DNA from: a virus
Taxonomy: Duplodnaviria; Heunggongvirae; Uroviricota; Caudoviricetes
Reading direction: 5' to 3' (one strand)
Virus record (IMG/VR): IMGVR_UViG_3300047445_000122
Length of the DNA: 64,000 nt
In this document: positions 1 to 64,000 of the stretch, in pieces
Position numbering within the stretch: the stretch's first letter is position 1
How the letters are laid out: each line of letters starts with the position of its first letter
Notes under the pieces: generated by a model
Seen by the model: the letters and a program-made list of their open reading frames with translations, nothing else
What the model was told of the DNA's origin: nothing
Database searches by the model: none
Program-made: the position numbers and the translations under genes

Positions 1-48
1 AGCGTCCGAGTCAAACAATGGCCTTACATCAAGGTCATCAAGCTGTAA
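1..48 (+). CDS. 3' end of a truncated upstream gene (...SVRVKQWPYIKVIKL*)
   Basis: Open frame 1 ending TAA at 46-48, directly before a terminator. Confidence 0.4.
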   Translation, partial: SVRVKQWPYIKVIKL

Positions 49-50
49 AC

Positions 51-84
51 AAAATGCCCCTGGGAACGATCCCAGGGGCTTTTT
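51..84. terminator. Bidirectional intrinsic terminator
   Basis: GCCCCTGGGA/TCCCAGGGGC stem flanked by A and T tracts, between convergent genes. Confidence 0.85.
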
Positions 85-87
85 CAT

Positions 88-585
88 TTACTGTCCAACC
101 TTCTTTTTGGGCTGCTGGTAGCGCTTCAGTGAGTGTTGGTTTGGGAAAATCTCACGCTCTGTCAGAATCACAAAGTCAGCGTCATTGGCGTCAGCATATG
201 CCCGCGCCGCCACCCACTTCGATTCATTGGTCAGCCAAGTCCTGACATCCTCAGCCCAGCTCGCATCCTTCTGGTTCTTCCCGCGTGTGGGCTTCTTGGT
301 TTGACTGTATGGCTTGATCTCAATGATCTTCTTCCTGATCCCGGTCGGAGTCTTCACGAACAGAATTGCATCCGTGAAGTACCTGTGCTTGCGACCGTCA
401 ACCTGACTGATGTAGGGGATGATCAACTCCTCGCTACCCCACTTCAAAATCTCTGGGGTGTCGTCAAACCATCTGAATGCAGCCAACTCCCAAGATGATC
501 GATACACAATGTTGTTCACATCGCCAATGTACTTGTGTGGATTAACGGGCCTGTACTTACCCTGTACGAAATTAGAGCCGCGCAT
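88..585 (-). CDS. gp4: Head completion nuclease (T4 gp4-like, TnsA-N fold)
   Basis: YRSSWE...KWGSEELIIPY...HRYFTD...IEIKP motifs; GGAGG SD favours start at 585 over 597. Confidence 0.9.
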   Translation of the reverse strand: MRGSNFVQGKYRPVNPHKYIGDVNNIVYRSSWELAAFRWFDDTPEILKWGSEELIIPYISQVDGRKHRYFTDAILFVKTPTGIRKKIIEIKPYSQTKKPTRGKNQKDASWAEDVRTWLTNESKWVAARAYADANDADFVILTEREIFPNQHSLKRYQQPKKKVGQ

Positions 586-633
586 GGCAACCTCCATAAA
601 ACAGAGCCCAGATCAAGTCTGGGCTCTTTGTTA

Positions 634-1365
634 TCACACTCTGCGTCTGCGCTTCGGAGCCGGTTTGGCCTTGGCGTAGATGTTCTTGCGGGTGTCGCTC
701 TGACGGGCGGTCTTGTGACCTTCGATGTGTTTCCACTTCTGAACTTGCAAAAAGACCGCGATTATCCAATCTGCTGACGGAATTTCCACCAGCCTGGACT
801 TGAACCGATCTACCCTGTACGCGTGGACAGCACGCTCTGCGAGGACACCTGCGGCCTCTTTAATCAGCGCCCACTGAAGCTTCAGCTTGACTTGAGCTGA
901 CCAACCCTTCGCCGCCTTGAACTTCATCAACTTTTCATACATAGCGGCGCGTTGCGCCGGGGCCAGATAGTGCATGTTTAATCCCCACAGCAACAACTTG
1001 CCTTCCTTCGAGCGCCCGGAGTTGAAGAAGAACACCATAGGGAAGCGGTCATACACTTGGAGTTCAGCATCACCTGCTTGCTCTGCCTCATATTCATACA
1101 AGTACAGCTTGCCAATCATGCCTTGAGTGGCTCTTGGCTCGAATGCGTTGTAGCTCTCAGGTCTCGACAGAATGTCTGTCGCTTTTGGGTTGAAGTTCTT
1201 GGAGACTTCCTTGCGGAACCAAGCCAAGGAATCCTTGCCATGTCGCTCGAAGTCAGCTGGATGGGTCAGCCTGAACTTGTCCCAAAACTTGCTGACAACT
1301 TCCGGTGAGGTGAAGATGTCATCACCCTTCCGCGCCTTGTCTTGGTTTTTTGTTGTAGCGGGCAT
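634..1365 (-). CDS. gp2: DNA end protector protein (T4 gp2-like)
   Basis: GKLYLYEY...YDRFPMVFF...GLNMHYLAP pattern; adjacent to gp4. Confidence 0.85.
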   Translation of the reverse strand: MPATTKNQDKARKGDDIFTSPEVVSKFWDKFRLTHPADFERHGKDSLAWFRKEVSKNFNPKATDILSRPESYNAFEPRATQGMIGKLYLYEYEAEQAGDAELQVYDRFPMVFFFNSGRSKEGKLLLWGLNMHYLAPAQRAAMYEKLMKFKAAKGWSAQVKLKLQWALIKEAAGVLAERAVHAYRVDRFKSRLVEIPSADWIIAVFLQVQKWKHIEGHKTARQSDTRKNIYAKAKPAPKRRRRV

Positions 1366-1374
1366 GTCTGCTCC

Positions 1375-1403
1375 CTAAATAGTATCACGTATACACTACT
1401 TAA
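1375..1403. promoter_or_regulatory. Divergent late (gp55-type) promoters
   Basis: CTAAATA (+, 1375-1381) before gp54-like gene; TTAAGTA (-, 1397-1403) before gp2; resemble T4 late TATAAATA. Confidence 0.7.
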
Positions 1404-1416
1404 CAGAGGAAAGAAA

Positions 1417-2322
1417 ATGCTTACCATCAAGGACTTTCTGACCCATGTACGCCAGCGTGGTCTCCAACGCAGCAATCGCTTCATTGTCAGCATGAACATC
1501 CCAACCGCCGTGATCAACAAGTTCAACGAGACCGGAGCCGAGCTGACGACTGCGCCTGTTCCCAACGGCGACAGGATTGCTGAGGGTACCAACCGCGACA
1601 GCATAGCAATGGCTAAAACACTGGCCCTCATGGCTGTGGACGTCAGCTCTCCGGGAGCGAACATCCAATCCACAGAACAAAACGTGGGAGTTCATCGCAA
1701 GATTGCTGATGGACAGAACAACGGGGAGTTGAACATCACATTCCGCTGCTCTGGCGACATGGCTGAACGCAAGCTGTTTGATACATGGCGCTCCGTCATC
1801 TTCAGGGACAACAAGACGGTCGCTTACTACGATGACTATGTCTGTCCCAATCTGGATATCTACACCCAGGACAACGCAGGCCATCACACCTACCACGTTG
1901 GGCTTGAAGAGGCGTATCCAACCACAATCACAGAGTTGCCGTTGAACGCTGAACAAGAAAACGCTGTCTTGCTGTTCCAAGTCACGTTCACCTTCCGCCG
2001 TGTGTTCAATGTGACTCTGGATGCCAACAAGAACAACAGTTTGCCTGTTTGGGCTCAAGACACTGGAAGGGCAAGTCTGACCGCCTCATCCCTCCCTCCT
2101 GCGCCGTACAACGCCAACACCCACCTGTTCTTGATTGACATCTACAAGAACATTGAGCGCGTCAAGCAACAGATCGAGAACGGGACGCTCAACAAGGCCA
2201 TGGGACAGAAGTTGATCCTGAACATCATCAGGGACATCAATGCCTCCGGGGTCAACACAGGCATCACAGGCCAGGCTCTGGGTTACGCCAACAGCCTCAT
2301 CTACCTTTTGGGAAAGAAATAA
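1417..2322 (+). CDS. gp54: Baseplate tail-tube initiator (T4 gp54-like)
   Basis: GLQRSNRFIV, ITFR...ERKLFDTW, YYDDY, EAYPTTI...L tube-family motifs; SD before ATG 1417. Confidence 0.75.
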   Translation: MLTIKDFLTHVRQRGLQRSNRFIVSMNIPTAVINKFNETGAELTTAPVPNGDRIAEGTNRDSIAMAKTLALMAVDVSSPGANIQSTEQNVGVHRKIADGQNNGELNITFRCSGDMAERKLFDTWRSVIFRDNKTVAYYDDYVCPNLDIYTQDNAGHHTYHVGLEEAYPTTITELPLNAEQENAVLLFQVTFTFRRVFNVTLDANKNNSLPVWAQDTGRASLTASSLPPAPYNANTHLFLIDIYKNIERVKQQIENGTLNKAMGQKLILNIIRDINASGVNTGITGQALGYANSLIYLLGKK

Positions 2323-2323
2323 C

Positions 2324-2854
2324 ATGATTCCAGCATTTATCCAACGTTGGCTCATCATCGCTGCTTTGATCGCTGCGGCCGGTGCCACTGGCTTCGTGAA
2401 GGGCATCGAGTACCAACAAGAGCGTGACATGGTACGCCAGACCCAGGGATTGGTCTATGTCGCCAAGAAGACAGCTGAGCTTCAATCTGTGGCAGACAAG
2501 ACGGCTACAGAGGTACAACACACCCAAGAACAAGTCCGCACCATTTATAAAACCATTGTCAAGAAGGAAATTGAATATGTCACGCTTGATCCTCATGCTC
2601 ATGATGTGCTTGAGCCTAGCTTCGTGTTGCTCTACAACGCCGCCAGTCTTGCATGCGACCCTTCCACAAGCACCTGCCAATCTCAGGCCAGCGTTGCCGG
2701 CGACGTTACCCATGCTGAGCTCATCCGCAAGTACAACGCAGCCTCTGAGCACTACCAAACCTGTCGTGTCGCCCTCGAAGGCTACGACAAATTCTACAAC
2801 GAAGTAAGGGAGAAGGTGAACAGCGATGCAAATTCCAAGTCCACAAACGATTAA
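2324..2854 (+). CDS. i-spanin (Rz-like)
   Basis: N-terminal TM, predicted coiled-coil body, FVLLYNAA motif; directly upstream of endolysin; contains an embedded lipoprotein ORF. Confidence 0.75.
   Translation: MIPAFIQRWLIIAALIAAAGATGFVKGIEYQQERDMVRQTQGLVYVAKKTAELQSVADKTATEVQHTQEQVRTIYKTIVKKEIEYVTLDPHAHDVLEPSFVLLYNAASLACDPSTSTCQSQASVAGDVTHAELIRKYNAASEHYQTCRVALEGYDKFYNEVREKVNSDANSKSTND
2577..2807 (+). CDS. o-spanin lipoprotein (Rz1-like), embedded in i-spanin in another frame
   Basis: AAGGA SD 8 nt upstream; MSRLILMLMMCLSLASC signal with lipobox LASC; Pro/Thr-rich mature part. Confidence 0.75.
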   Translation: MSRLILMLMMCLSLASCCSTTPPVLHATLPQAPANLRPALPATLPMLSSSASTTQPLSTTKPVVSPSKATTNSTTK

Positions 2855-3440
2855 GGGGTTGTTTCCGAAGTGCGCCAATCCAGATGGTCTGTCAAAGGCT
2901 CTGGCCACTGTTTCACTCAACTATCAAATCAACACACCCTACCGCTTGGCATCATTCATCGCCCAAACAGGGCATGAGTCGGCTGGGTTCAGCACCTTCA
3001 GCGAGAACCTCATGTACAGGGCTGAGACCCTCCTGAAGGTCTTCCCAAAGTATTTCACATCTGATTCCCAGGCTAGGGCTTACGAGAAGCGCCCGGAGGC
3101 CATCGCAAACCGCGTGTATGGGGGACGAATGGGGAATGGGCCTGAAACCTCAGGAGAGGGCTTTAAATACCGCGGCAGGGGTTGTATCCAACTCACCGGC
3201 AAGGACAACTACCGGGCTGCTGGATTGGCTTTGAAAGTAGACCTGTTGACGAATCCAGACCTGGCTTGTGAAATGCCATATGCTTTGGAGACAGCGGCCT
3301 GGTTCTGGAACTCACGCGGGTTGAATGCTCTGGCAGACGCCCAAGACCAAGTAGGCATTTGTAAGCGTGTGAATGGTGGCGTGATCGGCTTGGAGGAGCG
3401 CAAGACACTCTACCAGAAAGTACTGGCGGTGGTGTCATGA
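2826..3440 (+). CDS. Endolysin, glycoside hydrolase family 19
   Basis: AQTGHES, ENL.Y, YRGRGCIQLTGKDNY, WFWN, RVNGG motifs. Confidence 0.92.
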   Translation: MQIPSPQTIKGLFPKCANPDGLSKALATVSLNYQINTPYRLASFIAQTGHESAGFSTFSENLMYRAETLLKVFPKYFTSDSQARAYEKRPEAIANRVYGGRMGNGPETSGEGFKYRGRGCIQLTGKDNYRAAGLALKVDLLTNPDLACEMPYALETAAWFWNSRGLNALADAQDQVGICKRVNGGVIGLEERKTLYQKVLAVVS

Positions 3441-3445
3441 TCTGT

Positions 3446-3453
3446 GATAAGTA
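3446..3453 (+). promoter_or_regulatory. Late promoter for the membrane/holin pair
   Basis: GATAAGTA matches the window's NTAARTA late consensus. Confidence 0.5.
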
Positions 3454-3489
3454 CAATATTGTCCGATGAACGACTCACTTGGAGGTCTT

Positions 3490-3807
3490 ATGTTGCACAT
3501 GTGCATCTTGACTGCCGGGTTTGTTGCCCTTTCAATCTCCAGCGCCTACACCTTTATCAAGGTCAAAGGCAAGAATCTGTCGCTTGAGGAGACCATACCA
3601 GCTGTGTTGTTTGGCTGCGGTCTCTTCGGCGCTGCCTTGATGCTGAGAAATTTGTTTGGGACAATCATCGGTGGCGTTGAGAATGGTTCTAGTGACCTTC
3701 TCCTAACGTGTATGTGTTGGTTGAATATTGTAGCTGGTCTTCTCGTCAGCCGCTATATCAGAATCCACCACGTCCACAGAATTGAATGTAAGAGGTTGAC
3801 ATGTTGA
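3490..3807 (+). CDS. Small 3-TM membrane protein (holin/antiholin candidate)
   Basis: GGAGG SD before ATG 3490; three hydrophobic segments, basic C-terminus; in lysis cassette. Confidence 0.55.
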   Translation: MLHMCILTAGFVALSISSAYTFIKVKGKNLSLEETIPAVLFGCGLFGAALMLRNLFGTIIGGVENGSSDLLLTCMCWLNIVAGLLVSRYIRIHHVHRIECKRLTC

Positions 3808-4298
3808 ATGACGAGAACTTTAGCAGTATGGCTTCCCGCCTCTATGACCTGTTTGCTGCTGGTCTTCTGTCTGTATTGGGCGGTACTGCGGCCTACACTT
3901 ACAAGACGGTCAAGGAGGACACAGGCTTCAGCCTGAAACACTTCTTCATCAATGCGTTCCTCGCCTTCTTCATTGGTAACATGCTGGGTAACTTCTTGCC
4001 GCCGACAGCACAATACCGTGACGGCATGTTGATGCTTGCTGGTTTCGCCACCTGGCCGATCCTGGGCATCATGGAGTTCTATGGACGACGCATTGTTGTG
4101 AAGTGGATCGACGCGAAGTTGAACATGAATGAAGCCGAAAACGCCTTGGCAGACCAAGCCAAGGCTGAAGATAAAAACATCAGCCAATCCCCAGCCCCGG
4201 CTCCCGTAGAGCCAGAAGCAGTTGTTGAGACAAGTCAACCTCCTCAACCAGCACCGGCTTTCGTTGTGGGTACGGCTGACAAGACTCAGAGGAACTAA
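3801..4298 (+). CDS. Holin-like membrane protein (LydA-like) with Pro/Ala-rich tail
   Basis: GLLSVLGG.AAY...AFFIGNMLG...AGFATWPILG pattern; about 3 TM; in lysis cassette. Confidence 0.65.
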   Translation: MLNDENFSSMASRLYDLFAAGLLSVLGGTAAYTYKTVKEDTGFSLKHFFINAFLAFFIGNMLGNFLPPTAQYRDGMLMLAGFATWPILGIMEFYGRRIVVKWIDAKLNMNEAENALADQAKAEDKNISQSPAPAPVEPEAVVETSQPPQPAPAFVVGTADKTQRN

Positions 4299-4300
4299 CC

Positions 4301-5056
4301 ATGTTGAATTCCACTCCTTCCAAGTTCCGCTCACGATACACCGGAGCGGAAATTGACAGCCTTCTGACCTCCATCCAGAACAAGATTGACACAAGCTACA
4401 TCGTCAACAACTTTGATGGGGGTGAAGACTTGATTGCTTCAGCCGAGCTGGCAAAGATTCTGTATGATAATGACCAGCGTCTGAACGATCCGAACTACAT
4501 CCAAGACTTGATCCTGTCGATCCCTAATGCTGTGATCGTCACTCAAGCTGACATCGACAAACTCGACCGTCTGGCAGGAGCCTTCCAAGGTTCCTTCGCT
4601 GACGTTGCTGCACGTAACCTGGGAGTCAACACCGGTGGCTTCAAGGGCGGTGAGTTGACCTTCCTGATCAATGACGGACACGGCCAACAAGAGCTGTCTT
4701 ACTGGTCCACCCAGTCTCTGACTTGGGTCAAGGCCAGCTTCCTGCCGTCTGCTACCCTCCCGCCTATCAACAGTACAGTCGGCGGAACCGTTGCGGCTGT
4801 TCAACTCGATACCAACAAGTTCAGCTTGGCGAAGTACATCGTGAAGTTGACGACTTCCACAGAATTGCTGGTGTTCGAGTTGCTGGTGGCTGTGCGATCA
4901 GGAGTAGACACATATTGGACCACACAAGGCTACATCGGTACCAATTCCACTCTGGGGAAGGTGTTGAGTTGTTCCATCGCATCCAATACCCTGAATGTGA
5001 ATGTCCAAGTCCCTCCTAACTCCACACTGACGTTCTCTAAAATCCTGGAGGTATGA
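4301..5056 (+). CDS. Hypothetical virion structural protein
   Basis: 251-aa ORF in late operon, beta-rich C-terminus; family not recognised. Confidence 0.7.
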   Translation: MLNSTPSKFRSRYTGAEIDSLLTSIQNKIDTSYIVNNFDGGEDLIASAELAKILYDNDQRLNDPNYIQDLILSIPNAVIVTQADIDKLDRLAGAFQGSFADVAARNLGVNTGGFKGGELTFLINDGHGQQELSYWSTQSLTWVKASFLPSATLPPINSTVGGTVAAVQLDTNKFSLAKYIVKLTTSTELLVFELLVAVRSGVDTYWTTQGYIGTNSTLGKVLSCSIASNTLNVNVQVPPNSTLTFSKILEV

Positions 5057-5868
5057 TGGATCTTGATATCGAAACATTGGAAACCAAACTCCAGACACTG
5101 GTATCCGCCGTTGACACGTTTGTGAACGGCGATGTTGGGCTGAGAGTGGCTATCTCTGGTGGTCGCACCATCAGCACCTTGGCAGGGCTGGATCGTAAGA
5201 TCAAGTCCACCAAGTATGTACAGAAGTTGGTTGACTACAAGAAGTTGGTTGACGCCGAGACAGACGCAGCCGCAGGAATCATCATCGTTCCAGGTAATGT
5301 TGTTCGTGTGTATGCCGATCCTGTGGTATCCAACAATCGCTTGTACGAGGTACAAGATGACCTCACATTGACAAGGGTTGACTACACAGACATCTATGAC
5401 TTGAACTCCACAACCAACGATCACCAAAACGTGCGTGTTGTGAAGCAGTCATTTGATGACCTCATCGACCCAGTGCGCAATGCCATCTTGACCATGTCTG
5501 TTCGCACCTCGGAGACAAAGGTGTTTTGCCAAGCAATGAAAGGCCGGATGCGTCTGGTCTCACAAGTGTCGGATAACGCCGGTGTGATGATGGCTGAGTT
5601 CTATCTGTTGGTTGGCCTGTACAACGGACAACTTCATGTCAATTACCAAGTTGCTCCTGGGTCTCTGGTGACTCTGCCAATCCCGAACGGCGAGAACCCT
5701 GGATTGGACACACCTCCTCCAGTGTTGACTGCGCGTCTTGTGACGTCTGGTTCATACCACCAAATCATCATCGCTCCTGATTGGGACGATTCAACAGGCA
5801 TCCTCCCCGGTGACCCTGTTCAGATTGAATGGACTCTTGAAGGGTTCGGCCACGACAGTCTGTATTGA
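5053..5868 (+). CDS. Hypothetical structural protein; N-terminus resembles tailspike attachment regions
   Basis: DTFVNGD...V...GGRTISTLAG recalls tailspike N-termini; coupled to upstream gene. Confidence 0.55.
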   Translation: MMDLDIETLETKLQTLVSAVDTFVNGDVGLRVAISGGRTISTLAGLDRKIKSTKYVQKLVDYKKLVDAETDAAAGIIIVPGNVVRVYADPVVSNNRLYEVQDDLTLTRVDYTDIYDLNSTTNDHQNVRVVKQSFDDLIDPVRNAILTMSVRTSETKVFCQAMKGRMRLVSQVSDNAGVMMAEFYLLVGLYNGQLHVNYQVAPGSLVTLPIPNGENPGLDTPPPVLTARLVTSGSYHQIIIAPDWDDSTGILPGDPVQIEWTLEGFGHDSLY

Positions 5869-5873
5869 TAAAC

Positions 5874-5904
5874 AAGCCCCTCAGTTACCCACTGAGGGGC
5901 TTTT
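5874..5904 (+). terminator. Intrinsic terminator
   Basis: GCCCCTCAGT/ACTGAGGGGC stem + TTTT. Confidence 0.8.
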
Positions 5905-5910
5905 GTTTTG

Positions 5911-5917
5911 CTAAATA
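5911..5917 (+). promoter_or_regulatory. Late promoter
   Basis: CTAAATA about 30 nt before gp48-like ATG. Confidence 0.7.
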
Positions 5918-5946
5918 TTGGGTACACAACATTGCCCGGAGATATC

Positions 5947-6963
5947 ATGGCGACTACAACCAATCAAAAGTATGGCAAACTGAACGGCCAAAGCAAGACC
6001 CCATGGGCGTCAAGCGACACAGACAAGAACGCCCGTCAGTTGGTGTACCCAATCGGCTTCGGGGATACATCGGATCACTCAGGCTTGGCCATGGTGTTTG
6101 AATTCAATACCATCACCCAAGTCGGCAGCACTGCATATGAGAAGACCCTGACAGGTTCAGGCAATCTCACGAAGCGCAACACCTCTGACGGTTTGATGGA
6201 CAACACAGAGACAGCCCTGTCCCGCGATGGCGGTGCTGCTACCCTCCGCAACTCCACTAACAACATGTTGGGACTGAGAGCCACATACAAGAAGACTCCA
6301 ATCAGCATTGTCCTCCCGCCTCCAGACGCCATCTCAGACAACCTCGATTTGTCTTGGAACAACGTTGAGTTGGGCGCTATTGGACGGGCTGGTGACTTGA
6401 TCAACAGCACGAAGTCCGGGGATTGGGATGCTGTCTTGAAGCAAATGGGCGGCGCTGCTATGGGTGTGGCCTCCAAGCTGTCTCAGAGCCTTGGTGGACC
6501 AGACTTCAAGAACTGGGCTCAGCTGGCAACTGGACTGGTTGAGAACAACTACAACGAGGTGGCCTTCAGCAATGTGTCCAACCGCTCCTTCCCGTTCCGC
6601 TGGACTCTGGTTCCGCGCAATGAGCAAGAAGCCGACATCATCAACGCATTGATCCACCGCTTCCGCTGGGCTTCACTGCCTGAGTTGTTTGATGAGAAGG
6701 GCGCCAACGCCTCCTTCTTCCGCGCTCCATGGACATTCGACATCCACATTATTGACATCGCCACTGGGGTACAATCCCCGCGCTTCCCGAAGATTGGTAC
6801 ATGCGCCCTCACAAGTGTGAAGGTCGACCGTGCGCCGAAGGGGGAGTTGTCTGTTGTGGGCGATGATCATCAACCATTGGCCATCACTCTGGAACTCAAC
6901 TTCGTTGAGCTGTTCACCCTCCACAAGGGTATGCTTGAACAGGGTGTGGATTACTCCTATTGA
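5947..6963 (+). CDS. gp48: Baseplate tail-tube cap (T4 gp48-like)
   Basis: IVLPPP..ISDN...W, F.NVSNRSFPFRWTLVPRNEQEA, AP.TFDI, KIGTCALTSV. Confidence 0.85.
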   Translation: MATTTNQKYGKLNGQSKTPWASSDTDKNARQLVYPIGFGDTSDHSGLAMVFEFNTITQVGSTAYEKTLTGSGNLTKRNTSDGLMDNTETALSRDGGAATLRNSTNNMLGLRATYKKTPISIVLPPPDAISDNLDLSWNNVELGAIGRAGDLINSTKSGDWDAVLKQMGGAAMGVASKLSQSLGGPDFKNWAQLATGLVENNYNEVAFSNVSNRSFPFRWTLVPRNEQEADIINALIHRFRWASLPELFDEKGANASFFRAPWTFDIHIIDIATGVQSPRFPKIGTCALTSVKVDRAPKGELSVVGDDHQPLAITLELNFVELFTLHKGMLEQGVDYSY

Positions 6964-6974
6964 TCGGGACTGAC

Positions 6975-7520
6975 ATGACATACACAAGCAACTTCGGTGT
7001 GGTACCATTTCAAAGCACCACACTGGGTCTGGTGGACGTACCAGACATGACCAAATTCGCTGCGATCCCGGCTGAGTTCCGGGATGCACGCTACACACTC
7101 CAATATACCATCAAGGACGGCGAGCGCTTGGACCAACTGGCGAAGCGCATCTATGACAAGGAGGAACGCTATTGGATCATCATGTTGATGAACGACATGA
7201 CCTCTCTGGGACAAGTGTGGCCTCTCAATGAAGATGAGTTGAGGGAGTCCATGAAACGTCGCTACCCATTCAACGAGTGGGATGATGTTCATCACTATGA
7301 GACCCTGGAGGGCAACATTGTTGATCCATATTCAGAAGCAGCTCTGTCAGGCGTCAGTGTCAGCACATGGCTGTCACTGAACAATCCTGTCGCTGTGTCC
7401 ATTGGAGACTATGAAACCCAAATCAACGACGCCAAGCGCAACATCCTGATCCTCGACCCATCATTGGTTGATCGTCTGGAGACTGCCATGAACGACGCAT
7501 TCAAGGATAGTACAACATGA
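6975..7520 (+). CDS. gp53: Baseplate wedge subunit (T4 gp53-like, LysM)
   Basis: YTIKDGERLDQLA..IY.....YWIIMLMN...WPL...HHYE. Confidence 0.88.
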   Translation: MTYTSNFGVVPFQSTTLGLVDVPDMTKFAAIPAEFRDARYTLQYTIKDGERLDQLAKRIYDKEERYWIIMLMNDMTSLGQVWPLNEDELRESMKRRYPFNEWDDVHHYETLEGNIVDPYSEAALSGVSVSTWLSLNNPVAVSIGDYETQINDAKRNILILDPSLVDRLETAMNDAFKDSTT

Positions 7521-8851
7521 CCGATCAAACCCACGGCTATGACTTCCAACATCAATTCAACATCTATGACATTCTGATCTACCGCGACGGCTGGGCTGAA
7601 GCCGACAAGCTGGATTTGAAGAACATGATGATGGAGTTGAACATCTATGAAGACATCTTCAACGCCTCTGTGACAGCCCAGATTTTCTTCCTGGACATGA
7701 CTAACCTCGTGGACAACTTCCCGGTCGTGGGCGGCGAACGCATAGACATTCGCTACAACACTCCAGGACAGAAGGAAGTCCAGACCCTGGCGATGGTTGT
7801 CGGCTCCGTGGGGAATCGCGTGAGGCCGATGTCTAATAGCCAGTATCAAGGCGTTATCCTGAACCTCGTGACCCCGGAACGCTACAAGGACGTGAATCTG
7901 GACTTGTCCATGTCGTTCAAGGGGCCATACTCACAGATTGTCAAGTCCATTCTTCAAACCCTGTCGAAGGATCGCAAGTTGTACTCCGACACGACTTTGT
8001 ATTCACAAACCTTCATTGCTCCATACTGGTCTCCTCTGAAGTGCTGCCGTCAAATTGCTGAGCGCTCCATGGGCCCGAAGTATGAGCCATTCCTGTTCTA
8101 TGAAACCACTGACGGTTACAACTTCAAGTCTGTGTTGAATCTGTACACTGCGAAGCCGTATGCGAAGTTGTTCATCATGCCAGGTAAAACAGGCAACCTC
8201 CCACCGGAGAAGGCCCGCAGGAAGGTGATTGAATATTCTGATGCCAAGGCTACAGACCGCATCCGTCAATGTTTCGAGACAGCATTCGGGGGCAGTGTCA
8301 CGACACTGGACACAACCATCGGACGCTATGTGGATGGATCGCAGAGTTACTCCCACATGGCCATGTCCAAGGACTTCGCCAAGGTCGATCAATTCCCTCT
8401 CGTGGATAACATGGATGGGAACCGCAACAAGAGTGAGTTGTTGATCGCCAGGGCTGACAAGTCTCATGAGGGGTTCCAGTACAAGCAATCCATCCGCAGT
8501 CTCATCGACAACTACCGCTACAAGGTTAAGGTGCCCGGTGACTCAGGATACCACGCCGGACAGATCATTGAGCTTGATGTGCCTGATGTGAGTATTACTA
8601 AGTACAGAAGAGAACAAACGACATCTGGTAGATGGTTGATCGGTTCCCTGAAACACACCATCAAGCGTGACTCGTTCTACACCACACTTGAGTTGTTGAA
8701 GGACAGCCATACCTACGACATCGCCAGCAAAGTGAAGGGAAAACCAAAGTATGACCCGACAAGAGCAAATACAGGCTCAAAACCGACAGATGAGCCAAGT
8801 CAGGTATCCACAAGAGACCAGACCCCAAGCAGCAAGACCTCCGACAGCTAA
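7517..8851 (+). CDS. Baseplate hub protein (gp27-like)
   Basis: LNIYEDIF....TAQI...D..NL...PVVGGE motif; position between gp53 and tape measure. Confidence 0.7.
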   Translation: MTDQTHGYDFQHQFNIYDILIYRDGWAEADKLDLKNMMMELNIYEDIFNASVTAQIFFLDMTNLVDNFPVVGGERIDIRYNTPGQKEVQTLAMVVGSVGNRVRPMSNSQYQGVILNLVTPERYKDVNLDLSMSFKGPYSQIVKSILQTLSKDRKLYSDTTLYSQTFIAPYWSPLKCCRQIAERSMGPKYEPFLFYETTDGYNFKSVLNLYTAKPYAKLFIMPGKTGNLPPEKARRKVIEYSDAKATDRIRQCFETAFGGSVTTLDTTIGRYVDGSQSYSHMAMSKDFAKVDQFPLVDNMDGNRNKSELLIARADKSHEGFQYKQSIRSLIDNYRYKVKVPGDSGYHAGQIIELDVPDVSITKYRREQTTSGRWLIGSLKHTIKRDSFYTTLELLKDSHTYDIASKVKGKPKYDPTRANTGSKPTDEPSQVSTRDQTPSSKTSDS

Positions 8852-10871
8852 ACCACTACCCAAGACCCCGACACTCCAAGATGAGTTGAAGGGTCTGAAG
8901 GCTGCAGAGCAAAACGAGTCTGCTGAGATGAAAGAGGCTATCAAAGCCTCTTTCTCAGAAGCGGCCAAGAAGTTGAAGGGCAGTCCATCTGAACAGAAAC
9001 AAGCGCTGAAGACCCTCCAGAACTTGAAGACTGAGGCTGAGCGATTGATCAAGACCACCTCCGATGGCGACGACAACCTGTCTGAGAAAATCGAGGAGTT
9101 GGTCAACGACAACAAGAAGGGCTTCAAGCTCTGGTCCAAGATTGGAGACAAGCTGGATGAGGGCGGTGAAGCAGCCCTGAAGAACATCAAGTCTAGCCTT
9201 GCTGAGAGTTTCGGTGAGGTGGGCGTGTTGACTCAGAATCTTGGGAAGGCAGCATTCTCACTCGGCAAGAAGGCGTTTGGGAAGGGTGACGATGAAGAGC
9301 CAGCCAAGGTCCAGCGTGTTGCGAAGGAACCGGAGCCAGCCGCCAATGACCCGGCTCCTGTGGCGACCCCAAAGAGCGATTCGACGCCGGAAGGCAAACC
9401 ACAAGCCCAAATCATCGACATCACTCCATTCTTGCAACCCATGCGGGAAGATATGGCGGCGATCAAGCAGTCAGCTGACAAACAAACGGATGTGGTGTCG
9501 AAGCTCGCCACCCGTATGGATGACAACTCTCTGAACGAGAACTTGTCTGCCATTAAGTTGTCTACAGATAAGCAAACAGACGCTGTTTTGAGCCTGGTGA
9601 CACGCCTCTCCACACAAACTCCTGCGACGGAGCCAATCGCTGCTCCTAGCCCACCTCCGATGGCTCAGAAGATCACAAAGGAGGCAGTCAAACCTACCCG
9701 TCAGGAGAAAAAGAACTTCAAGAAGGATCAGTTGGCTCAACATGCACTGGCATCCCGTACCGGAGCGCCGCAGCCATCGGAGTTCGCTGAAGCGGCAAAG
9801 AACCTGGACTTGTTGGATCCGATTCATGACAAGCTGAGTATCATCGCTGACGCTACCCAAGAGCAATTGAAGTTGACTCAGAGCTCAAGCCTCATGAACA
9901 ACAGCAATGAACTCCAAGCTGCGAAGCCGGGAGGTGCTGGTGGTGGTGGTGATATCCCTGTTCCGGCTTCTGCTGAGAAGAAGGCGAAAGGCTTGTCGAG
10001 TGATGGTATTGGCTCCCTGTTGGGCGGTATCATTGGTTCAATCGGCAAGGGCGGTATCCTCGGAACCCTCAGCACTGTCTTCACTGCGGTGACTGGATTT
10101 GTAGGTAAGTTCATGAAGCCACTCCTGGGGCTGGGTAAGACGCTCCTGTCTAGCGGCAAGATGATCCCTATCATTGGTCAAGTCGTTGGTATTGTCATGG
10201 CATTGTTTGACTTCATGGACGGTTGGAACAACGCAGCCTCAATTCTTGGGAAAGACGGTAAGCTGTTGACGGTCTGGGACAAGTTCTCAGCAGCCATTGG
10301 CAGTGTGATCGGCGGTCTCGTGAGTTTGGTGGACGATGTCCTGGGCCTGTTCGGGATTCAAACCAGCTTCGGAGACACAGTCAAGAAGGCTGTGGCAACC
10401 TTCATCGATGAGCTCCCTGGCAAGGTCATGGCCTTCTTCGATGACACAATGAAGGACGTGAACGCTGTGATGGCTTCATTCGGCACTTCATTCCTGGAGG
10501 GTATCACGAATCTGGGTAAGCTGGCGTTGAAGACATTCCTGACGACGATTCCTGGTGGATCTGCTCTTGCCAAGATGGCAGGGTTGGATTTGTCAATCAA
10601 GGGCGGTGCAGAGAGCAAGCCATCTGGCGGCGACTCGAAACCGGCTGGCGGTCTGAGTCCTGTGACGAAGCCAACAGCATCCTTCGCTCCGAAGGCTGAG
10701 GCGAACTCACAGACCATCAAGGAAAGTGAACGCGCTGCTGCGACTCCTGTGGCCCCGGTTGTGGCATCGACTAACAACAACCAACAGGTGGTCAACAATA
10801 ACACCTACTCAAGCTCACCTCTCTCCACTAGGGGTGGTGACGAAGACAGCCACCGTTACGGGTTGGTGTAA
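8751..10871 (+). CDS. Tape measure / hub protein (gp29-like)
   Basis: 706 aa, helical with Gly-rich amphipathic region and NNNQQVVNNN C-terminal patch; follows hub. Confidence 0.7.
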   Translation: MTRQEQIQAQNRQMSQVRYPQETRPQAARPPTAKPLPKTPTLQDELKGLKAAEQNESAEMKEAIKASFSEAAKKLKGSPSEQKQALKTLQNLKTEAERLIKTTSDGDDNLSEKIEELVNDNKKGFKLWSKIGDKLDEGGEAALKNIKSSLAESFGEVGVLTQNLGKAAFSLGKKAFGKGDDEEPAKVQRVAKEPEPAANDPAPVATPKSDSTPEGKPQAQIIDITPFLQPMREDMAAIKQSADKQTDVVSKLATRMDDNSLNENLSAIKLSTDKQTDAVLSLVTRLSTQTPATEPIAAPSPPPMAQKITKEAVKPTRQEKKNFKKDQLAQHALASRTGAPQPSEFAEAAKNLDLLDPIHDKLSIIADATQEQLKLTQSSSLMNNSNELQAAKPGGAGGGGDIPVPASAEKKAKGLSSDGIGSLLGGIIGSIGKGGILGTLSTVFTAVTGFVGKFMKPLLGLGKTLLSSGKMIPIIGQVVGIVMALFDFMDGWNNAASILGKDGKLLTVWDKFSAAIGSVIGGLVSLVDDVLGLFGIQTSFGDTVKKAVATFIDELPGKVMAFFDDTMKDVNAVMASFGTSFLEGITNLGKLALKTFLTTIPGGSALAKMAGLDLSIKGGAESKPSGGDSKPAGGLSPVTKPTASFAPKAEANSQTIKESERAAATPVAPVVASTNNNQQVVNNNTYSSSPLSTRGGDEDSHRYGLV

Positions 10872-10873
10872 AG

Positions 10874-10908
10874 AAAAAGCCCCTGGATCACTCCAGGGGC
10901 TTTTGTTT
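10874..10908. terminator. Bidirectional terminator
   Basis: AAAAAGCCCCTGGA/TCCAGGGGCTTTT between convergent genes. Confidence 0.85.
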
Positions 10909-10910
10909 GT

Positions 10911-11174
10911 TCAGACTTCCATCTCACGCATTATGAAGCTGATGATGTCCCGCCGTTCATGCAACTTACCAGTCGGGGCCAGGTAGCGATGGTTGCGGGT
11001 TCCGCTCGCAATTTTCTTGATCACTTCCTTGACGTCTTCATCAGTCATTCCTGCGTGGACCAGTCGGGCTTGGTACACTCGCTTGACCTTGCGGAAGACC
11101 TCATCAGCAGTAGGAGCGGCGGGCTTGTCGATCTTCATACCGCCAGTGCGAGGGTCGAAAACGAATTTGGGCAT
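10911..11174 (-). CDS. Hypothetical early protein
   Basis: AAAGGAAC SD; own early promoter. Confidence 0.75.
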   Translation of the reverse strand: MPKFVFDPRTGGMKIDKPAAPTADEVFRKVKRVYQARLVHAGMTDEDVKEVIKKIASGTRNHRYLAPTGKLHERRDIISFIMREMEV

Positions 11175-11209
11175 AATGTAGTTCCTTTCAGTTGGTGTGA
11201 CTGAAGGAT

Positions 11210-11242
11210 ATTATACCTCAACTATTGAGAAAGTAAAGTGGT
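11210..11242 (-). promoter_or_regulatory. Early promoter
   Basis: CCACTTTACT-N16-TATAAT. Confidence 0.8.
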
Positions 11243-11245
11243 ATT

Positions 11246-11584
11246 TTACCGGCGATGAATTTGACCGCTACACAATGTCTTCTCAACCTCTCCGTCCATA
11301 CCCACAACCTCAAAGTACACTGAGAAGCGCATGTGGGTCTTCGGAACTTCCGAGTCCAACAGCTCAATCCAAATATAGCGTGGGTCTGCGTCAACGTGCA
11401 GTAGATGTTCCAGGAATGGCTTGTCGTCCTGGTAGGACTTGAAGCGGATGACCGCTGGTTGATACTTGTCGAACCTCACCAACTCACCTTCCTCATCAAC
11501 CACAGAGATACGGCGTGCGACGTCATCGCCAATGTACATATGCAATGTCTTCCGGCGCGTGGAGTTTCTTGGGATAATGCTCAT
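11246..11584 (-). CDS. Hypothetical protein, probably late
   Basis: GGGAGG SD; ATAAGTA late-type box on minus strand at 11620-11626. Confidence 0.7.
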   Translation of the reverse strand: MSIIPRNSTRRKTLHMYIGDDVARRISVVDEEGELVRFDKYQPAVIRFKSYQDDKPFLEHLLHVDADPRYIWIELLDSEVPKTHMRFSVYFEVVGMDGEVEKTLCSGQIHRR

Positions 11585-11624
11585 TGTTCCTCCCTATATA
11601 TTCATGTAACACAACAACCTACTT

Positions 11625-12266
11625 ATGAAGGAACCAACCATGCGCCACCAACGGAAAACGAAACAACCGACTGCTCAACACCCTCTCCAGAAGCTGTTGA
11701 TGGCTCAACAAGGTATGGATGACATAGTCCCCAGCTTTAGCGTACCACTGCCTGACGACCAGGTGTTCTACATCTATGGTGAGATCGAGGAGGAGCTGGA
11801 CTATGTGGATATGATTCACTCCATCCGCTACGCCTCCCCTGGTCAACAGATCGTCATTCACATCGCCTCCCCAGGCGGTAGCTTGAATGTGTGTTTGGCA
11901 GTGATCAACGCGATCCGCGCCTCAGCCGGGGAGGTCATCACCATCCTGGACGCTGAAGCTTGCTCAGCCGCAGCCATGATCTGGTTGAGTGGTCACAAGA
12001 AGATCATTGGCTCACGCCACACCTATCTGATGCTGCACGAAGCGGGTTGGGTCGCCGGGGCGAAGACCTCAGAGCACGCCCGTCAGGTTGAGATCATGAA
12101 GAAGGTCACCAACGGACTGATTGAGGAAATCGCCGGGAAGCTGTTGACCACAGCTGAGATGGAGGACTTGAACAAGGGTGTGGACGTGTATCTGTCCGGC
12201 ACTGAGATCACCGAGCGCTGTACTGTTTCACCAGCTGAAGACGGTGGTGAAGAAGTCCATAGCTGA
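11625..12266 (+). CDS. clpP: ClpP-like serine protease
   Basis: YIYGEI, IHIASPGG, ACSAAA (Ser nucleophile), LMLHE (His). Confidence 0.88.
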   Translation: MKEPTMRHQRKTKQPTAQHPLQKLLMAQQGMDDIVPSFSVPLPDDQVFYIYGEIEEELDYVDMIHSIRYASPGQQIVIHIASPGGSLNVCLAVINAIRASAGEVITILDAEACSAAAMIWLSGHKKIIGSRHTYLMLHEAGWVAGAKTSEHARQVEIMKKVTNGLIEEIAGKLLTTAEMEDLNKGVDVYLSGTEITERCTVSPAEDGGEEVHS

Positions 12267-12316
12267 CCCCTGGTGTGGCCCTGTGGATTGTGGCTTTCTA
12301 AGCCTGTCCTAGACAG
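12263..12316. repeat. Bipartite element, inverted copy of 44913-44967
   Basis: CTGACCCNNGGTGTGGC-N24-CTGTCCTAGACAG. Confidence 0.65.
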
Positions 12317-12364
12317 AGCCTAAAATTGACCTAAGTCAAATTGCTGATGTGGAATTCAGACAAG

Positions 12365-12399
12365 AAAAATGCCCTGGGAGCGATCCCAGGGCATTTTGT
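12365..12399. terminator. Bidirectional terminator
   Basis: GCCCTGGGA/TCCCAGGGC stem with A/T tracts. Confidence 0.8.
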
Positions 12400-12642
12400 T
12401 TACAGCTGTTGGAACGGGACTTGAATGATCATGTAGTCCATCGCCGGGAATTCCAACCGCCCTTCATCGTTCGAGGAGTGGACAGTACATACCCCACCAG
12501 GCGCGAAGAATCCCACAGTATCAGTCCCGTAAAGGCCAACGTGGTGACCTTTCTCGTTGTAGAAGAACATGACGGCATCGCCATGCTCAGACTTCACGGC
12601 CTCTTTCCAGGCATGGAGGGAAAATGGATCAGTTTGGCTCAT
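12400..12642 (-). CDS. Hypothetical early protein
   Basis: AAAGGAAC SD; early promoter at 12684-12716. Confidence 0.7.
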   Translation of the reverse strand: MSQTDPFSLHAWKEAVKSEHGDAVMFFYNEKGHHVGLYGTDTVGFFAPGGVCTVHSSNDEGRLEFPAMDYMIIQVPFQQL

Positions 12643-12719
12643 GCTGTAGTTCCTTTCAGGTTGATGTTGTACAACTGAGAACAATTATACTCCATCAACC
12701 TGCTCAAGTAAAGTGGAAT

Positions 12720-12941
12720 CTACTCGTCATCGTATGTGCTGGTCTTCCGGGGCCAGAACGTGTCCACGATCGCGTAGAACAGGGCGGTGATCGGGAAGAT
12801 CAAAGTCAGGGACAGGCGCAGGAGGAGCAACAACACCAATACCACTGCGTCCTTGATAAGGCTCAGATCATTGCCCAGACCCTCCCAGTTGGTCAGGAAG
12901 ATGAGGACATATTGCCACCAGAGTTTCAGGAATTTCATCAC
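12720..12941 (-). CDS. Small membrane protein
   Basis: Hydrophobic segment; GGAG SD. Confidence 0.6.
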   Translation of the reverse strand: MMKFLKLWWQYVLIFLTNWEGLGNDLSLIKDAVVLVLLLLLRLSLTLIFPITALFYAIVDTFWPRKTSTYDDE

Positions 12942-12947
12942 TGCTCC

Positions 12948-13142
12948 TTACAGAGGGAGGATCGCGTCAACAGGCAGGGCCAACTCACCCGGCTTCGTTT
13001 CAGCGTGGTTCTTGGGGTTGACTTCCTTGAGCTGGGCGTGTTGCACGCCACCGATCAAGCGGAAACCCAGGATCACGAAAGTGCCGGCTTTGCGACCCTT
13101 GACGATTTGATTGGTCTTGAAGTTATGGTCAGCCATGATCAC
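12948..13142 (-). CDS. Hypothetical protein
   Basis: Coupled in minus-strand early operon. Confidence 0.6.
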   Translation of the reverse strand: MIMADHNFKTNQIVKGRKAGTFVILGFRLIGGVQHAQLKEVNPKNHAETKPGELALPVDAILPL

Positions 13143-13411
13143 ATTCCATGAAGATAGTCGTTCATCGGGAGTACAGCGCTGTCGGTGGACAAGGACTCCA
13201 ACTTCAGGCTATCGCTCTTGCCGTGCAACTCGACGTCAGACAGAGACATGCTGGAGAACTCACCGGCAGAGGTAACAGCTGCGCCGACCAACTCAGGCGA
13301 CTGTAACAGTGCCTCCGCAACCAAGGAGTGGGTGAGGCTGTTCGGGAACAGGATCGGCACTTGGCGCACGGTTCCCTCGCCAATGGTTTGGGTGAACATG
13401 ATGTACTTCAT
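13139..13411 (-). CDS. Hypothetical protein
   Basis: Coupled start/stop overlaps; phage-like codon use. Confidence 0.7.
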   Translation of the reverse strand: MKYIMFTQTIGEGTVRQVPILFPNSLTHSLVAEALLQSPELVGAAVTSAGEFSSMSLSDVELHGKSDSLKLESLSTDSAVLPMNDYLHGM

Positions 13412-13716
13412 CAGAACACCATAACCGAGAACATCAGGATGCCGTCTTCAACGGTCAGGCTGATGGCCGAGCCCATGCGGAGGGTACGTTGCGATACGTA
13501 CAGTGGAGCGCCTGGTTGTTTGCCGTAGCCGTCGCTGTGGATGGCCTTGATGATCGTTGCCTCGCTCTCAGAGTTGAGCTTGATGGAAGCCCAGCTGTAT
13601 TGGATGCTGTGTGGTTCGATGGTGAAGCCGGTCTGGATGTTGTCAACATCACAGTTCAGGGTAGCACCCCAGAGAATGTGGGCCAGCAGCGACTGGGCTT
13701 TTTCTTGTTTGTTCAT
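13411..13716 (-). CDS. Hypothetical early protein
   Basis: AAGGAG SD; early promoter 13753-13785 (TTTACT-N17-TATGAT). Confidence 0.7.
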   Translation of the reverse strand: MNKQEKAQSLLAHILWGATLNCDVDNIQTGFTIEPHSIQYSWASIKLNSESEATIIKAIHSDGYGKQPGAPLYVSQRTLRMGSAISLTVEDGILMFSVMVF

Positions 13717-13829
13717 GATGTGGTTCTCCTTCAGTGGGTTGATATGTAAGATATCATAACCCACGTTCTTGAGGAAGTAAAGTGGGTTCCAAAAATAAAT
13801 TTGACCCCGTTGCCGGGGTCAGGTTCCGC

Positions 13830-14507
13830 TTACACGCGCTTGATTTCGATGCGGGCGGCTGCGGTGTCGATGTCCACGCCCTTCTTCTTGAAGAAGTCCT
13901 CAGCGTTGATCATCACGTTCAGGCTGGACACGCTCATGAATTCCTTGTAGAAGGCCACGCTGTTGTCGGCGTTGTAGCCGGTGAAGGACCAGTTCACTTT
14001 CACTTTACCGGAGGCGGTCACGACAGGAGTCACAGGAGCGGCAGACGTCACAACCTTGGTTGCTGGGGTTGGCTTGTCGCCCAGAACTTCATCCAGCAGC
14101 TTTGCGCTGTCGTCAGCCGACAGAAACTTGGCAGCTTCCATCAGACCCTTGGAACGCAGGGTGGCTTCTGCGACGGCCAGTTGGGCTGGAGTTGCGTCAG
14201 TCACATAACCCAGAGCGATCGCAGCGAACCAGCCCAGGTCAGTCAGGGTGGTGCCGGCGCTGTTCGGTTCACCCTTGGAGCCTTCCGATACGTTGAACAG
14301 ACCCTTCTTCACCATCGAGGAAGCAACGCCGCTGTAGGAGCGTGGGGTGCCTGGGAAGTGATCCGACACCGAGAACGTCCAGGTGCCGCCATCGGTGAAG
14401 TTGGCCTTGTTAGCCATCGTCACATCGCTGCTGTGATATTCGCTGTCGAAGAAAGCCTTGATTGCTGCTTGTTCGTTTGCGGTCAGGTTCAGTTTAGCTG
14501 CGGTCAT
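13830..14507 (-). CDS. Hypothetical Ala-rich early protein
   Basis: AAAGGAAC SD, strong codon bias, early promoter 14563-14596. Confidence 0.8.
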   Translation of the reverse strand: MTAAKLNLTANEQAAIKAFFDSEYHSSDVTMANKANFTDGGTWTFSVSDHFPGTPRSYSGVASSMVKKGLFNVSEGSKGEPNSAGTTLTDLGWFAAIALGYVTDATPAQLAVAEATLRSKGLMEAAKFLSADDSAKLLDEVLGDKPTPATKVVTSAAPVTPVVTASGKVKVNWSFTGYNADNSVAFYKEFMSVSSLNVMINAEDFFKKKGVDIDTAAARIEIKRV

Positions 14508-14636
14508 GATAAAGTTCCTTTCAGTGGTTTAGAGGTTCGGTCTTTCTCAACCGATGAAGAGAATTATACGTCACAATATTGATCAAGTAAAGTGGTTTAT
14601 CGAAATTTTTTAAAAATATTTTCCGCCCAACAACGA

Positions 14637-14643
14637 CTAAGTA
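14637..14643 (+). promoter_or_regulatory. Late promoter for gp5-gp25 operon
   Basis: CTAAGTA about 33 nt before ATG 14676. Confidence 0.7.
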
Positions 14644-14675
14644 TAACACTACATATCACCCAATAGGATCAGCTG

Positions 14676-15683
14676 ATGATCAAGCTAGAAAATCTGTACT
14701 ATGGGATCGTGGAAGATGTGAATGACCCATTCTTCTTCGGTCGCATGAGGGTGCGCATCTTCGGCATCCACAACAAGGACACCAACGCTGTCCCCACTGA
14801 TACCCTGCCGTGGTGTGAACCACTCATGCCTCTACCCAACCCATTCATCTCAGGCGTAGGGGTCTCACCTACCGGGATGGTCAATGGCAACATGGTTGTA
14901 CTCCTCCCGAAAGACCCAGACCTGCTCCAAGAGTGGATTGTGTTGGGTTCTGTAGGCGGTCTCCGCAAGTCACCATCCACTGGAGGGTTCCGTGACCCCA
15001 AGGGTGAGTACCCTCGCAATACAACCAATCACGACACCAATGTGTTGGTGCGCGGCAAGACCGGGGCGCAAGTCGATGTCTTGGGCGAAGGGTCTGGTGG
15101 CGACGGCAAGATGCCTTCTGGTTACGGGCCTGTTGCTGACAAAGTCGCTAACCGCACTACATCGGAGGTTCAAGCCCCAATTGACCAAGGTGTCCCACCT
15201 CCACCACCTCCAGAGACCCGGACGGACACACCATGGATGCCATTCGCAGTCCAGCAAGTGGGAGTGAATGAGACAGACAACCCAGACAAGATCAAGGAGT
15301 ATCACACCAAGGGCGGCGGCTCCTCTACATGGGGCGGTGAGGTTCCATGGTGCTCCTCTTTTGCGAACTGGGTCCTGCTCCAAGCCAGCCTCAAGGGAAC
15401 CATGCTTGCCAATGCACGCAGTTGGGACAAGTATGGAGTTGATGTTCTTGGTGACAAGACATCCATCCCATACGGAGCCATTGTTGTGATCCAAGGTAAT
15501 CGTGGTCCCAACTCAGGTCACGTGTGCTTCGCCACAGGGGTTGAGAATGGGCGTGTGAAGGTTGTTGGCGGCAACCAGGGTTCCAAGAACGCACAGAACG
15601 GAGGCGAGGTCACCAACAGCTCATTCCCATTGAGTGCTGTTGTGGCTGCTCGTATGCCTCCTGGTTTCGACAAGAAAGGATAA
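14676..15683 (+). CDS. gp5: gp5 N-terminal part: OB-fold + TIGR02594/CHAP-like amidase
   Basis: YGIVEDVNDP...GRMRVRIFGIH...LPW (gp5 OB); VPWCSSF...ARSW...GHVCF...GGNQ. Confidence 0.85.
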   Translation: MIKLENLYYGIVEDVNDPFFFGRMRVRIFGIHNKDTNAVPTDTLPWCEPLMPLPNPFISGVGVSPTGMVNGNMVVLLPKDPDLLQEWIVLGSVGGLRKSPSTGGFRDPKGEYPRNTTNHDTNVLVRGKTGAQVDVLGEGSGGDGKMPSGYGPVADKVANRTTSEVQAPIDQGVPPPPPPETRTDTPWMPFAVQQVGVNETDNPDKIKEYHTKGGGSSTWGGEVPWCSSFANWVLLQASLKGTMLANARSWDKYGVDVLGDKTSIPYGAIVVIQGNRGPNSGHVCFATGVENGRVKVVGGNQGSKNAQNGGEVTNSSFPLSAVVAARMPPGFDKKG

Positions 15684-15686
15684 CAC

Positions 15687-17486
15687 ATGGCTATCACTGA
15701 TGGTCCAAAGGTACTCTCCCAGGAACATGTCCGCAAAATCTTTGAGATCAGCGACAGCAAGGCCGGGGAGTGGCACCCATATATTCAACAGGCTTGCGAT
15801 GAGCGCCAAATCAACACAGTGTTCCGCTTAGCAGCCTTCCTCGCAAACGTGAAGGTTGAATCCGGCTCCCTGGGAACCCTCGCAGAGAACCTCAATTACA
15901 GCTCCTCGCGTCTGCTCCAAGTGTTCCCCAAATACTTCAAGGACAAGGATACAGCAGACCAATACGCAGGCAAGCCTCAATTGATTGCCAATCGCGTGTA
16001 TGGATCGCGTATGGGGAATGGCTCTGAGGACACCGGCGATGGTTGGGCATATCGCGGTCGTGGTTGTATTCAGCTGACCGGCAAGTCCAACTATGAAGCA
16101 TGCACCAGGGCAGGTGTGTCTTGTCTTGGCGCCAACTCTGACTACCTGTTGACGAAGGCAGGCGCGATCCGGTCTGCGGCTTGGTTCTGGGACTCCAAAG
16201 GTCTGAATCGTCCTGCTGATGCTGCTGACTTTGATACAGTCTGTCGTCGCATCAACGGAGGTACACAAGGACTGGCAGAGCGCAAGACGGCTTATGAGTT
16301 GGCCCTGGTTGTGTTGTCAGACCTGCCTGACGGCACCAAGGTCAACACTGACCCAACTGATCCAGGAACCGGCGATGACAATCAGCTGGAAGTACAAGCC
16401 AAGCCTCCAATTGATCAAGTTGATCCAAAGCACACCACGATCCAAGAGCCGATTGCGGCGGGACAAGCTCAATATCCATGGAACCAGGCTCATGAATCCC
16501 GTTCTGGTCACGTCATTGAGATTGATGACACTCCTTCTGCTGAACGCCTCCACTGGTACCATCGTTCAGGCACGTACACTGAGTTCCAACCGGACGGCAC
16601 TATGGTGTCGAAGGCCATCAAGGATGCATACTTGTTTGTGAATGGCAACTCGTTCCGGGATATCAAAGGTGATGAGACAACCAAGACAGGTGGTCAATCA
16701 TATGAGAAGATCGGCAGTGAGAAAGTGATTGAGGCAGGTTCAACTATCACCCTCAAGAATGACTCACAGATCCAGCTCGACTCCCCTGAGGTTGTTGCTC
16801 GTGAACATGCCACCATCCCTATCATCAGTTGTCAAATGATCAAGATGCGACCAGGCGACAAGAGTTCAGGCGCTGTAGCAGACCTCAAAGCACGTGACGC
16901 TGACCATGCCGATCATGCCGCATGCGCAGATTGGTCTCTGAAGGCTGGTGGATTGGGCCCTGGCAAGTACAAACCCAAGACCGGCTCTATGTTGAGCGGC
17001 AGTTGGGCAAGCCTGGCTGACTATGGCGCTTACGATGGGTCTGTGGACTTCACTCCGATTTCAACCACCAATGGTGAGTCATCACTTGGATTCTCCGAAG
17101 ACTTCACTGACTTGATCACTGAGGTTGTCAGCGACAGCGAGACCAAGATTGAAGGCAATGACATTCTGACAGTGAACCAAGACCGCGTGATGAAGTCGGG
17201 TGGCGACGTGCTTGATCATAACCTGGGTGAGCGTGAGATTGCTTCCGGCGAGGAGTTGAAGATCATCTCAGACGTCAAGGTCACTATCAAGGCTCCTTCC
17301 ATCAAACTGGATGGCCCTGTCACATCAGCCCCAGCGAAGGCTTTGATGTTCACCCCAATCGCAAGCACCGCAGAGCTGGGCGCGGCCAGCGCAGTGCCCT
17401 CCGGGACGGTCGCTGTGTATATCGACAACACAGGCGCTCTGAAACGTGCTCAAAGCAACGGGACGACATGGACTGTCCTGACCTAA
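15687..17486 (+). CDS. gp5: gp5 C-terminal part: GH19 lysozyme + spike beta-helix
   Basis: GH19 (VES, YRGRGCIQLTG) then YPWN..HESRSGHVIEIDDTP.AERL..YHRSGT as in gp5C; own AAAGGA SD. Confidence 0.85.
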   Translation: MAITDGPKVLSQEHVRKIFEISDSKAGEWHPYIQQACDERQINTVFRLAAFLANVKVESGSLGTLAENLNYSSSRLLQVFPKYFKDKDTADQYAGKPQLIANRVYGSRMGNGSEDTGDGWAYRGRGCIQLTGKSNYEACTRAGVSCLGANSDYLLTKAGAIRSAAWFWDSKGLNRPADAADFDTVCRRINGGTQGLAERKTAYELALVVLSDLPDGTKVNTDPTDPGTGDDNQLEVQAKPPIDQVDPKHTTIQEPIAAGQAQYPWNQAHESRSGHVIEIDDTPSAERLHWYHRSGTYTEFQPDGTMVSKAIKDAYLFVNGNSFRDIKGDETTKTGGQSYEKIGSEKVIEAGSTITLKNDSQIQLDSPEVVAREHATIPIISCQMIKMRPGDKSSGAVADLKARDADHADHAACADWSLKAGGLGPGKYKPKTGSMLSGSWASLADYGAYDGSVDFTPISTTNGESSLGFSEDFTDLITEVVSDSETKIEGNDILTVNQDRVMKSGGDVLDHNLGEREIASGEELKIISDVKVTIKAPSIKLDGPVTSAPAKALMFTPIASTAELGAASAVPSGTVAVYIDNTGALKRAQSNGTTWTVLT

Positions 17487-17500
17487 CATAAGGAACGAAA

Positions 17501-17920
17501 ATGGCAGCAAACTTCTACAGCGACAGGGCTGACGGCACGAAGGTGCACTATGTGGACTTTGACTTGAACCTCACTGTCCATCCTGTGACCCGCGACTTCG
17601 TGATGAAGATCAACGAGAAGGCTATCATGCAATCCCTACGGAACTGTGTGATGGCCTCTGAGGGAGACTTCGTGATGGAGAATGATATTGGGGGCGGTCT
17701 GGATGACCTTCTGTTCGAGAGCAACAGCGCATTGATTGTTTTCAACGCCAAGCGCCGGATCGAGGAGACTATCAACAATCACGAGAAGCGCATTGAGTTG
17801 ATCGATGTGAATGTATTCCGCACTGAGGACTTACACGGCATCGTGTTCGAGATTCAATTCATGTTCGCCAACCGTCCTGACATCGTCACCGAGACAATCC
17901 GCGTGGATCGGAGGCGCTAA
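17501..17920 (+). CDS. gp25: Baseplate wedge subunit (T4 gp25-like)
   Basis: DFDL....HPVT.D....N..AI.QSLRN...G....LFE...I...I.NHEKRI. Confidence 0.9.
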   Translation: MAANFYSDRADGTKVHYVDFDLNLTVHPVTRDFVMKINEKAIMQSLRNCVMASEGDFVMENDIGGGLDDLLFESNSALIVFNAKRRIEETINNHEKRIELIDVNVFRTEDLHGIVFEIQFMFANRPDIVTETIRVDRRR

Positions 17921-17922
17921 AA

Positions 17923-17962
17923 CAAAATGCCCCTGGGATAGTCCCAGGGGCATTTTTCTTTT
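17923..17962. terminator. Bidirectional terminator
   Basis: GCCCCTGGGA/TCCCAGGGGC stem with A/T tracts. Confidence 0.85.
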
Positions 17963-17965
17963 GGC

Positions 17966-18508
17966 TTAGAGCACTGTTATTTCATACTGATCCAACACCT
18001 TGCTCTTACTCATCTTCAGCCACGACTGAATTTGTTTGTCCGTGGGCTTCTTCTCCAAGTACCAAACCTTGTTGAAGGCTTCAGCGCCGTCTTCGGGCTG
18101 GATCGCAGCAAACACCTTGTACACGAAGCCACGCGCCTTCGCAACGAAGTCTTCACTCACCACGCGGGGCGCTGGGGCTTCCGGGCCACCCTGGAGGTTG
18201 ATCCAGTGGTCACGCACCAGAGCAAGTTTGTCCAACCCGCCTGCCTGAAGGTGTTCGCCCAGAGCACGTTCCACGTCAGCCTGAGTGGCGTTACTGTAGA
18301 ACAACAGGAGGTCTGCGACCGTCTTGCCCACAGTCGGGAAGTTCGGCATCAAGCTCAACTCCAAGGTGATGCCCTGGTTGAAGCGCGCATTCTCATTGTA
18401 GCAGTCAGAGGCGATGATGGCGAATACCTCAGTGCCATTCTCCAATACGCGGGAGAAGCGGTGTTTCAGAGCAGCGTTGTAGGGAGCGGAGTTCAATACA
18501 GCATTCAT
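17966..18508 (-). CDS. Hypothetical early protein
   Basis: AAAGGAA SD; early-type promoter 18555-18587. Confidence 0.75.
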   Translation of the reverse strand: MNAVLNSAPYNAALKHRFSRVLENGTEVFAIIASDCYNENARFNQGITLELSLMPNFPTVGKTVADLLLFYSNATQADVERALGEHLQAGGLDKLALVRDHWINLQGGPEAPAPRVVSEDFVAKARGFVYKVFAAIQPEDGAEAFNKVWYLEKKPTDKQIQSWLKMSKSKVLDQYEITVL

Positions 18509-18624
18509 GGTCAATTCCTTTCGTGTGGATAGAGAGTCAAGTACAATATGACGTATTCTATCCCTCAACTTAGGAAAAAGTAAAGTGAAAAATAAAAAGT
18601 CCCAGCTTTTGCCGGGACTTTTGT

Positions 18625-19074
18625 TCATTGGAACTGGTCAAACAGTGATCCCTGGGTGGGATTTGCCTTGGCGGGCATTGGCAACGGTAGCTCCAGTTGA
18701 GGAGGCTTCCACATAGCACATGGTTTTCTCAACTTGTCCATGTAGTCACGCATATGGCGGGTTCCGGGGCTTTCGCCGTCCCAAATGCCAATGCCAACTT
18801 GAGCACGCTGAGCCATGTCAATGTTGCGCTTGATCACTGCACTGCGATCCAGCTTCCCGCCTGGTGTCCAATCCGCGTTCAGAACGCTCACTGGGAGGTA
18901 ATTGGCGCGTGTCCAATCCTCTGCCAGGGTGTCAATCCCGCCAGCACCACCAACGATCACCTCATCGATGTCTTCAATGGTCAACTCCAGTTCAACCAGC
19001 TTTCGAGCGATGACTTCAAACACCAGGTCACGATCCTTGATAGACCGGGAGCCGAATATCACCAGCTTAATCAT
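18625..19074 (-). CDS. SLOG-family (DUF2493/YspA-like) protein
   Basis: IFGSR, VGGAGGIDTLA, A.IKRN..M, WDGESPGTRHM. Confidence 0.8.
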   Translation of the reverse strand: MIKLVIFGSRSIKDRDLVFEVIARKLVELELTIEDIDEVIVGGAGGIDTLAEDWTRANYLPVSVLNADWTPGGKLDRSAVIKRNIDMAQRAQVGIGIWDGESPGTRHMRDYMDKLRKPCAMWKPPQLELPLPMPAKANPTQGSLFDQFQ

Positions 19075-19561
19075 GCTCGCCAGGGAACTCATAGCGACGA
19101 CCCATGCGGTATTGAGTCTGGATTTCCCACTCAGCACGTTCGCCGTGGGACAACACCTTCAAGTCACCCAGGTTCGAGCGGCTGGCGATGACGATCATCT
19201 CAGGCTTCAGAACTTCCACCATGTTCCAGTCCATCAACAGTCTGATGATCTTCGATTGGCGGTCAATGTCATGTTGACCAATGTGGTTCTCGCCACCGTC
19301 CAGGCAATACAGGAACTTGTAGTGGCAGATGTAGTACCGGCCTTGTTTGTGGAGAATATGGCAGGTCTGTATCAGGGTCTTGTCGCGCTTGGTACTTTCC
19401 ACACCGATGCGCTGCAGGGTCTCCCGGATACGGCGGAACACTGTGTCTGCGTCACCAACCAGCTTCACTTCCACCATATGGTCCATCACAGCTGCCAGCG
19501 AGAGACCGCGTTGGCTGATGATGTTGTAGGGGTGTACGGTTTTGATGTCGTTCATGTTCAT
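19067..19561 (-). CDS. regA: Translational repressor RegA
   Basis: FRRIRETLQRIG...KTL.QTCHILHKQGRYYI.HYK.L..LDG. Confidence 0.93.
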   Translation of the reverse strand: MNMNDIKTVHPYNIISQRGLSLAAVMDHMVEVKLVGDADTVFRRIRETLQRIGVESTKRDKTLIQTCHILHKQGRYYICHYKFLYCLDGGENHIGQHDIDRQSKIIRLLMDWNMVEVLKPEMIVIASRSNLGDLKVLSHGERAEWEIQTQYRMGRRYEFPGEHD

Positions 19562-19968
19562 GCTTTCTTCCTTCCCATTTGACCACCCTTGTCTTCCAAT
19601 CCACGCAGGAATGTCAGATCATCAGGAGACAGTAGTTTCAAGTGCTCAGCTGCTCGTTCCAGGTTCACCTGGTATGCGCGTTGTACCAACAGGAGATCTT
19701 CACTGGTCTCCTCCTTCTTGGGCCACTTCGAGAAGCGCTTGGACTTCTTCACGGAGTGGAACAGATAGGCATAGTGCATTTCCTTGTCGGTAATGACTGC
19801 CTTGTTTGCTTCTTGGGCGAACAACACCGTGTTCAGCGACTGTGCAACGCCACGGTTGATGATGAACGGGTTGTACGCTTTGAAGGCTTCTTCAGACTCC
19901 AACAGAGCGGGGTTGCCCCCGTTCTCGTTGATAGCCTTCAGGAAGTCGAATAAAGTGGGCGCTCCCAT
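19558..19968 (-). CDS. gp62: Clamp loader small subunit (gp62)
   Basis: LFDFLKAIN, YNPFIINR, HY.YL.HSVKK.KRFSKW.K. Confidence 0.9.
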   Translation of the reverse strand: MGAPTLFDFLKAINENGGNPALLESEEAFKAYNPFIINRGVAQSLNTVLFAQEANKAVITDKEMHYAYLFHSVKKSKRFSKWPKKEETSEDLLLVQRAYQVNLERAAEHLKLLSPDDLTFLRGLEDKGGQMGRKKA

Positions 19969-19977
19969 GATCGCTCC

Positions 19978-20946
19978 TTACGCCTTGAACGATGTTTCCA
20001 TCATCAGAGTCGTCATCAGTGCGAGGAAGTGCACATAACGATCCGGGACGGTGGCGTGGTGGCGTTGATAGTCGTTCAAGATCAGGATGGCTTGAGGGAT
20101 CGACTGAGGGACCAGGACACTCTGAAACGTCTTGAAGGTCTTGCCGTAGAAGTCGTCACCCAGGCGCTCGAAGTTGTTCACGCACCAGGTCTTGACCTCA
20201 TCATACTTCTTCGCCTTCATGGCTTCGATCAGGGCGGCAGTATCAGCACCAGCCAGACGGCCCAGAATGCCGGCGTCAATGACGTTGTCGTTGCCCTTGG
20301 CGTATACCTGCAGGGTCTTCAGAATCTTGCGGTTGTCCGGGGCGAACTTCTTCACAACCTGGATCACAGACGCCTGGTCATAGGTCACACCTTCCAGAGC
20401 CAGGATTTCAAACACACGCTTACACATCTGCGCGGCGAGCTGGACTTGTTCCTGATTGCTGTACACGAAGTCATACTCATCACAGCGCGATCGCAGCGGC
20501 TCGATGATACGAGATTTGGCGTTGCAGGTGATGATGAAGGAGCAGTTAGAGCTGACCTGCTCAACCAGACCCTTCAGGGAGTCCTGAGCGGCTACGGACA
20601 GACGTTCGCCCTCATCCAGGATCACCACTTTCTTGTTCTGGTTGAACAGGCTCGCAGTCGTTGCGTATTGAACGACCTTCACGCGGATGTCCTCGATGGA
20701 ATTATCCATCGAGGCGTTGATGAACAGGGGCTTGATGCCCTGCTCTTCGCAGACGGCCTTCGCCACAGTGGTTTTGCCGGTGCCGGGGGATGGGCTGTAG
20801 AACAACATCGACGGCACGCCGCCCTCCTGGATGCTCTTCAGGAGGGTATTCTTCAGGTGCTCTGGGATGATGACTTCTGCCAGGCGGCTTGGGCGGTAAC
20901 GCTCCTCCCACAGGAGGTGTTCTGGACGGGTTGCGGTGACAGTCAT
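19978..20946 (-). CDS. gp44: Clamp loader large subunit (gp44, AAA+)
   Basis: LWEERYRP, SPSPGTGKTT, VILDE, SRC. Confidence 0.95.
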   Translation of the reverse strand: MTVTATRPEHLLWEERYRPSRLAEVIIPEHLKNTLLKSIQEGGVPSMLFYSPSPGTGKTTVAKAVCEEQGIKPLFINASMDNSIEDIRVKVVQYATTASLFNQNKKVVILDEGERLSVAAQDSLKGLVEQVSSNCSFIITCNAKSRIIEPLRSRCDEYDFVYSNQEQVQLAAQMCKRVFEILALEGVTYDQASVIQVVKKFAPDNRKILKTLQVYAKGNDNVIDAGILGRLAGADTAALIEAMKAKKYDEVKTWCVNNFERLGDDFYGKTFKTFQSVLVPQSIPQAILILNDYQRHHATVPDRYVHFLALMTTLMMETSFKA

Positions 20947-21023
20947 GGATGTAGTCTTTCTATAGTTTAAGGTCAAGATAGGCGAATCATACGCCCATCT
21001 TGACGAGAAGTCTAGTGGCTTTT

Positions 21024-21494
21024 TTAGATAGCAGCCACCAAAGCACGTGCGAGGTCATACAGAGACTCGACTTGCGTGATGCCGTAGCGTTGGCAAATCA
21101 CATCAACGTTGCCCTTGCGCCAGTAGCCTTCCGGGCAGCAAACGATGGCTTTCGATGGATCCATCGCTGCGACGATGCCCAACTCAGCCAGGGTGATTGG
21201 GGACTTCGAGCCGGGAGCAAGGTAGACAATCACCAGGTGGGCAGATTCAATCCCATCCAGCTCCCAGTTCACTTGGCCATTGAACTCAGGGTTGTCGATG
21301 CTTTGTTCCCAGGAAGAGTCCCAATCATCCCGACGCGGGTTCAGGATCATCAGATTGTCAATGGAGTTCACCATCTCAGCAAACTCAGCTTGCCAATCCG
21401 CCGAAGCGCCCATGTCGATTGTCCCTGCCAGAAAGACCTTGATCTTTCCAGCAACAGTCGGGACAACCATCGGAGGTTTGAAAACCTCCGCCAT
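21024..21494 (-). CDS. Nucleoside 2-deoxyribosyltransferase-like protein
   Basis: VFLAGTI...WQ...NPRR...QV.WEL...SPITLAELG. Confidence 0.82.
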   Translation of the reverse strand: MAEVFKPPMVVPTVAGKIKVFLAGTIDMGASADWQAEFAEMVNSIDNLMILNPRRDDWDSSWEQSIDNPEFNGQVNWELDGIESAHLVIVYLAPGSKSPITLAELGIVAAMDPSKAIVCCPEGYWRKGNVDVICQRYGITQVESLYDLARALVAAI

Positions 21495-21495
21495 G

Positions 21496-22176
21496 TTATA
21501 CTTTCTCCAGGCCCACGTACACGGTGACCTTGCGGGTCTTGTGTACGAACTTGGAAATGCCGGCCTTGCAGATCGTGACTTGGTAGTCGCCGCCTGGCAG
21601 GATCAGGTTGTCGAACTTGATCTTGTAGGAGCCGTCCGGGGCGTTGGTTGCGTCATCCTTCAGCTCAATCAAGGAGTCGCTGGAAGCGTCACCGATGTCC
21701 GGGCTGGTGGTGGTCAGGTATGCCTTGCCGTCAGTCACACGGAATTCCAGAACCTTGTGACCCAGGACAGCCGCCATGCGTTGCAGGTTCTTCAGCTCAT
21801 CGCTGTTCAGGTCCACTTTCAGGTCTTCTGACGGCAGTTGGATTTGACGACCTGGGTGGGTGACGAATTCGTTGGCCGTGAACTTGTAGTTCACCTTCGT
21901 GTTACCTTGCTTGACTTCCACGTAGTTCTGGCCGTTGAAGATCAGGTCAGCGTCCTTCAGGTTGTCCAGGTTCAGAACCGACAGGAAGCGGCTCATCTCA
22001 TAGATCGAGAAGGTTTCAGGGAAGGTCTCGCCAATTTCGGCTTCCAGGATGATCACGCCCGACTCGGACACAGTCTTGATCAGGTTGCCGGCCTCGAACT
22101 TGAGGCTGTTGTTGATTTGCGATGCGACCTTCAGCAGGTCTTTGGTCTCTTGACTCAGTTTAACGATTTGGCTCAT
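21496..22176 (-). CDS. gp45: Sliding clamp (gp45)
   Basis: KLSQET..LLK....IN.SL.F..G, F.IYEMSRFL.VL; position beside gp44. Confidence 0.9.
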   Translation of the reverse strand: MSQIVKLSQETKDLLKVASQINNSLKFEAGNLIKTVSESGVIILEAEIGETFPETFSIYEMSRFLSVLNLDNLKDADLIFNGQNYVEVKQGNTKVNYKFTANEFVTHPGRQIQLPSEDLKVDLNSDELKNLQRMAAVLGHKVLEFRVTDGKAYLTTTSPDIGDASSDSLIELKDDATNAPDGSYKIKFDNLILPGGDYQVTICKAGISKFVHKTRKVTVYVGLEKV

Positions 22177-22213
22177 GGATGGTAGTTCCTTTCGGTGTAA
22201 GTGATAGGGCGTA

Positions 22214-22759
22214 TTATACGCCAGGTGGATTTAACAGTAAAGCATGGGTGGCGGGATCAACGTCAAGGCTAAACTCAACTGCGAAGCCTGGGTATGTGAT
22301 GTCCCGGCCAGGTACAAAGGTGTTGCGTTTGTGGTTCATGTCCTTCTGGGATACATCGTGAATGCTCCCATACTCCTTCGTCAGGGAGAAGATCAGCAGA
22401 GGACAATGAGCCAGCATCGACAGTTGGAACATCGGCTCCAACTCGAAGGATTGGACAAACGTGTTGTGGACTACCACGTGGCGACCGAACATGATGTGTT
22501 GAGCCGCGATGGCGTTACACCAGCGATGGGCTTGAGCCAGATAATCCTTGTTGTAGTACCAGCCAACGTCACGATCTTGCGTGAAGAAGTCATCCGCACA
22601 GATGTTGTTGGGGCTGAGTTGTTCAGCCAGAGTCGTCTTCCCTGTTCCTGGGATGCCGCGCACTACACAGAGTACAGGCCCGACAGAGTGATCAGCCACT
22701 CCTGCCAGGATGCTCATCGGGGTGTCGCGGTGTTGTTGGATTGTAGACAGGTCGATCAT
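22214..22759 (-). CDS. P-loop polynucleotide-kinase-like ATPase (AAA_33)
   Basis: VVRGIPGTGKTT, ADDFF, AH.WC, VVVHNTF. Confidence 0.8.
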   Translation of the reverse strand: MIDLSTIQQHRDTPMSILAGVADHSVGPVLCVVRGIPGTGKTTLAEQLSPNNICADDFFTQDRDVGWYYNKDYLAQAHRWCNAIAAQHIMFGRHVVVHNTFVQSFELEPMFQLSMLAHCPLLIFSLTKEYGSIHDVSQKDMNHKRNTFVPGRDITYPGFAVEFSLDVDPATHALLLNPPGV

Positions 22760-22761
22760 GA

Positions 22762-23334
22762 TCAGTGGGCGATGATTGGAAGGCTCAACATTTCCTTGTA
22801 GACTTGCTCCAAGGAGACCGGCTTGCCGTACACGTCCCAACCCACATCGATGGCTCGACCGGGGTGACCAGATGGCTTACCATGTAGGTGACCGTGAACG
22901 TGCATAGCCCCACGATGCTGTTGGTCAAACTCCAAGATCGGATAGTGACACAGGACGAAGCGTTGTTTGACTGGCCCGTCTTCTGTTGGTACCAACAGCG
23001 TCAGGGACATCAAGTCACGACAGAATTCAAACAGATCGCGGAACTGAGGATGCTTGATCAACTTCGCATCGTGATTCCCAATCACCAGACCCTGATCGCC
23101 GTTCAAGCGTCGCATGTAGCCCAGGGTCTTCTCCAGGTTAGTGAAGGAGACATCACCCAGTATGAATGTGAAGTCTTTTGGCCCTACATACTGGTTGAAG
23201 GTCTCAATCACACCCTCGTTCATTTCATCCACAGACTTCCAGGGGCGGGTCTTAGGACACCACTTCATGATGTTGGCGTGTTCAAAGTGCAGATCAGAGG
23301 TGAACCACACTCGCTCATAGCGGGACAGGTCCAT
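22762..23334 (-). CDS. Calcineurin-like metallophosphoesterase
   Basis: FTSDLHF.H, LGD, GNHD, LCHYP, HGHLH. Confidence 0.9.
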   Translation of the reverse strand: MDLSRYERVWFTSDLHFEHANIMKWCPKTRPWKSVDEMNEGVIETFNQYVGPKDFTFILGDVSFTNLEKTLGYMRRLNGDQGLVIGNHDAKLIKHPQFRDLFEFCRDLMSLTLLVPTEDGPVKQRFVLCHYPILEFDQQHRGAMHVHGHLHGKPSGHPGRAIDVGWDVYGKPVSLEQVYKEMLSLPIIAH

Positions 23335-24335
23335 TATTCCCCCATAGCTTCATCATCAAACGCCTCCAGAACAGCACGCATGAACTTCAGGCGCTCTTGT
23401 TCGTTCATGCGGATGAAGAATACTGTATCTTGTCGCAGAGCGCCGAGCATCTGGAGCAGAGCCTGGTTGTCCTTGTACAGGTACTCGAACTCATGAGACC
23501 AGAGGATTTTGCTGATGACGTCATTCTTGGCGCGGGCCAGCTTCTTCATAGCCACATAGCGGCGGGACTTGACCTTCAGTGGGTAGCAGCGCGTGTCGGT
23601 ATCGGTATTCAGGTTGAACCAGACAACAAAGCCTTCGTGATCGACAGTCTCACATTGCTTCTTGATGTCGCCCATGGTAACGCCTTCTTGAGGATGCTCA
23701 AAGAAGAAGTCAGCCCCGGCTTGCTTGAAGCTGTCCAGGATTTCGTCACGGTAATACTTGGACACCATGAGGTTGTAATCAGAGTTCCAATCCACGACAC
23801 GAGCGGCCAGCAGGTACAGACCAGGAACCTCAACAGCGATGTGAGGATCAGAAGGGTCGCACACCTCGAATGTGAAGGTCACATCAGCCCACTCTTGGAA
23901 GATCGGGATCATGTTCTCAGTGATATAGGAGGCTCCCAGCTTCGCATACTCGGAAGTGGTAGTGCCAGTGGTGCCGATGATGAGTTGATTCAACTTCTTC
24001 GACCAGGTCACATCCAGCATGAAGCCGTTGCGTTTGATAAACGCACATACCGGGTAGTCATCAGGCAGGTCTAGACCCATCTCACCCACGTTGAACATCT
24101 TCGGCAGTGGCATGTTGACAGGTTGTAGGTCTTGGGTCATGATATGACCGCGACCACCTTGAACAACGTGTTTCGGCCAGTGACCCTTGAACATGGTCTT
24201 CCCGGCGATGTACTTGTAGATGAACACTCCTGGGATGTGGGTCGGTTTCCGGCTGATCAAGTCAGAATCGGGAACCATGATGGCCATTTCGCCTTCAGCG
24301 ACTGGACCATACAGATATTTCAACAGTGGCGTCAT
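23334..24335 (-). CDS. RNA ligase (Rnl1-like)
   Basis: PLPKMFNVGE, motif I KRNGF, FEV, EGFV, KVKS. Confidence 0.75.
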   Translation of the reverse strand: MTPLLKYLYGPVAEGEMAIMVPDSDLISRKPTHIPGVFIYKYIAGKTMFKGHWPKHVVQGGRGHIMTQDLQPVNMPLPKMFNVGEMGLDLPDDYPVCAFIKRNGFMLDVTWSKKLNQLIIGTTGTTTSEYAKLGASYITENMIPIFQEWADVTFTFEVCDPSDPHIAVEVPGLYLLAARVVDWNSDYNLMVSKYYRDEILDSFKQAGADFFFEHPQEGVTMGDIKKQCETVDHEGFVVWFNLNTDTDTRCYPLKVKSRRYVAMKKLARAKNDVISKILWSHEFEYLYKDNQALLQMLGALRQDTVFFIRMNEQERLKFMRAVLEAFDDEAMGE

Positions 24336-24419
24336 TTATTGTTTCTCCTTGACTTTTGGTTTCTTGAAGTTGTCCATTGCGCGGCAGTGTTCGCAGTTGT
24401 CAGAGCATTTCTTAGCCAT
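24336..24419 (-). CDS. 27-aa Cys-rich microprotein MAKKCSDNCEHCRAMDNFKKPKVKEKQ
   Basis: TAAGGA SD; fills the gap exactly; its 3' end contains the RNA ligase SD. Confidence 0.6.
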   Translation of the reverse strand: MAKKCSDNCEHCRAMDNFKKPKVKEKQ

Positions 24420-24429
24420 TTGATTGTCC

Positions 24430-25146
24430 TTACCAGTATTTCGTGTGGGATTGATGGAATTCCTTCATGGCCTGATGGCGCATGACCTCGGCATCGTTCA
24501 GGCGGGACTCCTCCGGGATCGGGGCATTCAGATCAACGCCACGCGTCAGCAGGATGTCTTTCTTCATGATCGTCACAGCCTTGTTAGCCAGCTTGAAGGC
24601 CACAGGGTGTGGAAGACCCAGGACGTTCCGCAGACCCCACAGGCAGGAGCGGTGCAGTTGCTTGGCTTGAGCATCGAAGTAACACCAGTCAGACAGCTTA
24701 GCACCTTCCACTTCCTGGTCTTTCAAGAACGCAGTGTTGTTGAGGCGGTAGCTGGTGATGAAGCGCTCCGGGTCTTTGTCTGGGTCATACTCAAACAACA
24801 GCTGGCCGATGGAGCCTGGGTTGAAGGTACGTACACCCTTGCCGACTTTCTCAGGGGCTTTGGACTTACCATAGAACTGGGTTGGTTGACCTGGCTCCTG
24901 GCTGACGCGGACAACGCCTTTCGCCTTATCGCGCTCCAACTTCGAGGGGTTCATCACAGCAGCGTTGGCAGTGATCTCGATGTCCATTTTACGATCCAGA
25001 CCACGGATCACTTGGGAGGTGTGGATTGGGTAGTCCACGACTACAGGGCAGTAGGGTTCATCGACCACTTCCACCAGGGTAATTTGTTCGGTATCTTCCA
25101 TTGAGGTTTCCTCTGTTACGGGTGGGAGAATCATATAATCAACCAT
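24430..25146 (-). CDS. Hypothetical protein
   Basis: 238-aa ORF with phage codon bias. Confidence 0.75.
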   Translation of the reverse strand: MVDYMILPPVTEETSMEDTEQITLVEVVDEPYCPVVVDYPIHTSQVIRGLDRKMDIEITANAAVMNPSKLERDKAKGVVRVSQEPGQPTQFYGKSKAPEKVGKGVRTFNPGSIGQLLFEYDPDKDPERFITSYRLNNTAFLKDQEVEGAKLSDWCYFDAQAKQLHRSCLWGLRNVLGLPHPVAFKLANKAVTIMKKDILLTRGVDLNAPIPEESRLNDAEVMRHQAMKEFHQSHTKYW

Positions 25147-25193
25147 GTGTAAAATAAAAGCCCTGGGACTTGATCCCAGGGCTTCAATATCAA

Positions 25194-25451
25194 TTACGCA
25201 GTCACTGGGAAGGTGATGATGCGGCCCAACTTGTATTCGATCTTGACGCTGAAATACAGCACCTCTTTCTGGCTCAGGGTATCCACGATGGTTTCTCCGC
25301 GTTCCTTGTAGCGTTGGAGGATGCGATCCAGCTTATTCTTCAACAGAATCCGCAGGGATTCGCTGAGGATTTGACCCTCAAACTCCTTGATGGCTGCTTC
25401 AACGTCCAGCTCGAACTGGTTCTTGGGCAGCTTGATGTTTTCAGCCGTCAT
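25194..25451 (-). CDS. Hypothetical protein
   Basis: Coupled; followed by terminator 25156-25184. Confidence 0.7.
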   Translation of the reverse strand: MTAENIKLPKNQFELDVEAAIKEFEGQILSESLRILLKNKLDRILQRYKERGETIVDTLSQKEVLYFSVKIEYKLGRIITFPVTA

Positions 25452-25729
25452 TGTTTGACCACCAGAGAACCACGGATGACGTAGCCATTGGACACCTCAT
25501 AGAAGCTGTGGAGGGCGATATTGTGGTTGCCCAGATGACGCTCGATGGCTTCCGGGGTGAAGTCTTCCTTGTCCATCAGGCGGGTCACTGCGGTCAGAAG
25601 TGTATCGCCACGATGTTCAATTGGATGAACCATATCATCCAACAGAGTGATCGATGGGATTTGCTTCAGGATGGACTTGAAGTCATCAACGGTCTTGCCG
25701 TTGAATTGGGTTTGGGTGTTGACGTTCAT
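25448..25729 (-). CDS. Hypothetical protein
   Basis: AAGGG SD; coupled. Confidence 0.7.
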   Translation of the reverse strand: MNVNTQTQFNGKTVDDFKSILKQIPSITLLDDMVHPIEHRGDTLLTAVTRLMDKEDFTPEAIERHLGNHNIALHSFYEVSNGYVIRGSLVVKQ

Positions 25730-25738
25730 ATTTGCCCT

Positions 25739-27115
25739 TTAGACAGTGTAGGCGGCGAACGGGACGCCATTAGCAGAGATAACCATGTTATGGCCCATAC
25801 GACCAGGCTTAACACGATTCTCGATGGTCAGAGCGGCCGCAACCTCGTCAATCGGATAGCCGGTCCAACCTTCCACATTCTGGAGGTCATGCTTGAAGCC
25901 GTCGATGGAACCATCAGCATAGAACACATAGCTGTTCTGGGAGGCACGACCCCACAGGTTCAACTTGCGTGCTGCATACTCATCGGTGCCCATGATGGAG
26001 CCGGAACGGGCGAACTTGTCGCTGATGTAGGCCTGGTGGATGTGGCCACAGATCATGTAGTCAATCCGGGTTCCCATAGAGGCATAGCGCGCAGCCAGGG
26101 TGTCAAATGCTTTCTCCAGAGTTGCTGTGCCTGCCGAACGTCCATGGCCGTGACCGTGGATCATCAACAGGTTCGAGCCGTTCAGGTTCAGCACCATTTC
26201 CATGGTGTTCTCCATCGGCAGGACTTTCACACCAGGCTCATTCTTCAGGACGTACTGGAGAATCTTGTGGATCATCAGATCGAAGCTGTCAGAGGCCAGG
26301 AAGTCGGTCTCATGGATGTGCTCGGTGGCGCGGGACTCGTTACCCACAATGGAGGCGATCACAACGTTGAAGCCATCGTCATTCAACTCCTTCACGATCT
26401 GGGCGATGATGTCCACGATCACAAAGGTACAGTTGGCGCGGCTGATGCTGTTGGAGCTGATCTCACTCAAGTGCTGGATGTTCTTCACGAGGTCACCAGT
26501 CAGAGCAATCACCACCTTCTCAACGCCATCGGCCTTGAAGCGCCCGGACGACTGGCGAACGTGCTTGGCGATGCGGCGGGAGGCGATGTCCAGGTTGAAC
26601 GTGTTCTCTTGTACGTCTTGGATGACAGAGTTGACGTGCAGGTCGCTCAGTTGGATCACACCAATTGGGGCTGGACCATCCGACTTTGGAGCATGCTGGA
26701 CAGTTCCCAGATGGAATTTGCGCAGCGTGAAGGTCTCAATCAGACGCTGAGTCAGCTCTTCCACCATGTTGTAGACACGGGCGGATTCCCGGAAACTCTT
26801 GCGCTCAATGCGGTTGGAGTCCATGAGGGCTTGGTTCTTGCGAGCCAGCTTTGCGTTCTGCTCCACAATCTCCGAGTCCGGGTCAATCGGCTCCTTGGGT
26901 TCAGCCAGGGCGGCGACGATGTTGACAGTGGTGGATTGGGCGGGTTTGAAGAGAGCAACCAGCTCAGGGTTCTTGATCCAGCGCCCCAGGGTGGAAGCGG
27001 AGACACCAGCTGCCTGAGCAGCATCCACGATGGTCTCATGACCACCCAGGTAGTAAGTCTCAAACGCCTTCTTGATAACTTCATCACTGTGTTGACGGCG
27101 ATGTTTGTATGCCAT
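25739..27115 (-). CDS. HTH-fused metallophosphoesterase/nuclease
   Basis: N-terminal HTH (AAQAAGVSASTLGRW), coiled coil, SDLH, GDLV, GNE, HGH, GHIH. Confidence 0.8.
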   Translation of the reverse strand: MAYKHRRQHSDEVIKKAFETYYLGGHETIVDAAQAAGVSASTLGRWIKNPELVALFKPAQSTTVNIVAALAEPKEPIDPDSEIVEQNAKLARKNQALMDSNRIERKSFRESARVYNMVEELTQRLIETFTLRKFHLGTVQHAPKSDGPAPIGVIQLSDLHVNSVIQDVQENTFNLDIASRRIAKHVRQSSGRFKADGVEKVVIALTGDLVKNIQHLSEISSNSISRANCTFVIVDIIAQIVKELNDDGFNVVIASIVGNESRATEHIHETDFLASDSFDLMIHKILQYVLKNEPGVKVLPMENTMEMVLNLNGSNLLMIHGHGHGRSAGTATLEKAFDTLAARYASMGTRIDYMICGHIHQAYISDKFARSGSIMGTDEYAARKLNLWGRASQNSYVFYADGSIDGFKHDLQNVEGWTGYPIDEVAAALTIENRVKPGRMGHNMVISANGVPFAAYTV

Positions 27116-27151
27116 GTACGTTGTGTACCTTTCTTGAATTGAGCAGCCCGA

Positions 27152-28213
27152 TCACCACGAGCTGCTGTCTAAGCGACAGTATTGGGAGAAGCGCATGCGC
27201 GCAGCGAGTCCTGAGTAACAGTACTTACCAATGAACTCGACAATTTGACGTGGGGATTGACCGCCGTCCTTGACTAGGTCATTAATGTCCTTGTGGGGAA
27301 AGTTGTCTGGAGGGATCACAACCCGCTTCCCGGCTTCGATGGAGCGTTTCAGGCGCTTCATGATTTCCCGGTTGCGCGGCTCGAAGTCGTGGATGAAGAT
27401 GTCTCCAAACCCGGCGCTGAGGAGGTCAGCGTCAGCAGTCGCTACACAGTTCGGTAGGAACAGGGAGTCAATTGGACCTTCCACAACCAGAGTCGTCCGG
27501 GAACGGTCAACGCGATCCAGGCCGAACACCTTGGTTGATTCCTCAGACTTCTTGAGGGTGATATATCGCAATCCTGACTTGGGGTCAAGAGCACGACCTT
27601 GGATGACCTTCAGCGCACCCCACTCGTCATAGAATGGGATAATCAGGCGCGGGTCAGCCGGGAGTTCCATCAGTTCAGATTCCAGTGAGAACGTCTTCAA
27701 TTGCTCACTGAAGTTCTCGGCATACATCAACAACTCATACGTCCACTCAGGGAGGCGGCGAGAGGCGACATACTGCCTAGCGAAGTGATCTGGAGGGAGG
27801 TCTGCTATGGTGGGGAGGTCTAGGCCGTCTGTTTCAAGAGGTTCAGATGCCTCTCTGGCCAAATTTGAGGTGGGTTCTTGCTGTTCTTCTACATCTGCTT
27901 GGGGCTTCCCAGTGCTATACCCCAATTCCTTGAATACGTCCAGCCTATACTCGCTGTACAATCCGGGGTCGAATTCCTTCAAGAACTTGCCGAATGGGTT
28001 GTTGTATCCGCAGTTGTGACACGCCACAGACAAGTAGTCTTTCGTGCCGTTCTTGTGGTTCTGGTAGATGTAGAAGCGCTTCAGTGTACGCTTCTTTTCG
28101 GAGTCTCCGCAGATCGGACAGCGACAGTTGAACAACCGCGTCCTGACTTGCTTGAAGAGTTCCAAGCGAGACCCCAACAGAAGCGCATACTGATAATCTA
28201 TGATTACCGACAT
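27152..28213 (-). CDS. gp61: DNA primase (gp61)
   Basis: RCPICGDS, CHNCG zinc finger; IIPF, QGR, VEGPIDSLF, KDIND. Confidence 0.95.
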   Translation of the reverse strand: MSVIIDYQYALLLGSRLELFKQVRTRLFNCRCPICGDSEKKRTLKRFYIYQNHKNGTKDYLSVACHNCGYNNPFGKFLKEFDPGLYSEYRLDVFKELGYSTGKPQADVEEQQEPTSNLAREASEPLETDGLDLPTIADLPPDHFARQYVASRRLPEWTYELLMYAENFSEQLKTFSLESELMELPADPRLIIPFYDEWGALKVIQGRALDPKSGLRYITLKKSEESTKVFGLDRVDRSRTTLVVEGPIDSLFLPNCVATADADLLSAGFGDIFIHDFEPRNREIMKRLKRSIEAGKRVVIPPDNFPHKDINDLVKDGGQSPRQIVEFIGKYCYSGLAARMRFSQYCRLDSSSW

Positions 28214-28324
28214 GGGCGCTCCTTGTTTCGATACAGGCTATTATAGCCCGTAAGTGGTAGTGAGTAAAATCCTATGACAACTACAATAACAAGAAAGCCC
28301 CTCTGGATTCCAGAGGGGCTTGTT

Positions 28325-28489
28325 TCATTTCTTGTCCTCAGACTCCTTGACTTCATCCAGCCCGATTGCCACCAGGCGGCGGTTCATCTCATCAAGGTTG
28401 GTGAAGTACAGTTGGTGTTCTTTCGCCATGTGGTTCATAACACCAGTGACTCCGGGCTGCTCTTCAAAGCATACTGGGCACTTACACAT
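28325..28489 (-). CDS. 54-aa C2H2 zinc-finger-like microprotein
   Basis: AGGAG SD; CPVC-x12-H-x4-H; ends at terminator 28294-28325. Confidence 0.7.
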   Translation of the reverse strand: MCKCPVCFEEQPGVTGVMNHMAKEHQLYFTNLDEMNRRLVAIGLDEVKESEDKK

Positions 28490-28504
28490 ATCAAAATCTC
28501 CTGA

Positions 28505-28563
28505 CTAAGTAGAGGTTAGACGAGTGGTGGAACACTCATCAACCAGCTAGGTCAAACTGGCTG
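28505..28563 (+). promoter_or_regulatory. Late promoter plus two-hairpin leader of endonuclease gene
   Basis: CTAAGTA 28505-28511; GAGTG/CACTC and CAGCTAG/CTGGCTG stems. Confidence 0.55.
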
Positions 28564-28569
28564 TCCCTC

Positions 28570-29298
28570 ATGAAAATATATAGGTCGGAACAAATGAACA
28601 ACATCTACTACGTGTACCAACTGCGTCGTGCAGATCGCCAAGAGCCATTCTACATTGGGAAGGGGCAGGATGATAGGGCTGCGGACCACTTCAGAGAATA
28701 TAACCTGAAGAAGCACCACCCAAAGAATTACACCATCAAGAAAGCAATACGCGAAGGTGTTGATCTGCTAGTTGAATACCTCTGGACTGGCCTGTCTGAG
28801 ACAGAAGCCTTCCGGCGCGAAGTATGGGCAATCGCCATGTGGGGACGGAAAGACAGGAATGATGGTCCTTTGACTAACTTGACTGATGGAGGAGAGGGTG
28901 CATCAGGACAGATAATCAGTGAGGAAACCAGGTTGAAGCGTATTGCTATCATGCGTCCCATCTATGCCTCAGAATCGTTCAGAAACAACAGAAGAAAACA
29001 TCATGCCTTACAATTCTCTGACCCAGTTATGAGGAAGAGACACCAGGAATCCACTCTGGATAGTAATAACGATCCAGACAAGATAGCCAGGGCCAACGCC
29101 AAGTTCAAAGAGTCTTATGACTTTGAAGCCCACAGCGCTAGAATGAAAGAGCTACACAACCGTCCTGAACTCAAGGCCAAGAAGTCTGCCGCTAGACTTG
29201 GTATTGCTCAGAAGATGGTAACTTGCCCTCACTGTGGGAAAGAAGGTGGGTATCAAGTCATGGGCCGTTGGCACTTCGACAATTGTAAGCAAAAGTAA
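28570..29298 (+). CDS. Free-standing GIY-YIG homing endonuclease (start may be 28594)
   Basis: YYVY...FYIGKG...R...H, NLTDGGEG, C-terminal CPHCGK..RWHFDNCK; antisense to neighbours, A-rich codon use. Confidence 0.85.
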   Translation: MKIYRSEQMNNIYYVYQLRRADRQEPFYIGKGQDDRAADHFREYNLKKHHPKNYTIKKAIREGVDLLVEYLWTGLSETEAFRREVWAIAMWGRKDRNDGPLTNLTDGGEGASGQIISEETRLKRIAIMRPIYASESFRNNRRKHHALQFSDPVMRKRHQESTLDSNNDPDKIARANAKFKESYDFEAHSARMKELHNRPELKAKKSAARLGIAQKMVTCPHCGKEGGYQVMGRWHFDNCKQK

Positions 29299-29300
29299 AC

Positions 29301-29330
29301 AATGCCCCTGGAGCGATCCAGGGGCATTTT
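29301..29330. terminator. Bidirectional terminator
   Basis: GCCCCTGGA/TCCAGGGGC between convergent genes. Confidence 0.8.
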
Positions 29331-29332
29331 CG

Positions 29333-31174
29333 TTACACAGAAGTTACCAGTTCCGTGCGAGCATCGGTCAGCTTGTACATAATGGTATTGTCGAAATGTT
29401 GGGAGAACTCTGAAATTCGTTGAGTCACGACGTACAGGGCAACGTCAGATTGCTCTTCCATACCCCACATTTCGATGAAGTCTTCCACGCCTTGTTCAGA
29501 CATGTTCTCCAGAATCTCATCGAGGATCAGAATGTTGGTATCGCAACCAGCCGCTGCCCTTGCTACATCGCGCCAAGCCAACAATACAGCCAAGTCAATA
29601 CGACATTGCTGGCCAGTGGAGAGACTGCTGATGCTTTGACCACGGCGATCCGGGGCGTTCATCTTGATCTCGAACTCAGTGTCCAGCTCGATGTTGATGA
29701 AGAGGTTCATGCGGTCCAGATAGTGATTGATCTGGGAGTTGATGTATGGCAAGTACTGATCAACCATTTCCGCCTTCGCGCCGTCATCCTTCAGGGTCGC
29801 AGCATTGATCTCATGGGACTTCATGCGGGTCTGGAGGAGATTCAGGGCGGTCTGGTTTTCAACCTGTTGGGTCGCCAGTTCGTCCAGTTTCTTCACCTCA
29901 ACATCCCATGAGTTGTCCTTCTCAGATGCTTCCTTCTTGGCGGTCAGCTCCTTGATCCGGGTCAGGGTCGTGGAGAGGCGGGAACGCAACACAGCCAGTT
30001 CGGAGTTCACATGAGCCACGGCGGCTTGGGCACTGCTCAAGTTTTGAGCCAGCCCGTCAGGATCGGCGCAACGGGAGGCTGTTGCCTTCAACACTGCTGC
30101 TCGCAGGGTCTCAACCGTCTGTTGGTCTGCCTTCGCATTGAGCTCATGTTGCTCCTTGATCTGGGCGACCTCATCTTGAAGACGTTGCTTGGCTGACTTG
30201 ATACGGTCTTCCGGCATCTTCTGTTGGCAGTGAGGGCAATCGGTATCACACTCAGCACGCATCAACAAGACATCCAGGCGCTGGAGGTTCTTGTCCAGGT
30301 TCGCACGATCCGAAGCGATCTTGTTTGTCAAGATGCTGAGTTTCGTTTCCCCGGCGTCGATCATCGCCTTGATCTTCTGATCCTGCGCACTGTACTCCTG
30401 CGCTTTAGACAGCGTATCCTGGACCGCAGCAAGGCGTGTCTGTACCTCGGTCATCTCAGAACCAATCGCTGCTCCTGCGGCCTTCTCACGGGCAATCTCA
30501 TCATCCAGACCTTGGGAGGCTTGGGCAGCGTGTTGCTTCTTCACCTCGATGATGGCATCCAGGCCGCGCCGGTCGGCGTCAACTTGATTCATCTTCGATT
30601 GGAGTGTCAGGATGTCAATGTTCAGCGCCTTGATGGCTTCCTTGTTGAGGTCGCTCATCCGGGAGATAACCACCAGGTCCAGCATCTGCTCACCGTAGTT
30701 GCGGCGATCCGGGGCGGACATAGCCACGAACGGCACGAACTTGTCCTTGCCCAGAGCGACGGTGTTACAAAACACCTTCTCATCCATACCAATGACCTTC
30801 TCCAAGTTCTTGGCATAGTCATTCAGGGCGGCTTCATCTTCGATCTTCACGCCATCCTTGTAGATTTCAAACAGGGTTGGCTTCTGACCGCGGACAACCT
30901 TCCAGGAGGAGCCGTTGGCATCGAACTCAGCATGGACCACGCAGTCCTTGTTGGAGGAGGAGTTGATCAAGGCAGACTTGTTGTCGCCCTTCTTGTAGTT
31001 CTTGTCGAACAGCGCATAGAACAGCGCATAGATCAACATAGTGGACTTACCAGCCCCGTTATCCAGGGAGCCTACACAGGTAGTCCCGGAGCCGTATAAC
31101 AGCTCCATGCCCATGTTGTCGATGGAGCGGAAGTTCTTGCCCCAGACACGTTTGAATTGGATGCGACTGGTCAC
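29333..31174 (-). CDS. gp46: Recombination endonuclease subunit gp46 (Rad50/SbcC-like)
   Basis: KNFRSI, NGAGKST, CPHC hook, LSTGQ, ILDE; GTG start with AAGGAG SD. Confidence 0.93.
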   Translation of the reverse strand: MTSRIQFKRVWGKNFRSIDNMGMELLYGSGTTCVGSLDNGAGKSTMLIYALFYALFDKNYKKGDNKSALINSSSNKDCVVHAEFDANGSSWKVVRGQKPTLFEIYKDGVKIEDEAALNDYAKNLEKVIGMDEKVFCNTVALGKDKFVPFVAMSAPDRRNYGEQMLDLVVISRMSDLNKEAIKALNIDILTLQSKMNQVDADRRGLDAIIEVKKQHAAQASQGLDDEIAREKAAGAAIGSEMTEVQTRLAAVQDTLSKAQEYSAQDQKIKAMIDAGETKLSILTNKIASDRANLDKNLQRLDVLLMRAECDTDCPHCQQKMPEDRIKSAKQRLQDEVAQIKEQHELNAKADQQTVETLRAAVLKATASRCADPDGLAQNLSSAQAAVAHVNSELAVLRSRLSTTLTRIKELTAKKEASEKDNSWDVEVKKLDELATQQVENQTALNLLQTRMKSHEINAATLKDDGAKAEMVDQYLPYINSQINHYLDRMNLFINIELDTEFEIKMNAPDRRGQSISSLSTGQQCRIDLAVLLAWRDVARAAAGCDTNILILDEILENMSEQGVEDFIEMWGMEEQSDVALYVVTQRISEFSQHFDNTIMYKLTDARTELVTSV

Positions 31175-31377
31175 TTGAAGGTCTCCTTGGTCTTGACGCT
31201 GCCTGGTGGGATGGCGCGGAACAGCTCTTTCACACGCTCCCACAGGGATGGACCATCTGGCGGCGTCAGCTTCGGAGGGGTTGGGGATGAAACGCCACCC
31301 AGACGGCGAGTGGCGTTGATGTTGTTGATGACCGCGACTTGAGCGGCGACAATAGGGACAGAGAAACCAAAGCTCAT
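31171..31377 (-). CDS. Hypothetical protein
   Basis: Coupled between gp47 and gp46. Confidence 0.6.
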   Translation of the reverse strand: MSFGFSVPIVAAQVAVINNINATRRLGGVSSPTPPKLTPPDGPSLWERVKELFRAIPPGSVKTKETFK

Positions 31378-32429
31378 TCGGCAGCCTTTTGATAGAGTTC
31401 GAGGGAAATGGAGCGCGTCAGCTCAACGTCAGCGCCGGGAACGGTCGCGGCAAGGCGGGCTGAGTAGTCCGTGATGAATTTGCCGAGGTCGGTCAACATG
31501 TTCTGCGGGTTGATCGGCGCAACGACCTCCTTTTTCTCCACGATGGTTTCATCCACAATGCGATACTCAATGAACTTGATCTCGCGCAGGAGAGACAGGA
31601 AGGCGTTGTAGCGGCGGGTGTCGCCCTTGTTCTTCACGACGATGCGGACAATCTTACCAGCCAGATGCTCCAGGTCTTTCTTTTCATACTTGACTTCTGG
31701 GTCGTGGTTGAAGACGGCGAACAGGGATTGATCAGGGCGATTCTTAACCAGCTCTAGCTTACCTGATTCAGTGTCGAAGGTAAACCAGCCGCGCTCAACT
31801 CCATCAGGATAGTCAGCCCATGTCAAGTGGTATGGCGAGCCCACATAGGTGATATTGCCGATGTTGGACACAGTGTGGTAGTGGCCGGTGATGACTTTCT
31901 CGAACTTGGAGAACAGGTTGCCATCTTGACCATGAACAGCCGGGATGCCCTTGTACATCGGGAACTCAGCCAGCTCCAAGTGACCGAAGCAATACTTGGC
32001 CTTGGAGTTAGCCACAACCTTCATGAGTTCATCGGTGTTGTTCTTGTTCAGCCAGCCCAGGTACAGGATGCCGTTGGCCTCGCCCCACTCCTTGATCACG
32101 GTCACACGAGAGTGATGTTCCATGAAGTTGAGGTTGTGAATATCGTTGGAGTCACGATAGTAGATGTTGTGGTTACCCGCCAACAGGAACAAGTCCAGAT
32201 CAAATTCATCCAGAGCCGGGAGAAGTTCATTCAGGATGCGATCCATCACACGTACATCGACCGTCTTGCGGTTGTTCAAGAAGTCGCCAACCTGGACAAC
32301 GGTCTTGATGCCCATCGCCTTACACTGGCGGAAGACATCGAGGTGCCACTTGATCTGGAAGTCCAGGAAGTCGATGTCGCCTCCACGCACGTCAAAGTGG
32401 GAATCCCCCACGATCGCATACAAACTCAT
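31374..32429 (-). CDS. gp47: Recombination nuclease subunit gp47 (Mre11/SbcD-like)
   Basis: GDSHF, GDFL..RK, GNH..YY, GHLE, GHYH, Y.GSPY..TW.D. Confidence 0.93.
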   Translation of the reverse strand: MSLYAIVGDSHFDVRGGDIDFLDFQIKWHLDVFRQCKAMGIKTVVQVGDFLNNRKTVDVRVMDRILNELLPALDEFDLDLFLLAGNHNIYYRDSNDIHNLNFMEHHSRVTVIKEWGEANGILYLGWLNKNNTDELMKVVANSKAKYCFGHLELAEFPMYKGIPAVHGQDGNLFSKFEKVITGHYHTVSNIGNITYVGSPYHLTWADYPDGVERGWFTFDTESGKLELVKNRPDQSLFAVFNHDPEVKYEKKDLEHLAGKIVRIVVKNKGDTRRYNAFLSLLREIKFIEYRIVDETIVEKKEVVAPINPQNMLTDLGKFITDYSARLAATVPGADVELTRSISLELYQKAAE

Positions 32430-33097
32430 TCTTGTTCTCCTTCTTCCGTGACGGCGAACATGTCCATCAAGGTTTGTTGTTTGGGCTTCTTCTTGTCTTG
32501 TTTCTCGCGCTCAGCGGCCAGGCGGGTGGATTGCTTCTCCTCATACTCATAGGCGCGGTTGACCATGTCTTGAAGCATGTTGTTAGTGGCTTCTGCGTTG
32601 TCGCCCCAATCTTCACCCTCGAAGGCTTCTGGACCACCCATCAGCAGCAGGGACTTGTTCTTGTAGTAGTTCTGACGGTTCTCAACCTCGATGCGATGCT
32701 TGAAGGCTTGCTCGATGATCTTGGAGATATAGCCATATGGATTTGGCTTGCCCTTCCGGGTCGCAGCGTCATGTTTCCAGTTGTGGAGATAGGCGCAGCA
32801 TGCTTCAATGCCGTCTTCCTTCATCTCATCAATCCAGGAGTAGCCGCTGAAGTTGGATTTCTTGGCCATGTTCTCAGCGATCAACCAAACTTGGAGACCG
32901 ATGAATTCAGGCATACGAGGGCGTTCAGCCCCAGATTCTTTGGCTGCTTGGATGGCCGTACTCCAGTCCAGCATAGCTTCCGTCAGTTTGTCGTTGTCGA
33001 CATACATGGAGCGTTTCGGTTCGCCGGGGTTGAAGTCTGCGACCTCATACTGTTCCAGCTCCGATTCGTCAATGTGTTCGGTGGAAATGATTGTCAT
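32426..33097 (-). CDS. gp55: Late-transcription sigma factor gp55
   Basis: YVDN..L, IAENMAKKSNFSGYSW.DEM..DGIE, NPYGY.....AF..RI. Confidence 0.92.
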   Translation of the reverse strand: MTIISTEHIDESELEQYEVADFNPGEPKRSMYVDNDKLTEAMLDWSTAIQAAKESGAERPRMPEFIGLQVWLIAENMAKKSNFSGYSWIDEMKEDGIEACCAYLHNWKHDAATRKGKPNPYGYISKIIEQAFKHRIEVENRQNYYKNKSLLLMGGPEAFEGEDWGDNAEATNNMLQDMVNRAYEYEEKQSTRLAAEREKQDKKKPKQQTLMDMFAVTEEGEQE

Positions 33098-33104
33098 ATG
33101 TTCC

Positions 33105-33350
33105 TTACAGGATCACTCTCTCAAACAACACCACGGTCTTGAAATAGGGCGCTTTCTCGCTGCTAATGAACTGCCGAATGCGTCTTTCAATCTCAACTTG
33201 GAGTTTGCCTGTGGAGTTTTCGGTTATGTGGTGGATGATGACCTTATCTTGCATGGCCCTAGGGTTCTCATAACGATAGGGCGGCAGCAGAGGGGTTATC
33301 AGGAGGATTTCAAGGCGCGTGGGCGCTCGACCTGGGGCGGGGATTTTCAT
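33105..33350 (-). CDS. Hypothetical protein
   Basis: Coupled to RNase H. Confidence 0.6.
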   Translation of the reverse strand: MKIPAPGRAPTRLEILLITPLLPPYRYENPRAMQDKVIIHHITENSTGKLQVEIERRIRQFISSEKAPYFKTVVLFERVIL

Positions 33351-33868
33351 GGTGATACCAGGTCATACGGCAGTTCTTCATACGGGACATACCGTATGTT
33401 GGACACTGCGTCGTTTTTGTCTCTGATTGTCCCGGATTTGCCGAGACCGGCAAACTCATCAGCTAACTCATTGCCGTGATTCCCGGCGTGACCCTTGACC
33501 CATTGCAGGTCAGGACGGTTGATTGATTTGTCGATGAGCTCGAACAGTGGGACTAACAGGGCGCGATTCTTAATGCCCTCATAGTTGGATTTGGCCCAAC
33601 CATATCGCCATTCGTTGCAGGACTTCACAACATATTGGGAGTCGGAGTGGATGATGGGTTTGAACTGCGGGGATTTGGAGAAGATGGACAGCGCATAGAG
33701 TACCCCCATGATTTCCGCCTTGTTATTGGAGGAGGGGGCAGGCAGTTGTCCGTATCGCACGAACATTTTGCCTTGGAAGTTGGGGATGACCATCGACCAG
33801 CCGCCGATACATTCTGGCTTGCCGTTGGCCTTTGAGCTGCCATCCGTGAAGATCAGGATGGGTGTCAT
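33347..33868 (-). CDS. rnhA: Ribonuclease HI
   Basis: FTDGSS, NNKAE, SDSQY, WVKGH.G..GNELAD. Confidence 0.95.
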   Translation of the reverse strand: MTPILIFTDGSSKANGKPECIGGWSMVIPNFQGKMFVRYGQLPAPSSNNKAEIMGVLYALSIFSKSPQFKPIIHSDSQYVVKSCNEWRYGWAKSNYEGIKNRALLVPLFELIDKSINRPDLQWVKGHAGNHGNELADEFAGLGKSGTIRDKNDAVSNIRYVPYEELPYDLVSP

Positions 33869-33950
33869 TAGACTCCTTCGGGGATGGATAGGCGTATTAT
33901 AGCCTACAACCACAGAAAGAGAAAGCCCCGGATCAACCGGGGCTTGATTA

Positions 33951-34349
33951 TTACACGACTAACTTCATCACATCATCGATCCAATTCACGATCTTGCTGT
34001 GAACCTTGTCTCTTGTATCTGGACTCATGAAGGCGACATCTTGAACCTCCAGAGTGGTGGATTTGTACTCCTCCATCAGGAATCCCACAACCTCACAGCC
34101 TAGCTTGGTCAGGTCACGCATATCAACCTTCGCAGCATCCTCGAAGCGCCCAGAGGCAACATTGCCGATCATGGTACAGATGCGGATCGTATGGGTGTCA
34201 TCCAACTCCACCACAAAGCCCACACCCTTGGAGAGGTCATCCAGGATTACCATGTGCATATCCTTGTTGAAGATAGTCATGGTACTGACCTTCGCGCCGG
34301 GGCGGCTGAACAGTTGTCCAATCTCCCCGAACATTGCTACATTGTTCAT
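33951..34349 (-). CDS. Hypothetical early protein
   Basis: GAGG SD; early promoter 34398-34427. Confidence 0.7.
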   Translation of the reverse strand: MNNVAMFGEIGQLFSRPGAKVSTMTIFNKDMHMVILDDLSKGVGFVVELDDTHTIRICTMIGNVASGRFEDAAKVDMRDLTKLGCEVVGFLMEEYKSTTLEVQDVAFMSPDTRDKVHSKIVNWIDDVMKLVV

Positions 34350-34363
34350 GCTATAGTCCTCAA

Positions 34364-34723
34364 TCAATCAGGTGCTTTATTGCTCCTGATATCAAGTATT
34401 ATACGGACTGTCCATTTGGAAGTAAAGAACTTTTTAATGGATTTCGACCATTTCTTCGCCACCAGAACGATCCGCTGTTGGATGGTTGGAGGAGGTGGGA
34501 GCGGAGTGTAGCGCTCAGCAGACTGTGGTCCCAGCCGCACGCTCTTGTAGTTCGGACCATACACCTTTGCCCATGGGAAGTGCTTCCAACAGCATCCCAG
34601 GTTTGCATGGACATTGTAGTTGTCGTGACGAAACACCATGTCGTCATCCCGGAAGGGAGCCTCACAGGTTACGCAGTGGGTCAGGTCGTGGGTCGTGCGG
34701 GCGGCAAATTCGGGCTTTCTCAC
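34364..34723 (-). CDS. Hypothetical Cys-containing protein
   Basis: AAAGGAA SD, GTG start; CxxC. Confidence 0.55.
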   Translation of the reverse strand: MRKPEFAARTTHDLTHCVTCEAPFRDDDMVFRHDNYNVHANLGCCWKHFPWAKVYGPNYKSVRLGPQSAERYTPLPPPPTIQQRIVLVAKKWSKSIKKFFTSKWTVRIILDIRSNKAPD

Positions 34724-34760
34724 TTGACATTTCCTTTTGGATACTTGATATTGATAATAC

Positions 34761-34833
34761 GAGCCAATTTGAGGTGGATTCCTGGCTTGAACTTGAGATT
34801 GTCCCTATTCCAAATCAGGGTCACAAATGTCAA
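34761..34833. repeat. Element shared in inverted and direct orientation with 38185-38294
   Basis: 20/22-nt inverted match plus GAATCCACCT (inverted); GAGCCAATTT, ACTTGAGATT, AAATGTCAA (direct). Confidence 0.7.
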
Positions 34834-34865
34834 GTCCAAGAAAAGCCCCTTTCGGGGCTTTGCGT

Positions 34866-35270
34866 TTAGTCAGCCATCAGAGTCGCGGCTGGATTGTCCC
34901 AGAACTCACCGGTGTCTTCGGTGGCATCCTCCAGGTTTTTGATTGGACCCCACACGCTTGCGTTGTGTTGAACGCCGGAACCCTCCTTCCAGGACTTCGT
35001 GCTGCCAGGCAAGACTTCATCCAGGGCCACAGCCACCTCGAAAGCGCGACGGCCTTTGATGTAGATGGTGACGTCTTCATAGCCCACGCTGCCGGCGTTC
35101 TTCTTGATCTCAGACAGCTCCTCCGGGGTGACGATGTTGTTCTTCAACATCACGGCGTACAGGCGGTCATAGGCGACGTTCGCGTTGTTGGAGTAGTGGA
35201 AGTCCAGGTCCAGGGAGCGGCCATCGAAGTGAATCATGTAGAAGCCTTCGGCGCTGATGAGAGTGTTCAT
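34866..35270 (-). CDS. Early ORFan, paralog of 35392-35769
   Basis: Own promoter, leader hairpin and terminator; GRSL...HY.NN...HNA.V.GP shared. Confidence 0.8.
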   Translation of the reverse strand: MNTLISAEGFYMIHFDGRSLDLDFHYSNNANVAYDRLYAVMLKNNIVTPEELSEIKKNAGSVGYEDVTIYIKGRRAFEVAVALDEVLPGSTKSWKEGSGVQHNASVWGPIKNLEDATEDTGEFWDNPAATLMAD

Positions 35271-35280
35271 ATTCAAGTTT

Positions 35281-35356
35281 CCTTTCAGATCGGTCTCGCG
35301 GAATTGCTCGACCTGAAAGAGATTATACCTGTGTCAAGTTGAGAAGTAAAGTGGTA
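35281..35356 (-). promoter_or_regulatory. Early promoter + conserved leader hairpin (cassette A)
   Basis: TTTACT-N17-TATAAT; GCAATTCCGC loop 35298-35307. Confidence 0.85.
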
Positions 35357-35391
35357 AAAACGAAAAAGCCCGGATTTCTCCGGGCTTTCAT

Positions 35392-35769
35392 TTACATCGC
35401 TGTACCGTACCAGGCGATGGCCAGTTTTTCTTGGCCGTCTATTTCTGGTTCATCGGTATCAACCGGGCCATACACATAGGCGTTATGATGAGCCTCAGTC
35501 TCCTGGTACCACTCTTCGGAGCCTTTCGGCAAAACGCGGTTCAGAATCACGGCAATCTCAATCGCACGATTCCGGGAGGAGAAGAACAGGGCCACATCGA
35601 GTCGCCCCATCCCGCCAATCGTTGAGTCCAGCTCCTCCAACTCATCAACCTCAACGATACCGGCAATCATTTCCATTAACCGCCTCCGGGCTGGGCCGGT
35701 GTTGTTCTTGTAGTGGTATTCGCGTGCTAGCGACCTACCCTCCACCAGAACCATATAAACATTGTTCAT
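35392..35769 (-). CDS. Early ORFan, paralog of 34866-35270
   Basis: Own promoter, leader and terminator. Confidence 0.8.
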   Translation of the reverse strand: MNNVYMVLVEGRSLAREYHYKNNTGPARRRLMEMIAGIVEVDELEELDSTIGGMGRLDVALFFSSRNRAIEIAVILNRVLPKGSEEWYQETEAHHNAYVYGPVDTDEPEIDGQEKLAIAWYGTAM

Positions 35770-35787
35770 ATTGTAGTTTCCATCTAA

Positions 35788-35850
35788 GGGGTCTCGCGGA
35801 ATTGCTCGACCTGAAAGAGATTATAGACCACTTTATTGAGAAAGTAAAGC
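35788..35850 (-). promoter_or_regulatory. Early promoter + leader hairpin (cassette B)
   Basis: Loop 35796-35805; -10 35820-35825; -35 35843-35848. Confidence 0.85.
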
Positions 35851-35889
35851 GATTTCGGAAAATAAAAAGCGCCCCGGAGGGCGCTTGAC

Positions 35890-36249
35890 TTAGTTGGACT
35901 TCCAGGGGTTTCGAGTCGCCACCGGCTTGCCGTCCTTGATCTCCACGAACGTCCTTGCGAGGCTGTTATTGTTGATGTGCATTTCCAACTCGCGCTGGCC
36001 CCTCTTCAGCGCCTGTTCTGCGTCGTGCAGTTGGTCATCCTTGAAGTCGTCCCAGGCCTGCGCCATGTACTCGGTGTAGCTCTTGGCCCCGCCGTGCTTC
36101 TTGATGGCCTTGTCTACATCACCCACGGTCAGTCCGTTCTTGCGCAGCCAGTCGATCATCCCATCAATCGGATCGCCATTCGGGAAGTATTCACCGACAC
36201 ACTCCTCAAACTTGTCGAAGATGTCTTGCAGGGTTGGTTTCTTAGCCAT
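35890..36249 (-). CDS. Early ORFan
   Basis: AAAGGAAC SD; own cassette. Confidence 0.8.
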   Translation of the reverse strand: MAKKPTLQDIFDKFEECVGEYFPNGDPIDGMIDWLRKNGLTVGDVDKAIKKHGGAKSYTEYMAQAWDDFKDDQLHDAEQALKRGQRELEMHINNNSLARTFVEIKDGKPVATRNPWKSN

Positions 36250-36269
36250 GGTGTAGTTCCTTTCAGTTT

Positions 36270-36333
36270 CAGTCTCGCGGAATTGCTCGACTTGAGAAGT
36301 ATTATAGACCACTTTATTGATGAAGTAAAGTGG
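36270..36333 (-). promoter_or_regulatory. Early promoter + leader hairpin (cassette C)
   Basis: Loop 36277-36286; -10 36301-36306; -35 36324-36329. Confidence 0.85.
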
Positions 36334-36368
36334 TCGGAGAAAATAAAAAGCGCCCCGGAGGGCGCTTT

Positions 36369-36767
36369 TCACTTACCTCGCAGGAATCTGTTCAGCCCAT
36401 ATATGTCTGGGGCGTAGCCTTCGGCGTTGACGAAGGCAGCAGCCGTGTGAACGTCCACTTCCAGGACGGCTATGTAGCGGTCAGCCCGGTGGCGGTTCCG
36501 GGGAGTGACGTCAAAGTATTCATCACCGATCTTCACCAGGGCGTGCTCAACTGGGACCATATTGTCGACCAGCAGGTATCCCAGGACATACTTCATTGAT
36601 TGTTTTTCTGGTTGTTCGCAGAGGTACAGGAAGCTGTTGTTGAAACAGCCCTTCTTCTGGGCGAAACGGAAGTCACGGAACTGGTAGCGAACCTCGTTGA
36701 TCGAGAAATTCTTGATGTTGAAGTAGTTCTGTACCAAAACCTTGATGATGTTCATTTTATTCTTCAT
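36369..36767 (-). CDS. Early ORFan
   Basis: C...P...Y.LGY....PVEHA.V.....YFDVTP; own cassette. Confidence 0.7.
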   Translation of the reverse strand: MKNKMNIIKVLVQNYFNIKNFSINEVRYQFRDFRFAQKKGCFNNSFLYLCEQPEKQSMKYVLGYLLVDNMVPVEHALVKIGDEYFDVTPRNRHRADRYIAVLEVDVHTAAAFVNAEGYAPDIYGLNRFLRGK

Positions 36768-36788
36768 CCTGTTGAAGTCTGTGGAATC

Positions 36789-36850
36789 TGGGAGGCGATA
36801 TTGCTTCCCAATATCAAGAATTATACTGGAACTAGATCAAAAGTAAAGTG
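36789..36850 (-). promoter_or_regulatory. Early promoter + leader hairpin (cassette D)
   Basis: Loop GCAATATCGC 36795-36804 in TGGGA/TCCCA stem. Confidence 0.8.
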
Positions 36851-36959
36851 ATTTTAGTAACTTTTCAGAAAATATTTTTGACTCCACTTCCCCTGCGGTC
36901 TGGGCACATCATTTGGTTTGTATATTGGAAACTCCCGGCCTGGACCGGGAGCGCTTGTA

Positions 36960-37256
36960 TTAGTGGCCTTGCTTTTGGGCCCAGGCCAGAGCCTTATTCA
37001 ACTCAGCCTTGAGTTTCTTCGCGGTCTCCCCGCCCTTCCTCCAGAACTGAAAGTTGGTGGAAGCGTAGGCAGCAACGGTCACAGCACTGTCGGCCTTGTA
37101 CTTGCCATCCCAAGAAGGAATCAAGGCCAGGGCTTCCACGTAGTGCATCATGTGGACGATGTTGGGGTCAGACTCCGTTTGGGCAGCGACGGCTGCGCGG
37201 ATGTCGTTCGCAATCTCCATTGGAGTGCGAGGTGTGAAGTTGGAATTTCTAGTCAT
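36960..37256 (-). CDS. Early ORFan
   Basis: TAGGAAC SD; strong codon bias. Confidence 0.75.
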   Translation of the reverse strand: MTRNSNFTPRTPMEIANDIRAAVAAQTESDPNIVHMMHYVEALALIPSWDGKYKADSAVTVAAYASTNFQFWRKGGETAKKLKAELNKALAWAQKQGH

Positions 37257-37308
37257 GTTGTAGTTCCTATCAGGATTGAGAGAAGCCCCCGGAGGGGCTT
37301 GGTGCTAC

Positions 37309-37593
37309 TTACGCTGGAACGTGTTCAACTGCGAAGTCGTCTGCGTCATGGCGATTGTTAGCCAGGGTGTGAACTACCTTGGCCGACAAGCTCTTGTTTT
37401 TGTTCACGATTGGCGGCTCACCACCGAACGGGAACAGGTTGAACTCACCGCTCCAGATTTCCTTCCCTTCCTTCAGGAAGGTGATGCGAGCCTTGTCGCC
37501 TGGAGACATGGAGGTCTCGCGGATTTCGTTCACACGCTTCGCAACCAGGTAAAGGTTGATGACGCCGAACGGGGTTTTGATGCTATTGCTCAT
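37309..37593 (-). CDS. Early ORFan
   Basis: TAGGAAAC SD; own cassette. Confidence 0.75.
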   Translation of the reverse strand: MSNSIKTPFGVINLYLVAKRVNEIRETSMSPGDKARITFLKEGKEIWSGEFNLFPFGGEPPIVNKNKSLSAKVVHTLANNRHDADDFAVEHVPA

Positions 37594-37611
37594 TTTGTAG
37601 TTTCCTATCAG

Positions 37612-37683
37612 TTGATATCGGAGGCGGGATTGCCTAACCGATATCAAGTATTATAGACCACGATATTGAGAAAGTAAAGTGGT
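37612..37683 (-). promoter_or_regulatory. Early promoter + leader hairpin (cassette E)
   Basis: TTGATATCGG/CCGATATCAA stem around GCAATCCCGC 37624-37633. Confidence 0.85.
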
Positions 37684-37722
37684 AGATACGAAAAAGCCCT
37701 GAATTTCTCCGGGGCTTGTATT

Positions 37723-38064
37723 TTACAGAGGATTCATCAGCTTCAGGAAGTCGCGGTATGCGAGTTTCAGGGACGTTTCCCAATCCCTCACTTCCCAAGG
37801 GACGGACATGTAAGTGCTCATATCCACGCCGTTGACCTTCAACTTGGTTTCGTCAGGAGTGGTATCAGCCATGTTCTGCGGGCAGGTGTACTTGATGTCG
37901 ATCACATCGCCGTTGGACATGGTGACTTTGATCTCACCCCGGAAGGTCTGTGCGTAACCTTCCATCTTGACTGGTACAATTTGTTCGTTGGCGAGGGCTT
38001 CCAGCAAACGGTCGATCATGCCGAGGTCTTCTGCTTCGTCACCCAAGTTGAAGTTGTTGCTCAT
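37723..38064 (-). CDS. Early ORFan
   Basis: TAGGAAC SD; own cassette. Confidence 0.75.
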   Translation of the reverse strand: MSNNFNLGDEAEDLGMIDRLLEALANEQIVPVKMEGYAQTFRGEIKVTMSNGDVIDIKYTCPQNMADTTPDETKLKVNGVDMSTYMSVPWEVRDWETSLKLAYRDFLKLMNPL

Positions 38065-38083
38065 GATGTAGTTCCTATCAAAT

Positions 38084-38148
38084 TCGGGAGCGGGATTGCT
38101 CGACCGATACAGATATTATATTGGGATGAACTTGAGGAGTAAAGTGGG
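38084..38148 (-). promoter_or_regulatory. Early promoter + leader hairpin (cassette F)
   Basis: TCGG..GAGC AATCCC GCTC CCGA; loop 38090-38099. Confidence 0.85.
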
Positions 38149-38184
38149 AAACCAAAAATAATCCGCACATTTCGTTTTTCACAG

Positions 38185-38294
38185 AAATGTCAATATTGAA
38201 AACTTGAGATTAGAGCCAATTTAAGCCACTCAGATGGCCGCAACTTGATCACACCCTGAATTGGAATAGGGCCACAGGCAGTCAGAATCCACCT
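38185..38294. repeat. Partner of the 34761-34833 element
   Basis: ACCCTGAATTGGAATAGGGCCA 38253-38274; GAATCCACCT 38285-38294. Confidence 0.7.
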
Positions 38295-38349
38295 TCCCAT
38301 GCTCTGACAATATAACAATTCACAGGGCGAAGCCCGTCCAATTCCAGGG

Positions 38350-38640
38350 TAGGTGAGGTGATGGGCAAAACTAGCCCAGCAAATCATCCCCAGTCAGGTT
38401 CAGATTCGCTGAATAGTTCTACCCTTCCAGTGCAGGAGCCGGTTCAGGGAAGTGAGCGCCGGGACAAGCCTCACTCTTCATCGACAAAAGACCAATGTTC
38501 CTTGGCCCCAACGCCGCTCGATGCACCACATTAAAGCGATACTAGCACGGCACTCCCCTTTGGTTGATCCTAGGTAAGGGAGCATTCAGGTACTGCACGA
38601 TAGCGCCTCGTCTTGTTGATACCAACACTATCGAACCCGG
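38350..38640 (-). ncRNA. Candidate structured non-coding RNA (family unknown)
   Basis: TATAAT at 38642-38647 on minus strand; several helices with sense-strand G-U pairs; no ORF with SD. Confidence 0.35.
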
Positions 38641-38753
38641 TATTATATAGCACATTCACTCCGAAGGGAAGTTGTGGTTGATAGTCAACCCTCAATTAGT
38701 CAATCAGGCCCAACACTAGGTATGATACGTGGATCCAATTTGAAAGGATGTAG

Positions 38754-40619
38754 ATGACTACAGTACAAGATGTAAGCAAATTCAAGATGCTCACGGACAT
38801 TGAGCACGTTCTCCTTCGTCCGGGGAGGTATCTGGGAAGCACGACCACGGTTGAAGAGCTCACCTGGTCGATTGTGGGAGGAAAGGTTGAAGAGCGCCGC
38901 CTGTCGATCAATCCAGCCTTTAATAAGCTGTTCGATGAGATCATCAGTAACTCTGCCGACCACGCCAAGCGCCCGGAAGGGAAGCACCTCAACAAGATCG
39001 AGGTCAGCGTCAACAAGATCATGGGCACGATCTGCGTGAAGGATAACGGGGGCATCCCAGTCCTGAAGCACCCGGACACTGGTCTGTGGATTCCTGATAT
39101 GATCTTCGGCCACCTGCGTTCCGGCTCGAACTTCGATGACAGTGAAGACTCCACAGGAACCGGCCAGAATGGTGAAGGCTCCTCGCTGGTGAACATCTTC
39201 TCAACCTTCTTCCGTGTGGACACCGGTGATGGTAAGAACCACTACAGCATCGTGTATGAAAACAACCTGACGGTGCGAGGCAAGGAAGAGATCACCCCGG
39301 CGTCAGGAGCAAGTTTCACGGCCATCACCTATGTACCAGACTTCACCCGCTTGGGGATGACTGGATTGACTGATGATGCCGTGCTCTTGATCGAGCGCCG
39401 CTGCTATGAGATCGCAGCCACGAATCCTAACATCCAGGTGTCGTTCAACGGCCAGCTGATCAAGGTGCGCTCCTTCAAGGACTTCGCCGCCCTGTTCAAC
39501 AAGGAGGTGGTGTTCCAATCCATCGACCGCTGGAATGTCGCCCTGATTCACTCCGTTGAAGGCTTCAAGCACTCCAGCTATGTGAACTCCACCAACACTT
39601 ACCAAGGCGGCACTCACATTGAGTACGTCATGGACAAGATCGTGGAAGGCATTCGTGAGCACATCGAGAAGAAAACCAAGCAGAAGATCAAGCCAAGTGA
39701 GATCAAGTCGCAGTTCCATCTGTTCCTGGACGCCACGATCAACAACCCACGCTACTCCTCCCAGACCAAGGAGAATCTGATCACGGTGGCCTCCAAGTAC
39801 GGCTCCCAGTTCGAGGTCACCGACAAGTTCATCAAGGACATCATCGCCAGCCCGATCATGAAGCGCATCCTGGAATGGGCAGAGCGCCGCAAGATTTTCG
39901 AGGAAGCGAAGGAAGCCCAGAAGGAAGTGGATGAAGCTCGCAAGGCTACCTTCCACCACATCGAGAAATACCACGGCGCGACAGAGAAAGACCGCTCCAA
40001 GTGCGTCCTGTTCGTGGCTGAGGGTGACTCCGCGTTGAAGCCTCTCCGCGCCGCCAAGAGTAGCCACCACGGTGTGTTTCCACTTCGTGGGAAGCCAGAC
40101 AACGTCTTCGGCCAGAGCATCAAGTCATTGACCAAGAAGAAGGAATTCCAAGACCTGCTCCAAATCATGGGTCTTGACTTGAGTGGCAATGTTGATCCTT
40201 CCGTCTTGCGCTATGGTGCGGGTATAATGGTGTCCACTGACGCTGACTTGGATGGTATTCATATCAGGGGTCTGTTGACTGTTGCCTTCCAGCGCTTCTG
40301 GCCGCAACTGATTGAGAAGGGTCTGTTGAAGTTCTTGAAGACTCCGATGATTATGTGCCGCCGTCCTGGTGAGATTCATGAATTCTTCAACGAGGAGGAG
40401 TTCAAGGCCTGGGAAGCAGTCCAGACCAAGAAATTCAACTTCAAGTACATCAAGGGTCTGGGTGGTCACGAGACTGCCGACATGGAGCGGTTCATGACTG
40501 ACCCGAAGTACACATACACTGTCCTGCCGTTGGACGCTACCGATCAAGAAATGCTGAACATGGCGTTTGATCCGAACCGCGCCGACGACCGCAAGACCTT
40601 CCTGGGAATTCACGCATGA
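38754..40619 (+). CDS. gp39: Type IIA topoisomerase large subunit (gp39+gp60 fused: ATPase + TOPRIM)
   Basis: EHVLLRP..Y.GS, EII.NS.D, DNG.GIP, SGSNF, GQNGEG, AEGDSA, PLRGK, DADLDGIHI, KGLG. Confidence 0.95.
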   Translation: MTTVQDVSKFKMLTDIEHVLLRPGRYLGSTTTVEELTWSIVGGKVEERRLSINPAFNKLFDEIISNSADHAKRPEGKHLNKIEVSVNKIMGTICVKDNGGIPVLKHPDTGLWIPDMIFGHLRSGSNFDDSEDSTGTGQNGEGSSLVNIFSTFFRVDTGDGKNHYSIVYENNLTVRGKEEITPASGASFTAITYVPDFTRLGMTGLTDDAVLLIERRCYEIAATNPNIQVSFNGQLIKVRSFKDFAALFNKEVVFQSIDRWNVALIHSVEGFKHSSYVNSTNTYQGGTHIEYVMDKIVEGIREHIEKKTKQKIKPSEIKSQFHLFLDATINNPRYSSQTKENLITVASKYGSQFEVTDKFIKDIIASPIMKRILEWAERRKIFEEAKEAQKEVDEARKATFHHIEKYHGATEKDRSKCVLFVAEGDSALKPLRAAKSSHHGVFPLRGKPDNVFGQSIKSLTKKKEFQDLLQIMGLDLSGNVDPSVLRYGAGIMVSTDADLDGIHIRGLLTVAFQRFWPQLIEKGLLKFLKTPMIMCRRPGEIHEFFNEEEFKAWEAVQTKKFNFKYIKGLGGHETADMERFMTDPKYTYTVLPLDATDQEMLNMAFDPNRADDRKTFLGIHA

Positions 40620-41944
40620 ACCAAATCAAGATCGAAACTCACATCAAAGAAGACCACCGTGAGTACGCCAAGTATGACAATGAGCGCAACATTCCTCACA
40701 TTGCGGATGGTTTGAAGACGGCACAACGCAAGATCATCGACACGGTGATCCATACCGTCAAGGCCGGGGACAAGGAGGTGAAGGTGGCCAACATCGGCTC
40801 CCGCGCCTCCGACCGTACTCACTACCAACATGGTGAGGACTCCATCATTGACGCTGTGGTGAATCTGGCTCGTGACTTCCCCGGCTCCAACAACTACCCT
40901 CTGTTGTTGCGCCAGGGTCAGTTCGGGAACAAGCTGGACCACGACAACAGTGAGCCGCGCTACATCTTCATCAAGCGCCATGCTCACCTCGACAACGTCC
41001 TTGACAAGGATGATGCGCCAATCCTGACCCTCCAGACCTATGACGGGGATGACATTGAGCCAGCCTTCTTCCTGCCCAAGGTTCCTCTGTTGCTCGTGAA
41101 TGGCTCTCGCGGTGTTGGTAATGGCTACTCGGCACGAATCCTGCCGCGTTCCATGGAGTCGGTCAAGTCGGCCATCAGAGCCCACCTTAAAGGTCAGGAA
41201 TACACCTTGCCGCCGTCCTTCAACGGCTTCACAGGCAAGATCATTCAAAAGGGTAGCCAGTACCAGATCACAGGGACGTTCGAGAAGGTCAGCCGCACCT
41301 CTCTGAAGATCACTGACCTGCCGCCTGACTCGACATATCAATACGAGCAGTACAAGAACAGGACTCTGTTGAAGTTGCTGGACAACAAGGAGATTCGTTC
41401 CATCAGCGATGACTCGAAAGAGGATCAGTGGAACATTCTCCTGGAAGCGCCACAGGCCTTCTGCTCCATGGACCACGACAAGCTGGTAGCGAAGCTGGGC
41501 TTGACTCTGTCTCTGACCGAGACTCTGAACTGTTGGGGTTGGGATGGCAAGATCCACATGTTCGACACTGTCCAAGAGCTGCTGGGATATTGGATTGAAG
41601 GTCGCCTGGTGTACCTGGAGAAGCGCCGCCTGAGCAAGATCGAACGTCTGGCGGCTGATGCTACTTGGCTTGATGTCAAGCGCCGCTTCATCAGCATGTG
41701 GAACGCAGACAGCCAGACTCTGGTAACCCTGAAGAAGGATGGTCTGTATAGAGCAATCAAGCTTGCTTTGTCTGTGGATGATGAGACGGTCGCCCGCCTC
41801 CTGTCTTCCAACATCATGTCCCTGACCTCGACACAAGTTGAGGAGTTGGACAAGCAGATCAAGGAGATCAACGCCAAGATCGACTCCCTCAAGACCACCA
41901 CTCCCCAAGCTATGATGTTGACCGACATCGACAGCGTGAAGTAA
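40616..41944 (+). CDS. gp52: Type IIA topoisomerase medium subunit (gp52)
   Basis: IPHIADGLK..QRK, YQHGE.S, EPRYI (catalytic Tyr), EPAFFLP.VP.LLVNG..G.GNGY. Confidence 0.95.
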   Translation: MNQIKIETHIKEDHREYAKYDNERNIPHIADGLKTAQRKIIDTVIHTVKAGDKEVKVANIGSRASDRTHYQHGEDSIIDAVVNLARDFPGSNNYPLLLRQGQFGNKLDHDNSEPRYIFIKRHAHLDNVLDKDDAPILTLQTYDGDDIEPAFFLPKVPLLLVNGSRGVGNGYSARILPRSMESVKSAIRAHLKGQEYTLPPSFNGFTGKIIQKGSQYQITGTFEKVSRTSLKITDLPPDSTYQYEQYKNRTLLKLLDNKEIRSISDDSKEDQWNILLEAPQAFCSMDHDKLVAKLGLTLSLTETLNCWGWDGKIHMFDTVQELLGYWIEGRLVYLEKRRLSKIERLAADATWLDVKRRFISMWNADSQTLVTLKKDGLYRAIKLALSVDDETVARLLSSNIMSLTSTQVEELDKQIKEINAKIDSLKTTTPQAMMLTDIDSVK

Positions 41945-41950
41945 TCAACT

Positions 41951-41981
41951 GCCCCTGGTTCGCGCCAGGGGCTTTTCTTTT
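41951..41981 (+). terminator. Intrinsic terminator
   Basis: GCCCCTGG/CCAGGGGC + T tract. Confidence 0.85.
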
Positions 41982-42031
41982 TCCGTCAACGCCAGTTATA
42001 CTTCGGTTTCTCATCCACTACAGACCATATC

Positions 42032-42559
42032 ATGAAGATGCTGAACCACCGCATGATCAAGAAGCCTCCCCGCCCAGGCTACGTCCACCATCAGATGATC
42101 CCTCTGATGGAAGGAGTTGCTGCTATTCTGGACTCGATGCATGAACCAGAGAAGGCAACCCGCCATCCGGTTGGCGACTACACCGTCCACACTACCAGTC
42201 TGCGCCTCCGCACGTTCGCTGTGAAGGGTACGCGCTGCTACATCTGCGGGGCTGAAGCAACTCAATTCTCCATCGACAGTCAAAGTCACAACAACCAGAA
42301 CAACAAGAACTGGTCGCCGCACATGAACCTTTGGGGCGTGCGCAAGGACGGTTCCGCGCTCTTGTTCACCCACGATCACATTATCGACCGGGCGAAGGGC
42401 GGCAAGGACAGTCTGGAGAATGCGGAGCCATGCTGCATCGATTGCAACGGCGCCAAGAACAACTATGAAAACGCACATATTGCCATTCCTCCGAAGGGCA
42501 TGGACAAGGGTGCTCGCGTGGAGAAGATCAACGGTGTGTTCGTCAGGACTGATCTGTAA
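42032..42559 (+). CDS. HNH-motif protein
   Basis: CYICG...THDHII..AKGG.D..EN....C..CN..K. Confidence 0.8.
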   Translation: MKMLNHRMIKKPPRPGYVHHQMIPLMEGVAAILDSMHEPEKATRHPVGDYTVHTTSLRLRTFAVKGTRCYICGAEATQFSIDSQSHNNQNNKNWSPHMNLWGVRKDGSALLFTHDHIIDRAKGGKDSLENAEPCCIDCNGAKNNYENAHIAIPPKGMDKGARVEKINGVFVRTDL

Positions 42560-42906
42560 TGGCTGTCTACGTTGACGACATGGAGGCTCAATTCGGTCGC
42601 ATGAAGATGTGTCACATGATAGCCGACTCCGATGAGGAGTTGCACGCCATGGCCCAGAAGATTGGTGTCCAGCGCAAGTGGCACCAAGCTCCTCCGAAGC
42701 ACGACAGCCACTATGATATCTGCCTGTCCAAGAAGGCGGCTGCTATCGCTGCCGGGGCGATCCCGATCACGTACCGCCAGTGCGGTGCCATGAACACACG
42801 TCGCAAAGTTGAAGGAACCCTGGGAAATCCTGAGGAAGCCTTGACTTGGCGCGAGACCTATCGCAAGAAACTTCAAGTATTCAGAGGTGAAACATGTGTG
42901 GAATGA
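42559..42906 (+). CDS. DUF4031-family protein
   Basis: MAVYVD...CHMIADS.EELHAMA..IG..R.W.Q...HYD......A...GA. Confidence 0.85.
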   Translation: MAVYVDDMEAQFGRMKMCHMIADSDEELHAMAQKIGVQRKWHQAPPKHDSHYDICLSKKAAAIAAGAIPITYRQCGAMNTRRKVEGTLGNPEEALTWRETYRKKLQVFRGETCVE

Positions 42907-43328
42907 CCAAGAAGGAGCGCCGTGCCCTCAATCAAGGCATGACCAAGAAGGAATATGCTGAGATGAGGAAGCGCCACCGCAAGTGGCCTCTGGGGACTGT
43001 CGTGATCGTTGATACGCCGACCGGGAAGCGCATGGCCTCCATCAGCCGCCATATGCGACAGGAAGGGAACCGTGCTCAAGCTGATGTGACCTTCCCTGAG
43101 TGTATTGATCTGGGTACGGCCAACGGTTATCGCCTCTCCCACCCAATCCCATTCCGCTGTATGAAGAAGGCCACCGTGCTGGCCGGAATCTCGTACTGGT
43201 ACAACGAACTGGGATGGTTACAACTCAACCAAGAACGCAACCGCCTCCAGATCATGGTAGCCCAAGACAACCTCAAGCGCTACCGCAACGCCCTGTTCAC
43301 AGGCACAACACTCGCAAAGTGGGATTAA
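42894..43328 (+). CDS. Hypothetical protein
   Basis: Coupled; GAGG SD. Confidence 0.65.
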   Translation: MCGMTKKERRALNQGMTKKEYAEMRKRHRKWPLGTVVIVDTPTGKRMASISRHMRQEGNRAQADVTFPECIDLGTANGYRLSHPIPFRCMKKATVLAGISYWYNELGWLQLNQERNRLQIMVAQDNLKRYRNALFTGTTLAKWD

Positions 43329-43329
43329 C

Positions 43330-43884
43330 ATGACTCAAAAACAATCCTGGGAGAACGCCTGGCCCTATCCCCTCCCGACCGGCATCACGCGCTTCATGGT
43401 CCATGCCCTCGTTGAGCGCCCGATCTATCAAGCCATCTGTAAGCAATACCAGAAGATGGCTGAACGCGGCTGGGACAAGATGTACTGGGCTATCGACCTC
43501 CATGAGACCCTGATCAAGCCCTCCTACAAGGCTGATCGCGCAATGGACGCTGAGCTGTATCCCTACGTGCCTGAGCTCCTGTCGGAGTTGATGAGTTACC
43601 CGGAGAACCATGTCATTCTGTGGTCCAGTCTCAAGATTGAAGGGCCAACAGGCATGATCGCCCACAAGAAATCACTGTTCTCGATGGAACAGTGGGTGCG
43701 CGTGCACTACAATGAGAACCCACTTGAGAAGAACACTGAGTATGCTGACTTCAGCAGCAAGTTCTACTTCAATGTCTTGTTGGATGACAAGGCCGGGTTC
43801 GATCCGAAGGTTGACATCAACGCAGTGCGCTTGGCCATCCACCACTGCCGCCCTGTCTACAAACTACAAGTGGAGAAACAATAA
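43330..43884 (+). CDS. HAD-like protein
   Basis: AIDLHETL, ILWSS, LLDDKAG. Confidence 0.65.
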   Translation: MTQKQSWENAWPYPLPTGITRFMVHALVERPIYQAICKQYQKMAERGWDKMYWAIDLHETLIKPSYKADRAMDAELYPYVPELLSELMSYPENHVILWSSLKIEGPTGMIAHKKSLFSMEQWVRVHYNENPLEKNTEYADFSSKFYFNVLLDDKAGFDPKVDINAVRLAIHHCRPVYKLQVEKQ

Positions 43885-44270
43885 TGCGGTTTCGCACATT
43901 CAACCCAAAACAGCGCCTCAAGGAGGTCCAGAAGGTCGCTGGTATCCGTTGCTTCGCTTGGCTCCCGGTTGCACACTCCAACGGATGGATCTGGCTTGAG
44001 CACTACTACAAGGTTGATGAGGGCTTCACGATCCTTGGGGATGATGACGTCATCTTCTACACTACAGGGTTGACGAAGCGCCTCTATCCAGAGGAGTATG
44101 TCAAGTACAAACACAACCCACTGAACCTAAAGCCTGTCGACAACCATACCCATAACGTGATTTGGGATGTCCTCGCCGGTCGCAATCCTCTCACCCTCCG
44201 GGAGTGGGTTGCTCGATACGGTTCGGGACAGTCGCTTCCAGCCGGCAATGGAGACTGGGAGGAGTTCTAA
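43884..44270 (+). CDS. Hypothetical protein
   Basis: RCFAWLPV...WIWLE.Y motif; coupled. Confidence 0.7.
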   Translation: MRFRTFNPKQRLKEVQKVAGIRCFAWLPVAHSNGWIWLEHYYKVDEGFTILGDDDVIFYTTGLTKRLYPEEYVKYKHNPLNLKPVDNHTHNVIWDVLAGRNPLTLREWVARYGSGQSLPAGNGDWEEF

Positions 44271-44273
44271 ATA
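44267..44273 (+). promoter_or_regulatory. Late promoter
   Basis: CTAAATA overlapping upstream stop, 27 nt before ATG 44300. Confidence 0.6.
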
Positions 44274-44299
44274 GGTTGTCTACAATAAGGATAACCGCC

Positions 44300-44800
44300 A
44301 TGTCAACTTCAACAATCGCAGCAGACTTCCTCAATAATTTCCTGGTTCGCCGTCTGGTCACTGATCAGGCAGCGGACATCCAGGTCAACATGATCAAGGC
44401 TCCGTGTGGCCACCTCGGCATTACCCGGAGCCAGATGCCTCAGATTGCTGGTGAAGACCTCCCGGACTTCGAGCGCTACTTGGCGACCAAGGGCATCATC
44501 CTCAGGAAGAAGGTCATGCCCACCCGCAACTTGAAGTTGACTCAAAGTGAGTTCAACAAGCTCAAGGTGCTCAAGATCATGCGCAAGATTGGGGCAAGTC
44601 GCACCTTCGATCCGATCATCATCAGCAAGGACGGCTATGTGCTTGATGGTTCCCATCGATATCTTGCTGTTCACAACTCAAGAGCGGATGCCACCATGCC
44701 CACTCTCAAGGCGTCTGTGAACATTCGTGAGTTGCTTGATGCCGCCCGGAGCTATCCGAAAGTGACGTTCAGAACGTATTCCGACAACAAAGCTAGTTGA
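44300..44800 (+). CDS. ParB/Srx-like domain protein
   Basis: MPQI, L..TQSEF...KV, PIIISKDGYVLDGSHR; AAGGA SD. Confidence 0.8.
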   Translation: MSTSTIAADFLNNFLVRRLVTDQAADIQVNMIKAPCGHLGITRSQMPQIAGEDLPDFERYLATKGIILRKKVMPTRNLKLTQSEFNKLKVLKIMRKIGASRTFDPIIISKDGYVLDGSHRYLAVHNSRADATMPTLKASVNIRELLDAARSYPKVTFRTYSDNKAS

Positions 44801-44912
44801 CATCGGAGCTACCGAAAAGATAGTCACAGACCACAGCCTCAGGTACCAGCCTGGGGCTTTTTATTGTCTATCATTTTCACATCAACTGTTTTGGGAAAGT
44901 GAAAATTGAGGC

Positions 44913-44967
44913 CTGTCTAGGACAGACATAGCCTGGTGGTTTTCATTGACGCCACACCCTGGGTCAG
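44913..44967. repeat. Bipartite element, inverted copy of 12263-12316
   Basis: CTGTCTAGGACAG-N25-GCCACACCCTGGGTCAG. Confidence 0.65.
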
Positions 44968-45005
44968 ACTTGTCTTCTTGGTGGACGAAAAATATTTTTC
45001 CGAAA

Positions 45006-45038
45006 CCACTTTACTTCCTCAATTTCGTGGCGTATAAT
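45006..45038 (+). promoter_or_regulatory. Early promoter
   Basis: CCACTTTACT-N17-TATAAT. Confidence 0.85.
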
Positions 45039-45104
45039 TCGTTTCATCGGTTGAGAAATCAACTTGAGAAAAACACTAAACCCAAATTTGATAGGAGCTA
45101 CATT

Positions 45105-45920
45105 ATGACCACCTCGAACGCCGCTGCTGTTGAACAGAGCCTGACCCTGGTACACACCACCGAATCTTTCTCCATGAACATCGACGGTCTGGACAACGAA
45201 CAGATCATCGACCAGCTGAAGGATGCCGGTTTCTCGATGGGTAAGACCTCCCTGCGCAACCTGCTGAACGGCAATGTGACGAAAACTTGCGGCTTTGAGT
45301 TGGTCGCCGCTCCGAAAGAAAAGGCTGCTGCTCCGGTAGTAGAGACCGCCCCAGCAGCCGCCCCAATGTCTGTAGCCGATGCTGAAGCTGCTGTTGAAGC
45401 AGAAGACGCAGCGAAGCCAACCGAAGTCACCCCACCAGCCGCTCCTGAAGTCGCACCGGAAGTGATCGATGTTGAAGCCAAGGAAGTGATTGAAGCTGTC
45501 GCAGCCCCAAGCGTGTTCTCTATGATCACCTCCCAACTGGCCGGCACTGCCCGCGCACCGCAACTGCTGGTGGTGAACGCCCCGGCTAAGAAAAACGATG
45601 CGAAGACCGTGACCGCTGTATCGGTTCCTAACGCACCATCCGCCCCGGCTCCTATCGGCGTCAACGGCAAGCCGATCAAGCCTCTGCGCCGCGACACCAA
45701 GAACGACAAAATCTTCCAGATGCTGTGCGATGGCGCAACCGTCAAGGAAATCAGCGAAAAGTTCGGCTGGACCGAAGGCGGTGTGTCCTCCGTCGTGTAC
45801 TGGGAGCCGAACGACAAAGGCTATGGCCTGGACAAGGAACAAGTACAAGGTCGCGGCAACGTCATCTACATCACCATCGACGGCCAGCGCATCAACAAGG
45901 CCCAACTGGTGTACAAATGA
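45105..45920 (+). CDS. Hypothetical early protein, Ala/Pro-rich linker, C-terminal HTH-like domain
   Basis: TAGGAG SD; ML..GATVKEISEKFGWTEGGV. Confidence 0.75.
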   Translation: MTTSNAAAVEQSLTLVHTTESFSMNIDGLDNEQIIDQLKDAGFSMGKTSLRNLLNGNVTKTCGFELVAAPKEKAAAPVVETAPAAAPMSVADAEAAVEAEDAAKPTEVTPPAAPEVAPEVIDVEAKEVIEAVAAPSVFSMITSQLAGTARAPQLLVVNAPAKKNDAKTVTAVSVPNAPSAPAPIGVNGKPIKPLRRDTKNDKIFQMLCDGATVKEISEKFGWTEGGVSSVVYWEPNDKGYGLDKEQVQGRGNVIYITIDGQRINKAQLVYK

Positions 45921-46044
45921 TCTCTGAGACGATTGAGACCGACTTTCCTGGTCAGGGAGCCGGTCTGAGATACTCAAGACCCAACACACCACACACACAC
46001 CCCAACGCCCGGAGAAATCTGGGCGTTTCCAATTCTGAGGTAAC

Positions 46045-46977
46045 ATGAATCAATATGAATATGAACGCAAGCTGCCGTTCTGGGTCAACTTCTCATTGGC
46101 CACAATGAACACGGATGAGCTTGATCCAGTCTATGTAGCAGCCCGCAACGCCATCCCTATCCTGGGCCGGGAACATGTCTGTCGCTTCTTGATGGGGATG
46201 AGTCTGTACTACGACATGGGTGTGGCTTGCGACCTCGCAGACCGCTCCACTGAAGACACCTTCTGGGACTTGTGCTTTGAAGTGTATCCGACTGCGAAAC
46301 GTGGGACTGAGCGCCGGTACTTCCGGGGTGATGCTGGCTTGACTTGCTTACAGTATATGCGGGACAATTTCGCTGGCCCGGAAGACTTCTTCAAGAAGAC
46401 GTACAGGCCGACCTACAGCGAGTTGCTGAAAGTGTTTAAAGACATCCCCGGCTATGGGGAATATCACACCTGGAAAATCTGGGACTTCTATGACCGCATC
46501 CTGGGCATGCCCGTGGCGTCTGATGAGTCAGCCTTCAAGGCGATGCCGAAGGAGCCGGTGAAGGGTCTGAAGCTGGTGGCCGCTGAGATGAATTGGGATG
46601 ACGACCTGGACCCCAAGATCATCGCCCAATACTGCGTCAACACTCTGCAGAGCATGAACTGTCTCGCCTCCCCGGCGAAGGATCGACTGGTCCACATCGC
46701 TGAAGTGGAAACCAACATGTGTGGTCTCTCGCACTTCTATAAGGGCACTGATTGGGTGGGGGCTGATATCCAAGAGAAGCGCAAGCAACTCAGCGGGATT
46801 GAGGGTCACACCGCCTCTGTGATGCTCCAGAACCTGCCCCCGGAGGTTCCGCGTGACTACTTCAACCCGCCCATCGACATCCTCCAACACCTGAAGGTCA
46901 AGGTCACTCAAGTTGCCATTGAGAAGTACGCAGTGGAGAAACAGAAGAACCAAGACATGTTCTCAATGTTCGCCTGA
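46045..46977 (+). CDS. alpha-glutamyl/putrescinyl-thymine pyrophosphorylase clade 2-like (amino acid:DNA transferase)
   Basis: LDPVY, FL.....YYD.G.A, FW, RGTERRYFRG, G.GEY..WKI.D, ET..C. Confidence 0.75.
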   Translation: MNQYEYERKLPFWVNFSLATMNTDELDPVYVAARNAIPILGREHVCRFLMGMSLYYDMGVACDLADRSTEDTFWDLCFEVYPTAKRGTERRYFRGDAGLTCLQYMRDNFAGPEDFFKKTYRPTYSELLKVFKDIPGYGEYHTWKIWDFYDRILGMPVASDESAFKAMPKEPVKGLKLVAAEMNWDDDLDPKIIAQYCVNTLQSMNCLASPAKDRLVHIAEVETNMCGLSHFYKGTDWVGADIQEKRKQLSGIEGHTASVMLQNLPPEVPRDYFNPPIDILQHLKVKVTQVAIEKYAVEKQKNQDMFSMFA

Positions 46978-46985
46978 CGGTTGAT

Positions 46986-47038
46986 GGTTGATATTGGTAA
47001 GGTTGAGCTAGACTCTTGGCTAGTATTGACGCTATAGT
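46986..47038 (+). promoter_or_regulatory. Box-type promoter, copy 1
   Basis: GGTTGATATTGGTA-N8-CTAGAC-N19-TATAGT. Confidence 0.7.
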
Positions 47039-47072
47039 TCTCTTCATCGCTAACGCACTGAAGGAAACTGAG

Positions 47073-47489
47073 ATGAAAGTAGTACAGAGTCTGGACGACA
47101 AACAACTGTTCGTTATCGCCGCCGATGGTCGCACCCTCAACATCGAGGAACTGATCAAGAAGGCAGACCGGGTTGAAGCCCTGGAACACCAGGTCACCCA
47201 AGGCGAACTTACCAACATGGACCTGAACACGAAGCTGATCCAAGCTGATGTGAAGATCCACAAACTGGCCGTTGACAACACCAATATCATGAACGCTGCC
47301 ATATACCAGGCGTATCGCTACGGCGTCACTCTGGTTCAACAAGGCCAACGGATTACCCCCATGAAGGAATCCAACGACCGTCGCGGTGAGATCATCCAGA
47401 AGCTGCTGGGCATCATCGCCCAGAAGCATCCCCAAGCGATGTCTCGCGCTCTGAGTATTGTCGGCACCGAACTGATTGCGCCTCTGTAA
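47073..47489 (+). CDS. Hypothetical coiled-coil protein
   Basis: AAGGAAAC SD before ATG 47073. Confidence 0.75.
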   Translation: MKVVQSLDDKQLFVIAADGRTLNIEELIKKADRVEALEHQVTQGELTNMDLNTKLIQADVKIHKLAVDNTNIMNAAIYQAYRYGVTLVQQGQRITPMKESNDRRGEIIQKLLGIIAQKHPQAMSRALSIVGTELIAPL

Positions 47490-47998
47490 TGGCCAGAATC
47501 AATCCCGGTCTGTTCAGCGGCGGTTACGATACTCCGATCATGCACCCCACAAAGGGCAAGCGCGGCGGTCGTTGCAACATCACAGCCTGTCAACGCAAGG
47601 GCGCATACTGGTATAACCAGGTCATGAAAGCCTATTACTGCGAGGATTGTGCTGTTGATATCAACGACCATCCGATCCAACAGAATGATGGACCATGGCG
47701 CATCTGCGTTCTGGACCGTCAGGTGTATGAACATCACCTGGCGTATGACATCGGCATGGACCAGGAAGATGCGGTGCGCCGCACTGGCCGTCTGCTGGAC
47801 AGCCTGGCTCACCGCTGGGACACCACTGTGGAGAAGATCACCCACAACAACGAAAGTGAGGAGGAACCATGTCCTGTAGCCGTTGTGGAGCCAAAGGTCT
47901 CCACGCCTGCCCCGGTGCCCCAATTCCGCCATGGACGCCAGAAAAGGTGGCAGAATTCCAGGCCGTACTCAAGCAGTATGAAAGCAATCCGCAAGTAA
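47489..47998 (+). CDS. Hypothetical Cys-containing protein
   Basis: CNITAC...YYCEDC; coupled. Confidence 0.7.
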   Translation: MARINPGLFSGGYDTPIMHPTKGKRGGRCNITACQRKGAYWYNQVMKAYYCEDCAVDINDHPIQQNDGPWRICVLDRQVYEHHLAYDIGMDQEDAVRRTGRLLDSLAHRWDTTVEKITHNNESEEEPCPVAVVEPKVSTPAPVPQFRHGRQKRWQNSRPYSSSMKAIRK

Positions 47999-48058
47999 AT
48001 GGGGAAGTTGACGCCCCTCATGAATCGTCAGCACAATCGAAATAAAGGAAACTCTATC

Positions 48059-48178
48059 ATGGCAACCGCCCGCAAAGCATCCACCAAAGTAGCAGCTGAA
48101 ACCAAAGCATCCACCAAAGTGGCGACCGAAAAGAAAGCCTCCAAGGCTGCATCGCCAAAGACTTCCCAGCTGAAGTAA
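48059..48178 (+). CDS. 39-aa Lys/Ala/Ser/Thr-rich basic microprotein
   Basis: AAAGGAAAC SD; MATARKASTKVAAETKASTKVATEKKASKAASPKTSQLK; own terminator. Confidence 0.75.
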   Translation: MATARKASTKVAAETKASTKVATEKKASKAASPKTSQLK

Positions 48179-48257
48179 TCCGGTGAACAAGGCGGGGGCT
48201 GCGGCTCCCGCCTTTATTTTGCCTTCACTTGAGCAGCTTACAACATAGGATTCTCAA

Positions 48258-49466
48258 ATGAGGGAACACACTGAAGATTACACTGAGGCGATGCGTCGTG
48301 CTATGGAAATGTTGATGGATACTCACTCGCGCTCTATTGATGAGTCAGCCAACCAGCTCATCACTGTACCACGTTCGCGCCCGTTGGTGATGGAGTGCAA
48401 CCCAGACGGCACTACACAACTCCAAACCCTGTATAACACGGAAGCAATCACCATAAGGAACCCGATCATGTTTGATGATGAAGACGAAGAACAGGACTGT
48501 CAGTATGACGCACCAGCTCCCCGGCGTGCTCGTGCTACTCCAGCCCCGAAGCCGGCAGACGCCCTGGTGCGTCAAATGGGCATCGAGCTGACCTTCATGT
48601 CTCCCTACGCTGACGGGAAACCGAACAGCGATGTGGACTCTGAGTTGGCGGGTGGCTATGCTCGCATCCTCCAGGCTATTCTCAACCAACGCAAGGTACG
48701 CTTCAACGACTGCTCCCGCGACATCCGCGCCGTCGAAACCTCCAGCCCGATCTTGAAGACCTGGAGTGAGGTTGAGAAGTTCTACAAGTCTGTATCCAAC
48801 GCTGCGTTGGAGATTGGTCTGCGTCCTCACGTTGAGAAGCTGATCTCAGGCGGTGGTCATATCCACGTGGGCGAACTCAAGCCAGAGCTCATCGCGGCTA
48901 TGTTCCGTGAGGTTCAGAATCGTCCGTGGTTGAACTGGGTCTTCAATGAGCCTGATGACCACAATACGCACTCATACAACTCCAATCTGTCCTCTGTGGA
49001 CTCCAAGTTGAAGAAGGCGTGTATGACCGTGGGTTGTGACCCAACCCTGTTCATGGGAGGTCGCTCCATGTCATCTGAAGCTCAAGTTGGTCTCCTGTTC
49101 TATGGGCCAGTTGAGCACGTGAACCGCGCCTGGTTCCCCAACGACAAGTCCCGCGTGGTACGCTATGCGAAGGAGTATGACACCTTTGAGTTCCGCTTCT
49201 TCCGCGCCCCAAATCACTGGGAGGAGCAGAAAGCCCACGTTGAGTTCGTGGAAGCCTTCATCAAGTATGTTGAGAAGAAGGTCAAGGACAAGGTCAAGAT
49301 CGTGACCGAAATGGATAGCAGCACCAAGTTGCTCGCCTTCACGGCTGAACAATCCAAGGATGAGTTCCTCAAGTTCCTGACCGAACTGGAGCTGAAACAT
49401 GAACCATACCAGGAGCTGATTGACGACAATCTGGCGGACTGGTTCACGCGAGGGAAACGCAAATGA
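48258..49466 (+). CDS. Putative amidoligase (COOH-NH2 ligase type 2)
   Basis: GIELTF, E..SP.L, GGGHIHVG, FEFRFF. Confidence 0.7.
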   Translation: MREHTEDYTEAMRRAMEMLMDTHSRSIDESANQLITVPRSRPLVMECNPDGTTQLQTLYNTEAITIRNPIMFDDEDEEQDCQYDAPAPRRARATPAPKPADALVRQMGIELTFMSPYADGKPNSDVDSELAGGYARILQAILNQRKVRFNDCSRDIRAVETSSPILKTWSEVEKFYKSVSNAALEIGLRPHVEKLISGGGHIHVGELKPELIAAMFREVQNRPWLNWVFNEPDDHNTHSYNSNLSSVDSKLKKACMTVGCDPTLFMGGRSMSSEAQVGLLFYGPVEHVNRAWFPNDKSRVVRYAKEYDTFEFRFFRAPNHWEEQKAHVEFVEAFIKYVEKKVKDKVKIVTEMDSSTKLLAFTAEQSKDEFLKFLTELELKHEPYQELIDDNLADWFTRGKRK

Positions 49467-49966
49467 GCATCAAAGACATCAAGACGATCTTGACCGAGAC
49501 CGAAATCAAGCACCTGGCCCTGATCAACGGCTTCAGCCTGAGGAAGCAAGAAGATGGCAGCTTGAACTTGAACCCATACGTGTACAAGTTCGCTGAGCAG
49601 CTCATCCAGGTCTCGCACGACGCGCTGCTGAACAAGCTGGTGTTGTTCCACATGCATCTCAAGGAGGCGGCTGAGCACCTCCAGAACCGTCACGCCGACG
49701 ATGAAGCTGATGTCTACCTGGACTTCATGAAGGGTTGCCATTTCAACCTGGACTATGGGACAATCGCACGCCTCCATGAAGCAGCCAGGAAGTCCAACTG
49801 GATTCCGCCTGAGTATTACATGAACGACTGGGTCAGCGACTGCGCGACGTTCCTCAAGGAAGGCCCGCAAGCGTTCATCCCAGACGTCAAGCCTCAAGTA
49901 CAACCTCTGGAAGTAGTTGATATTTCCAAGATCAAGTCGATTGACAACCCAACGGTTGATGGTTGA
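49463..49966 (+). CDS. Hypothetical protein
   Basis: LALANGF.LK.Q.DG..L.PYVY.FA-like motif; coupled. Confidence 0.7.
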   Translation: MSIKDIKTILTETEIKHLALINGFSLRKQEDGSLNLNPYVYKFAEQLIQVSHDALLNKLVLFHMHLKEAAEHLQNRHADDEADVYLDFMKGCHFNLDYGTIARLHEAARKSNWIPPEYYMNDWVSDCATFLKEGPQAFIPDVKPQVQPLEVVDISKIKSIDNPTVDG

Positions 49967-50013
49967 TATTGGTAAAGATAAGCTAGACGCCTGTCCGTTA
50001 TTGACCCTATAAT
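49961..50013 (+). promoter_or_regulatory. Box-type promoter, copy 2
   Basis: GGTTGATATTGGTA-N8-CTAGAC-N19-TATAAT. Confidence 0.75.
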
Positions 50014-50103
50014 TCGTTCCACGTCGAGCAAACGACGTTTTACTAACCCACTGAGACCAACCATACCAGTCTCGGTTATGCCCGAAAGGGAAAGGAAACT
50101 ACC

Positions 50104-50595
50104 ATGTCCAAAGACAAAGCACAATCCCCAGCCAAAGTATCCGTTGACTTCAAGCGCGCACGCACCGCCTCCAACGAAATCCGCCGCGCCGCCAAGGTAC
50201 AACGCGAAGCCCAGAAGAAGCTGGCCCGCAAACAGCGCCTGGAAGCTGAAGGCAAGCTGGTAGCCAAGGGCACCGCCCGTGCCAAGCGCCGTGGCTCCAT
50301 GAAGCACTACATGGTGGACTACAAAGCCAAGACCGCAACCCTGACCACCTACGGTGCGAAGCCAGCCGAAGGCGTGATGGCTCGTGTGGTGTTCGCTCCA
50401 TCCCAGAAGGCGGCTCTGCTGGCCTGCGGTATCAAGCCGAAGGAAGTCAGCGACAAGACCGTGGCCAAGAAGATCGTTGCGAGCCTGAAGGGCGACGCTG
50501 ATGTTGCTCCTGCGAGCGAGACCGGCCTGGTGGTCAAGAAGCCACGCGCCAAGAAGGGCGAAGCTCAAGACAACACCTTCGCTCTGGCTGCATGA
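50104..50595 (+). CDS. Basic Lys/Ala-rich protein with ssrA-like C-terminus (...AQDNTFALAA)
   Basis: AAAGGAAAC SD; strong codon bias. Confidence 0.8.
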   Translation: MSKDKAQSPAKVSVDFKRARTASNEIRRAAKVQREAQKKLARKQRLEAEGKLVAKGTARAKRRGSMKHYMVDYKAKTATLTTYGAKPAEGVMARVVFAPSQKAALLACGIKPKEVSDKTVAKKIVASLKGDADVAPASETGLVVKKPRAKKGEAQDNTFALAA

Positions 50596-50765
50596 TCAAG
50601 CTGAAGTTGGTCTCTGGATACGATGTCTTTATTAACGTGAAGTACATCGTATCCATTACCCCAGGCCCGGACCATCACAGCCGCTGTCATATTTCCACTG
50701 TCAACGGTGAGTTTTCGGTGGCGATGAACGCATCGGCCGTGATGATGCTGATGTCCGGCAAATAA
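50592..50765 (+). CDS. 57-aa small protein (FlbD-like pattern)
   Basis: MIKLKLVSG..VFINV..I.SI; ATGA overlap with upstream stop. Confidence 0.55.
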   Translation: MIKLKLVSGYDVFINVKYIVSITPGPDHHSRCHISTVNGEFSVAMNASAVMMLMSGK

Positions 50766-50777
50766 GTAGCAAATACT

Positions 50778-50825
50778 GGCACAGTGAGTGCCTTTTATCA
50801 ACGCAACCAGAGAGGTAGCAAAATG
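50778..50825 (+). promoter_or_regulatory. Duplicated NAD-gene leader, copy 1
   Basis: GGCAC-AGTGA-GTGCC-TTTTATCAACGCAACCAGAGAGGTAGCAAAATG. Confidence 0.75.
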
Positions 50826-51863
50826 AGTGAAAAGAAAGACCTGGCTGTCGCAATCATGCGCATCCAACCCCTGCATGACATGCACAAGCACTTGATCGAT
50901 GAAGCGTTCAAGGTCGGCAAACAAGTCCTGATCCTGGTGGGTTCCTCCCACCGCGCCCGCAACATCAAGAATCCGTTCACCTTCGAGGAGCGGAAGGCGA
51001 TGGTCAAGAAGCTGTTCCCGGACGCAATCGTGGAACCTGTCGTTGACTACATGTATGACGACGACAAGTGGATTGCCAAGGTACAAGCGACCGTCGCTGG
51101 CGTCTGTGAGAACTACGGCGCGAATCCCAACAGCATCGTGCTCGTGGGTCACAAGAAGGACAGTTCCAGTTTCTACCTGGACTTGTTCAAGCAGTGGTCC
51201 TACCATGAAGTTGTTCCGTCCCGGAAACTGGATGCCACCAAGATTCGCTCCTATCTGTTCGCCAAGGACTTGGTTGCGGATGATTCGGCTGTCCCGTTCC
51301 TGCGTGAGATGGTTCCTGCGTCGATCATGGGCAACATTGACTTCTGGTCCAACACTGACGACTACCGCAACCTGGTTGAGGAGTATGCCAACATCCAGAA
51401 GTACAAGGCGGCTTGGGCGTCTGCTCCGTATCAACCCACGTTCGTCACGACAGACGCCATCGTGACTTGCGCCGGTCACGTGCTCATGATCCGTCGCAAG
51501 TTCGCTCCGGGGAAAGGTCTGTTGGCCCTGCCTGGTGGCTTCCTGAACCCAGGTGAGCGCATCATCCAGGGTATCCTGCGTGAACTCAAGGAAGAGACAC
51601 AGATCAACGTTGGTCGTGGCATGTTGGAATCCATGATCCGTGAAATCCGTGTGTTCGACCATCCAGATCGCAGCCTGCGCGGCCGCACCATCACCCACAC
51701 AGCTCACATTCCTCTGAACTTCAAGGTTCTGCCTGAAGTGAAGGGCGATGACGACGCCGATGGGGCAATGTGGGTTCCCTTCTATGATCTGGCGCTGAAC
51801 CGTGACCAAATCTTTGAAGACCACGGCGACCAAATCAGCTCCATGACCGGGGTTGATCTGTAA
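50823..51863 (+). CDS. nadM: Bifunctional NMN adenylyltransferase / Nudix hydrolase (NadM-Nudix, NatV-like)
   Basis: RIQPLHDMH, VGSS...KNPFTFEER, GH.KD.SS.YL..F, Nudix GGF..PGE....LRELKEET. Confidence 0.92.
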   Translation: MSEKKDLAVAIMRIQPLHDMHKHLIDEAFKVGKQVLILVGSSHRARNIKNPFTFEERKAMVKKLFPDAIVEPVVDYMYDDDKWIAKVQATVAGVCENYGANPNSIVLVGHKKDSSSFYLDLFKQWSYHEVVPSRKLDATKIRSYLFAKDLVADDSAVPFLREMVPASIMGNIDFWSNTDDYRNLVEEYANIQKYKAAWASAPYQPTFVTTDAIVTCAGHVLMIRRKFAPGKGLLALPGGFLNPGERIIQGILRELKEETQINVGRGMLESMIREIRVFDHPDRSLRGRTITHTAHIPLNFKVLPEVKGDDDADGAMWVPFYDLALNRDQIFEDHGDQISSMTGVDL

Positions 51864-51870
51864 CACAACT

Positions 51871-51918
51871 CCCACAGTGAGTGGGTTTTATCAACGCAAC
51901 CAGAGAGGTAGCAAAATG
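51871..51918 (+). promoter_or_regulatory. Duplicated NAD-gene leader, copy 2
   Basis: CCCAC-AGTGA-GTGGG-TTTTATCAACGCAACCAGAGAGGTAGCAAAATG. Confidence 0.75.
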
Positions 51919-53397
51919 AAGAAAAGTATCATCCAAGCAAGCGTGGCCGGCATCTTCGCCATGAGCATGAGTATCAACGACTACATCAACAACCCACTGT
52001 TCGACACGGACAGCTACAAGATCACCCACCCTTGGCAATATGAAGAGGGTATGGATGGGATTGTGGCTTACATCGAAGCACGCGGCGGTGCTGATGAAAC
52101 CATGTGGGCAGGTATGCAGACTGTTATCCACGAGACCCTGACCAAGCAGATCACTGCCGACTGGGTTGATGAAGCGGAAGCCTTCTGGACTGAACACATC
52201 GGCTACTTCTACCGCCCAGGCTGGGACTATGTGGTCAACGAGTGCAATGGCTACATCCCCATTGACATCTACAGTGCGCCTGAAGGTCTGGTGATCCCGA
52301 CCAAGAACGCGCTGGCGGTGGTGTGGTGCGATGATCCTGTTTTCGCTCCTTGCATGCAACATCTGGAAACCCTGCTGCTGCGTCCATGGTACACCTCCTC
52401 CGTGGGCACCATCAGCTACCAGGCCAAAGAAATGATCCTGGATGGTATGCTGGAGTCCTGCGACACTCTGGACAAGCTGCCATGGATGCTCCACGACTTC
52501 GGTGCCCGTGGTGTGTCCTCGCCTCAATCTGCCGCTCTGGGCGGGATGGCGCACTTGATCAACTTCCAGGGTTCAGACACCGGCCTGGGCATCATCGGTG
52601 CGCGTCTGTGGTACGATTGCCACATGGCTGGCTATTCCATCCCGGCTTCCGAGCACGCCACGATCACTTCGTGGGGTCTGGACACCAAGGGTGAAACTGC
52701 GGCCTTCCGCAACATGATCAAGGCTTTCGGCAAGTCGGCCATCTTCGCTTGCGTGAGCGACGGCAACGACATTGAGAAGGCCACCGGCGAAATCTGGGGC
52801 ACTGCGCTCTACGATGAAGTCATGGCCATGAACGCCACGCTGGTGATCCGCCCGGACTCCGGTGACCCGATTGAGTGGTTGCCGAAGCTGTTGCGTATCC
52901 TGGATGCCAAGTTCGGCTCCGTGAAGAACAGCAAGGGCTACAAGGTGCTCAACAAGGTACGTCTGATCCAAGGCGACGGCGTGACTATCAAGTCCCTGCC
53001 GCTGATGATCAAGGCCATCCTGGATGCTGGTTTCTCGCTGGACAACGTCGCCTTCGGTATGGGCGGTGGTCTTCTCCAAAAGGTTGACCGTGACACGTTC
53101 AAGTGGGCAATGAAGTGCTGCGCCATTCGCATCAATGGTGAGTGGAAGGAAGTCTTCAAAGACCCAGCCACTGACCCAGGCAAGAAGTCCAAGCGTGGTT
53201 TCCCGGCTCTGTATCGCAACAAGGAGACCGGCGAATACAAGACCCTGGCTGGCTTGCAACATGAGCACCCTGGCGTTGATTGGGAAGGCATTCTGCAACC
53301 GATCTATCGCCACAGCCGCATCCTGCCACAACCGATGATCCATCGCATCAAGTTCTCGGAAATGCGTTACAACGCAAGTCTGAAACTCAATCTGTAA
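51916..53397 (+). CDS. nadV: Nicotinamide phosphoribosyltransferase (NAMPT)
   Basis: DTDSYKITH, LHDFGARGVSS, SIPASEH, RPDSGDP, IQGDG, FGMGGGLLQ. Confidence 0.95.
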   Translation: MKKSIIQASVAGIFAMSMSINDYINNPLFDTDSYKITHPWQYEEGMDGIVAYIEARGGADETMWAGMQTVIHETLTKQITADWVDEAEAFWTEHIGYFYRPGWDYVVNECNGYIPIDIYSAPEGLVIPTKNALAVVWCDDPVFAPCMQHLETLLLRPWYTSSVGTISYQAKEMILDGMLESCDTLDKLPWMLHDFGARGVSSPQSAALGGMAHLINFQGSDTGLGIIGARLWYDCHMAGYSIPASEHATITSWGLDTKGETAAFRNMIKAFGKSAIFACVSDGNDIEKATGEIWGTALYDEVMAMNATLVIRPDSGDPIEWLPKLLRILDAKFGSVKNSKGYKVLNKVRLIQGDGVTIKSLPLMIKAILDAGFSLDNVAFGMGGGLLQKVDRDTFKWAMKCCAIRINGEWKEVFKDPATDPGKKSKRGFPALYRNKETGEYKTLAGLQHEHPGVDWEGILQPIYRHSRILPQPMIHRIKFSEMRYNASLKLNL

Positions 53398-53473
53398 CTT
53401 GTAACACCCGCTTCACCTCCATTTCAATTTGCGCCTCTGGGATTTATCCCAGAGGCGATTTTTTATTTGGAGA

Positions 53474-53506
53474 CCACTTTACTTTCCTAGCATCATCAAT
53501 TATGAT
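53474..53506 (+). promoter_or_regulatory. Early promoter
   Basis: CCACTTTACT-N17-TATGAT. Confidence 0.8.
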
Positions 53507-53557
53507 TCTCTTACGTTGGTACACTGACTGACGCAACTTGATATAGGAAACTACATT

Positions 53558-53974
53558 ATGGCAAACAACATCACCCGCAACCTCGCCCTCTACACCAAAG
53601 TTGAGGAAGTCCTGCGCCGGGCCATGGAAGAGAACAAGCCTCAAGTGATGGCTGATATCATGAAGAACAGCGACATCATGCAGCTCAACTCCAGCCTCAG
53701 CCAAGTCCAGAACGTCGTGAGCCAGCTGGTGAAGAAGAAATTGGTGAACAAAGTTGTGATGCCGCGTGACCACCACCCGCGCAACACTCCCGGCTACGTG
53801 TGGATCCAAGGTGCTGAGTGGCCAGAGAACAAGCACCCTCGCAAACACTCCAAGGTGAAGGTCATCACCCCGCCACCGCAAGAGCCGACTGAGGTGGAGA
53901 TCACTGTCCAAGGCATCACGGTGGTGATCGGGAAGAACCCATCCACCGGACGATTGAAGATCACCATCGAATAA
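53558..53974 (+). CDS. Hypothetical early protein (winged-helix-like)
   Basis: TAGGAAAC SD; own promoter and terminator. Confidence 0.75.
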   Translation: MANNITRNLALYTKVEEVLRRAMEENKPQVMADIMKNSDIMQLNSSLSQVQNVVSQLVKKKLVNKVVMPRDHHPRNTPGYVWIQGAEWPENKHPRKHSKVKVITPPPQEPTEVEITVQGITVVIGKNPSTGRLKITIE

Positions 53975-54116
53975 CAAGAACAAGCGCCCTCCGGGGCGCT
54001 TTTTTATTGCCTGACGAATTCACAACAGCATTTTCCCGAAAGTCAATTTTCTCAACCTGTAATATCAACCACTTACGGCTTGATAATTGATGTCCCTGTA
54101 CCACTGGTCAACTGCT

Positions 54117-54169
54117 GGTTGATATTGGTATAATAGCCCTAGACGGCTGGCCTTCGTTGATCATATAAT
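54117..54169 (+). promoter_or_regulatory. Box-type promoter, copy 3
   Basis: GGTTGATATTGGTA-N8-CTAGAC-N19-TATAAT; inverted box AATATCAACC at 54061-54070. Confidence 0.75.
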
Positions 54170-54200
54170 TCTCCTACGTCGAACAAACGCAGGAGCAAGA

Positions 54201-54665
54201 ATGATTAAGCAGGAATTGGAAGGGAATCTGTTGTCGCTGTTTGCCTCAGATCGCAGCACCCGCCCCTTCAACGCAATCGCCCACGGATGCAACTGCTTCC
54301 ACACTATGGGCGGTGGCATTGCCCGCCCTATCTCCCAGGCCTATCCTGAAGTCTTGGAAGCTGACCGACGCACCCGCTATGGCGTGGCCAACAAACTCGG
54401 CCAGTACAGCGCTGCTGCGACCCGCGATGGTATGGTGTTCAACATGTACACTCAATTCACTCCAGGTCTTAATGGTCGCCTCTGGGCAGTTGCCGAAGCC
54501 TTCAAGAAGGTCAACAAGGACATCGCTACCATGGGTATGGACATCACCCTGGGTATCCCACTGATCGGTTGTGGGATCGCCGGTCTGTCCTGGGAAGAGG
54601 TCAAGGAGCAGATCAACCTCAACACACCTGACGTCAACATCATCGTAGTACACTTCAAACCCTAA
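54201..54665 (+). CDS. Macro-domain protein (T4 Tk.4-like)
   Basis: IAHGCNCFHTMGGGIA, NMYTQ, PLIGCGIAGLSW. Confidence 0.88.
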   Translation: MIKQELEGNLLSLFASDRSTRPFNAIAHGCNCFHTMGGGIARPISQAYPEVLEADRRTRYGVANKLGQYSAAATRDGMVFNMYTQFTPGLNGRLWAVAEAFKKVNKDIATMGMDITLGIPLIGCGIAGLSWEEVKEQINLNTPDVNIIVVHFKP

Positions 54666-54682
54666 CTGAAAGGAACTGAATC

Positions 54683-55192
54683 ATGAACAAGAACATCCAC
54701 CTGCGCAACACCGACCGCTCCGGCAAACGTGTAAACAATGGCGGCGCCACCATCGTGTACATTGTCGACACCGAATCCAACGGTGACCGCATCGTCCACT
54801 TCGGTATCTCCATCTGCTCCGATAAGGACACCTACAACAAGAAGCAAGGTGCTGAGCTGGCCGCGACCCGCCTGGAAACCAAGACCAACGGTGGTTATGG
54901 TTCCTTTGACCTGCATGCTGAACTGTATGAAGGCGCCAAGATCATGGCTTCAAAAGCCAAGCAAGGTCTGTCCGGCGTGATCGATGAAGCGACCATCAAC
55001 GCCGCCCAGGAAGGCCTGACCAACCTGCTGTTCGCTGAACTGAAGCGCGGTCTGCTGTCCTCGAAGCTGGAACAAATCGTGATCCACCGTGTGACCCGCA
55101 GCGAAGCCTGGCGCGCCCTGAACCCGTTCACCCAAGCCAAGGCGGCGCGTCAAGCCATCAACCAAGGCGACAACTGCTGCAATCAACTGTAA
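54683..55192 (+). CDS. Hypothetical protein
   Basis: G.SICS.KD.YNKK.G...A..RL phage motif. Confidence 0.75.
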   Translation: MNKNIHLRNTDRSGKRVNNGGATIVYIVDTESNGDRIVHFGISICSDKDTYNKKQGAELAATRLETKTNGGYGSFDLHAELYEGAKIMASKAKQGLSGVIDEATINAAQEGLTNLLFAELKRGLLSSKLEQIVIHRVTRSEAWRALNPFTQAKAARQAINQGDNCCNQL

Positions 55193-55647
55193 TGGCCATG
55201 AAATCTCTGACCTTCAAGAAGGATTCCTGGCACTACAAGGCGGCGATGTTCGTCTTCGACAGCTGGCAAATTCCAAATGACCTGTGCGGTTATGTGCGTC
55301 ATGTGATCTGGGGCGGCTTGATGTTCATCCTGTTGATGTCCTTCTGTGCTGCTCTTGCTTGTGGCGTTGGTTACCTGCTGTGTATGTGGCTCCACTGGCT
55401 GTTCCAAATGATCAGCACCATGAGCTTCATCGCTCCGTCCGATGAAGCGGTGATTGTGAACGTCATCCTGGGCGTCATCGCTGCTTGTGGAGCTGCCATC
55501 TTGGCGATCAAGCTCATCGTGGACTACAAGAACGACATGCGCCAGAAGCGCTATGAGGAAGGCTATGTGGAACCTGAGCCTGGTTTCCTGCGTGTCGCAT
55601 ACCGCTCCTTCAAAGACAAGACCTGCTTCAAGATCAACCTGGTCTAA
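55192..55647 (+). CDS. Membrane protein (2 TM)
   Basis: Hydrophobic segments; coupled. Confidence 0.75.
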   Translation: MAMKSLTFKKDSWHYKAAMFVFDSWQIPNDLCGYVRHVIWGGLMFILLMSFCAALACGVGYLLCMWLHWLFQMISTMSFIAPSDEAVIVNVILGVIAACGAAILAIKLIVDYKNDMRQKRYEEGYVEPEPGFLRVAYRSFKDKTCFKINLV

Positions 55648-55667
55648 GACCAAAACTGAAAGAACAC

Positions 55668-56384
55668 ATGAAACACAATACCAAAGTTATCCTGCGCGCT
55701 GACCTGTCCACTTTCGAGCGCGACCGCAACCCATCCTACTTCGATCTGGTGGAACAAGCCTTCATCGCTCAAAACATCATGGTGGTGTCCGGCAATCCGA
55801 TGTACAATGCCCATGGCATGCACCTGACCCCGGTGGTTGGTGTTCCTGGTCAGATCGAAGAAGGCCTGGATCAAGTGTATGTTCCGACTCACTGGCTGCG
55901 TGAAATGACGATGTCGGAAGGCGTGGGCTTGACCAACGCCACCTTCGGCAACAACCCAATGGATCCAGAAGACATGGACTGGGACAAGCTGGAAGCTCAA
56001 GCCAAGCTGATCCAGGAGGAACTGAACGAAGTTCTGGAAGCCATCCAGAACGGCGACCGCAAGATGCTGCGCGACGGCGTGTCTGACGTCCTGGTGACTG
56101 CCATGGGCCTGGGTTATCGCGCCTCCATCAACATGGAAGAAGACATGGATCTGGTGTTGGAATCCAACCTGTCCAAGGTCTCGAAGACCGTGGAAGATGC
56201 CCACGCCACCCAAGGTCACTACACCCAAGTGGTAGGCATCAAGACCCGCCTGGAAGAGTGCCCAACTCTGGCCGGCATCGTGGTGAAGGTGGACGGTGAG
56301 CAGGTGGGCATCGACGGCAAGACCTACCCTGACGGCAAGTTCCTGAAGTGCCGTGTGTCGTTCCGCGAACCGGCCTTCAACTGA
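55668..56384 (+). CDS. MazG/PRA-PH-like NTP pyrophosphohydrolase
   Basis: LIQEELNE, DGVSDVLV, V.ESNLSK, DGK.LK. Confidence 0.8.
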   Translation: MKHNTKVILRADLSTFERDRNPSYFDLVEQAFIAQNIMVVSGNPMYNAHGMHLTPVVGVPGQIEEGLDQVYVPTHWLREMTMSEGVGLTNATFGNNPMDPEDMDWDKLEAQAKLIQEELNEVLEAIQNGDRKMLRDGVSDVLVTAMGLGYRASINMEEDMDLVLESNLSKVSKTVEDAHATQGHYTQVVGIKTRLEECPTLAGIVVKVDGEQVGIDGKTYPDGKFLKCRVSFREPAFN

Positions 56385-56386
56385 TC

Positions 56387-56776
56387 ATGTCGATCAACCA
56401 ACCGAAGATTGATGATCCAGTCATCCTGGACATCCAGAAGCGGATGGCGTTGTTGCAACAGGAGGCGATGGATCATGCACTGTCCCAGCTTCCTGTGTAT
56501 GACGCCAAGCTGATCGGCTACGGGCCTGAAGGCAAGGAGTCGATTGCTGAGATGAGCGGTGACTTCCGCCTGGACTATGTCCATGAAGCAGCATCCAACC
56601 TTCAAATGGCCCGTTCCTTCTTGACTGAAGGGTTGGGTCCAAAGGAGGCGCGTGAGACAGCCGCCCGGATCACTCGTGTGTTGCTGGTGATCGACTGCGG
56701 GAAGAAACCTGAGCCAGAGCCTCAAGTTGATCAACCTCCGCCAACTCCGGTCTCACCAGACCCAGCAGTAGCATAA
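56387..56776 (+). CDS. Hypothetical protein, Pro-rich tail
   Basis: Follows MazG-like gene; terminator 56777-56812. Confidence 0.7.
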   Translation: MSINQPKIDDPVILDIQKRMALLQQEAMDHALSQLPVYDAKLIGYGPEGKESIAEMSGDFRLDYVHEAASNLQMARSFLTEGLGPKEARETAARITRVLLVIDCGKKPEPEPQVDQPPPTPVSPDPAVA

Positions 56777-56821
56777 CAAAAGCCCCTGGTAACTCCAGGG
56801 GCTTTTTCTTTTTCCCGAAAT

Positions 56822-56853
56822 CACTTTACTTTCTCAACTACCATCAGTATAAT
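56822..56853 (+). promoter_or_regulatory. Early promoter
   Basis: CACTTTACT-N17-TATAAT. Confidence 0.85.
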
Positions 56854-56886
56854 ACTTGATATTGGAATTCACTGAAGGAGAACTAT

Positions 56887-57234
56887 ATGCTGAAAAAGAA
56901 ACATGTCAAGGAACTGACCAAGCTCTTCAAGCATGTCAAGAAGTTGTTGGAAGATCAAGCCGCATATGAGAACCGCCTGGCGACTGATCCTGAGTTCCGC
57001 CGACTGGTTGAAGAAGCTCAAGTGAGGCTGGTAGCTCGCAAGCGTCAAGAGCAGATCGAAGCTCAAGAACGCGCTGAACAAGACTTCCACGACACCCTTG
57101 AAAGCAGTGAATTCCGGCGAGAGGTTGTACAGGCTCTGATGAACCAAGAGGGTCTGACTGAAGAAGTGGCGATGAACCGCACCAATAGTAAGGCAAGGCT
57201 GTACCGCGAAGCAATTAAACATCACATCATCTAA
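56887..57234 (+). CDS. Hypothetical early protein
   Basis: AAGGAG SD. Confidence 0.75.
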   Translation: MLKKKHVKELTKLFKHVKKLLEDQAAYENRLATDPEFRRLVEEAQVRLVARKRQEQIEAQERAEQDFHDTLESSEFRREVVQALMNQEGLTEEVAMNRTNSKARLYREAIKHHII

Positions 57235-57245
57235 TGGAGCAATAT

Positions 57246-57563
57246 ATGAACACCCATGGAAACTACAACACCGGAAACTTCATGTTCCACCGTGAAAACA
57301 AGACCTTCATTGCGGAGTTGTCTGAGTTGGGCCTCCCTCCGGGGATCAGCCCACTGACGACTGTGGTTGAAGAGGGCGTGCCAAATGTAGGGATCGTCAT
57401 GATCAGTGATCTGACCGGCGCGACCGTTCACTTCAAGCTGGCAAAGGTTGATCAGAACGGTTCCCAGGCTGACGTTGATGGTTGGAACTTCGAGCCCACC
57501 AAAGAATCCAAGGAACAATACCCAGGCTGTATCGGTGTAAAAGTGCTCCTGATCAACGACTGA
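57246..57563 (+). CDS. Hypothetical protein
   Basis: GGAG SD before ATG 57246. Confidence 0.7.
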   Translation: MNTHGNYNTGNFMFHRENKTFIAELSELGLPPGISPLTTVVEEGVPNVGIVMISDLTGATVHFKLAKVDQNGSQADVDGWNFEPTKESKEQYPGCIGVKVLLIND

Positions 57564-57634
57564 TCCCGCTCCCCTCTCTGGTAACCTCAAGGCCCGCATG
57601 GGCCTTTTGGTGTTTCTAAAAATATTTTCCGAAA

Positions 57635-57667
57635 CCACTTTACTTTCTCAACTGCTTGGTCTATAAT
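57635..57667 (+). promoter_or_regulatory. Early promoter
   Basis: CCACTTTACT-N17-TATAAT. Confidence 0.85.
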
Positions 57668-57709
57668 CTCTTCATTGGTAGCGTAACTCAACTGAAGGAG
57701 AACTAAAGC

Positions 57710-58591
57710 ATGACCGATAAAGACAAGATCATGGACCGCATCGCCAAGCTGTTGCGGATGTCCAAAGACGCCTCCAGCCCGGAAGAAGCAGCAATTGCGG
57801 CGAAGCGTGCCCGTGTGCTGATGGACCAGCACCAACTCCACGAAGGCATGATTGACCTCGCCAACAGCCGCTTCAAGGAGGAAATGGACAAGCAGAAGTA
57901 CGGCGAGTGGGATCCACCAAAGTGGTTCGTGAAAATCTGCGTCGCCCTGGCCACCTACAACGATTGCCAGGCTGTGTACGACGCCAAGAAGTACGTGTGG
58001 TTCAGGGGCTTCAAGTCCGATGTCGCTGTTTGCGTATCCATGGCCCGTTACCTGATCAACCGCGTGTACAGTATCTCGGACAAGTACATCGCAGATATCG
58101 TGGCGAGCACTGGCTCTAAGCCTTCCCGTAACCTGTGTGATGCGTACCGCAAGGGGATGATGAAGAATCTGTGCGACCGCCTGTATGAGATGACTGAGGA
58201 GCGCAACAAGTCGGAAGAAATGGTGATGTCCTCCGGCACCTCACTGGTGTTGATCAAGTCCAACCAAGTGACTGAACACTTCGGTGTGGCGAACTATGTA
58301 CGCACCCCAAACAAGATTTTCGGCAACCACGACAGTGCTTACAGCCGTGGCTATCGTGACGCTGACCAGATCGGCCTGAACACCCAGATCGAAGCCGGGG
58401 CGAAGGGCAAGGACAGCGGCGCTGTGAAGTTACAAGACAAGCGTCAGTTGGTTGAGTTCCGGGACGTAGTTCACAATGTCTGGAAGTTTGAAGTGAAGGA
58501 CGGTGACCTGCGTCCTGTTGATCAAGTTGGCGCGATCCCGGCTGAAGTAGTTGAGCAAATGATCAAGTATCTCAAGACGAACAAGGGTTGA
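57710..58591 (+). CDS. DUF2786-domain protein
   Basis: KIMDRIAKLL....SSPEEAA.A...A..LM.QH. Confidence 0.85.
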   Translation: MTDKDKIMDRIAKLLRMSKDASSPEEAAIAAKRARVLMDQHQLHEGMIDLANSRFKEEMDKQKYGEWDPPKWFVKICVALATYNDCQAVYDAKKYVWFRGFKSDVAVCVSMARYLINRVYSISDKYIADIVASTGSKPSRNLCDAYRKGMMKNLCDRLYEMTEERNKSEEMVMSSGTSLVLIKSNQVTEHFGVANYVRTPNKIFGNHDSAYSRGYRDADQIGLNTQIEAGAKGKDSGAVKLQDKRQLVEFRDVVHNVWKFEVKDGDLRPVDQVGAIPAEVVEQMIKYLKTNKG

Positions 58592-58651
58592 TGGTTCCGG
58601 GAGACCGGGGATTGACAGTATAATCCTCTGGTCTCCACTCAAAGGAACCAA

Positions 58652-59170
58652 ATGAAATTTCACGAAACTACCTTCCACATCGATTGGCCTGAAGTCATCA
58701 AGGGCTTGGCCAATCTGTCAATTGAAAAGCAGTACCTCTTCCACCGCCGCACCGGCGATCCCTCCACATCCTTCATGGCTGAAATCAGCGCTGTGCGCTT
58801 CGGCGGCGGTCGCCAATCCGGTATGACCAAGGCAGCTCTGGAAGCGGCAAAGCGCAACAACTGGCTCTTCATTGCCGACATGAGGTCCACTGAGAGCATC
58901 GTGCGCTCCAACCCTGACTACTACCCACGCCTGGGTGACATCGCCACCCTGGACTTTACCCAAGCCCTGAACATTGGCATTCCTGTCGGCGCTTTCATCC
59001 GCATGCCGCGTCCCGATGAGCTGGTGAAAGCCCCTCAAGGGATCATCATCGACGCCTCCAACCTGATCAAGTACAGTGGCCTCCAGTTCCACTACGCCAT
59101 CGTCAACGCTCTGAACACTGTGTTCCTCGGCAAGGACTTCCGCAACTTCCCAATCGTCATCCTGGGGTAA
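58652..59170 (+). CDS. Hypothetical protein with degenerate P-loop-like motif
   Basis: GGRQSGMT; AAAGGAAC SD. Confidence 0.7.
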   Translation: MKFHETTFHIDWPEVIKGLANLSIEKQYLFHRRTGDPSTSFMAEISAVRFGGGRQSGMTKAALEAAKRNNWLFIADMRSTESIVRSNPDYYPRLGDIATLDFTQALNIGIPVGAFIRMPRPDELVKAPQGIIIDASNLIKYSGLQFHYAIVNALNTVFLGKDFRNFPIVILG

Positions 59171-59174
59171 TCAC

Positions 59175-59798
59175 ATGGCTCAATTCCCGAAGAAAGGCTC
59201 AGTGGTTATCGACAAAGAAACGCTGGGTAAGTGGGACGATGCAGTGATCCTGTCCATCGGCCTGACATATCTCAGCGACGTTGACTGCGCGCTTCCTAAC
59301 CTGTCCTACACAGACATGCTCCAGCGCTCCGTTGAGTTCAAGCTCGATGTGCGCTCGCAAGTGGCTCTGGGTCGCACTGTCGACAAGAGCACGATGGAAT
59401 GGTGGCAACGTCAAGGCGAGTCCGCATCCAAGGTTCTGAAGGCATCGCCGGAAGACATCCCAGTTCACAACATCTTCCCGGCTATCGAAGCCTGGCTCAA
59501 GTCCAAGGGTGTGACCTGGAAGGAAGTGCGCTGGTTTGACCGCAACGCTTTCGACATGAAGAAGCTGCAACACCTCCATGAAGTGACCCTGAACCTGGGC
59601 AACCAGCCACCATGGGACTATCAAGAGGTGTGGGGCATCGAGACCATGTTGAAGTTCATGAGCCAACACCAGAATCGCTATGGCGCCATCAACCCATACC
59701 ACTTCAAAGACCCGGCCTTTGTGTATCACTCCGCAGCCTGCGACGCTGCCCTGGACATGTATCGCTACTACCTGTTGTTCCAGGAAGGTGAGGCATGA
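59175..59798 (+). CDS. dexA: DEDDh 3'-5' exonuclease (DexA-like)
   Basis: IDKETLG...AVILSIG, FD, PWDY, H.A..DAA.D. Confidence 0.8.
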   Translation: MAQFPKKGSVVIDKETLGKWDDAVILSIGLTYLSDVDCALPNLSYTDMLQRSVEFKLDVRSQVALGRTVDKSTMEWWQRQGESASKVLKASPEDIPVHNIFPAIEAWLKSKGVTWKEVRWFDRNAFDMKKLQHLHEVTLNLGNQPPWDYQEVWGIETMLKFMSQHQNRYGAINPYHFKDPAFVYHSAACDAALDMYRYYLLFQEGEA

Positions 59799-60118
59799 TC
59801 GGCTTCTTCAAGATGGTTGAACGCGCCGCTGTCCTGATTGGCAACAAGAAGGCAGACCAACCCAAGATCATGCTCAGCCTGACTGAGGAGGTTGGTGAGC
59901 TTGCCCAAGAGGTGAAGATTGCCCAAGGTCTGCGCACTGGTCCCCATGGCAAGGACGGCGTTGTTGGTGAGGCCATTGACGTGATCCTCTGTGCCCTGGA
60001 TGTGATCCACACCGAAGTCGGACACCTGGATGAACAAATCCTCATTGACGTCGCAGAGCCCAAGTTGTTGAAGTGGCTCAAGAAAACTGGCAACTACGAC
60101 AAGTTGCTATTCAATTAA
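59795..60118 (+). CDS. MazG-like protein
   Basis: L.LTEEVGELAQE...GEAIDVI.CALD. Confidence 0.8.
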   Translation: MIGFFKMVERAAVLIGNKKADQPKIMLSLTEEVGELAQEVKIAQGLRTGPHGKDGVVGEAIDVILCALDVIHTEVGHLDEQILIDVAEPKLLKWLKKTGNYDKLLFN

Positions 60119-60170
60119 TGACCTTGGGTTGACGGTATAATAGCCGTCATCCAACCAAAAGGAGAACTGA

Positions 60171-61598
60171 ATGCTGTATGATCTGATTAAATCCCTGCAA
60201 GTGACCAAGGGTACCAACAACAAGCTGGCGATGCTCCAGCAAAACAAAGACAACTCTGACCTGAAGTCGTTCCTGAAGGCTGTGTATGAGCCCACCTTCA
60301 GCTACTACATGACCGAACTGCCTGAAGGTGCGGTCTATGGTAATTATGAGGAAGGCGAGGTCATGATGGACCTGATCGCGGATACCGCCGTGGCTCTGGC
60401 CAAGCGTGAGTACACCGGCTTCGCAGCCAAGCAGTTCGTCAACGCCCAAGTCCGCAAGATGAACAAGCAGACCCTGGAGCTGTTCCAGATGCTGATCAAC
60501 CGCGACGTCAAGGCCGGTATCGCCACGACCGCGATCAACAAGACCTGGCCTGGCCATGTGACCGTGGTTCCGTATCAGCGCTGTGTACTGCCAAAGGATT
60601 CCAACGTGGCCAAGTGGGCATGGGGTCAACCTGGCTTCTTCGCCTACAGCGACATCAAGGCTGACGGCATGTATGCCAACGTGAACGTGGGTACTGTTAC
60701 CAACAGCGAAGGCAGCGCCCTGAGAGCGGCCATCACCTCCCGCAACGGCTCCGTGTTCCCGCTGGGCTCCTACTTCGACAAGATCGTGGCTGACGCTCTG
60801 GCTGTCGCCGGCAACCTGTACCCAGGCGATACCCAACTGCAGGGTGAACTGCTGGTGAAGCTGAACGGCGTCCTGATGCCTCGTGAAAAGGGCAACGGCG
60901 TCCTGAACTCCATCCTCCAGACCGGCGAACATCCAGGCGAAGGATATGAGTTCATCATGGCAGTGTGGGATGCGATTCCGTTCAGCCAAGCGCAAGCCAA
61001 GGTCAAGTACCTGGTACCACTGCGCGAGCGCCGTGCGAAGCTGGAACAAGCCATGTCCGCAGCCAATGGCGGTCTCCAGATGATCAAGTACAAGATCGTC
61101 ACCACCAAGAAGCAAGCTGCTGAGCACCTGCTGGAAGCCTGGGCCAATGGCGAGGAAGGTACGATTGACAAGCACTCCGAAGCCATCTGGCTGGACGGCG
61201 ACAACAAGGATCAAGTCAAGGGCAAGCTGGAGTTCACGGTTGAACTGATGATCGTGGGCTTCAAGGCAGGCGACAAGAACAGCAAGCACAAGGACTCATT
61301 CGGCTCCCTGCTGTGCCAGTCCTCCGAAGGCTTGCTGGAAGTTGGTGTGACGGGTATGTCCGATGCCCTGCGTCTGGAACTGTACACCAAGCGCGACTAC
61401 TACACTGGCAAGATCGTGTCCGTGACCGCCAACGGTATCATGTACAGCCAGGACGGCGGCAAGACTAAACACAGCCTGTTCCTGCCGCGCCTGAACGAAG
61501 TGCGCCTGGACAAGTCTGAAGCCGATTCCTTCACCCGCATCGTGGCAATCCAAGAAGCGGCCAAGGCAGGCGAGGAACTGCAAAAGGCTGGTGCCTAA
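60171..61598 (+). CDS. gp30: ATP-dependent DNA ligase (gp30)
   Basis: DIKADG (adenylated Lys), QGEL, EEG.I.K, K.K...VEL.IVG, LFLPR. Confidence 0.93.
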   Translation: MLYDLIKSLQVTKGTNNKLAMLQQNKDNSDLKSFLKAVYEPTFSYYMTELPEGAVYGNYEEGEVMMDLIADTAVALAKREYTGFAAKQFVNAQVRKMNKQTLELFQMLINRDVKAGIATTAINKTWPGHVTVVPYQRCVLPKDSNVAKWAWGQPGFFAYSDIKADGMYANVNVGTVTNSEGSALRAAITSRNGSVFPLGSYFDKIVADALAVAGNLYPGDTQLQGELLVKLNGVLMPREKGNGVLNSILQTGEHPGEGYEFIMAVWDAIPFSQAQAKVKYLVPLRERRAKLEQAMSAANGGLQMIKYKIVTTKKQAAEHLLEAWANGEEGTIDKHSEAIWLDGDNKDQVKGKLEFTVELMIVGFKAGDKNSKHKDSFGSLLCQSSEGLLEVGVTGMSDALRLELYTKRDYYTGKIVSVTANGIMYSQDGGKTKHSLFLPRLNEVRLDKSEADSFTRIVAIQEAAKAGEELQKAGA

Positions 61599-61858
61599 TG
61601 GAATGGGTTTTCGCCTTCATCCTGTTCGTTGGAGTGGGATACATCACAGCTATCAAGTTGTACTGGTGGATCCAGATTCTGGCGATTGCGGGCGGAATTA
61701 TGTGGATTAGTCGCAAGACGGAAGGCCTGGAGGGAGTTCTGTACATCATCCCTCTTGCGTTCTTCATCTTCGGTCTCCTGATCGGTGATATCGCTTGGTT
61801 GATCAACCACGGCGATTCAGGTGTCGTATCCTCAACCCTCAACTGGCTGAAACCATAA
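61598..61858 (+). CDS. Small membrane protein
   Basis: About 3 hydrophobic segments; coupled. Confidence 0.7.
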   Translation: MEWVFAFILFVGVGYITAIKLYWWIQILAIAGGIMWISRKTEGLEGVLYIIPLAFFIFGLLIGDIAWLINHGDSGVVSSTLNWLKP

Positions 61859-62154
61859 TGCTCAACAACGGTGAACACTTGTTGATCACCTTCCGGGAGG
61901 GAAAGGCTCAAGCATTCGGCCTCCCCTCCCACCGCATCGCCGTTTGGCCAAGCAAGCTACCACGACAATTCATCCGCCTCGTTGCTGATGCTCTGTCCGT
62001 GGTGGCTGTCAAGGTCGCAGGGTGCTGCGTGAAGGAAGTCAACGTCATCAAGGATCGTGAAGCTCAACCATTCCTGAACATCGACATCCGCGATTGGTCC
62101 AACGAGCACCAAGATCAACTCATCAAACACTACTTCCCAGAACACCAGCTATGA
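61858..62154 (+). CDS. Hypothetical protein
   Basis: TAATG coupling at 61856-61860. Confidence 0.65.
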   Translation: MLNNGEHLLITFREGKAQAFGLPSHRIAVWPSKLPRQFIRLVADALSVVAVKVAGCCVKEVNVIKDREAQPFLNIDIRDWSNEHQDQLIKHYFPEHQL

Positions 62155-62732
62155 TGCCTAATGTCCGTGAAACACAGCAAGACGCCTTCGCCCTCCATCT
62201 GCTCTTCCGGGCCTGGAATTTCCACATGACCAATCCTGAATATGACGCATGGATCAACAACTTCCATGTCCGCCAGGATTTCAAGACGTTCCTCATCAAC
62301 TCCAAGCGCCAAAACAGCCCGGAGAATGAGGCTGTGCGTTGTGTCCTGTGGTTATCCGGGAAGGGAGTGAAGCGTGAGGACTTCCGCGACTTCGTTGTCA
62401 CGGCATTCGACACCCCAACCACTTCGATCCTGAACAAGCGTGAAGAGCGGTTGACTAAGTTCAAAGCGTACAAGGATGGCCACTACCGTTCCGTTGGGAC
62501 GGATGGGAGCGACTTCATCATGGTCAACGGCATCCCTGTGATCATGGCGAACGTCGCCCACCAACACTGGTCTCCTATCCTGGCTGCGGCCGCTCTGTCC
62601 AATTCCGGGAGCTGGGAACGACTCTGGTCCATGAAGGATCAATCCCACTTCATGTTCGACATGGTCTGGGCTAAACTCCACAAATACAAACCTCTCTTTG
62701 AAGGACTCAATGACAACACAAACAGCAGCTGA
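62151..62732 (+). CDS. Hypothetical protein
   Basis: ATGA coupling; phage codon use. Confidence 0.7.
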   Translation: MMPNVRETQQDAFALHLLFRAWNFHMTNPEYDAWINNFHVRQDFKTFLINSKRQNSPENEAVRCVLWLSGKGVKREDFRDFVVTAFDTPTTSILNKREERLTKFKAYKDGHYRSVGTDGSDFIMVNGIPVIMANVAHQHWSPILAAAALSNSGSWERLWSMKDQSHFMFDMVWAKLHKYKPLFEGLNDNTNSS

Positions 62733-63318
62733 TTTGAACAAGCCGTTGGACCCAATCCGGTTTCACGGCGTAATGTTCGACCTCACCGGTCAGATTCCTA
62801 CCATGGTCAACGTCAAGCCTGACGAAGATGGCAAGCCTGTCATGATCTATGACCTGGATGGTACTCTGGCCGATGACACCCACCGCCGTCACTTCGTTGA
62901 AGGCGACAAGAAAGACTACATCAAGTATTACTCCCTCATCAAGAACGACAAGCCGAACTGGCCTGTGGTTGAGGAGTTGGTACGCGATCAAATGGGCGGT
63001 GCCACCATCGTGGTCATCACTGGTCGCGAGGACACCTACCTCATGTCCACCCTCCAACAACTGTATCAGTTCCAAATTCACGACCTCGTGAGTTGCATCC
63101 TGATGCGTCCTACCGGGAACTACACCAAGGCAGCAGACTTCAAGCGCAGCGCCATCGGACTGCTTGCGCAAGACGGTATGGCCATTGCCAAGGTTGTGGA
63201 CGACTCCCCTGAAGTCCGTGCCATGGCAGAGGAACTGAAGCTGGTCGCCGTCGATCCGGCTGAGCTGATCCTGGACGACAAGGCTCCGCGCCTGATCCTC
63301 CCTCCAGGAGTACGGTGA
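62710..63318 (+). CDS. HAD-family 3'-phosphatase (PseT/PNKP C-terminal-like)
   Basis: YDLDGTLAD, ITGRE, LMRP.G, VDD...V..M. Confidence 0.85.
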   Translation: MTTQTAADLNKPLDPIRFHGVMFDLTGQIPTMVNVKPDEDGKPVMIYDLDGTLADDTHRRHFVEGDKKDYIKYYSLIKNDKPNWPVVEELVRDQMGGATIVVITGREDTYLMSTLQQLYQFQIHDLVSCILMRPTGNYTKAADFKRSAIGLLAQDGMAIAKVVDDSPEVRAMAEELKLVAVDPAELILDDKAPRLILPPGVR

Positions 63319-63452
63319 TGGATGCCAGCTGTGGACTCTCTAAGCAGTTCCGGCTGGCTGCGGGCGTGATCGCCCTCTTGATCGTTGTTTGTGTCGCGAC
63401 GACGCAGATTGTACAAACGGTCAACACTGGTGGATACCCTCTCGCCAGATAA
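63318..63452 (+). CDS. 44-aa single-TM microprotein
   Basis: GGAG SD and TGATG coupling; AAGVIALLIVVCVA. Confidence 0.5.
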   Translation: MDASCGLSKQFRLAAGVIALLIVVCVATTQIVQTVNTGGYPLAR

Positions 63453-63493
63453 CACGAAAGCCCTGGTCACAAGCCAGGGCTTTTGTTTTGTAT

Positions 63494-63501
63494 CATAAAT
63501 A
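63494..63501 (+). promoter_or_regulatory. Late promoter
   Basis: CATAAATA just after terminator 63457-63489. Confidence 0.65.
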
Positions 63502-63521
63502 CAGTAATGATGGAGGAGACA

Positions 63522-63641
63522 ATGGCCAACCAAATCAGCTTCGTGTTGATGTTGCCAATCAAGGTCATCGCCATCCTCTCTGCTCTGGTACTGGTCATCA
63601 CGCTGTCAGGAATCTGGGAGAGGATCGTTGACTTGATTTGA
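63522..63641 (+). CDS. 39-aa hydrophobic late microprotein
   Basis: GGAGGAG SD; MANQISFVLMLPIKVIAILSALVLVITLSGIWERIVDLI; terminators on both sides. Confidence 0.65.
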   Translation: MANQISFVLMLPIKVIAILSALVLVITLSGIWERIVDLI

Positions 63642-63686
63642 TAACAAAGAAAAATGCCCTGGGACGTCAATCCCAGGGCATTTTGT

Positions 63687-63932
63687 TTACACGCCGGATT
63701 CCGGGGTGAGTGATACTTCTTGATGCTTACGTTGGCGGTTGCGAATCTTGCGGATGATGCAACTGATGTTTGTCTCAGCGCATGTCAACAGCAGGGACTC
63801 ATCGTCATGGTAAGCCTTGCGAATCGCAGCTTGGAGTTCTGCATCTTCCACATATGCCAACCAGCGGCTTCCGAGATCACGCCCGAAGCGCATCTTGCCG
63901 TATTGGTCACGTGGAATCACAAACTCTTTCAT
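63687..63932 (-). CDS. Hypothetical protein
   Basis: Ends at bidirectional terminator 63650-63688. Confidence 0.6.
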   Translation of the reverse strand: MKEFVIPRDQYGKMRFGRDLGSRWLAYVEDAELQAAIRKAYHDDESLLLTCAETNISCIIRKIRNRQRKHQEVSLTPESGV

Positions 63933-64000
63933 ACCGGCAAAGCGCTTCTGGGTGAACAGAGGCGTTGCGTATGTGGCGAATTCGTCTGGGTTCGTGGTGT

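Follow-up and report, generated by a model that had tools for sequence, protein, structure and literature searches.

A leader hairpin with an invariant apex recurs across an early-gene array of a T4-type phage and may be a protein-recognised control site

Seven leader hairpins that share one invariant apex, all encoded on the minus strand between positions 34367 and 38107 of a 64-kb stretch of phage DNA (the window), appear, judging by their sequence pattern, to carry the signature of a protein-recognised control site, a function that we infer. The phage is uncultured, T4-type and PhiW-14-like, and has a genome of about 165 kb. Each hairpin follows an early-type promoter, and its stem has changed from copy to copy while pairing and apex have been kept. 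The best reading, still a tentative one, is an RNA operator or 5'-end hairpin that would be read by a protein. The transcription start, the action of the element as RNA, the binding of a protein and the identity of that protein are all things that we infer.

Organisation of the array

The genes rnh/gp55 and gp39/gp52 border the array. The sequence GCAATNNCGC occurs exactly six times in the window, always on the minus strand, at the six positions where the first-pass annotation had reported a conserved loop; the copies fold as described there, and the stems quoted for them are correct. A TATAAT box lies 14–16 nt upstream of each of these copies and belongs to a promoter of the type TTTACT-N16/17-TATAAT, of which the window holds 15 against a chance expectation of 0, in agreement with the earlier assignment of an early promoter upstream of each hairpin. 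A seventh copy (U7) has the loop AAUAAA, with GCAATAAAGC at 34374–34383, downstream of the promoter at 34398–34426. The parts of the seven units are listed below (all minus strand; MFE in kcal/mol).

38084–38107, minus: U1 leader hairpin, UCGG-uc-GAGC-AAUCCC-GCUC-CCGA; MFE −9.6, z −2.4
38115–38143, minus: U1 promoter, TTTACT-N17-TATAAT, driving a 113-aa ORF (37723–38064)
37691–37717, minus: intrinsic-terminator-like hairpin with U run 3' of the U1 ORF, corresponding to the PeSL-type stem-loop of U2; read from sequence
37613–37646, minus: U2 leader hairpin, (UGAUA)UCGG-uu-AGGC-AAUCCC-GCCU-CCGA(UAUCA); MFE −18, z −5.8
37650–37678, minus: U2 promoter, driving a 94-aa ORF (37309–37593) and a 98-aa ORF (36960–37256)
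36788–36811, minus: U3 leader hairpin, UUGGGA-a-GC-AAUAUC-GC-c-UCCCAG; MFE −9.9, z −2.7
36820–36847, minus: U3 promoter, N16 spacer, driving a 128-aa ORF (36369–36755)
36271–36292, minus: U4 leader hairpin, AGUC-GA-GC-AAUUCC-GC-GA-GACU, with a tandem G.A internal loop; MFE −8.1, z −1.7
36301–36368, minus: U4 terminator (36341–36368) and promoter (36301–36329), driving a 119-aa ORF (35890–36249)
35790–35811, minus: U5 leader hairpin, GGUC-GA-GC-AAUUCC-GC-GA-GACC; MFE −9.1, z −2.9
35820–35886, minus: U5 terminator (35859–35886) and promoter (35820–35848), driving a 125-aa ORF (35392–35769)
35292–35313, minus: U6 leader hairpin, same sequence as the U5 hairpin
35322–35388, minus: U6 terminator (35363–35388) and promoter (35322–35350), driving a 134-aa ORF (34866–35270)
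34367–34390, minus: U7 leader hairpin, AUCAGG-a-GC-AAUAAA-GC-a-CCUGAU; MFE −9.6, z −3.8
34398–34426, minus: U7 promoter, driving a 132-aa ORF (33951–34349)

The array had been described as six single-gene units, each with a terminator. The six copies are real, but a seventh exists and U2 is bicistronic, its 94-aa ORF being followed by the 98-aa ORF, which has no promoter of its own. Terminators are found in U2–U6, but U1 has none upstream, and the U7 promoter and hairpin lie inside the 3' end of a 119-aa Cys/His-rich ORF (34364–34723).

None of the eight array ORFs has a Pfam match, none except the 98-aa ORF (phrog_13953) matches PHROG, and the three tested by tblastn against phages gave no match. 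The U5 and U6 ORFs are tandem paralogues with 38% identity, and homologues of their proteins stand in unrelated contexts or on a contig that ends 40 nt upstream. With ORFs that have no recognisable function, the earlier designation of these as host-takeover genes is unsupported.

Structure, covariation and geometry of the hairpins

The shared form is a GC-AAUNNN-GC apex atop a copy-specific stem that still pairs. RNA folding energies range across the copies from −8.1 to −18 kcal/mol, with z scores of −1.7 to −5.8 relative to dinucleotide shuffles. In an ungapped alignment of five copies, 91.4% of cells pair compared with 64% in shuffles (0 of 500 reach the observed value), and five of the seven stem pairs have changed on both sides, which supports the proposal that the hairpin is kept at the level of structure with an invariant apex. 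Sliding the partner arm in the same alignment lowers pairing to about 30%. Swapping 3' arms between copies changes the energy from −10.7 to −7.1 kcal/mol (sd 3.4), a modest loss that discriminates weakly. Across the seven units only the −35 and −10 boxes, GCAAT, the GC that follows and the ATG are invariant, the spacers and stems being scrambled.

The position of the hairpin is equally regular. It starts 7–9 nt past the −10 box in all seven units, corresponding to positions +1 to +3 of the transcript as predicted and to the place given by the first-pass annotation, and would leave 0–3 unpaired 5' nucleotides if transcription starts 7 nt past the −10 box, as predicted. The distance from the hairpin end to an AGGA-type ribosome site is 7–12 nt in six of the seven copies and 19 nt in U3, and the hairpin centre lies about 30–45 nt 5' of the AUG.

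Other accounts of the conserved apex were considered and rejected. Pairing of the loop with the ribosome site (UUCC/GGAA) is available in three to five copies, is absent in U3 and U7, and does not involve the conserved AAU. Reading GCAA as a GNRA tetraloop fails in U3 and U7, where the neighbouring bases leave it unclosed, and a dimeric DNA operator is at odds with half-sites that vary while the asymmetric centre is fixed.

Relationship to PeSL cassettes

Promoter-early stem-loop (PeSL) cassettes are known from T4-type phages (Arbiol et al. 2010, PMC2839356; Comeau et al. 2014, PMC4122927); the published element is intergenic and consists of an upstream terminator stem-loop, an AT-rich stretch and a strong σ70-like early promoter (PMC2839356). 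Such cassettes are described as vehicles for inserting, deleting or replacing genes among closely related phages. Units U2–U6 have this layout, with a GC-rich hairpin and U run, an A/T-rich stretch and TTTACT-N16/17-TATAAT, and their ORFans lie in a hyperplastic region between core genes. As in PeSL cassettes, the repeats stand before ORFans; in the array they include units U4 and U5, whose 96 nt, spanning terminator and promoter, are 88% identical, and are accompanied by a tandem gene duplication. The conserved-apex hairpin, in contrast, is not part of the published element: its place is in the leader, on the downstream rather than the upstream side of the promoter, and it is therefore an addition to the PeSL cassette and not the PeSL stem-loop. 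The earlier suggestion of a covarying leader motif beyond the known PeSL is thus borne out, as the published stem-loop is the upstream terminator (PMC2839356).

Distribution in the genome and in relatives

Comparison with Rfam, which the first-pass annotation had proposed, matched no family: there was no match at gathering thresholds in the window, and only sub-threshold terminator-like matches at 34200–38300. A covariance model trained without U1 and U2 recovered both left-out copies, U1 as the best non-training match (13.7 bits) and U2 with 10.2 bits. Beyond the array, the model gave no additional copy in the 64-kb window or in a further 22.7 kb from this genome (87 kb in total), and no convincing one over 148 kb of relatives and other genome parts. 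The element is thus no genome-wide early-gene signal: in the 87 kb read, it occurs solely in this array of 3.7 kb. Because of this confinement, common descent explains part of the similarity between the copies.

The other 14 early-type promoters of the phage lack the element. Over the first 36 nt downstream of all 21 early-type promoters, the mean MFE is −5.9 kcal/mol compared with −6.0 in random windows, and 5' hairpins are not general among them. A second conserved leader class with four copies, TTCATTGGTAGCGAAACTCAACT, has no hairpin, and unrelated hairpins with GAAA apices occupy the same leader place at 45049–45063 and 14537–14554 in the window. The 5' arm of U1 is identical at 13 of 15 positions to the 5' arm of an unrelated-looking leader at 45038.

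Megablast against phages found no close relatives, and searches with the gp39 and gp43 proteins recovered the phage itself solely as 100% identical contigs, the next relatives having 57–64% identity (64% for the nearest by gp39). Promoters and leaders of these relatives are mostly different, and pattern scans of viral and metagenome contigs gave single chance matches or none. One relative with a 57% identical gp39 (L187) has a 9-bp hairpin with the apex GC-AAUACAAC-GC at 8292–8323, 8 nt past a TTTACT-N17-TAAAGT promoter. The same relative has two unrelated leader hairpins, each starting exactly 8 nt past the −10 box.

A candidate RNA operator related to that of gene 43

In the proposed mechanism, the seven hairpins would act in cis as RNA, each taking up about 25 nt at the start of one of seven early mRNAs. 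They would be members of a single diverged family of promoter-leader modules, which may have spread locally, by duplication and recombination, within the hyperplastic region between rnh/gp55 and the topoisomerase gene gp39. The invariant apex (GCAAU and the closing GC) on covarying stems would provide a sequence-specific site for a trans-acting protein, and binding beside the ribosome site would repress or time translation of the gene block in the style of the translational operator of T4 gene 43, at which the DNA polymerase encoded by that gene binds and represses its own synthesis; the stem, at the extreme 5' end, may also shield the mRNA from 5'-end-dependent decay. Candidate readers are the phage gp43 or a RegA homologue, and the window encodes a translational repressor of the RegA family at 19067–19561 (PF01818, E 6e-27). 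Two circumstantial leads point to such an RNA-binding protein, namely the layout of the T4 gene 43 operator and a GCAAU hairpin in the phage's own gene 43 leader.

The T4 operator, as read from the T4 record, consists of a terminator, TATAAT, 8 nt, AGCCU-AAUAACUC-GGGCU, 7 nt, AAGGAA and AUG. The array leaders have the same parts in the same order and spacing, including a single-stranded stretch from hairpin to ribosome site, which in the operator lies about 40 nt before the AUG, and both loops begin with AAU. SELEX loops of the gp43 operator are reportedly of the type A-A/G-U/C-A-A-C/A, with a YAAC or YAAA core, and binding requires a loop of this type. From phage to phage the gene 43 operator keeps its loop and varies its stem (PMC3014915), and the array hairpins are alike in this. 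The loops of the T4, RB69 and RB49 operators and of a SELEX variant contain YAA(C/A); the array apex contains CAAU (G-CAAU-N), of which only the AA and the preceding pyrimidine fit the YAAC/YAAA core (PMC3014915). The array loop has 6 nt closed by GC/GC as opposed to 8 nt in T4, and, whereas the T4 operator precedes gene 43, the array hairpins lie outside the gene 43 leader and precede seven unrelated small ORFs.

Gene 43 of the phage lies outside the array, at 10001–12730 of L184, and its leader was examined as a test fixed beforehand. Downstream of a TTTACC-N18-TATAAT promoter it contains GGCGGU-GCAAU-GCCGCC (9921–9937), and the chance of coincidence for GCAAU in this leader is roughly 0.01–0.05. 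In a relative whose gp43 is 64% identical, the hairpin persists as UGUCAUC-GCAAG-GAUGACG within a conserved two-tier fold, in which 5 of 14 pairs are compensatory between the two phages. Unlike in T4, about 65 nt separate the hairpin of this phage from the ribosome site; all of GCAAU falls in its loop, in contrast to the array, where the G and C are predicted to pair. PhiW-14 and 28 distant IMG/VR relatives have no comparable gene 43 leader hairpin, and most lack a leader altogether. That the reader of the GCAAN hairpin in the gene 43 leader also shuts off the seven ORFan genes together, as one GCAAU-apex regulon, is a long shot; such a reader would most simply be DNA polymerase not engaged on DNA, or else an early RNA-binding protein such as the RegA homologue.

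Alternative explanations

A plain 5'-terminal stem-loop could stabilise the mRNA, with three or fewer unpaired 5' nucleotides blocking attack by RNase E/RppH and a loop that has no reader, its conservation reflecting descent or folding preference; this is the main rival, possible, if somewhat unlikely. The 5' hairpin of E. coli ompA blocks 5'-end-dependent attack, and stabilisers of this type have their stem-loop within a few nucleotides of the 5' end, with no more than about 4 of these unpaired, and need no specific loop. The array resembles them in its predicted placement, at +1 to +3 in seven of seven units, and in the freedom of stem sequence with pairing kept; unrelated hairpins at the same place in other leaders (45049–45063, 14537–14554 and two in L187) point the same way, as does the weight of RNase E, a major factor in T4 early mRNA decay (PMC3014915). 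A stabiliser has no loop requirement, however, yet seven apex nucleotides are invariant while the stems changed almost everywhere, although neutral loops would be expected to diverge faster than constrained stems. Nor is 5' structure general over the 21 early-type promoters (−5.9 compared with −6.0 kcal/mol), most other early leaders having no hairpin, the four-copy class included.

It is quite unlikely that the hairpin has no function of its own and is a hitch-hiker on a copied promoter module, or that it is a DNA-level feature, either a recombination hot spot between modules or the product of quasi-palindrome-templated mutation that keeps the arms complementary. Such origins would fit a family local to one array, with the near-identical U4 and U5 units, the tandem U5/U6 paralogues and the U1 arm shared with the leader at 45038. 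Sense and antisense folding energies are equal, which fits too and does not discriminate between strands, and in RB49 the site of PeSL recombination was located within a stem-loop (PMC2839356). Among most units, however, all but the functional boxes and the apex has diverged, which argues that the apex is under purifying selection. The hairpin keeps one orientation to the promoter, a dimeric DNA operator would have kept its half-sites rather than an asymmetric centre, and the same apex occurs in the phage with 57% identical gp39.

A nascent-RNA signal resembling boxB, by which RNA polymerase would be paused or would acquire a factor, letting transcripts run through the cassette terminators into rnh, gp55 and gp47/46 for delayed-early expression, is very unlikely. 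In lambdoid nut sites, boxB is a promoter-proximal RNA hairpin with a GNRA-like, purine-rich apex in early transcripts that meet terminators. The array resembles it in having a short promoter-proximal hairpin with a conserved apex, a covarying stem and terminators ahead: an intrinsic-terminator-like hairpin closes every cassette, and the conserved one opens the next. The GCAA apex is GNRA-like, as are the GAAA apices at 45049–45063 and 14537–14554, and extension of early transcripts, with a possible antitermination factor, has been discussed for T4 delayed-early expression (PMC2988021). Unlike lambdoid sites, the array has no boxA-like conserved linear element beside the hairpin and no recognisable N-like protein, and its hairpin occurs once for each small gene. 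In the predicted fold the G and C of GCAAU are paired, so that no GNRA fold results, and a hairpin at +2 has no RNA upstream.

An attC-like single-stranded DNA site, raised by the first-pass annotation, finds no support: the window genes scanned include no integrase-type gene, the orientation to the promoter is fixed, and the element stands at the 5' rather than the 3' end of each cassette.

Significance

Terminator and promoter cassettes of accessory genes are known in T4-type phages; in this array the promoter is accompanied by a third element, the fixed-apex leader hairpin. As a mere stabiliser, the hairpin would be a compact, portable expression part from a phage early region. If a protein reads the apex, a block of early ORFan genes would be controlled together after transcription, and the arrangement of parts suggests the gene 43 operator as a model, with the polymerase and RegA as first candidates. 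Should the regulon prove true, autogenous control by gp43 would gain a counterpart acting in trans on accessory genes, which may give a way into the early shut-off of T4-type phages, a process that in T4 is still unexplained (PMC2988021).

A leader hairpin family in the early gene array

The minus-strand early units of the array (units 1–7, hairpins within 34367–38107) share a family of leader hairpins that is real, statistically solid and locally amplified. GCAATNNCGC occurs six times in the window, always on the minus strand (35298–38099), and all six motifs lie 14–16 nt downstream of a TTTACT-N15-18-TATAAT promoter, a site found 15 times in the window against 0 expected. These are the six units of the first-pass annotation, confirmed at their minus-strand sites; the count is now seven, with a further unit carrying GCAATAAAGC downstream of the promoter at 34398–34426. 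The fold common to all seven copies consists of the apex GC-AAUNNN-GC above an outer stem of 4–9 bp, with 0–2 unpaired or mismatched nt between the apex GC pairs and the outer stem. Hairpin energies range from −8.1 to −18 kcal/mol and z-scores from −1.7 to −5.8.

The proposal that the stems change in sequence while retaining their pairing holds. When five copies are aligned without gaps, pairing holds in 91% of cells compared with 64% in shuffles (0 of 500 reached the observed value), five of the seven stem pairs have changed on both sides, and pairing falls to ~30% once the partner is slid. A covariance model was trained on five copies (units 3–7), and the two held-out copies ranked first and fourth among the non-training hits on the transcribed strand, scoring marginally at 13.7 and 10.2 bits; its search of the window returned no copies beyond the seven.

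Organisation and origin of the units

Homology between units begins at the upstream terminator and extends as far as the start codon. The sole invariant parts are the −35, the −10, GCAAT with the GC after it, and the ATG, the spacers and stems being scrambled. The units were initially described as single-gene cassettes, each behind a terminator, which stands except that unit 2 is bicistronic and unit 1 lacks an upstream terminator; these corrections are small. Since units 4 and 5 are 88% identical across 96 nt and units 5 and 6 carry paralogous ORFs, the family spread via local duplication and recombination. By language-model comparison, the unit 3 protein (128 aa, 36369–36755, −) weakly resembles YunG-like hypothetical proteins of phages (scores 0.87–0.88), a lead only.

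The promoter and hairpin of unit 7 lie inside the 3′ end of a Cys/His-rich ORF of 119 aa (34364–34723, −) that is possibly zinc-binding; a TTGACATTT(G/C)TG element stands ahead of this ORF and recurs upstream of unit 1 near 38190. In unit 6 (35285–35330, −), the −10-to-hairpin stretch UUCAGGUCG can form 9 bp (−10.7 kcal/mol) with CGAUCUGAA, which is located just 5′ of the ribosome site. Because UUCAGGUCG is mostly upstream of the predicted start, this alternative fold would form only in read-through transcripts from upstream. T4 has a comparable alternative-fold device at several genes.

The phage and its relatives

The window comes from an uncultured T4-type phage and has a G+C content of ~52%. 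It encodes the topoisomerase II subunits gp39 and gp52, the gp46/47 nuclease, the late sigma factor gp55 and RNase H, together with the clamp, clamp loader, primase, ligase and baseplate genes. Identical contigs of the same phage (~165 kb) are on record, the next relatives have gp39 or gp43 57–64% identical, and among named phages Delftia phage PhiW-14 is the closest (gp52 45%, gp39 56% identical). A RegA-family translational repressor is encoded at 19067–19561 (−) (PF01818, E 6e-27), directly after the clamp-loader gene gp62 (19558–19968), the same gene order as in T4.

The gene 43 leader

Prompted by the likeness to the T4 operator, the phage's own gene 43 leader was picked in advance as a test for the motif. 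Located on a further part of the same genome (L184), it contains GGCGGU-GCAAU-GCCGCC (9921–9937), 15 nt past TTTACC-N18-TATAAT and ~65 nt away from the ribosome site. The homologous leader of a relative with a 64% identical gp43 (L186) keeps the two-tier fold, with UGUCAUC-GCAAG-GAUGACG as inner hairpin and five of 14 pairs compensatory.

L184 9876–10003: gene 43 leader, two-tier conserved RNA fold, inner loop GCAAU
L186 2030–2137: gene 43 leader, two-tier conserved RNA fold, inner loop GCAAG

PhiW-14-like phages may use the fold as an autogenous operator; the gene 43 leaders of PhiW-14 and 28 more distant relatives hold nothing comparable. By a loose count, ~9% of the genome's GCAAT sites fall in the loop of a stem with ≥6 bp, and the chance of coincidence in the gene 43 leader is roughly 0.01–0.05; the GCAAU found there is suggestive, not proof.

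Other leader families

Leaders in this phage fall into families, the GCAAU-apex family having all seven copies inside one array. There are two more families.

45049–45063 (+): GAAA-apex leader family
14537–14554 (−): GAAA-apex leader family
57674–57693 (+): conserved leader family without a stable hairpin, behind an early-type promoter
L184 5295–5314, 4972–4991 and 3630–3649 (−): same hairpin-less family, behind early-type promoters

The two GAAA-apex leaders have the 5′ arm CATCGGTTGAGAAA in common, but its pairing register and its 3′ partner arm differ between them (GGUUGA/UCAAC versus UCGGU/ACCGA). This arm is identical to that of unit 1 at 13 of 15 nt, so the leader families are of common ancestry and the hairpin re-evolved in each. 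The hairpin-less family reads TTCATTGGTAGCG-A/T-AACTCAACT, and one of its promoters matches unit 5 exactly from the −35 to the −10. Predicted transcripts from 21 early-type promoters of the phage have a mean folding energy of −5.9 kcal/mol over their initial 36 nt versus −6.0 in random windows, so a 5′ hairpin is not general to its early mRNAs.

Extending the covariance-model search, which the first-pass annotation had proposed, yielded no family copies in 22.7 kb more of the same genome or in 126 kb of relatives' sequence. One structural homologue is present in a relative with a 57% identical gp39 (L187 8292–8323): 8 nt past a TTTACT-N17-TAAAGT promoter stands a 9-bp hairpin whose apex is GC-AAUACAAC-GC. 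Two further promoters of this relative have unrelated strong hairpins, again exactly 8 nt downstream. The relative has its own small-gene array behind TTTACT-type promoters (L187 7727–15211), in which three of five promoters have TCGYYTCA after the −10 and a hairpin that begins exactly 8 nt past the −10.

Comparison with known systems and possible function

The hairpin matches no Rfam family. In published PeSL cassettes the stem-loop is the upstream terminator (PMC2839356; PMC4122927); terminator, AT-rich stretch and promoter are the same in the array units, whereas the leader hairpin comes on top of the published cassette, as had been supposed. The array hairpin is a new variant on PeSL-type cassettes.

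The closest layout found is that of the T4 gene 43 translational operator. Downstream from the regA terminator, the T4 record reads TATAAT, 8 nt, AGCCU-AAUAACUC-GGGCU, 7 nt, AAGGAA and AUG; the order and spacing of parts match the array, and the T4 loop also starts AAU. Operator loop cores are UAAC (T4, RB69), CAAC (SELEX variant) and UAAA (RB49) (PMC3014915). The array hairpins resemble this operator class and are not members of it.

A fixed apex atop free stems is typical of protein-read hairpins. Because the apex is invariant and the stems are free, we tentatively rank first a protein-read RNA operator, with 5′-end shielding as a side effect; the transcription start, the RNA-level action and any binder we infer. 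A plain 5′ stabiliser hairpin ranks second and is somewhat less probable, as it would not need an invariant apex, and loops free of constraint would be expected to drift faster than stems. The absence of any function of its own, or a role at the DNA level, is improbable, and a boxB-like co-transcriptional signal slightly more so. A dimeric DNA operator is unlikely, the half-sites being variable and the asymmetric centre fixed, and the suggested attC-like ssDNA site found no support. Two things set this family apart: its apex is fixed, and the apex turns up again in the leader of gene 43.

Follow-up and report, generated by a model that had tools for sequence, protein, structure and literature searches.

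A putative two-hairpin mRNA leader repeated before the NAD-salvage genes nadM and nadV of a phage, with relatives in phages and bacteria

Two genes for NAD salvage in a phage genome begin with nearly the same stretch of DNA, and this raises the question of what the stretch does, and whether it acts as DNA or as RNA. The encoded proteins, NadV and NadM-Nudix, make up NARP2, a route by which phages rebuild NAD+ after NAD-depleting defense systems. According to Osterman et al. (bioRxiv 10.1101/2024.02.11.579819), the pathway makes NAD+ in excess and uses up PRPP, and this excess of NAD+ together with the drain on PRPP gives a reason for the pathway to be controlled. Here, we examine the repeat in the window, by which we mean the whole 64-kb stretch of DNA that was analyzed, and compare it with the leaders of the same genes in other phages and in bacteria.

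The repeated leader and its two hairpins

The genes, the two leader copies and the probable borders of their transcript are as follows.

49952 to 50015, plus strand: promoter-like repeat of family D5 (TAGACG, 18 nt, TATAAT), called from its match to the consensus alone
50775 to 50826, plus strand: leader copy 1, a 52-nt repeat 5' of nadM-Nudix (direct-repeat family D15)
50823 to 51863, plus strand: nadM-Nudix, NMN adenylyltransferase plus Nudix, 346 aa (Pfam CTP_transf_like and NUDIX)
51868 to 51919, plus strand: leader copy 2, a 52-nt repeat 5' of nadV (direct-repeat family D15)
51916 to 53397, plus strand: nadV, nicotinamide phosphoribosyltransferase, 493 aa (Pfam NAMPT_N and NAPRTase)
53432 to 53457, plus strand: strong terminator-like hairpin (11 bp and a T run) closing the operon

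The D5 repeat is probably the start of an operon orf163-orf57-nadM-nadV. The 163-aa open reading frame upstream of nadM belongs to no Pfam or PHROG family and showed no homology to the open reading frames of the same size at loci L004 and L007. The window also carries further repeated intergenic cassettes besides the NAD leaders. A megablast of positions 49500 to 54000 against deposited phages gave no match, and a peptide scan of IMG/VR with NadV found no relative.

The first-pass annotation had described a common 48-nt leader before the two genes. This is true, and the likeness extends by 3 nt (ACT) at the 5' side and by 1 nt beyond the ATG, to give a 52-nt direct repeat in which 48 of 52 positions are identical. 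Each copy runs in the order HP1 stem, UUUU, common block, and ATG (at 50823 and 51916, respectively). The four differences are a GG/CC versus CC/GG exchange in the two outer pairs of the 5-bp stem of hairpin HP1, which bears out the earlier claim of two compensatory pairs (GGCAC/GUGCC versus CCCAC/GUGGG) around an AGUGA pentaloop that is the same in both copies. The pairing of HP1 is preserved in the window through these two compensatory changes; hybrid stems that mix the two copies reach merely -0.8 to -1.5 kcal/mol. Even when up to three mismatches are allowed, the 64 kb contain the 33-mer, hairpin core and SD block exactly twice each, compared with 0 to 0.01 occurrences in shuffled sequence; the first-pass annotation, too, had seen the element nowhere else in the window. 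The sequence of copy 2 is found unchanged on an independent JGI contig (L003).

Over the last 25 nt upstream of the start codon, the two copies are 100% identical, while same-genome pairs of nadM and nadV leaders elsewhere have a mean identity of 36%, and in most genomes the two leaders are unlike in sequence. Because the window copies are far more alike than this, their near-identity points to a recent, lineage-specific homogenization by gene conversion or duplication. That such homogenization did happen might be taken to mean that an SD region was recently duplicated or converted in a neutral manner, with ribosome binding as its sole function. We consider this extremely improbable. All four differences between the copies are compensatory, and by our own combinatorial estimate, which assumes random substitutions, the chance that four substitutions in 52 nt produce a pair of complementary double changes within a single 5-bp stem is about 4e-6. 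Moreover, the same architecture recurs with other sequences before the same genes, and all of its pairs covary.

The earlier description of the layout as a hairpin, a U tract and an SD sequence stands in part. The U tract is indeed present in this subtype, but the shared block that contains the SD sequence is itself a second hairpin, HP2, which had been missed. The structural features of the two copies are listed below.

50778 to 50792, plus strand: HP1 of copy 1, GGCAC-AGUGA-GUGCC (-6.8 kcal/mol, RNAfold)
50793 to 50802, plus strand: linker UUUUAUCAAC in the sequence of copy 1, U-rich and without G
50803 to 50819, plus strand: HP2 of copy 1, GCAACC-AGAGA-GGUAGC with an A.A mismatch (-3.5 kcal/mol)
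50812 to 50815, plus strand: SD sequence of copy 1 (GAGG), across the loop and 3' arm of HP2
51871 to 51885, plus strand: HP1 of copy 2, CCCAC-AGUGA-GUGGG (-6.7 kcal/mol, RNAfold)
51896 to 51912, plus strand: HP2 of copy 2, the same as that of copy 1 and containing the SD sequence

The AUG of the window leaders lies 3 nt beyond the HP2 stem. Among nine leaders from the window clade, eight were predicted by RNAfold to form both HP1 and HP2. An alignment of six sequences from this clade (A3) has 100% pairing in HP1, where 3 of the 5 pairs show double changes, and 75% pairing in HP2, where 2 of 6 do so. A search for an alternative structure of the leader that might serve as an expression platform found none. 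Likewise, no pseudoknot partner of the HP1 loop emerged from a search by covariation, in which the variable loop positions covaried with the closing pair, that is, with subtype, and otherwise gave lineage-level signals only. Two further pairings were considered. Pairing of CCUUUU with the SD sequence is possible in copy 1 but impossible in copy 2, which reads GGUUUU, and was rejected by eye. In some folds, the U-rich linker forms a helix with codons 2 to 4, which showed no conservation.

A short GC-rich hairpin and a run of U residues might also act as an attenuator or weak intrinsic terminator, halting some transcripts before each gene and thereby tuning dosage. A lenient scan does list both HP1 copies as terminator-like (5 bp, of which 4 are GC pairs, then TTTTAT), and a U-rich tract usually lies 3' of HP1 in the window clade. 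However, HP1 has 5 bp, -6.8 kcal/mol and four U residues, whereas the phage's own terminators have 11 to 12 bp and longer T runs, and attenuation is very unlikely because the stem is so much weaker than these. It would also leave HP2 and the conserved loop unexplained, and the U tract after HP1 is missing from the wider family of leaders.

A wider family tied to NAD-salvage genes

The first-pass annotation had named absence of the element from homologous loci as a result that would speak against its reading; the element is present there. It had missed that the leader is one of a very widespread family, whose members occur in phages and also in bacteria. The layout of this family, from 5' to 3', is a hairpin with a pentaloop ending in GA, a G-poor linker, an SD-bearing hairpin and the AUG, and it was found before nadM and nadV at about 100 loci from metagenomes and 80 from named bacteria, which include Xanthomonas, Lysobacter and Caulobacter. 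At some loci the leader also stands 5' of pnuC, nadA and an SPFH gene. A simple parser recovered both hairpins in 103 of 143 nadM and nadV leaders from 87 loci. The same architecture with different sequences precedes the same genes even where the proteins are only 40 to 60% identical.

Covariation in homologous leaders, which had been suggested as a check, is real. In an alignment of 48 sequences (A4), 89.7% of cells are paired, compared with 54.7% in shuffles; all 13 base pairs show double changes, and the double-change cells number 211, whereas shuffles gave 66 and slid controls no more than 72. An alignment of 104 distinct sequences (A5) gave 91.8% paired cells versus 50.7% in shuffles, and 521 double-change cells versus 163. 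The seed alignment was drawn from hairpin-bearing leaders and A5 was fitted to a model, so the paired percentages are inflated, whereas the diversity of pair types is not. The loop of HP1 follows the pattern A-N-A-G-A, with conservation of 92% (A), 97% (A), 100% (G) and 100% (A) at its fixed positions. The linker is about 5 to 25 nt long, single-stranded and rich in A, C and U; its columns adjoining HP2 contain 0 to 2% G, and the window linker is likewise free of G. HP2 has a mean of -2.3 kcal/mol across the family, yet it is preserved by covariation, and a helix that is weak but covarying fits one in need of a partner. In many phage-like contigs, HP1 begins a few nucleotides after a consensus promoter (TTGACA-N17-TATAAT), which places it at the transcript's 5' end. 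No similar leader was found in Rfam or in the papers searched, and the family has apparently not been described so far.

Within this family, the window copies appear to be a rare and divergent subtype, which also occurs in Ralstonia phage RSL1 and on four or five contigs of uncultured phages. In RSL1, both ORF104 (nadM) and ORF106 (nadV) bear a leader of this subtype, with the HP2 sequences UAUCC-AGAGA-GGAUA and UUUCC-AGAGA-GGAAA and a linker that includes UCAUCAAC. An HP2 with an AGAGA loop and the SD sequence GAGG over the loop and 3' arm is also found at loci L002, L005 and L007. The SD box AACCARWGAGG occurs upstream of nadM and nadV only, in the window, L002, L005/L006 and L007, and this restriction holds where other genes, or in L007 an HNH endonuclease gene, intervene between the two. 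The AGUGA loop of the window HP1 is closed by a C-G pair and thereby departs from the main-type consensus, A-N-A-G-A closed by G-C; this minority type was seen in 21 of 74 parsed leaders, for example at L016, L023, L045 and L048. Main-type HP2 carries the SD sequence in a GGAGN pentaloop and ends 0 to 6 nt before the AUG, compared with the AGAGA loop and 3-nt distance of the window.

Covariance models trained without the window clade did not recognize the window copies. These were absent from the 23 best hits of model R2 in the window, and with model R3 they scored just 9.4 bits (E value of 5.6). It is therefore their architecture, position and gene association, together with the intermediate forms, that place them in the family. 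In the reverse direction, model R1, made from the window clade, gave one weak match in the RSL1 genome (11.7 bits, E value of 0.9), at the nadM leader. A pattern search of IMG/VR for the subtype returned RSL1 itself and two matches unrelated to NAD genes, exact leader patterns had no match in IMG/VR, and blastn with the leader alone gave chance matches only, with E values of 1 or more.

Nearly all leaders of the family stand 5' of NAD-salvage genes, both in phages and in bacteria, although part of this association reflects descent, as leader and gene are inherited together. The matches of model R2, the E values of covariance models being rough, precede a nadM, nadV, nadA, pnuC or SPFH gene, with two exceptions that are open reading frames without a Pfam family. 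In five whole bacterial genomes of 5 to 6 Mb, the nadM/nadV(/SPFH) locus gave the only matches apart from a weak one before a TonB-dependent receptor, and in the 312-kb genome of Xanthomonas phage RTH11 there were just two matches, which are the nadM and nadV leaders. A gene-blind pattern search of IMG/VR gave 13 matches, of which 10 stood directly before nadM (5) or nadV (5). A class-wide scan with strict filters gave a match in 2 of 151 genomes. These observations support the earlier proposal of a cis element that is structured and specific to nadM and nadV.

The repeats could instead act as DNA, i.e., as a recombination or cassette repeat of the PeSL kind, as a promoter, or as the operator of a regulator that binds DNA, for instance NrtR. 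It is true that nadM is flanked by direct repeats, that the HNH gene of L007 sits between nadM and nadV, and that other intergenic cassettes are repeated in the window genome. Against this, the R2 matches lie on the gene strand in 110 of 110 and 142 of 142 cases (252 in total), the repeat has no promoter consensus, and stems that vary freely around a fixed loop are the reverse of what a palindromic operator would show; the known operators of NrtR and NadR are conserved palindromes in promoter regions (PMC2330246). A role at the DNA level is thus very unlikely.

Possible modes of control and their significance

On balance, we are inclined to read the repeats as two copies of a structured mRNA leader that acts on the RNA of the coding strand at translation initiation, and the leader would probably control translation of the NAD-salvage genes via a protein or metabolite effector. 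HP2 would gate access of the ribosome to the SD sequence and AUG, and the conserved loop of HP1, in the window subtype perhaps also the similar loop of HP2, would contact a trans-acting effector that stabilizes or opens the gated state of HP2. In this way, both enzymes that rebuild NAD+ in a PRPP-consuming pathway might be set together within one operon transcript.

A leader that senses nothing would look similar in several respects. HP1 could protect or define the end of the mRNA, as a barrier to decay that depends on the 5' end or as a processing landmark within the operon, the linker could be a ribosome standby site, and HP2 a means to present the SD sequence, which would imply a suitable and constant rate of translation for both enzymes. 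The position of HP1 near a consensus promoter in many phage-like contigs, the unstructured, G-poor linker between a stable and a weak hairpin, and the unsuccessful search for an alternative fold are all in keeping with such a constitutive leader. However, a stabilizer or standby role requires no invariant A-N-A-G-A loop, and the near-restriction to NAD genes, in whole genomes and in the gene-blind search, would go unexplained, which makes this explanation doubtful.

If translation is controlled through an effector, a protein may be tentatively suggested, since short fixed loops, freely varying stems and lineage-specific loop subtypes are typical of protein-recognized hairpins. NadM-Nudix is a candidate solely because it is always present: NadM was seen in G106 and in five motif-bearing records of IMG/VR, and no record with the motif but without NadM turned up. 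A small molecule as the effector seems rather unlikely, and we would give a similarly low rating to the corresponding possibility that the leader serves as both aptamer and expression platform of a riboswitch. The class would be new and very small, and the window subtype would be a variant of it. Such a riboswitch might sense NAD+, NMN, nicotinamide, ADP-ribose or PRPP, with the two purine-rich loops docking into a pocket and HP2 gating the SD sequence, and the NAD+-rebuilding counter-defense of the phage would then come on only once host immunity has depleted NAD+.

A conserved RNA leader on exactly the NARP2 genes points to an unrecognized control of NAD salvage and phage counter-defense. 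Were the effector a metabolite, the leader would be a third NAD-related riboswitch class; were it a protein, a new RNA-protein regulatory pair. Culturable carriers, namely Ralstonia phage RSL1, Xanthomonas phage RTH11 and Xanthomonas species, make direct tests feasible.

Comparison with known systems

The domains of the NAD+-I riboswitch (nadA motif) have larger, bulged stems and a conserved internal loop. The present leader resembles it in having two tandem stem-loop domains before an NAD biosynthesis gene, and one member of the present family precedes nadA. The NAD+-II riboswitch (pnuC motif; Panchapakesan et al. 2021, PMC7749635) has the elements P1 and P1a and a pseudoknot onto the RBS, and its internal core is highly conserved. 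It occurs only at pnuC genes of Streptococcus, with OFF-type translational control proposed (PMC7749635). It too is short, lies immediately 5' of an NAD-related gene and has the RBS within the structure, but the present leader consists of two separate hairpins with conserved loops, and no pseudoknot was found. Rfam searches for NAD+-I and NAD+-II gave no match at E values of up to 10 for positions 49000 to 54500 of the window, and up to 5 for 12 canonical loci, in agreement with the first-pass annotation, which had seen no likeness to the known NAD riboswitch classes.

NrtR and NadR are DNA-binding repressors that act on conserved palindromic promoter operators (Rodionov et al. 2008, PMC2330246), and their targets include nadM-nadV, nadA, pnuC and prs-nadV (PMC2330246). 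The gene set of the present leader is similar, so the same physiological role would apply. The leader differs in that it is strand-specific, has covarying stems and stands at each start codon, even within operons.

Ribosome standby sites, such as that of tisB, do not depend on a conserved loop, nor do they belong to any single pathway. By analogy, the present leader may be likened to them in its 5' hairpin, single-stranded G-poor stretch and structured RBS. The PeSL cassettes of T4-like phages combine an early promoter with a stem-loop and are repeated between many small genes, whereas the window repeat lacks a promoter consensus and has two copies only, both at NAD genes.

The T4-type translational operators (gene 43 DNA polymerase, RegA and gene 32) and the boxB pentaloop of lambda N are RNA sites recognized by proteins, and the window phage is presumably of the T4 type. 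The present leader appears analogous to them in that a short hairpin with a fixed loop and a variable 5-bp stem lies beside or over the SD sequence. It is set apart by another loop sequence, by its two hairpins, by its tie to NAD genes and by its occurrence in bacteria as well.

The repeated leader and its probable operon

Both NAD-salvage genes in the window are preceded by the same leader. This had been described in the first-pass annotation as a shared 48-nt sequence, and a repeat search, together with a reading of positions 50500-52100, gave a 52-nt direct repeat (family D15) with 48/52 identity between its two copies.

Features of the NAD-salvage region
46977-47040, 49952-50015 and 54108-54171 (+): promoter-like 64-nt repeat, family D5, three copies
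50104-50595 and 50592-50765 (+): two small ORFs 5' of nadM, between the promoter-like repeat and nadM
50775-50826 (+): leader copy 1 (D15), ending with the nadM ATG
50823-51863 (+): nadM-Nudix, NMN adenylyltransferase-Nudix fusion (Pfam CTP_transf_like and NUDIX)
51868-51919 (+): leader copy 2 (D15), ending with the nadV ATG
51916-53397 (+): nadV, nicotinamide phosphoribosyltransferase (Pfam NAMPT_N and NAPRTase)
53432-53457 (+): strong terminator-like hairpin after nadV
54201-54665 (+): macro-domain protein gene (PF01661; PHROG 335 'phosphatase')

All four mismatches between the copies are GG/CC versus CC/GG exchanges in the two outer pairs of the 5-bp stem of the upstream hairpin, HP1. The AGUGA loop is the same in both, and the stems are equally stable (-6.8 kcal/mol in copy 1, -6.7 in copy 2); the two compensatory pairs noticed at first pass are indeed the only differences. 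A simple count puts the chance of four random changes falling as two such pairs of the stem at ~4e-6. Hybrid stems with arms taken from both copies reach just -0.8 to -1.5 kcal/mol, leaving each hairpin unable to pair with the other copy's arms; that avoidance of cross-pairing matters is speculation. Searches of the 64 kb that tolerated up to three mismatches gave exactly two occurrences apiece for the shared 33-mer, the core of the hairpin and the Shine-Dalgarno (SD) block, against essentially none in shuffled sequence, which bears out the earlier statement that the element is seen nowhere else in the window. An 8-mer, GTAGCAAA (50766-50773), just 5' of copy 1, matches the leader's own tail, GGTAGCAAAATG, and may be a relic of an earlier duplication or a coincidence.

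The shared block also folds into a second hairpin, HP2, absent from the first-pass description (GCAACC-AGAGA-GGUAGC, -3.5 kcal/mol, one A.A mismatch). The SD, GAGG, occupies its loop and 3' arm, and the AUG lies 3 nt beyond the stem. RNAfold independently predicted HP1 and HP2 in 8/9 leaders from the window and its nearest relatives.

With a promoter-like repeat 5' and a terminator-like hairpin 3', both leaders probably lie within a single operon transcript. Each D5 copy ends in TAGAC..-18 nt-TATAAT; the copy at 49952-50015 is upstream of the NAD operon and another is upstream of the macro-domain gene, and the NAD-related genes of the window may share this one promoter class. The macro-domain gene, 0.8 kb downstream of nadV, has a similar counterpart near the NAD genes of metagenome locus L184, and its product is probably an ADP-ribose-related enzyme of the same NAD conflict module. 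On both strands of the window, a large promoter-like repeat family (D1, D7, D11-D13) carries a constant CCACTTTACTT box 5' of TATAAT (sites including 12680, 35816, 36297, 44978, 56793 and 57607), and small genes on the minus strand bear a repeated leader, GAAAGGAACTACA..CAT (D4, D9).

Conservation and covariation at homologous loci

The nearest NadM and NadV proteins (47-56% and 54-73% identity, respectively) were found on Logan and NCBI metagenome contigs L002, L004, L005/L006, L007 and L184. Their nadM (M) and nadV (V) leaders keep the layout with different stem sequences.

Hairpins in leaders of close relatives
L005 M: HP1 GACCC-GGUGA-GGGUC; HP2 GCAACC-AGUGA-GGUAGC
L005 V: HP1 UCCCC-GGCGA-GGGGA; HP2 AACC-AGUGA-GGUU
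L002 V: HP1 GACCC-AGAGA-GGGUC
L004 V: HP1 UCUCAAU-AUUGA-AUUGAGA; HP2 UGAUAU-GGAGA-AUAUCA

In each locus of this clade, the box AACCARWGAGG is found solely 5' of nadM and nadV, also where the genes are split by three small ORFs (L005) or an HNH gene (L007). In L007 the HNH endonuclease gene spans 2657-3166, and each NAD gene retains its own SD-box hairpin. In a six-sequence clade alignment, HP1 was 100% paired with double changes at 3/5 pairs, and HP2 75% paired with double changes at 2/6.

The wider set comprised nadM and nadV leaders from 80 further metagenome loci (NadM identity 39-48%, GC ~30-70%). A simple parser found both hairpins in 103/143 leaders, placing the element at homologous NAD loci, and HP2 ends 0-6 nt 5' of the start codon, as chosen by heuristic in metagenome loci. 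HP1 loops were AUAGA (44), ACAGA (15), AGAGA (13), AGUGA (11), GGUGA (6) and AAAGA (6), plus others; HP2 loops included GGAGU (32), GGAGC (25), GGAUU (15) and GGAGA (9). In the columns of the family alignment, the HP1 loop has A at position 1 in 92%, A at 3 in 97%, and G at 4 and A at 5 in 100%, and the linker adjoining HP2 is 0-2% G.

The compensatory pattern first seen in two copies extends to these homologs. In alignment A4 (48 sequences, the seeds selected for possessing hairpins), 89.7% of cells were paired versus 54.7% in shuffles, and all 13 pairs showed double changes, with 211 double-change cells versus 66 in shuffles and at most 72 in slid controls. In A5 (104 distinct matches, an alignment fitted to the model), 91.8% were paired versus 50.7% shuffled, with 521 double-change cells versus 163. 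A neutral duplication of an SD region, the alternative offered at first pass, is contradicted by this covariation.

Between the M and V leaders of a single genome, identity over the last 25 nt ahead of the start codon averages 36%, compared with 30% between leaders of different genomes. The window pair, at 100%, is the highest, followed by L055, L005 and L011. From this comparison, the near-identity of the window copies is due to recent homogenisation in the window lineage on top of an old structured leader, and their solely compensatory differences show selection for the HP1 stem.

Distribution and specificity

Covariance model R2, built from the main-type leader without the window clade, was run on 614 kb from metagenome loci (110 matches) and on 522 kb from loci of named bacteria (142 matches), and all of these matches fall on the gene strand. 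A DNA-level site is contradicted by this strict strand bias and by stems that vary freely. The genes that follow are nadM, nadV, nadA (L051), pnuC (L008, L012) and SPFH/Band_7, and two matches precede ORFs without a Pfam family (L057, L029). The SPFH/Band_7 gene comes third after nadV, with a leader copy of its own, in several gammaproteobacteria and on a single metagenome contig (L090, L094, L106, L161, L054), and is a puzzling addition to the NAD-salvage regulon. Among the carriers are many Xanthomonas species, Lysobacter, Caulobacter, Sphingomonas, Pseudoalteromonas luteoviolacea, Hahella and Thiothrix.

In five whole genomes, matches were confined to the NAD locus apart from a weak one in Caulobacter sp. 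Root655 (L179:1501-1565, minus strand, 23.9 bits), directly 5' of a TonB-dependent receptor gene, which may belong to this regulon as an uptake gene. Phage RTH11 (312 kb) has just two matches, its nadM and nadV leaders. A gene-blind sequence pattern gave 13 matches in IMG/VR, 10 of them immediately 5' of an NAD gene (five at nadM, five at nadV); the remaining three (two within coding sequence, one uncertain) look like chance. The NAD-salvage association is therefore not an artefact of locus collection. At two loci we also observed a betaproteobacterial-type (permuted) tmRNA gene just 5' of the nadM leader (L064:760-1152; Rfam, 138 bits) and, in Acidovorax phage ACP17 (L187, ~2440-2500), an annotated NMNAT-Nudix start that seems too far downstream; an alternative GTG after a canonical GUA-GGAGU-UAC hairpin gives the N-terminus MSQK, like the window's MSEK.

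The window copies were not among the best 23 R2 matches in the window and scored 9.4 bits with model R3, likewise trained without their clade (E 5.6, such E-values being rough), because their most informative positions differ. Their HP1, with a C-G closing pair and AGUGA loop, is a minority type (21/74), and their HP2 loop is AGAGA versus the family's GGAGN. Intermediates combine C-AGUGA-G with GGAGA (L016) or GGAGU (L023, L045, L048) in HP2. The subtype recurs in cultured Ralstonia phage RSL1 before ORF104 (nadM; HP2 UAUCC-AGAGA-GGAUA) and ORF106 (nadV; UUUCC-AGAGA-GGAAA), with UCAUCAAC within the linker and a tetraloop on HP1. Its architecture, its position and the genes that it precedes, rather than any model score, lead us to class the window element as a divergent subtype of the family. 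The best R3 match in the window (15.8 bits, E 0.17) has a GG-ACAGA-CC loop; it lies at 54542-54595 on the minus strand, antisense to the macro-domain gene, and is most likely chance.

Proposed mode of action and relation to known regulators

Sequence comparison shows the leader to be a strand-specific RNA structure under selection and tied to NAD-salvage genes. In the predicted folds, the SD sits inside a marginally stable hairpin beside the AUG (HP2, family mean -2.3 kcal/mol) and the conserved loop on a stable upstream one (HP1, -8.4). HP2 would gate translation initiation, and the conserved loops would be read by an effector. A transcription attenuator made of HP1 and the U tract, another first-pass option, is unlikely, the stem being weak and the U tract limited to the window subtype.

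For the effector we lean slightly, and tentatively, towards a protein, because hairpins recognised by proteins look like this, with a short constant loop on a stem free to vary and loop subtypes that differ by lineage, and because 4-6 conserved nucleotides outside the SD would be a small number for binding a ligand. A riboswitch of small size, with two docking loops, would fit the wide, patchy spread along with the gene cassette, and we consider it less probable. NadM-Nudix was found in each motif-bearing record checked, a co-presence that the pathway's need for the two enzymes would produce in any case.

Our literature search found no description of a two-hairpin NAD-salvage leader, and the NARP2 paper (bioRxiv 10.1101/2024.02.11.579819) leaves regulation unmentioned. 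Neither the window nor canonical members had a relevant match in Rfam 15, in line with the first-pass impression that the element is unlike the known NAD riboswitch classes. The NrtR sites reported 5' of nadM-nadV are DNA operators and not a two-hairpin RNA (PMC2330246), and the NAD+-II riboswitch (PMC7749635) differs from the two-hairpin leader in both architecture and distribution.
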